Positions 1-48,872 of a stretch of DNA of 48,872 bases are shown one piece after another. The translations under genes and the position numbers were made by a program. The notes under the pieces were generated by a model. The model did no database searches. It was given only the letters and a program-made list of their open reading frames with translations, and was not told the DNA's origin. Source of the DNA: Octopus bimaculoides (taxonomy: Eukaryota); contig NC_068997.1 in assembly GCF_001194135.2 (NCBI RefSeq), forward strand, positions 41,763,891 through 41,812,762. The letters run 5' to 3'. Position 1 is the stretch's first letter. Every line of letters begins with the position of its first letter.

Positions 1-69
1 GACTGCCATGTTGGCTTGGCGATAACTATTAATTTCCAGTACCGCTGCCGTAGTCTCCTTTAGAGAGAC

Positions 70-105
70 ATAGAAATATTAATATCTCTATATATATATA
101 TATAC

Positions 106-142
<37 letters not shown>

Positions 143-207
143 TGAATATTAATATCTCTATATATATATACATATATATATATATATACACACATATATA
201 TATATTT
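70..207. repeat. (TA)n microsatellite with a short internal tandem duplication of ATATTAATATCTCTATATA
   Basis: Direct reading; the ATATTAATATCTC anchor occurs twice within the TA tract. Confidence 0.9.
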
Positions 208-267
208 GGTACGAAACCAAAGAAAATGTCGTTTAACATGGAGGACTTATAGGCCTCCGTGGTGCAG

Positions 268-273
268 TTGTAA

Positions 274-305
<32 letters not shown>

Positions 306-362
306 GCAGTTACAACTGCGACTACAGCAGCAACTGCAACAGTAACAACAAAACCAACAGTT
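268..362. repeat. (CAG/CAA) trinucleotide low-complexity tract
   Basis: Direct reading; explains the poly-Ala/Val ORF 233..427. Confidence 0.85.
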
Positions 363-389
363 GCTGGAATTAGTATTGAAGGAATATAA

Positions 390-1030
390 AAATACTTCGG
401 ATTCTTACTCGCCAGACAGCGTAGCAAATTCAGTTGAAGAATCTAGTTATAAACCAGAAGAAAGGATTATCTTCTCTCCATATTTTCGAAAATACGAAGA
501 AATCTTCAAAGAAAATGTAAAAATTGGTCTGACGAGAAAAAAGTACGACTACTTTTAAGATAGTTATTCCCCGCCGAACATGAAAAATTTAGTAACCAGG
601 TGAGATTTATATCGATGAAACAATTTTTATCGAAAATTTTCAGTGAAAGACGTTTTCTGTTCATTACACGCTGATAATGTTTAAATTTGGTCAAAAAAGA
701 TTATGAACATTTCGTCTCCTATGCTGGGGTTGTTAACAGAGAGTGTGAAAAATGCAAATTAAATAAATTAACCCCGGACAACTTCAAATGTCTAATTTTT
801 GTTCCAGGACTTACTGCGAGCAAAAATGCAGACATACGTTCCCGGATATTATCAAAATTAGAACAGGACCAAAACTTAACTATACAGGCAGTAGCAGAAG
901 AATGTCAGAGGATTACAACATGACGCAGATAAAATTGAGAAAAAAGATTGCTCTCGTATTCACGCGTGTTGACCGGTAACGGATAAGAAAAAAAGTAAAA
1001 ATGTCAAAACCGAATCCATTTCATGGGTTT
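390..1030 (+). mobile_element. Degenerate Gypsy/Ty3 LTR retrotransposon gag region (K02A2.6-like), with frameshifts and stops
   Basis: Stitched frames read DSVANSVEE..YKPEERIIFSPYFRKYEEIF..CLNLVKKDYEHFVSYAGVVNRECEKCKLNKLTPDNFKCLIFVPGLTASKNADIRSRILSKLEQDQNLTIQAVAEECQRI. This matches the K02A2.6-type gag signature (FKCLIFVxGL..DxxIRxRxLxKLE..LT...AEECQR) from recalled family knowledge. Confidence 0.8.
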
Positions 1031-1031
1031 T

Positions 1032-1249
1032 ATGAAAAATAAAAACTTTAACCATCTCTTTTCCTGGACCAATTGGCTTCTGACTTATTTTAGCAATTAA
1101 GATAATTTGCTAGGTGAAGTCTTTATCAACAGGTACACCCAAGACTACCTGTTGATAACGACTTCACCTAGCAAATTATCTTAATTGCTAAAATAAGTCA
1201 GAAGCCAATTGGTCCAGGAAAAGAGATGGTAAAAGTTTTTATTATTCAT
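1032..1249. repeat. Long inverted repeat: 104-bp arms (1032-1135 / 1146-1249), 10-nt loop, 3 mismatches
   Basis: Arms checked base by base as reverse complements. Confidence 0.97.
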
Positions 1250-1452
1250 TTCGTTCCTTTCGAGATTTTATCCCTAATTTTGTGGTTCTAGAACCTAGCT
1301 GTTCTTTCTAGCGTAAATGGATTCCTGTTATGTATTTAAATATACACTGTACCTTATGAGTAACTCATAGTCTTTGGACTAAACTTTTATACGCTAGGCC
1401 ACTTGGAGGTGAAAATGTTTATTAATTTTCATTTCCCTTTGATATGATTAAG

Positions 1453-1491
<39 letters not shown>

Positions 1492-1516
1492 TTTATGAAT
1501 ATATATAGACTATACC

Positions 1517-1898
1517 TTAAATGATAGAGAAAAATGTGCTCATAAATTGTTTATGTCATAAGAATCTAGACACTTTGAGAAAATGTGAAATAATTCGTTT
1601 TTAACTGTAGAGCTCGAAGTAGATAAAGTTATAAATAATAGCATGTAAATGTTGGATTAAATATCCCTTCGGATGAGGAAAGTGGAAGGGATCCTCATGA
1701 GACGCGAACCCATATCTATAAAGAGGACAGATGTTATACCATTGGACCAAAGCAATCCTTCGAAATTCTCTATCCATTTCAGAATCTTTGTTCTTACCGG
1801 TGGGCGCTGAAGAATTCGATGTAGAAAAGCTACTATACGTACAAGGTTGAAAATTTAAATGATAGAGAAAAATGTGCTCATAAATTGTTTACGTCATA
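1517..1898 (+). repeat. Direct repeat of 44 bp (1517-1560 and 1855-1898, 1 mismatch), part of an older tandem duplication whose second copy is interrupted by a SINE
   Basis: TTAAATGATAGAGAAAAATGTGCTCATAAATTGTTTAYGTCATA occurs twice; TATAAATAATAGCA and GATGAGGA..GAAGG also recur at about 1630-1690 and 2113-2183. Confidence 0.85.
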
Positions 1899-1899
1899 C

Positions 1900-2105
1900 T
1901 ATAGGTACAACGTTTAAAATTTGGGAATAGGAGCTAGCCGATTACTTCGACCCCAGCACTCAACTGGTACTTATTTTTATCACTTTCGAAAGGATGGAAA
2001 GCAAAGTCGACCACCGTTGAATTTGAATTCAGAATGTTAAGAAAGAAGAAACTCCGCTAAACATTTTGTTCGGCTCACTGACAATTCTGCCAGCTCACCA
2101 CCTTG
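1900..2105 (-). mobile_element. SINE family A (GGCGAGCTGGCAGAA head; GCCTTTCATCCTTTCGGGGTCGATAAA-TAAGTACCAG core)
   Basis: Homologous to copies at 2991-3137, 7262-7404, 15590-15720, 18737-18945, 22915-23122, 44590-44785, 48010-48140 and 48740-48872. Confidence 0.85.
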
Positions 2106-2308
2106 GAAACGTATAAATAATAGCACATAAATGAATGTTAATAAATGCCTTGATTATGAAGTAGATGAGGATTAGTCGAAGGTCATAGAAGCGCCTGAGT
2201 TCACCTGACGGAAGAAAGAATCAAAGCTAATGATATCAATATCAGTTCAATAAACTTATTTCAGTTCAGCTTTCATGGATAAAAACCAAGGGAGAAAACA
2301 TTTATAAA

Positions 2309-2739
2309 CTCTTTTACTCTTTTACTTGTTTCAGTCATTTGACTGCGGCTATGCTGGAGCACCGCCTTTAGTCGAACAAATCGACCCCGGGACTTATTCT
2401 TTGTAAGCCTAGTACTTATTGTATCGGTCTGTCTTTTGCCGAACCGCTAGGTTACGGGGATGTAAACACACTAGCATCGGTCGTCAAGCGATGNNNNNNN
2501 NNNNNNNNNNNNNNNNNNNNNNNNNNNNNGGGGGGGGGGGGGCACAGACACACAAACACACATACATATATATACATATATATACGACGGTCTTCTTTCA
2601 GTTTCCGTCTACCAAATCCACTCATAAGGCTTTGGTCGGCCCGAAGCTATAGTAGAAGACACTTGCCCAAGGTGCCACGCAGTGGGACTGAACCCAGAAC
2701 CATGTGGTTGGTAAGCAAGCTACTTACCACACAGCCACT
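2309..2739 (-). mobile_element. SINE family B (tRNA-like head, internal microsatellite, (AGTAAAAG)n tail)
   Basis: Near-identical to 12000-12385 and 40841-41140. The head in sense orientation reads GTGGCTGTGTGGTAAG...GGGTTCAGTCCC (A/B-box-like). Confidence 0.9.
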
Positions 2740-2814
2740 AAAGTTCGTAAATGCTTTGAAATACAACGTTGTATTACTGAAGCTATAAGGATACGATTTC
2801 AAATACTGGGTAGT

Positions 2815-2990
2815 ACATAGCTCATCATTGATGACAAACTGGACAACTACTTGCGTTGTCCAGTTTGGAAAAGAATCTGCGTGGTCATTCAACCTGCTAA
2901 AAATAGCAACCAAATCTCCCTCAAATTACCCCCTTTTTAAGAAACATTCAGCGACGTGCCTTTAGATATCTAAAAAGACTGTCTTTTTAT
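2815..2990. repeat. Dispersed repeat family H (CTGCTAGAAATAGCAGCCAAATCTCCCTCAAAT core); further degenerate copies near 4075-4440, 14030-14160, 16870-16990, 18330-18480, 25800-25990 and 34790-34980
   Basis: The same core motif recurs in both orientations. Confidence 0.65.
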
Positions 2991-3137
2991 TTCTTTATTG
3001 CCCACAGGGGGCTGAATATAGAGGGGACAAACAAGGACAGACAAAAGGGTTTAAGTCGATTACATCGACCCCAGCGCATAACTGGTACTTATTTAATCGA
3101 TCCAGAAAGGATGAAAGGCAAAGTCGACCTTGGCAGA
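2991..3137 (-). mobile_element. SINE family A, 5'-truncated 3' portion
   Basis: Contains GTCGATTACATCGACCCCAG and AAAGGATGAAAGGCAAAGTCGACC, shared with the other A copies. Confidence 0.85.
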
Positions 3138-3387
3138 TCAGAGAGAGATCTACCTGATCAAGGCTGACCTGGGACAAAACAATAACTACTAATTCGATTC
3201 ACTCTTTTCAATAAATGTTGTCAACCCACGAAATTAAGGTCTTATTCATAAATGAAACACTCACATATTGGAAAGGTTTGTATCCTAAAAAGAAATATTT
3301 TTTTTCCTCATTTAATATATCCTCGATTCTAAGCTACTTGCATGTTTTAAGAGGAGAGTAATATAATATTTTTACGTTCACCAACAG

Positions 3388-3467
3388 CTGCTTCTGTTTT
3401 ACATCCACTGGATACATAATCCACGGCGTCCATGCCAAGAAGAGTGATGTGGAAGACATGAATTGCA
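3388..3467 (+). CDS. Internal exon of a thyroglobulin type-1 repeat (thyropin-like) protein; encodes CFCFTSTGYIIHGVHAKKSDVEDMNC
   Basis: Acceptor TTTTTACGTTCACCAACAG|C and donor GCA|GTAAGT; 80 nt, phase 2 to phase 1. The CxCx4G...C pattern is the second half of a thyroglobulin type-1 domain. Splices in frame to the exon at 5256. Confidence 0.75.
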
Positions 3468-3494
3468 GTAAGTATATTTTAAGGCAATTATCTA

Positions 3495-3885
3495 GTTGTT
3501 GTTGTTGGCACTCTGTCGCTTACGACGTCGAGGGTTCCAGTTGATCCAATCAACGGAACAGCCTGCTCGTGAAATTAACGTGCAAGTGGCTGAGCACTCC
3601 ACAGACACGTGTACCCTTAACAGTAGTTCTCAGAGATATTCAGCGTGACACATTGTGACAAGGCTGACCCTTTGAATTACAGGCACAACAGAAACTGGAA
3701 GTAAGAGTGAGAGAAAGTTGTGGTGAAAGAGTACAGCAGGGTTCGCCACCATCCCCTGCCGGAGCCTCGTGGAGCTTTAGGTGTCTTCGCTCAATAAACA
3801 CTCACAACGCCCGGTCTGGGAATCGAAACCGCGATCCAATGACAGCGAGTCCGCTGCCCTAACCACTGGGCCATTGCGCCTCCAC
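3495..3885 (-). mobile_element. SINE family C, full length (tRNA-derived head, (CAA)n tail)
   Basis: High identity to 10345-10726 and 47461-47845; flanked by AATTATCTAG / AATTGTCTAG, a 10-bp TSD with 1 mismatch. Confidence 0.92.
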
Positions 3886-4604
3886 AATTGTCTAGTAAAT
3901 ATAGAAATAAAGGTCAGTGTTTCCTTCCTTAATGAAATTTTATATTTACATCCAGCTTCGTATTTTATGTCCTGAATACGCAGTTTTCTCTGATATTGAA
4001 ACGCCAGTCTATTTGATCACTAAACATCACTTTATCATTATACAAGAAATTAGGAAGCCACTATTTGGTTACTTCACCAAATGCAAATAGCCAAATTGTC
4101 CTCCTTACGACATAAAAACAGGAAACAGGATAATGTAGTACTTGATGTACTCGTAAAAGGGTAGACGATTACCGCTAGAATGCCTTTGATCTCAGGTTGG
4201 TTCCAATAGGGTTTACCTGGGGCTAAGCAACAACACACGTATACACAGACCGAGCTAACTAGAAAACCTCTGCGCAGTTGCTTCATTTACTAAAAATAGC
4301 AACCAAATACCCCTCAAATTACTCCTTGCTGCCTTAAATAAGAAATGAGACATTAGTAATCCTACATACCGTAAAAATAGATGGGGTGGTCGCAGCTGGA
4401 GTGCTTTTCAACAAAGATTCGTCCCTTCAGTATTGAACTTGGACTAAATCACAGCAGATATTATAGTTAAAGGATTAATTCAAATCCAAGTAAATGTGCT
4501 GTTGTTTTTATATGTCTTAGTCAGGTAGAAGAAACTGTGATCATCGACTCTGCAGATCCACTAGGACTTATGAGATTGTAAGTATATATACTAATTACCA
4601 GGCA

Positions 4605-4710
4605 TGGTTATATAGTTAAGTAGCTCGCTATAAAACCACATGCTTTCAGGCTTGGTTCCACTGCGTGACACTTTGGGAAAATGTCTTCAGTCATAGCCTC
4701 GAGTCAACCA
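4605..4710 (+). mobile_element. SINE family B head fragment, degenerate
   Basis: GGTTATATAGTTAAGTAGCTCGC...GGTTCCACTGCGTGACACTTTGGGAAAATGTCTTC resembles the B head. Confidence 0.6.
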
Positions 4711-5255
4711 ATAAGTTTGCTAAAAATAAGTTTTAGTTAAAAACCCGAATTAACATGAATTCCATGATCACGAAGTTGTACTGCAATTTTTATTTATTAT
4801 CTTGCAATAAATCCATGCTGTATGTTTATTGTTTAGGTCCACGTTCAACAGCTTATCCATGCTAATTCGACTAAAATCAAATGGTGATAATTATCAAACG
4901 CTGGAGAGAAGTTAAATATAAATATCTACCTAAATTATGTTTTTTAACGTATCAATCATTGTTACCATTGGAAAAAATTATACTTTCTGCTGATGACGTT
5001 CAAAGATACAGAAATTTAGATTAAGCAATTCCACTGGCGCCGCTAAGCACTTTTCATCCGCTACTATGCTTTTTAGAACTATATGCCTATACGTGATACT
5101 GTCTCGAGATGAATACTTCAGTTATATGGCTTTCTACAGTTTATACACATTAAGTAAGAAATACAGATTGTTATTTTGAATTAATACTGCTTCTGTTGCT
5201 AATAACTAATATTTATTTATTTATTTATTCATTCATTTATTTATTTATTTTCAAG

Positions 5256-5440
5256 ACTGTGCTGTTGACAAAAAAGAAAGCGAATTGAGAGGAGATAGGT
5301 TAAAGAAATTTCGGTGTCATAAAAACGGCAATTATAAGAAAATTCATGTCAAAAACTCAATTGTTACTGCGTAAATATATGGGGAATTCAGGTATCACTT
5401 AAAGTGCTTAGGTCAAAGATCTATTCACTTCCATGCTAAG
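5256..5440 (+). CDS. Last coding exon of the thyroglobulin type-1 repeat protein; contains a -1 frameshift at about 5345-5347 (pseudogene allele or assembly error)
   Basis: Acceptor TTTATTTTCAAG|AC and donor TAAG|GTAAGT. Reads (N)CAVDKKESELRGDRLKKFRCHKNGNYKKI, then after restoring one base (ATT CA- TGT) continues CQKLNCYCVNIWGIQVSLKVLRSKIYSLPC, stop TAA at 5437-5439. This gives a complete C..C-x2-NG-x-Y-x3-(Q)C-x4-CYCV-x3-G..C domain. Confidence 0.8.
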
Positions 5441-5889
5441 GTAAGTAGAACGTTGTGTTTACAAAAAAAATCTAAACTTCAGAGGTGATTTGGCTAAGTC
5501 GCTGAGTTACTGCGAATGTTTTAATGAATTTCTAGCTAGGTATTTCTCTGTATTTCATTTAAAGTGTTCGGAGATGCATTTGATTGACAAGATTTTGGGA
5601 AAAATCATAACAGCCATTTAAAACATGGCCGAGTGATTATGAAGACTGTTTCAGAATCATAAGCTCTCATGTTAGAACACTCTGCGTGGAATCTTGAGGA
5701 AGTTACTTTTACTTCAGCTTCTGGTCTAGTCAAACTTTGTGAGTGAAACTGAGTAGGTGGAAACTGTGTGGAAGCCCGTAGGGTGAGTTATACTTGTAAT
5801 TTAAAGACCCAACCTTTGTTACATATTTTGAGACACTGATTCCGTTCAAGAATCAGGTTAAATGTTTAACGAATCAATGAAATGTTCAT

Positions 5890-6045
5890 CCACTTAAATG
5901 ACTAATTCATTGAACAGATTTGATCTTGAGAAGTCAAAATGAAGCCTTCACTCTTTGCCTTCAGCCCTGAGCTTCGTAGCCACTGACGGGTGTACTTATG
6001 TTCAACATCAGCTTCTTTGTTACAGGCCACGTCAGCTAAAGGCCA
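5890..6045 (-). mobile_element. Short R4/Dong-like LINE fragment
   Basis: Translates NKEADVEHKYTRQWLRSSGLKAKSEGFILTSQDQ, homologous to the SLRSSGIKAETEGFLIAAQD segment of the element at 7584-9002. Confidence 0.75.
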
Positions 6046-6362
6046 TGTATTTGCCATGCAGAGGTTTCTGTTCCCACCTACCAACCAATCGTCCATGCTC
6101 TTTTTTTTTTTGCCATTAATTTTTCTCTCTTTACAACAGCGATCGTGATTTCAGCTCCTAGACCGGGTGGTGCATTGTGTTCTTCTGCAAAACACTTTGT
6201 CTCACGTTGCTCTGCGATCACTTCGACACCTGATGCGTGGTACGCCGTGCAACCGTTCAGATGACGTCGATATGATAGAGAGAATGAGCTTAAACAAATC
6301 ATTTGTGCAGGTTGTTCGGAAAAGGCTGAACGCTCATACGTCATCTTCGGCAGGAGAGTCCA

Positions 6363-6368
6363 TCATTA

Positions 6369-6426
<58 letters not shown>
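6363..6426. repeat. (ATT)n microsatellite
   Basis: Direct reading. Confidence 0.95.
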
Positions 6427-6427
<1 letters not shown>

Positions 6428-7261
6428 TCTCCATGTAAATCCAGACCCCTGACCTCATCTCCTAACCGAACGGAANNNNNNNNNNNNNNNNNNNNNNNNN
6501 NNNNNNNNNNNNNNNNNNNNNNNNNNNNNNNNNNNNNNNNNNNNNNNNNNNNNNNNNNNNNNNNNNNNNNNNNNNNNNNNNNNNNNNNNNNNNNNNNNNN
6601 NNNNNNNNNNNNNNNNNNNNNNNNNNNNNNNNNNNNNNNNNNNNNNNNNNNNNNNNNNNNNNNNNNNNNNNNNNNNNNNNNNNNNNNNNNNNNNNNNNNN
6701 NNNNNNNNNNNNNNNNNNNNNNNNNNNNNNNNNNNNNNNNNNNNNNNNNNNNNNNNNNNNNNNNNNNNNNNNNNNNNNNNNNNNNNNNNNNNNNNNNNNN
6801 NNNNNNNNNNNNNNNNNNNNNNNNNNNNNNNNNNNNNNNNNNNNNNNNNNNNNGAGTACTTTAGCCGAGAGGACCACCCAGGGTTTTCCCCCAAACCAGC
6901 TCTCCAGCTCTCCCTCTCTCTCTCAAACACATGATCACACATAGACACCCACAAAAACACAAGCACACACCCATCCTATCGGGGACGGATTACACGGATT
7001 CCGATTCCGATTCCAACACGTCCCAAAGTGAGGAGGAAGAAAACAAGCCAGAACAATCTAAAAGAAAGCTCAGGAGAAAAAACACCGGATCCATACCAAC
7101 ACAAACATCGGACAACACATAAAGTACCGTCACACAGACAACAAACCCTCCAGCTCAACAACCGTTTACACAACAAAAGATATCACCACCACCACAACCC
7201 CACCTCGCCCCCAAAAGAAAGCATTCGGAAGAACGGTTAAATTCTCAATTATTATTATTAT

Positions 7262-7404
7262 TCAAATTCCGTCGAGGTCAACCTTGCTTTCATCCGTTCG
7301 GGGTCGATAGATTAAGTACCAGTCAAGTACTGGTGTCGATGTAATCGACTTACCTTCTCCCCAACAATTTCAGGCTTTGTGCCAAAAGCACAAAAGCAGA
7401 AAAG
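7262..7404 (+). mobile_element. SINE family A, 5'-truncated, ending in an (ATT)n tail
   Basis: TTCAAATTCCGTCGAGGTCAACCTTGCTTTCATCCGTTCGGGGTCGATAGATTAAGTACCAG core, followed by the ATT tract. Confidence 0.85.
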
Positions 7405-7478
<74 letters not shown>

Positions 7479-7534
7479 CATTATTATTATTATCATTATT
7501 ATTATTATCATTATTATTATCATTATCATTATTA

Positions 7535-7583
<49 letters not shown>
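7405..7583. repeat. (ATT)n/(ATC) microsatellite shared as the tail of two convergent elements
   Basis: Direct reading. Confidence 0.95.
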
Positions 7584-7585
<2 letters not shown>

Positions 7586-9002
7586 GGTAGTCTTATTTTT
7601 ACCACGTGCTTTCACTGCATTACCGAGCGCAGCTCTGTGTGCCTTGGGTTTGTGCTGTGGTTTGTTGTGATGCTCTCATTTTTACTGTAGTGAAAGTGTT
7701 TTAAGTAGGATGTGTGGGGTGCCTAGTACTGCTATTTTCTGTATGTTTTATATATTTGTAAGTCTTAGTGTTTTGGTTATGTATTTGTCAGAATGTATTT
7801 TTATCATACCTATTTCGCCAACTATTATAGGAATTGTTTCTGTTTTTAGGTTCCACATTCGAGTTACTTCAATTTCCAGATTTTTGTATTTTGAAAGTAT
7901 CTCTGTTTCTTTTAGAGAAATGTTGTCATCTATTGGTATTGATACATCAATTAGAAGGCATCTTTTTTCTTGGTGATCTCTGACAACTATATCCGGTCTA
8001 TTACCCTTAATTTCTCTATCTTTGTGTATTGGCATATCCCATAGTATTGTGCTTTCTCGTTTTCTGTGACCTTTTCTGGCGTGTGCCTATACCTTTTTTC
8101 TGTTATCATTCCATAGTGTTTGCATAGCTGCCAATGTATGTAGGTCCTAGCTCTGTCGTGTCTGTGAATATATTCTTTCTTAGTCAGGACTGGGCAGCCA
8201 GAGATAATGATTTATTGTTTCTTCTCCATCACCACATATTCCGCAGTTACTTGTTATGTTTCTTCTCTTTATATGTTTCTGGTTATTAATTTCTGGTGGG
8301 GAGGCTATGGTCTTGTGCTGCAATTAAAAATCCTTCAGTCTCTGCTTTGATTCCTGAGCTTCTCAGTGATCGTTGGGATTTTGCTTCGTCTATTTCTTTT
8401 CTGTTTAGCTTAACCCAATATTTTCCATGAAGGGACTTTGCTTGTCATCTTTTTATCATGATCCGTTGTTGTTCCAGTTTTAGTTTAGGTTTCAGTTGTT
8501 CTACAGCTTTTGTTGTTTCTTCTTTTTCTACATCGTTGTTAGGTACTATGTCTTCTTTTTTTGTATTTTTCAGCTTCTTTAAAGAGGGAAAACAGTTTTT
8601 TTTTTTGTTTTTTTTGCTCATGTCTTGTGGCTATTTATATCAGTCTTCCTTGTTTCTGAAGTAAGTATTTGTGTAATCCTAAGGTGGTTATTTTATAATA
8701 GTTTTCTAGCTGCATAAGGCCTCTACCGCCTTCAATACGTTGTATATATAACCTTTCTATGTCAGTATTTTTCTTGTTTTCATGTCTACTTTGAGTGGCT
8801 CATTTAGAGTCCAGTTAAGAATATTGTCGCTGTAACTTACAACTGGGACGGCTAGAGTGTTGATACATATTATCTTGTTTTTCGCATTGGGCTCTATTTT
8901 TAGTATTAATCTAACTTGTCTATAGCATTCCTTTCTTGTATTCTCTTTCATTTGTGTGTGTTGTGTCGTATCTACTTCATTGATTCTTACGTATGTCTGG
9001 CC
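7584..9002 (-). mobile_element. 5'-truncated, degenerate R4/Dong-clade non-LTR retrotransposon (RT C-terminus, CCHC knuckle, restriction-like endonuclease, 3' UTR)
   Basis: Minus-strand frames give RINEVDTTQHTQMKENTRKECYRQVRLILK..NAKNKIICINTLAVPVVSYS, then WKDKPLHGKY..SGIKAETEGFLIAAQD, a C-x2-C..ETINH..C knuckle, and DREIKGNRPDIVVRD..KRCLLIDVSIP.D.NISLKETE.LSKYKNLEIEVTRMW (PD..D-x-x-x-P..K..KY REL motif). (TAA)n lies on both sides. Confidence 0.92.
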
Positions 9003-9033
9003 ATTATTGTTATTATTATGATTATTGTTATTA

Positions 9034-9087
<54 letters not shown>
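9003..9087. repeat. (ATT)n microsatellite
   Basis: Direct reading. Confidence 0.95.
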
Positions 9088-9088
<1 letters not shown>

Positions 9089-9644
9089 TGGGTGAGCGAG
9101 CAGTGCATGCCATCAAAGTGACACTGGGATAAAATACATGAAGGCCATTATACCCATCATGATTACCCGTCTGATAAGGGCAAACCAGGTACATGCATCA
9201 CAACCATATGTGCGCGATATGGTGATCTCATATCAAGATAAACAGCGCCATGACCACGCAGGTGGGGCCCAGTTAGAATTTTCTTCAGGTCGAGTAGCCC
9301 ACCCCGATCAAAGGTCCCTGAATAAGGGTTGTTTAAGGATGTTGAACGAAACGCCCATGTTTCCAAAGGTGAATTATTCAAACCCCAAAGAATTCCTCTC
9401 AACACATGGCTATGATGCTCCCCCACTACTTCTGCTCATGATCAGTGATGCACATATCGCCAGCCACTAAGGGACATGCTCAACTGGTTAAGGTCAAATA
9501 ACTGACAAGCAAATCTATGGTATTAAGCAGAATATTTGCTGTAGCCCATATTTTATACCAAGACAAAACAACGTACATGATAACATTTCCAATCATTTAA
9601 GATCAGAAGCCATGAGAGCCACTGCCTGGTACTGCATCAGGGCC
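9088..9644 (-). mobile_element. Non-coding ~560-bp interspersed element (family F) whose 3' end abuts (TAA)n; second copy at 37970-38225
   Basis: The reverse complement matches 37970-38225 over about 250 bp, starting at the same end (GCCCTGATGCAGTACCAGGC). No coding capacity recognised. Confidence 0.8.
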
Positions 9645-9760
9645 TTGTTGTTGTTGTTGTTGTTGTTGCTGTTGTTGCTATTCATTTAAAAATATTCTGT
9701 AAAATATATATCATTAGCTGATGTTCAGAGTTGGGGCCTGGTTGGAGTCGTGAATAACAC

Positions 9761-9974
9761 TACTAGGGGGTGCTGAAAAGTACCTGGCTTTAAAGGTATT
9801 ACGAAAGGCCTGGTAGGAGGCCCAACCTTCCGAGTTCTTTTACAGGACTTAGAAAAACTGAAGTACCGCTGCGATAAGTGTGTGAGTCTGAGAGGGATTT
9901 ATGTTGAATGAAATCATAATCAACTGATTCTCCTGTATTGTTCCAAAGCCAAGAACTTTTCAGCACTCCTCGTA
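9761..9974 (+). mobile_element. Non-autonomous mariner derivative (MITE) with ~28-bp TIRs and TA termini
   Basis: Ends read TAC(T)AGGGGGTGCTGAAAAGTACCTGGCTTT and AAAGCCAAGAACTTTTCAGCACTCCTCGTA. The interior is a decayed mariner transposase C-terminus (FFTGLRKLKYRCDKCVSLRG.YVE-like). Second copy at 15834-16056. Confidence 0.88.
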
Positions 9975-10344
9975 GATACGATTAGTCAAATCAGTGCACC
10001 TTAAGCTATTTTTTCTTATTTCAACCAATGAGACAAAAAAAAGTTTCGTATGAGTCTATATCCTAAAAGATAAGACCTAATCCCCTGTCACTTTGAACAC
10101 GGAAGTTTTTTTTTTTGTTTTTTTTTTCAAATTTTCGCTCGTATTCGTCAAAATGGATTCTAATGATACAAACAATACTGAAAGGTTTTCTTACTGAAAC
10201 AGTGAAAGTTATCTATACAGCATTGAACTTCTCAAAAACTATATGCATTCTCTTAGGCAATTTTTATCTCAATTCCCATTCTAAGGATTTTTACTTAATA
10301 TATATAATATTTGCATGAGTTTCTCCCACAAATATCCATACACA

Positions 10345-10726
10345 GTGGAGGCGCAACGGCCCAGTGGTTAGGGCAGCGGACTCACGGTCATTGGATCGCG
10401 GTTTCGATTCCCAGACTGGACGTTGTGAGTGTTTATTGAGCGAAAACACCCAAAGCTCCACGAGGCTCCAGCGGGGGATGGTAGCGAACCCTGCTGTACT
10501 CTTTCACCACAACTTTCTCTCACTTTTACTTCCTGTTTCTGTTGTGCCTGTAATTCAAACGGTCAGCCTTGTCACACTGTATCACGCTGAATATCCCCGA
10601 GAACTACGTTAAGGGTACACGTGTCTGTGGAGTGCTCAGCCACTTGCACGTTAATTTCACGAGCAGGCTGTTCCGTTGATCGGATCAACTGGAACCCTCG
10701 ACGTCGTAAGCGTCGGAGTGCCAACA
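10345..10726 (+). mobile_element. SINE family C, full length, with 11-bp TSD ATCCATACACA
   Basis: TSD at 10334-10344 and 10727-10737; A-box GGCCCAGTGGTTAGGG and B-box GGTTTCGATTCCC. Confidence 0.95.
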
Positions 10727-11234
10727 ATCCATACACAAGTATTGTTAATACTTCATATTCTTGACACCCTTAATCCATTTTTGAATGGATTTTTCAAAGA
10801 AAAATGTTCCTGTCTAGCTTGGGAGATTTAGTTCGTACTTCACTGAGACCTGCAAAGCAAAAAAACGAGTTTGATTCCTCAGTAATAAAGTGTTAATTAT
10901 CATCAGTAGCAGCAGCATCTTTTAACGTTTATCTTTCACGCTGGCATGGATAGGACGGCTTGCGAGAATCTGACATTGACAAGGCTGTTTTGATTGATCT
11001 ACAATATACAATACCATCAAGGTATAAGATTGAAAACTGTTGACCCATTCCTGTGGAACATAAGACAATATTTTTGCTGACTTTTCTGAACAATAGAATT
11101 ATTGCATATTTTTTTCTCCCTTTTTCTTGATCTTAACTTGCATTTCTGATTGTGGCCTTTTCCTGTATTTCAAATAAACCTTAACCTACATTTCTGATCA
11201 GTTGTGATTTCGTCTTATATTGCAGGATGAAATC

Positions 11235-11315
11235 CAACCTTGTCCTATATTACATATAATTTCTAACCTTGTCCTACATTTTACATATACTCTAACCATG
11301 TCCTAAATTTTCCAA
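11235..11315. repeat. Minisatellite, about 3 copies of a ~30-bp unit (AACCTTGTCCTAYATTWYACATAT..)
   Basis: Direct reading. Confidence 0.75.
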
Positions 11316-11341
11316 AATTTCTTTCATATTCTATATTTCAG

Positions 11342-11490
11342 ATGAAATGAGCTTATTCTTATCCAGTATCTCCTTTTCAAGAAAGTGATCACCATATTTG
11401 TCTCAGAGAAACTTGAAACTTCATATAAGTCAGAAGTTATTCATCGTATATTTTACTAAAAGTTGAAATAAATACATAAAGCCACTTCAG
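11342..11490 (+). other. Candidate non-coding terminal (3' UTR) exon of the thyroglobulin-repeat gene
   Basis: Strong acceptor CTTTCATATTCTATATTTCAG|A at 11341 and AATAAA at 11467-11472. The link to the 5441 donor is inference only. Confidence 0.3.
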
Positions 11491-11999
11491 TTCGTTTTTT
11501 CCATGTTTATTAAATTTCAGTTTCTCAGTAAAGATCTCTCATACAAATCTAAAAGAGAAAGTTGAGAAGCTAAAATTCCAAGCTAAATACTTTACAGCAC
11601 TTAGTTTATAGTATTATATGTCGAATCAGACTGAGGTCAAGCGTATCACGAAGACTGATCTGATAAAATCTAGTAATATGTCATGGTCAAGTGAACATGA
11701 TTGTATACCAAGGAGATGAGATATGTTGCGATACCCACAGAGAGAAGATATCTTAAATCATTTCACAACACTTACCTTTCATATCTGTGACTGGTGTGAA
11801 CATGTAGATTACATGGGTATATTTTTTAATATTTTTTACTGGGTCGAGAGATAAGGGTAGTGCCTATGCTCTTTGCACACTCAAGGACAAGTGGAATTGA
11901 TAGTGTAAACATTCCTTTAATATACATATAGTATTCAGGTTTAAGTATAGCCAAGCTACATGTAAACGTGTAGCTTGTGTGTAAATGTGTAACATACAT

Positions 12000-12385
12000 A
12001 CTCTTTTACTCTTTTACTTGTTTCAGTCATTTGACTGTGGCCATGCTAGAGCACCGCCTTTAGTCGAACAAATCGATCCCAGGACTTATTCTTTGTAAGC
12101 CTAGTACTTATTCTATCGGTCTCTTTTGCCATAAACACACCAGCATCGGTTGTCAAGCGATGTTGGGGGGACACACACAGAGACACAAACACATACATAC
12201 ACATATATATGTACATATATACGACGGGCTTCTTTCAGTTTCCGTCTACCAAATCCACTCATGAGGCTTTGGTCGGCCCGAGGCTATAGTAGAAGACACT
12301 TGCCCAAGGTGCCACGCAGTCGGAATGAACCCGAAACCATGTGGTTGGTAAGCCAGCTACTTACCACAAAGCCACTCCTGCGCCT
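12000..12385 (-). mobile_element. SINE family B, near full length
   Basis: Matches 2309-2739; the head ends in GCCACTCCTGCGCCT. Confidence 0.92.
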
Positions 12386-12588
12386 ACATGTGCATATGTG
12401 GTCCGGTTATTCAAACGTAATATACGTGACTGCGTAGCTTACACTTGAATGTGTAGCCTACATGCACATGTGGATCTCTATACTTGAAAATATAAGAAGT
12501 TAACTCCTAATTAACAAACACTTTTAGTAAAGGACTTGACACTCAAGTGGATGATGTTTGTCAAACATTTATTTCTCTGCCGTTTCTG

Positions 12589-13023
12589 AATTACCAAATT
12601 ACACTTTCTCTGTTGAGTTGTCATTAAAGAAGTAATTGATGAGATGGAACTTATTCCTTCTGGAAGAAGTGTGTTTCAATTTCAAAAAGAAACAAAAATT
12701 CTGAAATATAATTGATAAAAAGTTAATCGTTTCTTTTCATCTTTTACTTGTTTCAGACATTAGACGGCAGTCATGCTGGGGCACCGCCTTGAAGAATATT
12801 AATCGAATGAATAGACCCCCAATACTTACATTTTTAAGCCTGGTACCTATTCCATCGGTCTCTTTGCCGAATTGTTAAGTTACAGGGACGGGAATTACCA
12901 AATTGTTATAACCGTGTCGTCATTAAAGAAGTAATCGATGATATGGAAATTATTTCTTCTCAAAAAAGTGTTTTCAATTTCAAAAACAAAAAACTCTGAA
13001 TTATAGTTGATAAAAAGTTAATC
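12589..13023. repeat. Diverged direct repeats (12589-12728 and 12893-13023) enclosing a 5'-truncated SINE B piece (12729-12892, minus strand)
   Basis: Both copies start AATTACCAAATT, share GTCATTAAAGAAGTAATYGATGA..TGGAA.TTATT and end GATAAAAAGTTAATC. Confidence 0.88.
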
Positions 13024-13199
13024 TACAAGCATGAATTCTATCATGTACCCATATACTAGAAAACTACACACACACACAAACGCACATACATCCATATGTA
13101 TATATTTGTTAGCTTTACGTCATGTTTTTCGTGTTGGTATGAGTTGGACACGAGCAAGATTTTACAGTAGGTTTCTCNNNNNNNNNNGGTTTCGTTGTC

Positions 13200-13249
<50 letters not shown>

Positions 13250-13265
13250 AATTACTATTATTATG
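13200..13265. repeat. (ATT)n microsatellite
   Basis: Direct reading. Confidence 0.95.
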
Positions 13266-15284
13266 TTAATGGTTTTTTTCCACTGGTCTCCCAAAATGTA
13301 CAACAGCAAGGTGTATTATTTACAGGAAATGTAAATATGACATCATCATTTTGTTCAAACAGCATCATGCGAAGACACGAAATGGTGTTACGTAATGAGA
13401 TGATTGGGTGCGGCTGTTTAGACGCTAGCATTTTGGCACGGCTAACTGAACATAGAACCTGTTTTGGTGTCAGTACTTTTTGGCACGGAAAGCAAACGCG
13501 TATGCGTAGAAATATACACATACAGACAGAAAGTGAGATGAAAAGGAGTGAGAGAGAGATATAACAATTTATTGATTGAACATGATTAACATAAACACTT
13601 TCCTCTCCTAATATACAGAAAGAGGAATATATTTACACGCATAAACATAGAAAGAGATGGAGAGAAATAGAATGAAAGGAAAGGGAAAACTAGAGAAACA
13701 TTTAAATGTCCGATGTCAAATAATTCGAAATGGAATCAGCAACGTTTTGGCGGTGCTAAATCAACTGTGCCTAAACGTTCATAATTAATATGTCAACATT
13801 TAAATAAACGTTTTTCCTTCTACTCCTACTGTTCTTATTAATTCACTAACATTTTCTTATCCTTTTTCACCTCATTTTTTCCCTTCACCTCACTCTCGAC
13901 TTTACCTGCTTCTCCTCATCCCATCACTCCTTCATCCTTTCTTCTTGCACTGTTTCTCCTACCACTCTTCTATAATAATAAACGCGAAACTTTGTCTGCC
14001 CGGGATCCCTCTTTCTCAGTCTACATTTGCTCTACATAGACATATTATACCCTTTTAGAATCAGGATGATCCCGGGATTGAAAATCTGCCATTCATTTGG
14101 TTCTTGAACAACCGGCATTGGGATCTGACTTAAAAAACCATTTGAGTTGCTATTTCTAGCAGGTAAAGCTTGACTGATTCACGTCACCTTGGTTGGCGTT
14201 TGTCAGATGACGTCAGAGATCAAGGGGGAGATAAATGACATTCGCTTCGTTAATTTCACGTCGAGATAAGAACTTTGGGACAAAATGGCCCACAGTTGGA
14301 ACACAGTTGGAACACAGTTTGGGACTGGAACAATAAAACGATTGCATTACACAATTAATTCTCATCTGTCCTTAATTAACCTCTGATCAAACACCACTGA
14401 GACATAGTCATTATAGTTTTGGGCTGCAAACCCAATTAGCCCTCACAGGAGCTAATTTAAAAGTCCGCACGGTGTGCGGCTTTTAAGTTAATCATNNNNN
14501 NNNNNNNNNNNNNNNNNNNNNNNNNNNNNNNNNNNNNNNNNNNNNNNNNNNNNNNNNNNNNNNNNNNNNNNNNNNNNNNNNNNNNNNNNNNNNNNNNNNN
14601 NNNNNNNNNNNNNNNNNNNNNNNNNNNNNNNNNNNNNNNNNNNNNNNNNNNNNNNNNNNNNNNNNNNNNNNNNNNNNNNNNNNNNNNNNNNNNNNNNNNN
14701 NNNNNNNNNNNNNNNNNNNNNNNNNNNNNNNNNNNNNNNNNNNNNNNNNNNNNNNNNNNNNNNNNNNNNNNNNNNNNNNNNNNNNNNNNNNNNNNNNNNN
14801 NNNNNNNNNNNNNNNNNNNNNNNNNNNNNNNNNNNNNNNNNNNNNNNNNNNNNNNNNNNNNNNNNNNNNNNNNNNNNNNNNNNNNNNNNNNNNNNNNNNN
14901 NNNNNNNNNNNNNNNNNNNNNNNNNNNNNNNNNNNNNNNNNNNNNNNNNNNNNNNNNNNNNNNNNNNNNNNNNNNNNNNNNNNNNNNNNNNNNNNNNNNN
15001 NNNNNNNNNNNNNNNNNNNNNNNNNNNNNNNNNNNNNNNNNNNNNNNNNNNNNNNNNNNNNNNNNNNNNNNNNNNNNNNNNNNNNNNNNNNNNNNNNNNN
15101 NNNNNNNNNNNNNNNNNNNNNNNNNNNNNNNNNNNNNNNNNNNNNNNNNNNNNNNNNNNNNNNNNNNNNNNNNNNNNNNNNNNNNNNNNNNNNNNNNNNN
15201 NNNNNNNNNNNNNNNNNNNNNNNNNNNNNNNNNNNNNTTTTCTATTCAATAAGCAGAAAGTGTATTGAAACCCAGCGTATATAT

Positions 15285-15295
15285 GTGCGTGTGTA

Positions 15296-15355
<60 letters not shown>
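15285..15355. repeat. (GT)n microsatellite
   Basis: Direct reading. Confidence 0.95.
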
Positions 15356-15833
15356 TGCATATCTATTCATGCTTGCGCTTGTGTCTGTGTTGTCATCCTC
15401 CCTTCCATCCCTACAACTGCTTCACACCAGGTGTTTATCTGTTTAAGTCTCCTTAGCTTTGAGGTTCGATAGAAATGGGCCATGACGGAATTTGACCTCA
15501 AAAGGCAAAGACCGAGAACAAATGCTGCTTGGTATTCGGTTCAGCGATCTTAGAAGTTCTGCCGATTCGTCAGCGTGGATTGAGACTGTCTTATCTACCC
15601 CGAAAGGATGAAAAGCAAAGCTAACTTCGATGAGGTCTGAACTTTGCGCACAAGGAGTCAGAATAAATATCGTGAAGAACTCTAGCTAACGCTCTTGACT
15701 CTGCTGAATTCCCGCCTGGCGATTAAGGCCCGCATCTGATTCCTTTGAAGCAGTGATCTACCAGAAACATCAAAGGTTACTTCTCCTCCTAGTAGTATAC
15801 GAACTTATCTCTCTATTTATTTCATAAGCAATA

Positions 15834-16056
15834 TACGAGGGGGTGGCTAAAAAGTTCCTGGCTTTGGGTAAAAGAAAATACAGGAGAATCAGTCAATTAT
15901 GATTTTATTGAACATATTCCCCTCTCAGATTCAAACACTTCAGAGCAGTGGTTTTTCACTCTTTCTAAGCCCTGTAAAAGAACTCAGGTGGTTGGGCCTC
16001 CAACTAGACCTTTCGTGATACCCTTAAAACCAGGAACTTTTCAGCACCCCCTCATA
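15834..16056 (-). mobile_element. Mariner MITE, second copy in opposite orientation
   Basis: TACGAGGGGGTGGCTAAAAAGTTCCTGGCTTT ... AAAACCAGGAACTTTTCAGCACCCCCTCATA; interior homologous to 9761-9974. Confidence 0.88.
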
Positions 16057-16462
16057 CTATACTGTCTTTAATCTTACCGTGTTTGTTTGGATTAAACATT
16101 GTTCAACAATATCTTCTCCGCCTAGAAACGAGTATAATCTACGTTAATTAAAATTATTACTGTGTTTGTCATATTGTATTAACATTTAATGATGTGTACT
16201 GACATATTGTGAAGACTACTGGTTTATTATCTTTGCGATATAATGAGGCTTTACATAAATCGTAAATGACAAAGTCAGTTCAACAATAAAACGTTCTTGG
16301 TGATCAGAAGATCAAAAGCGGGATCGGCGGGAGCATAGTATCGTTGGTAACGACGTCATCCCTGACAGAGTCAACGATCTGCTGGAGCAGAGCAGGTCAG
16401 ACTGAGGTTATACAACTGCTTGTAAGTGTATGAGGCCTGTGATACACACATATGAAGGAATA

Positions 16463-16548
16463 ATGGTGGTGGCGGCGGTGGCGGCGGCGGCGGTGTCGTC
16501 ATAGTAGTAGTAGTAGTAGTGGTGGTGGTGGTGGTGGTAGTACTAGTG

Positions 16549-16595
<47 letters not shown>
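16463..16595. repeat. Compound (GGT)/(GGC)/(AGT)n microsatellite
   Basis: Direct reading. Confidence 0.95.
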
Positions 16596-17425
16596 TTTGC
16601 TTAACTCCAGGGTTTGCACTCCTGGAGCAGACATGCTCAAATACGTACGTGTCATGACTGTCGTTTTTTCTTAACTGTTTCTTTATTTTTTGTTTTTCTT
16701 TTACGTCCATTATCCAGTATCCCTTTTTTAAAAAAAAAAGATTATCTTCGGGAATGAGTTGAAAAAGAATGATTATTACTTCTAGCAAGCCGACACATCG
16801 CCCAGAGGCTCTCTTAAAGGTTCATGGTTTATACGTTGTTGTTGATTATGCTGCTGTTGTCGTTTGTACCTAGGGCAAACTTATGAACAAAGGCGTTCCA
16901 GACATGATCATTTCATTGTTTAGTATATCAAGGAGAACATTGTTCGATTTCTCCATCTTCTGTTCTTTAGGATTGATGTGATTTGAAGGAGATTTTGGTT
17001 GCTGTTTCTAGAAAATTGAGTGATCACATAGAGGCTTCCTCATTGGCCAAACTACATCATAAGTTTTCAAACAGGGATACAGAAGTTTCCAGTTTGGAGT
17101 AAGTGTGGAGGTGTGTGGAATATATGGATGTTTTCTGATTATCGAAATATTGATGAATTTGTGTAAGAGATCGTTCCAGATAATTGAAGTGATAAAAGAT
17201 GGAAGTGGAGAGATGTAATAGAACAAAAATTGCATTAAATGAAGCAATAACGATGATGTACCAGAAGTTACATTTCAAAGTAAGTCGGCTGATCATGTTG
17301 GGAAGCCAGGATTCTTAGAGTTAATTTCCTGTCAAAGCTTGTATAAATTTCATCCATTTTCTCCCAATTTTTCTCGCTAATTTGTACAGATATTCTCGTG
17401 AAATATTTGTATAAGACATTTCACC

Positions 17426-17477
17426 ATGAAGCTCCTGCTAGTTATTTTGTCGTCTGTTGTTGTTGCTACTCACGCAA
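17426..17477 (+). CDS. Signal-peptide exon of a secreted protein (MKLLLVILSSVVVATHA + phase-1 intron)
   Basis: Kozak-like CACCATGA; a K-hydrophobic-AxA signal peptide ending exactly at the A|GTAAGT donor. Upstream acceptor TTTGTACAG|A (17389) pairs with an AAA|GTAAGT donor at 17280, giving a 110-nt 5' UTR intron. Confidence 0.7.
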
Positions 17478-18253
17478 GTAAGTGCTGCTTTGAAAGCATT
17501 TACCTGAACATCCTCATGACTAATCATTAGTTCATTTAATGTCTGTAGCTGTCAATGCTTGCATAACAAGTTAGATACGTCTTCGACAACCTCACCCATC
17601 ACCATAGCAACTGTAAGAGATGTTTGTGTTATGGCAAACAACATTATGTGAAGTCGAGCGTATGTTGTTGCTATTATACTGGAGGTTTTACAGCTCGATG
17701 GTCTTCCCAATCTCCACAAGTCTACCAGTGCGAATGCATATCCTTATTTACACTCAGTTATCTTAAAATTAAGATATTTTAACAAAATATATTAAAACCA
17801 TGTATCAAATCACTCCACGATCACATCGTGACTCCATGAATATACGTGTTTGCCATTATGAGACGGAACTACTTTACTTATAAAACATTGCCACCACCAA
17901 ATCTCCAATTCCTGAATTGCCTGTTATCATTATGGATGTATACCTGTAGGTGGATGTCACTGCTCATTAAAAGTTATATTGCAGCTGTTCTTTATCCTTA
18001 GGTTGGCTTTGACCGGGAAAAACCTATAGTATCTTGTTAAATTCTTTCCAACCACTAGAATTTTCCGAAATAGCCAGTAAAATAATTTAAAATTTTCTAT
18101 ACTGTTGTGGTTTTGCATTCCGGTGACGAAAATCACTTTCATTTTCTCTAAAAAAAAATTAATAATAAAAGAGTTGCAAGCATTTCGAATTAGATCATTT
18201 TTGCCATCATACCGAAAATCGGAAATCAACACACATACACGTGCGCGCGCGCA

Positions 18254-18292
<39 letters not shown>

Positions 18293-18736
18293 GGATCAGA
18301 CAAGAAATATGAAATCTTTACGTGGTCTCTCGACCTGCCAGAAATAACAGCCAATCCTCCTTAAATTACACCATAACATCTAAAGGACAAGATATATAAA
18401 GTAGCTAGAGATAGACAATTTCTGAAATAAGATGGGATTGAAGTGGTTTGAATTCCATTGACCACAGTTCTTCTTGATCAAGAATTGTTCTCTGTCATTC
18501 ATAACTATAATACCAATACTTCGTAATACGGTCCTAAATTCACAGTAACACTAAATTTGTTTCTTATATGTAATCACAAATACATTGTATGTATTATAGG
18601 CAGAGATACCCTTAATCATGGAGCTAAGGTACCTGATAATATATTACAAACATCGGTGTAAACATAAACACACATGCACACGCGCACAAACATATTTAAT
18701 ATTTGATATTTGATATTTGATATTAGAAACTCTGAA

Positions 18737-18945
18737 GGTGGCGAGCTGGCAGAATCGTTAGCACACCGGACAAAATGTTTAGCGGCATTTCGTCCGTCCT
18801 CACGTTCTGAGTTCATATTCCACTGGGGTCAACTTTACCTTTCATTCTTTCAGGGTCGATAAAATAAATACCAGTCGTACACTGGGTCGATGTAATCGAC
18901 TACCTACCTCATCCGAAATTTCTGGCCTTGTGTCAAAATTTGAAA
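18737..18945 (+). mobile_element. SINE family A, near full length
   Basis: GGTGGCGAGCTGGCAGAATCGTTAGCAC...TTCTGAGTTCATATTCC...GGGTCGATAAAATAAATACCAG. Confidence 0.9.
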
Positions 18946-19599
18946 TTTTTATCAGAAACACTGCCCCTAAACACGTTCAGTCCTTGTTTATTATTCACGA
19001 ATGTAAGTAAATCTGATATATGGCTGGTTAGGATAATCTTAACCAAACAGATTTTTGATTTTGCCTTTAACTTTCTTTTATTTATAGCATTAAAATACAA
19101 AGAAACGCGGGTAGAGATAAAAAAGGAAAAGAAAGAAAAGAAAAAGGGTGGGGGTGAAGCAGCAGAAGATGCAGGGGAAGGAAGGGTCGATGGCCCACAT
19201 ACCCCAGAACAAATGGTGTACTCAACCACACCAGCAATACTCGCTGCAGCAGCCTCTCCACCTCACGGGGATCATTTCTCCAATGGGCTGTTGTTATCCC
19301 TATTTTGTCTAAGAGATTTTTTTCACAAAGATACATGTAACTTCTTTTAAAGGAACAAATTTCAAAAAATGTACTTTTATGAGAAGTGCAGGTTCAGACA
19401 TTTCATTAATTGATGGTTTGATTACGTCAACAAATGATACAACCATTGTCATATTCCGTGCCACGATATGACAAATATCAGAATGACAATACAGAATAAT
19501 TGAACAGAGGGTGATTGAATTTGTATGCGTTAAAATTTGCTGTTTTATAAAGCTTGCTTAGAAGCTGCGTAGTATTTACTACTTACCCTTTCTTTCCCC

Positions 19600-19760
19600 T
19601 TCTTTGTAGCTTTCTCTGTCACTCACTCTCACTCCTTTTTCTCTCTCTATCTGTCTATCTATCTGTCTGTATATCTATCTATCTGTCTATCTATCTATCT
19701 CTGTCTATTTCTCTATCTGTCTATCTATCTATCGCTCTCATTTTCTCCCTCTCCACATCT
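19600..19760. repeat. (CT)/(CTAT)n microsatellite
   Basis: Direct reading. Confidence 0.9.
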
Positions 19761-20418
19761 ACTATTGCACCTTTCTGTTGCTCCCATCCCAACACGCTTT
19801 TTTCTTCTCACTTTCTTTCTTATCGCGATCGTTGTCTGGTCCACTCACTCTAAGCTTGCCTCTATCTTTCACTTTGTATTCCAATGAAAGTATCTTCCGT
19901 TTGCACGAACGTTCTTTTTGCTCAGTCAAAAGCCTGCATTCTTTTTCATCGAACTGGATTTCTCTGAATTTGTTCACCCATAATTTTCCGTTCCACTCGT
20001 ATGTTTTTGCACCACCCTCCAACCAACCAACCACACCCACCACTACTTCTGCTTTAGAACTTAAAACTTTTAAGAACTTCCTCCCTTCCACTCCAGTCAT
20101 GTTTACAGTCACTTCTCACCAGATGTGGGTGAGATGCACCAAAACTAACTTGATTTTGAATCCCAAATCTGACGAGAGATTTCCATATTCTTTTGTTCTT
20201 TTTCGTTAACTTTTTTTGTTGTTTTCGTCTTTCGTTTATATACAGTTATATATATATATATGCAGAGGATATAATGTTATGGGAAACGGTTGACGGAAAA
20301 CAACAAATAGACTTGGAAAGCTTCTCGTCAGCTGTATGATCCAAAATCAAGTTGGTTTTTGTGCATTTGAGCCACCGATCCACTCATCGAGAGAACGCCA
20401 GTAATTGCAAGTATCACT

Positions 20419-21120
<702 letters not shown>

Positions 21121-21138
21121 GTATTTACATTATATGAT

Positions 21139-21476
21139 ATTTTGAATCACTTTTAATTTAGAATGAGTTGTTTTCTTTATCCTTTATTAATGTATTTCGT
21201 TTGGTATATTTTATCAAAATATTCTCATTTTAATGACAGTAAATATATTTCTATAAATTACGATGTAAATATATAGATTTCAGATAAATCTAATACGCAT
21301 AAACGAAAACTATAAAAATTGTATGAAAACACAAGAAACCTATTATATTTTGAATTGTTTTTTTCTTATTTGGAATGAGTTTTTCTTTCTAGCCATTATT
21401 TAACGTATTTCCTTTGGCAAATTTTAGCAAAATATTCCCATTTTAATGATAGTAAATATATTTCTACAAATTACGA
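21139..21476 (+). repeat. Diverged ~125-bp direct repeat (21139-21263 and 21346-21476)
   Basis: Shared GAATGAGTT, CAAAATATTCYCATTTTAATGAYAGTAAATATATTTCTAYAAATTACGA. Confidence 0.8.
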
Positions 21477-21753
21477 GACCATTTGCTGCTATCCGAAATA
21501 GCTCAGTTGAGAAATAATTATCCTAAAGTTCTAAAGGTCCTGGTCTAAATCTTAGCTTTAGCATGTTCATGCGATTCTATGTTGTTCTCGCATTTAATGT
21601 TTATCAAAATGTCTGTATTTGAATTTACTTAAGGATATTGTTGCAAAGGAAGCGTTTACCGGTCCCATACGTAGATATCGACGTATGGTCATCATCACAT
21701 ATCGGTGCATAATCATCATTATATGCATACTCACACATATATGTATGTATATG

Positions 21754-22030
21754 TACAGGGTGGTCCGAAAGTCTACCAAAAGGTAATGAGAACAATAGAA
21801 GAACAAGTAATACAGTAATCCAAAGCACAAACTGGATTTAGTTTACTCACTTTCATTGACACTGTCACACATCGAGAAGGTCTGTACGAACACCATCATT
21901 TTCGTGGCACAAAATGATGCGGTGCCATGTCTTGTGTGATATTTTTCGAAGCTGTGCTTTAGTGATTGTTGCAAAGGCTCTTCGAACGGCGACCTTCACC
22001 TGATGGGTATTCTGGTATTGTTCACTGCAA
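21754..22030 (-). mobile_element. Tc1/mariner-superfamily element 3' end (transposase C-terminus plus TIR)
   Basis: TA+CAGGGTGGTCCGAAAGT terminus. The minus strand reads VKVAVRRAFATITKAQLRKISHKTWHRIILCHENDGVRTDLLDV*, typical of Tc3-like DDD transposase C-termini. Confidence 0.75.
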
Positions 22031-22139
22031 GAGCAACCGGCCTCCTCCCGCGTGTTATGAGAGTAAATTGAAACAATTGTAGGTAATGTTAATTAATTAA
22101 AATTAACTTATATCTATTATATCTCTCTATTTTCTTACT

Positions 22140-33535: not shown

Positions 33536-34244
33536 TGAAAGTCATGGGTGCTGTGTTGTTTTTCGATTTTATAAGCATGTCTGCAAATGTTTGTCATATG
33601 GAATTCAAAAAGGTGCCCAAGGTTGTTGTTGGAAAGATGGTGGATAATCTTGTTTATAATAAACTTTATTTTACATTTATTGCCCAGAAGAGATTATGTT
33701 CGATCTTTAGCATACTGCTGTATGTCTTCTCAAACCATGATCACAGGAAAAGTTGCTAAGAATTATCAACAAAAACAAACCTGATAAGTATGCACAGGTA
33801 TAAGTATGCAAATTAAGTTTAATTACCAATATACATCAGCTTGGATGACACTTTACTCAGCCGTGTAAACTATGTAAAATATGGCCTAGACTGTGATTAC
33901 CAGCATGTACATCAGACTTGAAAAAGTAGTTAACCATTTAATAGTTTTAGTAAATTTATACAGAAAAAGTAAACATTATACCATCAAGCATAAAAAAAAG
34001 TCAATTTCATTATGTTTAATCCTCTATTTTTTCTGTAAAAACCTATTCTGACATTAAATGAGTCAACTTGCAATATGAATGTTTACGTTTTGTATGTCTT
34101 TCTTCAACAAAAAAAATTTCTAAAAATATTCTGGAAATGATCCACTCATGTAATTTATGCACCTCTAAAGCTTATTTTTATTTTTGCAGAAAAAAAGTGT
34201 AAATTACATGGGTTTTTACAGTAATAAACTATATCCTTCTAATG

Positions 34245-34760
34245 TGTTAAGAAGTTTGCTTCCCAACCATATGGTTCCAAGATCAGTCCCACTGCGGAGT
34301 ACCAAGGGCAAGTTTCTTCTAGTATTCACTTTGGTTGCCCGTCAGTGGCTCTGACAGACGGAAACTGGAGAAGCTCATCATATAGATCTGTAGTATACTA
34401 TATCTTTGTGTAACATATGACTGGCCTGAAAAACACTAACATATCTCTTTTACTTTCACCACTTTTATTTTTGTTTTCTCTACTACCTAAGATTTGTGAA
34501 TGGATTCGGTTGATGGAAACTGAAAGAAGCCCATCACACACACATACATGTGTGCATGGGGACAGGGGTCTGTACATATCCCCCCAACCACTACTTGACA
34601 ACTGGTGACAGTGTGCTTGTGTCCCTGTAACTTAGCAGTTCAACAAAAGAGACTGATAGTATGAACATAAAAATAAATACCACAGTCAATTCATTTGACT
34701 AAGAATTTTTCAAGTTGGTGCCCCAGCATGACCACAGTATGACTGAAACAAGTAAAAAAA
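34245..34760 (+). mobile_element. SINE family B, old diverged full-length copy
   Basis: Head GTGTTAAGAAGTTTGCTTCCCAACC through tail GACTGAAACAAGTAAAA. Confidence 0.8.
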
Positions 34761-35475
34761 AAGGAGCTCTTAAAGCACATCACATAAAGCTATGAATATT
34801 AATAATATCATCTAAATATTGGGTTAGATCAACTGCTTTTGGATAAAAAAGGTTGCCCACAGGATTGAAACCTACATCTGTAAACATGGTTGGTTTGCTA
34901 CCATTGCACCAAAGCAATCCTTTGAATTTTTCTATTTATAGCTTTATGTGATGTGCTTCAAGATCCTGTGTTCTAAAAAGAAAATAGTTTACATTCTCTT
35001 AAAAGTTTATAAAATTCTTATGACATCAACTGATACATCTGACTCATATTACATGTCTTACCAACATACAAGAGATCTGACTAACATACTATAAGTTTGA
35101 CATATTTATAGGTCTAAATCATATTATATGTCACATATATGATTGTAGTCTCTTGTAGTCCAAAAAAGATGGTCCTGCAATGTGTTGCTCAAAAAATCTG
35201 CTCAGATGATTTGTTTATAGTGATCAAATGTGTGTGTTGTACATCAACTCACTCCCTCCATCAAATTAATGTTTCCTGAACAGGTGTACAGTGTACCACA
35301 AGTCAGGTGTCGAAGTGATCACAGAGCAATGTGAGATGAAGTGTTTTGCTCAAGGACACAATGCACCACACAGTCCAGGAACTGATACCACAATCTTACA
35401 ATCATGAGTGTAATACCCTAACCACTAGGCCATTTGCCCACAACCACATAAATATGCTACTTGCCTTTCTAGTAT

Positions 35476-36313
35476 ACTGTGGAAGAGGTAGACCCAGGAA
35501 GACCTGGGATGAGGTGGTGAAGCACGACCTCCAAACTTTAGGCCTCACTGAGGCAATGACTAGTGACCGGGACGTTTAGAAATATGCAGTGCGTGAGAAG
35601 ACCTGGCAAGCTAAGTGAGACCATAATCCGTGGCCTCTGCCAGAAGTGTAGCCAGCTCACTTATTTGTATCTTTACTTCATTGGACACTAAACTCTGCTT
35701 GCAGAGACCTGTTGAGGCAAGTGAAATCGGAATTGAACCAAATTCGACGACTGGCACCTATGCCAACCTCTCCTTCATTGGACACTAAACTCTGCTTGCG
35801 AAGACTTGTTGGGGCAAATGAAATCGAAATCGAAATCATAATTGAGCCTTATTCAATGACTGGCATGTGCCAGTGGAGCACTAACAGCACTGTCCGAGCG
35901 TGATCATTGCCAGAGCAGCTGTCTGGCTTCCATGCCAGTAGCACGTAAATAGCACCATTTGAGCATGATCGTTACCAGCGTCACCTTACTGGCACTTGTG
36001 CCGGTGGCACGTTAGAAAATATTCAAGCAAGGTTATTGCCAGTGCCGCTGGACTGGCTCCTGTGCAGGTGGCATGTAAAAAACACCATTTTGAGTGTGGC
36101 CATTGCCAGTACCGCCTGACTGGCCCTCGTGGCGGTGGCACGTAAAAGCACCCACTACACTCTCAGAGTGGTTGGCGTTAGGAAGGGCATCTAGCTGTAG
36201 AAACTCTGCCAGATCAGATTGGAGCCTGGTGTAGCCATCTGGTTCACCAGTCCTCAGTCAAGTTGTCCAATCCATGCTAGCATGGAAAGCGGACGTTAAA
36301 CGATGATGATGAT
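35476..36313 (+). mobile_element. RTE-clade LINE 3' end (ORF C-terminus, repeat-containing 3' UTR, (GAT)n tail)
   Basis: CGRGRPRKTWDEVVKHDLQTLGLTEAMTSDRDV*KYAVREKTWQAK*; internal duplication of TTCATTGGACACTAAACTCTGCTTGC; ends CATGGAAAGCGGACGTTAAACGATGATGATGAT. Confidence 0.92.
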
Positions 36314-36419
36314 ATGTCTTAGAAACATATGATAGGTCTTATCTACACAACATGTTATAAATTAATCACACATCATATAAGAATGCCTAACTAACATAAT
36401 AATAATAATAATATACAGA

Positions 36420-36650
36420 TCTTTTATCTTTTACTTGTTTCAGTCATTCGACTGTGGCCATGCTTGAGCACCAGCTTGAAGAATTCTAGTCAAATGAATC
36501 AACCCCAATACTTATATATTCTTTTTTTAAAGCCTGGTGCTTATTTCATCAGTCTCTTTTGCCAAACTGCTGACTTACGGGGACATAAACAAACCAACAC
36601 CAGTTATCAAGTGGTGAAAGTAGATGAACATAGATGCAATGGCACTCACA
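36420..36650 (-). mobile_element. SINE family B, 3' half
   Basis: TTTTACTTGTTTCAGTCATTCGACTGTGGCCATGC core. Confidence 0.8.
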
Positions 36651-36662
36651 TGTGTGTGTGCG

Positions 36663-36719
<57 letters not shown>

Positions 36720-36754
36720 ATAAATCTATATATATATATATATANNNNNNNNNN

Positions 36755-36789
<35 letters not shown>

Positions 36790-36792
<3 letters not shown>

Positions 36793-37044
36793 AGGCGCAT
36801 GGCTTAGTGGTTAGGGTGTCAGCACCATGATCATAAGATTGTGGTTTCGAATCCTGGACCAGACGACGCATTGTGTTCTTGAGCAAAATTTCATTTCACA
36901 TTGCTTCAGTCCACTTAGCTGGTAAAAATGAGTAACACTGTGATGGACTGGCATCCTGTTCAGTTGGGGAACACATACGCCATTGAAACCGGGACACCGG
37001 GCCCATGAGCCTGGCTAGGCTTTAAAAGGGTGCATTTATTTATT

Positions 37045-37050
<6 letters not shown>
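36790..37050 (+). mobile_element. tRNA-derived SINE family E with (TTTA)n tail
   Basis: A-box TGGCTTAGTGGTTAGGG, B-box GGTTTCGAATCC; distinct body (GATGGACTGGCATCCTGTTCAG). Confidence 0.8.
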
Positions 37051-37093
<43 letters not shown>

Positions 37094-37109
37094 TATTTAT
37101 TTATTTACT

Positions 37110-37430
37110 AGCTGTCCATTGGTTACAACAAAGAGAGTTTCAGCTGGTCTGATCAACAGAACAGCTTGCTCATAAAATTAACATTAAAGTGGCTGAGCAC
37201 TCCACAGACACATGTACCCTTAACACAGTTCTCAAGGAGATACAGTGTGACACAAGTGTGATAAAGCTGGCCCTTTGAAATACAGGTACAACTCATTTTT
37301 GCCAGTTGAGTGGATTGGGGCAAAGTGAAATAACTATCTTACTCAAGGACACAACACATCGCCAGGAATTGAACTCACGACCTTATGATCATGAGCTGAA
37401 TACCCTAACCACTCAGCCACACACCTTCAG
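37110..37430 (-). mobile_element. SINE family C variant
   Basis: Aligns with 27528-27845. Confidence 0.8.
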
Positions 37431-37524
37431 TTAGTATCTCACTCCCTGACAGCAAGTATTGATTTGTTTACATCTCTGTGACTTAGTGGATTACTAAATA
37501 GAAGAAGCACCAGACCTATGAGTG

Positions 37525-37610
<86 letters not shown>

Positions 37611-37920
37611 TACACACTCGCACAAACAATGGGGTTTCTTTCAGTTTCTGTCTACCAAATTAACTCTCAGGGCTTTGGTCAGTGTGAGGTTATAATAGCA
37701 GATACTTGTCCTAGGTACCATGCAGTGGGACTGAACCCAGAGCTATTGGACAGGTGGGTATTTTGGCAGCTTTAGACAGGCCTAGAGCTGACAAATTCCA
37801 TTGTCATTTAACAATTCCTCCAAGATTCCTTCAACACCTACTCCTAAACTGCCAAAGATAGTAGCTAAAGTGCATTATTTACATTATTTACATTTGATGG
37901 ATATTTGTCCTCATCTTGTT

Positions 37921-37969
<49 letters not shown>

Positions 37970-37971
<2 letters not shown>

Positions 37972-38225
37972 CCCGGATGCAGTACCAGGCAGTGGCTCAC
38001 ATGGCTTCTGATCTTAACTGATTGGAAGTGTTATCATGTACATTGTTTTGTCTTGGTATAAAAGATGGGCTACAGCAAATATTCTTCTTAATACCACAGA
38101 TTTGCTTGTCAGTTGTTTGACCTTAACCAGTTGAGCATGTCCCTTCACGAGCAGAAGTAGAGGGGGAGCATCATAGCCATGTGTTGAGAGGAATTCTTTG
38201 GGGTTTGAATAATTCACCTTTGGAA
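37970..38225 (+). mobile_element. Family F element 5' part, inserted directly after (AAT)n and running into a gap
   Basis: Matches the reverse complement of 9360-9644, with a deletion of about 30 bp. Confidence 0.85.
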
Positions 38226-39089
38226 NNNNNNNNNNNNNNNNNNNNNNNNNNNNNNNNNNNNNNNNNNNNNNNNNNNNNNNNNNNNNNNNNNNNNNNNNNN
38301 NNNNNNNNNNNNNNNNNNNNNNNNNNNNNNNNNNNNNNNNNNNNNNNNNNNNNNNNNNNNNNNNNNNNNNNNNNNNNNNNNNNNNNNNNNNNNNNNNNNN
38401 NNNNNNNNNNNNNNNNNNNNNNNNNNNNNNNNNNNNNNNNNNNNNNNNNNNNNNNNNNNNNNNNNNNNNNNNNNNNNNNNNNNNNNNNNNNNNNNNNNNN
38501 NNNNNNNNNNNNNNNNNNNNNNNNNNNNNNNNNNNNNNNNNNNNNNNNNNNNNNNNNNNNNNNNNNNNNNNNNNNNNNNNNNNNNNNNNNNNNNNNNNNN
38601 NNNNNNNNNNNNNNNNNNNNNNNNNNNNNNNNNNNNNNNNNNNNNNNNNNNNNNNNNNNNNNNNNNNNNNNNNNNNNNNNNNNNNNNNNNNNNNNNNNNN
38701 NNNNNNNNNNNNNNNNNNNNNNNNNNNNNNNNNNNNNNNNNNNNNNNNNNNNNNNNNNNNNNNNNNNNNNNNNNNNNNNNNNNNNNNNNNNNNNNNNNNN
38801 NNNNNNNNNNNNNNNNNNNNNNNNNNNNNNNNNNNNNNNNNNNNNNNNNNNNNNNNNNNNNNNNNNNNNNNNNNNNNNNNNNNNNNNNNNNNNNNNNNNN
38901 NNNNNNNNNNNNNNNNNNNNNNNNNNNNNNNNNNNNNNNNNNNNNNNNNNNNNNNNNNNNNNNNNNNNNNNNNNNNNNNNNNNNNNNNNNNNNNNNNNNN
39001 NNNNNNNNNNNNNNNNNNNNNNNNNNNNNNNNNNNNNNNNNNNNNNNNNNNNNNNNNNNNNNNNNNNNNNNNNNNNNNNNNNNNNNNNN

Positions 39090-39245
39090 GGCAAAAGAGA
39101 CCGATAGAATAAGTACTAGGCTTACAAAGAATAAGTACTAGGCTTACAAAGAATAAGTCCTGGGGTTGATTTGTTCAACTAAAGGTGGTGCTCCAGCATG
39201 GCCGCAGTCAAATGACTGAAACAAGTAAAAGAGTAAAATAAAAAG
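39090..39245 (+). mobile_element. SINE family B 3' end with a 22-bp tandem duplication (AGAATAAGTACTAGGCTTACAA x2)
   Basis: Direct reading. Confidence 0.88.
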
Positions 39246-40067
39246 AGTAATTTTGTCATTATTAGTCTAGGGTCTGGAACATAAATCAACATGAAATTTT
39301 GAAGGAAAGCTTTAAATTAGATTGTTTTAAAATAGAAAATTTGCTTAATAGAACCAACGGTAGTTGGAGGCTGGTTGATATTAAAAGGGTTAAAATGGAA
39401 AAAAGAAAGAAGACTAAACAAATAACTTATATTGGGGTGTGTTTTTAGTCCATCAAATCCAACCCCAATGCTTTAAGTTTGGTGCTTATTCTATTTAGTG
39501 GTTCATTAAGTTACAAGGGTGTAAACAAACCAACATTGGTTGTCAGGTAGTGAGATACTAACTGAAACACACCTATGTACATAAGTGTGTGTGTGTGTGT
39601 GTGAGAGAGAGAGAAAGAGACTGTGTGAGAGAGAGAAAGAGAGTGTGTGAGAGTGAGAGTGTGTGTGTGGTAAGAAGTTTGCTTCCCAACCACATGGTTC
39701 CAGGTTCAGTCCCACTGCATAGCACCTTAGGCAAGTGTCTTCTACTATAGTCCTGGGCTGACCAAAACCTTGTCAACAACAAATACAAAAAGAAAGGAAG
39801 GAGAAACACTGACAGTAACAGAAAACCATTTCAGTATCAAAACTGAAACAATCACATTTAATAGTGTAATGACAGATAGTTTCACTTTAATGGTTTCATT
39901 TTAATACTACATACATACCTCATTCTAATTGGCGGGAATTGTAAGTTATTTCTAACTCGTCCTTCACCATGATAACAACAAAAAAAAATAGCCACACATC
40001 TTTTTCAAATACAATCGACAAACATATATTCCCTACAAACTGTGAGTTTTTTGGAAAATCTTTTTGT

Positions 40068-40178
40068 AAATCTTGAGATTAACACCAGCACGATTACCTA
40101 CCTAACCCTAGCTCTGACCCTAAAACCCTAACCCCTAACACTGTAGTGAAAATCATGCCGGTGTTAATCTGAAAATTT
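40068..40178. repeat. Small hairpin element: ~28-bp imperfect inverted repeats enclosing degenerate TAACCC repeats
   Basis: AGATTAACACCAGCACGATT pairs with AATCATGCCGGTGTTAATCT (2 mismatches). Confidence 0.8.
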
Positions 40179-40840
40179 AACAATCTTTTTTAAAACACTT
40201 TTACTTACTAGCATTTTTTTTATTTAGTGTGGGGGGGGGGGTTGCCCATATATATATATATATATNNNNNNNNNNNNNNNNNNNNNNNNNNNNNNNNNNN
40301 NNNNNNNNNNNNNNNNNNNNNNNNNNNNNNNNNNNNNNNNNNNNNNNNNNNNNNNNNNNNNNNNNNNNNNNNNNNNNNNNNNNNNNNNNNNNNNNNNNNN
40401 NNNNNNNNNNNNNNNNNNNNNNNNNNNNNNNNNNNNNNNNNNNNNNNNNNNNNNNNNNNNNNNNNNNNNNNNNNNNNNNNNNNNNNNNNNNNNNNNNNNN
40501 NNNNNNNNNNNNNNNNNNNNNNNNNNNNNNNNNNNNNNNNNNNNNNNNNNNNNNNNNNNNNNNNNNNNNNNNNNNNNNNNNNNNNNNNNNNNNNNNNNNN
40601 NNNNNNNNNNNNNNNNNNNNNNNNNNNNNNNNNNNNNNNNNNNNNNNNNNNNNNNNNNNNNNNNNNNNNNNNNNNNNNNNNNNNNNNNNNNNNNNNNNNN
40701 NNNNNNNNNNNNNNNNNNNNNNNNNNNNNNNNNNNNNNNNNNNNNNNNNNNNNNNNNNNNNNNNNNNNNNNNNNNNNNNNNNNNNNNNNNNNNNNNNNNN
40801 NNNNNNNNNNNNNNNNNNNNNNNNNNNNNNNNNNNNNNNN

Positions 40841-40936
40841 TCTATCGGTCTCTTTTGCCGAACTGCTAAGTGACGGGGACATAAACACACCAGCATCGGT
40901 TGTCAAGCAATGCTAGGGGGACAAACAGACACACAA

Positions 40937-40989
<53 letters not shown>

Positions 40990-41140
40990 TACGACAGGCT
41001 TCTTTCAGTTTCAGTCTACCAAATCCCCTCACAAGGCTTTGGTCGGCCCGAGGCTATAGTAGAAGGCACTTGCCCAAGGTGCCACGCAGTGGGGCTGAAC
41101 CATGTGGTTGGTAAGCAAGCTACTTACCACACAGCCACTC
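40841..41140 (-). mobile_element. SINE family B (3' end lost in a gap)
   Basis: Matches 2400-2739. Confidence 0.9.
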
Positions 41141-42062
41141 CTTTTAGTTTTTGCAGAGCACAAATTCGCAAAAATTTTCTGAAAATTCCTCAAAATAAAA
41201 AAAGTTATGTGGGTGCATAACGTTATTGGGTGCTTAAAGCAGAATTTTGCTGAGACTTTTTCATAGATTTTCTTTATATTTCTATAATTTTGCAATTGGT
41301 TTGCAAAATTCTCATCAGGAAGAGGAGGATTCTGTTAAGCCATATTTATTTACAAGATTTAGAAGTCAAGAACATCATATGAATGTAGTTAATACTTTTT
41401 CCTAAGTACATTATTAATGCACAGGAATTAGTGTATTATCATATGGAAAAGGTTTATACAATTTGATGGCATATAATTAGATAGTAATATAATTTAGACT
41501 ATATCCATGTAATCACATTTTCTGTTTTCCCATTTCTGAACCTTGGTTGTTACTCAACTGGTTCTCATGAAAAACTTTTACAAGTTAGCCTGCAATTTCT
41601 AGAGATAATCCCTATATTTCAGTCTTTAGAACTAAACGTAACTTCCATATAAAATACATGAAACTAACAATAAAAATAAAGAATTAAAATGAATGTTAAA
41701 AGTTCGTTACTTTTTCAGCGTCCGTTTTCTTTTCTAACATAAATTACATCTATACTTGTACATTTTATAAATTATAGATTAGAGAAAATTCTATGTTGCC
41801 ACGAATTCGTTCACTTTTCTCGAAGAGTAGAAAACATCTGTCTTTTTTATTCAAGTCAGAATATTTAAATCTGAAGAAATGTTAATTCAACGTTGAATAT
41901 CTGAAATCACCGGCCAAATGGTGTTTACGTAATTAACACCGACTTCCTTAAACAGCTGGCAGCTTAATTAGAGTCGCTAATAACAAACCAAGGGAGGTAA
42001 TTCTTCAGTCAAGGTCTTGCTTAAATGTTCTGTTTATTGGTTAATCGCCATTAATTTCCCGC

Positions 42063-42592
42063 ATGTTTGGGCGCTGTTTGACACGGTTGAGGCCGATACG
42101 GAACGTCCGGATATGCTTCTTGAGCAAAACTGAACCCTGTTACTGCTGCCTTTCACAAGAACAAGATCCTACGGTTGCTAAAACTTGTCCGTTAGCATCG
42201 CTCAATACTATCAAATCGCTACATACTGCTATTGCATATTTTTGTCCGTGTCAACCGCAAAAAGAACTTAGGATGAGACAACTGACTTTCGACAACCAGG
42301 CACTTAAGTGTCTGCCATTTGATCCTTCGGACGATGTTAAAACGCAGAGATCTGTTCCTAATGCATGTTTTTCCAAGGCACAACCGACCCCTGTCGAGAA
42401 CCCGGTGATGGTTGCTTATTCTTCGTCTGCTTTAGCCCTGCTGGGGTTAAGTGTTGAGGACATTGAGACAAATGAGGCCGTAGAATATTTCAGTGGGAAT
42501 AAAATCATGAAAGGCTCAGAACCAGCTGCCCATTGCTATTGCGGTTATCAGTTTGGTCTATTTTCGGGTCAACTTGGAGACGGAGCTGCTAT
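42063..42592 (+). CDS. SELENOO: First coding exon of selenoprotein O (protein adenylyltransferase SelO, mitochondrial); phase-2 intron follows, remaining exons lie beyond the window
   Basis: LTFDNQALKCLPFD..RSVPNACFSKAQPTPVENPVMVAYSSSALALLGL..EYFSGNKIMKGSEPAAHCYCGYQFGLFSGQLGDGAAM is the SelO/YdiU N-terminal signature. Donor AT|GTAAGT at 42593; Arg-rich, acid-free N-terminus. No YLGEV-type next exon was found before 48872. Confidence 0.95.
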
Positions 42593-43543
42593 GTAAGTAT
42601 TAAAGCACTTTATTAAAACTTATATAACTTCTGGACGAATCTATTCGTAGTTTTTATATTCTGTGTTAATTGCGTTTATTCCCGCAAACCCAATTAACAT
42701 TTACCACGCTCTTTCCCTATTGCTTTTGGTTCATCTGTCGAACCTTTTTTTAGAACCCATAGTATTCAATTATAAGTTATAATGAATTCAACAGTTGTAA
42801 AAGTAATTGTAGAAATGTATTAACGATTTTTACCAGTCATTTTAGCAGTGACGGAATGTTTATTGAAAGTTACTTGGTATTGTTACGAGTAAACATGGTA
42901 AGCTGACGGTGGTCCATTGTCGACAAACAATAAACAGTGAAGTTAATGGGTTTAAATACGTTTGCATGACATGGTGAGAAGTAGCATAGAACAAAGCCCT
43001 TCTGATGAGGGAATACAAGTTGTTGTTTATTTCTGTTGACCTTGTCATCAAGGGTTTTATAGCGGCGACCATCCTGTCTTTGTTTATTATAGGCATAGAG
43101 GATTTAATACGTCCTTTCTAAGTTATTACGACTTGTTCTCAAACGGTGCACTGCAGCGCGCTGATGCGCAGCTAGGCGTGTCTAGGTGAGCTGCGGATTT
43201 ATAAAAATGTAATTAAAAGCTTTTAGAAACTCCATTGTAAAATGCTTCCACAATTTAAAAAAAAAAGGCGTATTATACATGATTTTGTGGTAAAGAATTA
43301 TAATCAATTAAAATAAAGTAAACAATAGCTTTCTATAGTTTTCTTTTTATGTTTAGCTTTAAAAACAGCTGTTGTTTTTAAAACTTGCAGTGCGCTTCTA
43401 ATTTCCGTACAAAATGCTCCAGTAATGTTTTTGCTTGGTCTCCAATGCGTCGTCATTTCAAAATAATTGTGAATCACTTTGTTTGATTGAAGAATATTCG
43501 ACTGCTTGTTCTAGCGACCGTCGCTTCCCTCCTTGTTATCACC

Positions 43544-43650
43544 AATCATCATCGGCGTTTTACGTCCGCTTTTCCCTGTCTGCACGGGTTAGACAAAACT
43601 TTCAAGAAGTGTGTTGTGGCCTTATGCCCTTCCTATCGTCAACTCTTCCT
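43544..43650 (-). mobile_element. RTE 3'-tail-related fragment, degenerate
   Basis: CATCATC..GTTTTACGTCCGCTTTTCC..GGGTTAGAC..ATGCCCTTCCTA resembles 31400-31540. Confidence 0.6.
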
Positions 43651-44589
43651 ATAACACGCAGGGACAGTAACCTCATTGATGCTCTGTAATGATATCCTTT
43701 ACTTGTTTCAATCATCAGATTGCGGCCATGCTGTGGCACTGCCTTGTAGATTTTTTTCATCTGAGTCGTGACGATGTTTATAAAACATGTTTTCCAAAAC
43801 ATTATTTAGTGGACTTTTTGGACCTTCTTACAAGAATGGGAGTTATTCACCCACTCTGGAGAATCGCTGGTTTAGTATAAAATGAGTTTAAGGAACTTTT
43901 ATTTCCCATATTTTTAAAATGTAACACAATCTGCTACATACTCTAAAATTAGCATAGTCTTAGGAATTTTCTAATTAGCAATGGTTTGTATCATAAGAAA
44001 TTGCTGTAAGACAATAATATATCAAAAACTTTATTAGATAATTGAATGATGTCACAATTAAACATACTACTTAAGGGAGAGAACTTGCCAGTCTGGTGAT
44101 AGATCAATTATTAAAGGAAAATAGGAATCACAGTTTCTTTACTTTCAGAAAAATAGATAAATAAATATCATGAGATCGTAAATTTAGTCAAAGTTAACAG
44201 CTTTAGTATAACCCTAATCTGATATTAGATTTTGTTGTTTATGCAATTCAGTATTAATAATAAACTCACAAATCAAACCTTTCTCTTTGAATGATGAAGT
44301 TCATTAATTGGGGAGACAGGTTGAGCAGGACTTGGTGGAATAATATCACTATGGTTGATAATTAAAGAATCTCCGGCTTGAGAAACAGTATTGTCATGGA
44401 ATGAAGAATGAGGTCTAAATAAGTGTTATTGCGATGCTCTACTAAATCAGCTATCGGTAGTCTGATTCTGCAAGTTTAACTATTTCATCTGGAGATGTCA
44501 GGCACCATGACAAATCATACAGTGAGTAAGTCTCTATTACTCCATCTCTTTCATGAATAACAATATTCCTGTCATTATATTCCAGAGGT

Positions 44590-44785
44590 AAGGTGGCTAG
44601 CAAGCTGGCAGAATTGTTAGCAAGTCTGACAAACTGCTTTGTGGCATTTCATCTGTCTTTACTTTCTGAGTTCAAATTCTATCCAGGATCAATGAAATAA
44701 GTACTGGTCAAGTACTGGAGATGGTGTAATCGACTAGCCACCACCCAAAAGGTTTCAGGTCTTGTGCCTACAATAGAAAGAATTA
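44590..44785 (+). mobile_element. SINE family A, diverged, internally deleted
   Basis: GCAAGCTGGCAGAATTGTTAGCA..TTCTGAGTTCAAATTC..TAAGTACTGGTCAAGTACTGG. Confidence 0.8.
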
Positions 44786-44829
44786 TCTTCCAGCAGTGCA
44801 TCCTTTAATAAAGGATCACTTTTGAATGT

Positions 44830-46780
44830 GCCTCTTTTTTTTCAAATAAAGACAAGGCCAGGAAAAATTAGTCAAGAAGGTAGAGAGACACCAACTGAAG
44901 AATGGTATCTAAGAAGAAAGAAATGATGGTGAGGAATCTAATTGATAGAAGCTGAGAGAATTGAACAAATCAAACAAAGTACTTCGAAAAGAACATCATC
45001 CTAGCACGATTCTGGAAGATTCTAACAAGATTAGCAATTCAGGTTCCCTCCACTATCTCATTAGTTTTCTTGTATTACAGTACTTATTGGGTTGATAATG
45101 AAGAGGTGGTTCTGTTTTGCCTAATTCTGTGTTTTAGGAGATTTTGCACTTCCTTACCCATAAATTGAACTCTTCTATCAGTGTGTATGTCGTCAAGAGT
45201 CCCAACTACAGAAAATAGCTTTTTGATACATCTAACAATGGTTTAAAAGATATCAGTGCAAGAAAAAGCAAAAAGGTAACATGAGTTATTCATCAAATAC
45301 CTCTCAAAGATATTTATTGCAAGATGCCAACTGTTTGTCTCCCACAGAAACCAAGGAAATATATTCTGTTGCCTGAATAATCTTTACCAAATGTTAATTT
45401 GTAGAAGTGTAAAAGATAGGTTTAGTTTAGAATATATTTAGCAACCATAACAGATTTTTTGAAACTTTTTAATAGAAAATGGAAAGTGTTTTTTTTTAGT
45501 TGTGTTTTGACTTTTATTTTTACATATGTAACAACCTTCTCAGACATAGGTGACAGAATTTATTGTGAATTCATTAAAGAAATTTATTATTATCTGCTTG
45601 AACCAAACAGCTTGGAGACAAGACATCAGCACATGCATTCTCTCTTCAACGACATTAAAAAGAAAATAAAAACTAGTGGAAGAAACTTTGAAGTTTCCAA
45701 CATTTGAAGTTTGACATTTGTTATTTTTAATTTAAAAGATTTGCAAAACCTCAATTGTATACCTTGTAATGAATTGTATACCTTGTTAGTCTGTAATGAG
45801 GGTAAAATATCTCTCCAGGGGGTTGTGTTATCATTTGTATAAACACTAAACAGCTGTGCCAGCATCTTGGAGTTCAATAGAAGGCTACAGCAATTCACCT
45901 TTTGGAATAGGTACAAGAGTAAAAAGTAATAGAACGCCGTCCTTGTAATAATATTGCAACTAAAGTAGCATCTAATATATTCTATTTGAATGTAAATAAA
46001 CTGTAGATGTGAATAGTATGGAGGTAAATATTTTCTATGTCAGCTTTAAGATTTCTGAAAACGGTAACAGGTTCTTGAAGAACAAGAAAGATGACATATT
46101 CATTAAGAGTATTAACATTATCATTATCTTCATATATCCATTTCCCATACATGTATGGGTTAGATGAGTTGTCAAAATCCAAGTCAGTTTTTCGTTACGA
46201 TCTATTACTTTCCTAGATCAGTCAGGGAACTTCATCTTACTTATTAGTTGCTTCCCATTACATTTGATGTAATGAAGCAGCAACTCTTTTGAAAACTGGA
46301 AATTTTAAGGTATTTAAGAGGAAGCAACTTATCAGGAACAGGTGATTATTTTGTGCTCTTAAATACAATAATCAAGGTAATTGATGTTTGTTTTATTGAT
46401 GACACACTTTTTACTAGAAAGATTTGTGTTGAGATTTTCTTAATGTCTTTAGATTTCTGTCATAATCGTCTAAAGAGTTGTTACATGCCATAACGTTGTC
46501 TAAATTTGAGCATGTAGATTCCAGGTTACTTTGTGAGATAATTTGGTTCATCACATGTTGAAAATATCCCATATCATTCATGAGGTTGAATGAATTTCAG
46601 TATATTGAAACTATTGTCCTTAGGCTTATAAAACAATAAAAGGATGGTCTGTAATTCCCACTAGACATGTTTCATACTGACCTTGCTAAAATGTAAATGT
46701 TGGGGTACAGTTTGGGTTAGTTCATGAATCGTAGGTGCTGGAAAAGCATCAAAGAGAGTGTTGTCAGTGGTTCAGAAATC
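44830..46780 (-). mobile_element. Highly decayed Gypsy/Ty3 pol (RT, RNase H, integrase) inside SELENOO intron 1
   Basis: Motifs appear in canonical order on the minus strand: TLFDAFPAPTIHEL (LDAYPLP), FQHVMNQII..NLDNV (YLDN), FRNLKADIEN..ATLVAILLQGRRSITFYS (RNase H), TYV*EGCYICKNK (zinc finger), TIVRCIKKLFSVVGTLDDIHTDRRVQFMGKE..RTT (integrase core). Confidence 0.85.
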
Positions 46781-47460
46781 AGTAATCCGTTGTCCCTTTT
46801 TTTTTTTTTCTTTTGTTATTAGTACATGAGTTCTTTATAGTAAATTACTCAGTTCTCTTATATCTTCTTTGAAAAATTATTTTATTCCTTGTGTGACGAA
46901 TTTGCAATCACTCACACAACACTTTTGAGCTCATGTAGCAAAAGGTTTTGTAACCAAAGTGAAATTAGTGGAAAATGTAACAGGGGGGAATGTTCAGGCA
47001 AGCAAGACTTGACAACACTAGAGGGGTTTCAGGATCATTAAATTCAAATGCCCCTGGAAATGGCTGAGGCTTGTAATACTTTCTACGTATTACATCTAAG
47101 CAAAGACTGAGTATAATCAACAGTGTTTGAACATATTACTGGAATTCACAAACAAAGCTATGTTGCTGCCATTGCAACGTTACTACTGAATAGTCTTAAT
47201 GACTAAATTCTTCTGTTTAGCAATAATTAGCTTGGCTACACTGTCACTGTTTATACTGTCAACTAAAACAAGTGTACAAGGCAAAAATAAAATGTTCTAA
47301 TAAAGCTAAAAGAAATTAATGCTTTGAAGATTGGTTCATGACTGGATTTGTCAAATTAGTTTTGCACCTTTTTTTTCCACTTTTGTGACATATGACATTT
47401 TTTGCTGTACATTTTCTGTGGTCATGCTAATACTCCCATCACACACACACACATACAAAC

Positions 47461-47845
47461 TTTTGTTGTTGTTGTTGGCACTCCGTTGCTTACGACGTCG
47501 AGGGTTCCAGTTCAACGGAACAGCCTGCTCGTGAAATTAACGTGCAAGTGGCTGAGCACTCCACAGACATGTGTACCCTTAACATAGTTCTCGGGGATAT
47601 TCAGCATGTCACAGTGTGACAAGGCTGACCCTTTGAATTACAGGCACAACAGAAACAGGAAGAAAGAGTGAGAGAAAGTTGTGGTGAAAGAGTACAGCAG
47701 GGTTCACCACCATCCCCTGCCGGAGCCTCGTGGAGCTTTAGGTGTTTTTGGTCAATAAACACTCACAACGCCCGGTCTGGGAATTGAAAAAGCGATCCTA
47801 TGACTGCGAGCCACTGCCCTAACCACTGGGCCATTGCACCTCCAC
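47461..47845 (-). mobile_element. SINE family C, full length, with 12-bp TSD ACACATACAAAC
   Basis: TSD at 47449-47460 and 47846-47857. Confidence 0.95.
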
Positions 47846-48009
47846 ACACATACAAACACACACTAACATTTTGTGAAATAGCTGCTGAAATAATTTCCAG
47901 TTTAGTGTCCTGTTTTGTAACACTAGCAGCATTTACAAAGACATTGTGGTTATAGGCCAGAAATTTGGGGTAAGAAATTAGACAGTACCACCAATGCTAA
48001 TACTTGACT

Positions 48010-48360
48010 GCTACTTTTATCAACGACGAAAGGAGGAAAGGCTAAGTTAACCTTTGTGGAATTTGAACTCAGAACTCAGAGACCCAGAACAAACATCACA
48101 CAGCATTTTGCCTGTTGCCCTAATAATTCTGCCAGCCCATTGCTCTATGCGTATGTGTGTCTTTGTGTTTTGTTTCGTTCCCACCACTATTTGACAATTG
48201 TAGGTTTGTTTACATCCCATTAACAAAGCAGTTCAGCAAAAAAGAAAAGAGAACAATAGAATAAGTAGCAAACTTAAAAAGAAAGTACTGGGATTGATCA
48301 GTTTGATTAAACCCTTCAGGGCGATGACCCAGCATGGCCACAGACTGACATAAAACAAAA
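48010..48360. mobile_element. Adjacent degenerate SINE A (minus, 48010-48140) and SINE B 3' half (plus, 48170-48360)
   Basis: Core motifs of both families are recognisable. Confidence 0.7.
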
Positions 48361-48739
48361 GAGAAAGCTCTACCATTACTTGATACATTAACTGTCGAGG
48401 AAATATTGAATCACAAAGAAATATAAATAATTGTATACTGATGTCTCCTGAGATGAAGCAGTGACTAATGTTTCCGTCAGATTCCTTCATGAAAGTCACT
48501 AAGCCCCTTTCCATTTAGCTCACTTTTGTTTCTATAAATTCTAGAAATCGTGTGAAAATGGCTTCTCTGTTATTTCCAACCCTCTGCTATGTCGGGTCTT
48601 CATCGACATGGCTGTTTGGTAATTGTTTTCAATGTTCTATAAATTTCAGAAAAACCAGAACACAGAACCGAATTGAAATTATTTTTTAACATTAAAGTTA
48701 TTATTGTAATAATAATCCTTTCTACTGAAGGCACAAGGC

Positions 48740-48872
48740 TTGACATTTGGGGTGGTGGGAATTAGTCGAATACATTGACCCCAGTATTTCACTGGTACTT
48801 AATTTATTGACCCTGAAAGGATGAAAGGCATAGTCAACCTCAGCGGAATTTGAATTCAGAATGTAGTGACAT
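48740..48872 (-). mobile_element. SINE family A, cut by the window end
   Basis: CCCTGAAAGGATGAAAGGCATAGTCAACCTCAGCGGAATTTGAATTCAGAA. Confidence 0.85.

Follow-up and report, generated by a model that had tools for sequence, protein, structure and literature searches.

Among the proteins that carry thyroglobulin type-1 (TY) modules, equistatin and the p41 fragment are tight inhibitors of papain-like cysteine proteases. Other TY proteins, such as SMOC and testican, are built differently, with other domains lying between their TY modules. Secreted TY proteins are already known in octopus, where they occur in saliva, ink and mucus. One of them, TRINITY_DN12299, comes from the posterior salivary gland proteome of Octopus vulgaris; it is 227 aa long, has a signal peptide, shares 30.6% identity with equistatin and 42.5% with a 'saxiphilin-like' protein of Pomacea, and groups with the 75-aa O. 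bimaculoides model A0A0L8GGY2 (PMC7693380). The identity between an octopus salivary TY protein and the spider U24-ctenitoxin is 25.4% (PMC7693380). Ink and skin mucus of O. vulgaris also contain a protein named 'thyroglobulin isoform X2' (PMC10142993, PMC11431876), whose peptides include CETDGTFSAVQCHGSVCYCAHTDGTR and GFCGCCDICIK (PMC10142993).

We analyzed a stretch of 48,872 nucleotides from the genome of O. bimaculoides (hereafter the window, at its full length) and found two exons of TY type on its forward strand, at 3388-3467 and 5256-5440. Our favoured reading, to which we give a probability of about 55%, is that they belong to a disabled 3' fragment of a tandem TY gene. The TY identity of the exons and their structure are well supported; the pseudogene status of the copy, its secretion, its inhibition of proteases and its membership of the octopus secreted TY proteins are what we infer. 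The window is AT-rich, with a GC content of about 21-41% over 2-kb windows, and it contains many microsatellites and interspersed repeats. It is interrupted by 11 N runs (6476-6853, 14496-15237, 24532-25165, 26612-27153, 31602-32175, 38226-39089, 40266-40840 and four shorter ones) that amount to 4463 N, or about 9% of its length; such runs could conceal small exons.

Exon 1 (3388-3467, 80 nt) encodes the C-terminal half of a TY domain, as judged from its translation, CFCFTSTGYIIHGVHAKKSDVEDMNC, and from its splice sites. It is entered in phase 2 and left in phase 1, and its borders read caacag/C at the acceptor and GCA/GTAAGT at the donor (the slash marks the splice point). Domain 1 is thus split by an intron ahead of its CxC motif, and not every module of this gene is encoded by a single exon. 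Intron 1 (3468-5255, 1788 nt) starts with GTAAGT at 3468 and is followed by exon 2 (5256-5440, 185 nt), which holds one full TY domain spread over two reading frames. The acceptor of exon 2, ttttcaag/AC at 5256, is preceded by a strong, long pyrimidine tract (82% Y; about 1% of the AG sites of the window attain 80% Y). Splicing of the two exons creates the junction TGC A/AC TGT, an in-frame Cys-Asn-Cys in which the first residue is the last cysteine of module 1 and the third is the first cysteine of module 2. The TY modules therefore stand head to tail with a linker of one residue, and approximately 1.4 TY domains are visible in the window.

The donor sequence GTAAGT occurs 17 times on the + strand of the window (0.38 per kb). 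Three of these copies coincide with features of interest, namely the exact 3' ends of both TY pieces (3468 and 5441) and the end of a selenoprotein O (SelO) exon (42593). The longer strings GGTAAGT (5440), AGGTAAGT and AAGGTAAGT are each unique to the end of exon 2 as far as the + strand is concerned. We conclude that the GTAAGT sites at the ends of the TY pieces are real splice donors, present or past. A reading made from the sequence alone, before this analysis, had proposed two exons with strong splice sites that join in frame; the exons, the sites and the Cys-Asn-Cys junction all stand, but the peptide that it derived from them spans two frames. It had also remarked that the gene was absent from the list of open reading frames, which is correct and trivial for exons of only 80 and 185 nt.

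Intron 1 has some content of its own. A 57-nt candidate pseudo-exon on the + strand (4521-4577) has the acceptor-like ttatatgtcttag on one side and a GTAAGT donor on the other. Two of its frames are open, one of them reading SGRRNCDHRLCRSTRTYEI; when the stretch is read in the phase 1 that comes in from exon 1, its second full codon is TAG. This stretch may be due to chance, or it may be a decayed or poison exon. A copy of a SINE-like repeat also lies in the intron (3490-3890), about 25 nt downstream of the exon 1 donor.

In order to search the joined peptide against domain and structure databases, we placed an X at the frame break, so that no base was restored. The X-stitched peptide matches profile positions 26-56 of 67 of the Pfam family Thyroglobulin_1 (PF00086), and its score of 25.6 bits (E=8.1e-6) exceeds the gathering threshold of 20.6 bits; this match spans the X, and only the peptide stitched across the frameshift passes. 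None of the three pieces taken singly gave a TY match, and the significance depends on joining two frames. Among proteins of the PDB, the same peptide finds human thyroglobulin (6scj_A, E=2e-8), two more thyroglobulins and saxiphilin (8d6g_A, E=0.011), through alignments that pass along C..(G)NY..(x)C....C(W/Y)CVN.WG. Over its two frames, domain 2 has the six-cysteine pattern C..(17)..C...G.Y...xC....CYCV...G...(16)..C, and exon 1 has CFCF...G....G...C. The tryptophan of the core motif is replaced by tyrosine in domain 2 and by phenylalanine in exon 1.

We also performed a swap test, in which the N-half of domain 2 was joined to various C-terminal pieces and scored by PF00086. Joined to exon 1, the N-half obtained 24.3 bits (profile positions 26-64 of 67), and joined to its true C-half it obtained 24.2 bits; no PF00086 match was seen with the N-half alone, with reversed exon 1 or with the reversed true C-half. 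These scores identify exon 1 as the true C-terminal half of a TY module. As a control for the choice to join two frames, we scanned all six-frame segments of the window with a rough TY profile, which was made of human domain sequences and was used for scanning alone. Domain 2 ranked first and third with its two halves, and exon 1 ranked sixth. As a frame-switched collinear pair, the halves scored 15.7 bits. In 60 shuffles of the window that preserved its dinucleotides, no score came up to this value (maximum 14.4, median about 5).

That the likeness arose by chance in AT-rich DNA without coding function would agree with the lack of significance of the single pieces, whose rough-profile scores lie inside the shuffled range, and with the fact that the frames had been picked by eye in the sequence-only reading. 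Against chance stand the PF00086 score above the gathering threshold, the E value of the best PDB match, the paired score that no shuffle attained, and the reversed controls carried by the swap test; the rare GTAAGT also marks the precise end of each piece, and the splice phases agree with each other. We therefore consider this explanation highly improbable and close to refuted. The assignment of the exons to TY modules, as made from the sequence alone, is borne out by the PF00086 score (25.6 versus 20.6 bits), the PDB thyroglobulins and the swap test, and the PF00086 comparison that had been suggested as a check of the stitched peptide gives a result above the gathering score, at 25.6 bits.

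The TY domain of exon 2 is not read in one uninterrupted frame, as a 1-nt frameshift lies somewhere within 5338-5346. Its N-half, CAVDKKESELRGDRLKKFRCHKNGNYKKI, is encoded at 5258-5344 and its C-half, CQKLNCYCVNIWGIQVSLKVLRSKIYSLPC, at 5347-5436, both on the + strand and in different frames. The frame that enters from exon 1, read from 5258, gives GNYKKIHVKNSIVTA at its end, i.e. CAVDKKESELRGDRLKKFRCHKNGNYKKIHVKNSIVTA, followed by a stop at 5372-5374, and CQKLNCYCVNIWGIQVSLKVLRSKIYSLPC with its own stop (5347-5439) sits in another frame than this read-through. Comparison of the two frames with the sequence confines the frameshift to the interval 5338-5346, which begins after the last stop that closes the downstream frame (5335-5337) and ends before the codon of the third cysteine (5347-5349). 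It falls in the codons just ahead of the third cysteine, and the broken codon is the one that had been written as a glutamine in parentheses. The quoted peptide cannot be taken as a single frame, since this "(Q)" covers the frameshift. An RGD triplet (ELRGDRL) is encoded at 5288-5296 on the + strand, in the first loop of TY domain 2, and is probably fortuitous.

The TAA of the incoming frame (5372-5374) comes 9 codons past the frameshift, so that four of the six cysteines of domain 2 are lost and two are kept. It lies 66 nt upstream of the exon 2 donor. By the usual 50-55-nt rule, nonsense-mediated decay would be expected to act on a spliced transcript of this gene. Besides the single frameshift, no stop interrupts exon 1 or either half of domain 2, and all cysteines, the G.Y and the CxC are kept. 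The site of the frameshift contains no long homopolymer, and the nearest assembly gap is more than 1 kb distant, which makes a gap-closing artefact less likely. Rescue of the frame by a small intron was considered and rejected, as the halves of domain 2 lie too close together for a GT...AG intron to fit in; programmed frameshifting was likewise set aside, as inspection by eye of 5333-5349 revealed no slippery heptamer.

A second stop is found in the downstream frame. Only one codon, the TAA at 5437-5439, stands between the last cysteine and the donor, and one further base separates it from the latter (GTAAGT at 5441-5446, context AAG/GTAAGT). Exon 2 measures 185 nt and would measure 186 nt with one more base, running from phase 1 to phase 1. 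A symmetric phase arrangement is expected of shuffled modules in modular extracellular proteins; in the open literature, we found no paper that treats the phases of introns in TY modules. The position of the stop, right in front of a perfect and phase-matched donor, suggests that exon 2 is an internal phase 1-1 module whose linker codon has turned into a stop. Exon 2 thus looks like one of the inner modules of a gene that is, or once was, longer, and not like a last exon. It could also be a last coding exon followed by an intron in the 3' UTR, which is the less common arrangement. The sequence-only reading had taken this TAA as the end of the gene, a view that its position 1 nt before the only GGTAAGT of the + strand makes less likely.

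Under the favoured reading of a disabled copy, the ancestral gene would have consisted of tandem TY repeats of the thyropin or equistatin-like kind, encoding small, disulfide-knotted, secreted modules. Exon 1 would supply the last half of one module, and exon 2 would formerly have been a symmetric phase 1-1 exon with one whole module. A 1-nt frameshift ahead of the third cysteine would then have led to an early stop that leaves domain 2 short of four of its six cysteines, and the linker codon between the last cysteine and the perfect donor would have become a stop. If intact, each module would presumably be a wedge held by three disulfides and would obstruct the active-site cleft of papain-like cysteine proteases, by analogy with p41 and equistatin. 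We favour a disabled copy because the frame is broken away from homopolymers and gaps, because a stop precedes a phase-matched donor, and because no partner exons are visible. Three observations count on the other side: there is only one lesion, whereas more decay would be expected of a pseudogene that died long ago; an assembly or haplotype error would likewise appear as a single indel; and the TAA at 5437-5439 could be a true stop with an intron in the 3' UTR. A remainder as clean as this would be expected if the inactivation is very recent, if the copy is a null allele or if the assembly is simply wrong at this site.

The same observations bear on the main alternative, which is in essence the view of the sequence-only reading, namely that a live gene missing from the annotation encodes a small secreted protein of tandem TY modules here. 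In this case, the frameshift would be an assembly error or a null allele and the TAA at 5437-5439 a true stop followed by a 3'-UTR intron. Consistent with a live gene are the single lesion, the preservation of the six cysteines and core motifs of domain 2 across two frames, the strong splice sites, the presence of secreted TY proteins in the salivary gland, ink and mucus proteomes of octopus (PMC7693380, PMC10142993), and the gap-rich draft state of the window. However, the frameshift lies outside any long homopolymer and more than 1 kb from the gaps, and a stop pressed on a perfect phase-matched donor would be unusual for a last coding exon. Neither a start codon nor a signal peptide is present in the window, and the collections searched hold no matching protein or ORF. 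On this evidence, we regard a live gene as somewhat unlikely. A more specific version, which we consider unlikely, would be a lineage-specific octopus thyropin missed by annotation, characterized by an unusual C(F/Y)C core and the RGD of domain 2, whose product might enter saliva, ink or mucus by secretion and there inhibit proteases or bind toxins, the frameshift being an artefact of assembly or allele.

The rest of the gene was sought throughout the window. In 1-3387, we found no start codon, signal peptide exon or N-terminal half of domain 1, in line with the earlier remark that the upstream exons are absent from the window; these parts may lie beyond its 5' end or in the small gap at 2494-2529. 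Searches of both strands of the window by regular expression, self-tblastn, blastn and the rough profile detected no other TY pieces, and a scan for splice-flanked ORFs gave no convincing downstream coding exon before about 42 kb. The proposal of a small secreted two-domain thyropin is accordingly not sustained, given that the frame of domain 2 is broken, that about 1.4 domains are present and that the window has no signal peptide. The salivary or defensive role that had been proposed as possible, like an inhibition of proteases, would follow from analogy and from the octopus proteome studies (PMC7693380, PMC10142993).

The same scans bear on whether the exons come from a larger mosaic gene of the extracellular-matrix or IGFBP-like type (SMOC, testican, nidogen, or an IB-plus-TY protein), the remainder of which would lie outside the window or in gaps. 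The donor after exon 2 implies further exons, and the modules are not all single-exon, as the intron before the CxC of domain 1 indicates. The GFCGCCDICIK peptide of the octopus 'thyroglobulin isoform X2' also points in this direction, since it resembles an IGFBP-type N-terminal motif. On the other hand, the one-residue link between the TY modules is equistatin-like and unlike SMOC or testican, and no other coding exon or domain was detected on the + strand between 5.4 and 42 kb. In six-frame segments and splice-flanked ORFs of the same strand (1-42 kb), we saw no Kazal/follistatin, EF-hand, EGF/YWTD or IGFBP N-terminal domain, although small exons and 4.4 kb of N could hide some. Moreover, the unrelated SelO gene begins at about 42.3 kb. 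Membership of a mosaic gene thus appears improbable.

The SelO gene (selenoprotein O, a protein adenylyltransferase) is represented by its first coding exon on the same strand as the TY exons (42045-42593, coding from about 42350 to 42592). This exon matches Pfam PF02696 with 35.7 bits, reads EPAAHCYCGYQFGLFSGQLGDGAAM at its end and is followed by the GTAAGT donor at 42593. Its best database relative, the ENA metagenome-assembly contig L001, is only 70% identical; the SelO exon is all that this contig has in common with the window, and no TY exon was found in it.

Most of the other recognizable sequence of the window is repetitive. The SINE-like repeat of about 390 nt that occupies part of intron 1 recurs at 10345-10727 (opposite strand) and 47465-47846, the full copies being 92-95% identical, and partial copies lie at 27530-27696 and 37133-37292. 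One end of it looks tRNA-like by eye; Rfam and ARAGORN tRNA scans made no calls, the SINE-like repeat included. A second abundant interspersed repeat (2280-2700, 12000-12332, 36420-36611, 39130-39238, 40843-41101 and elsewhere) often adjoins (CA)n or (TA)n microsatellites and assembly gaps; it resembles what we take to be a common octopus repeat, and the repeats of the window are presumably of octopus type. Remnants of retroelement ORFs are found at 678-920 (+), 7751-8086 (-) and 28201-28632 (-). A pooled query of retroelement and SINE-derived ORFs gave matches of up to 74% identity, each covering about one fifth of the query; some of them carry reverse-transcriptase Pfam domains, and contigs of GCA_024449705.1 and GCA_029940505.1 are included.

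Protein databases were searched in two ways. A word-indexed search with the X-stitched peptide returned no candidate protein, and an exhaustive HMMER search, for which the exact 33-aa C-half was used, gave just four proteins, all of them repetitive junk. No annotated or predicted protein that includes these exons came out of either search. For four ORFs of the window (5066-5179, 5902-6096, 4074-4286 and 2647-2913), no occurrence in public assemblies is on record. The searched collections seem to lack both the source species and its close relatives. The negative protein searches agree with a disabled copy but carry little weight, because even the conserved SelO exon finds relatives of at most 70% identity and because these four ORFs are off record.

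A dead copy would be a further case of decay in a common family of secreted domains, met here in a draft genome full of repeats. If the copy is alive, it would be an unannotated addition to the TY proteins of octopus salivary gland, ink and mucus and a candidate protease inhibitor, and it would open no new question. In either case, the TY exon pair illustrates that peptides stitched by eye can conceal frameshifts.

Compared with known systems, the best solved-structure matches of the window peptide are the TY repeats of vertebrate thyroglobulin and the TY insert of bullfrog saxiphilin. In both, the TY modules lie inside large, unrelated host proteins, and the likeness to the window is at the level of the domain only. 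The 'thyroglobulin isoform X2' of O. vulgaris provides another comparison: its peptide CETDGTFSAVQCHGSVCYCAHTDGTR aligns without gaps to the window segment CHKNGNYKKIxCQKLNCYCVNIWGIQ of domain 2, with agreement at the C, G, aromatic, C, CYC and G positions and in the four-residue spacer, but with an identity of only 8 of 26 residues. The same octopus protein yields GFCGCCDICIK, to which the window has nothing similar. TRINITY_DN12299 of O. vulgaris, compared here by its description, is a secreted multi-TY protein and represents the kind of gene to which the window exons would belong, except that the window copy is frame-broken.

Thyropins, among them equistatin, the p41 fragment and the salmon egg inhibitor, are secreted TY-domain inhibitors of papain-like cysteine proteases or of cathepsin D. 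With respect to equistatin and other thyropins, the window differs in having only 1.4 modules, in the replacement of the tryptophan of CWCV by phenylalanine or tyrosine, in its broken frame and in the absence of a signal peptide; neither a secretion signal nor a complete ORF, as a thyropin would have, was found within the window. In contrast, equistatin of Actinia equina and the p41 invariant-chain fragment share with the window the six-cysteine TY module of about 60 residues and its QC...CxCV core, and the modules of equistatin follow each other head to tail with very short linkers, like the one-residue link found here.
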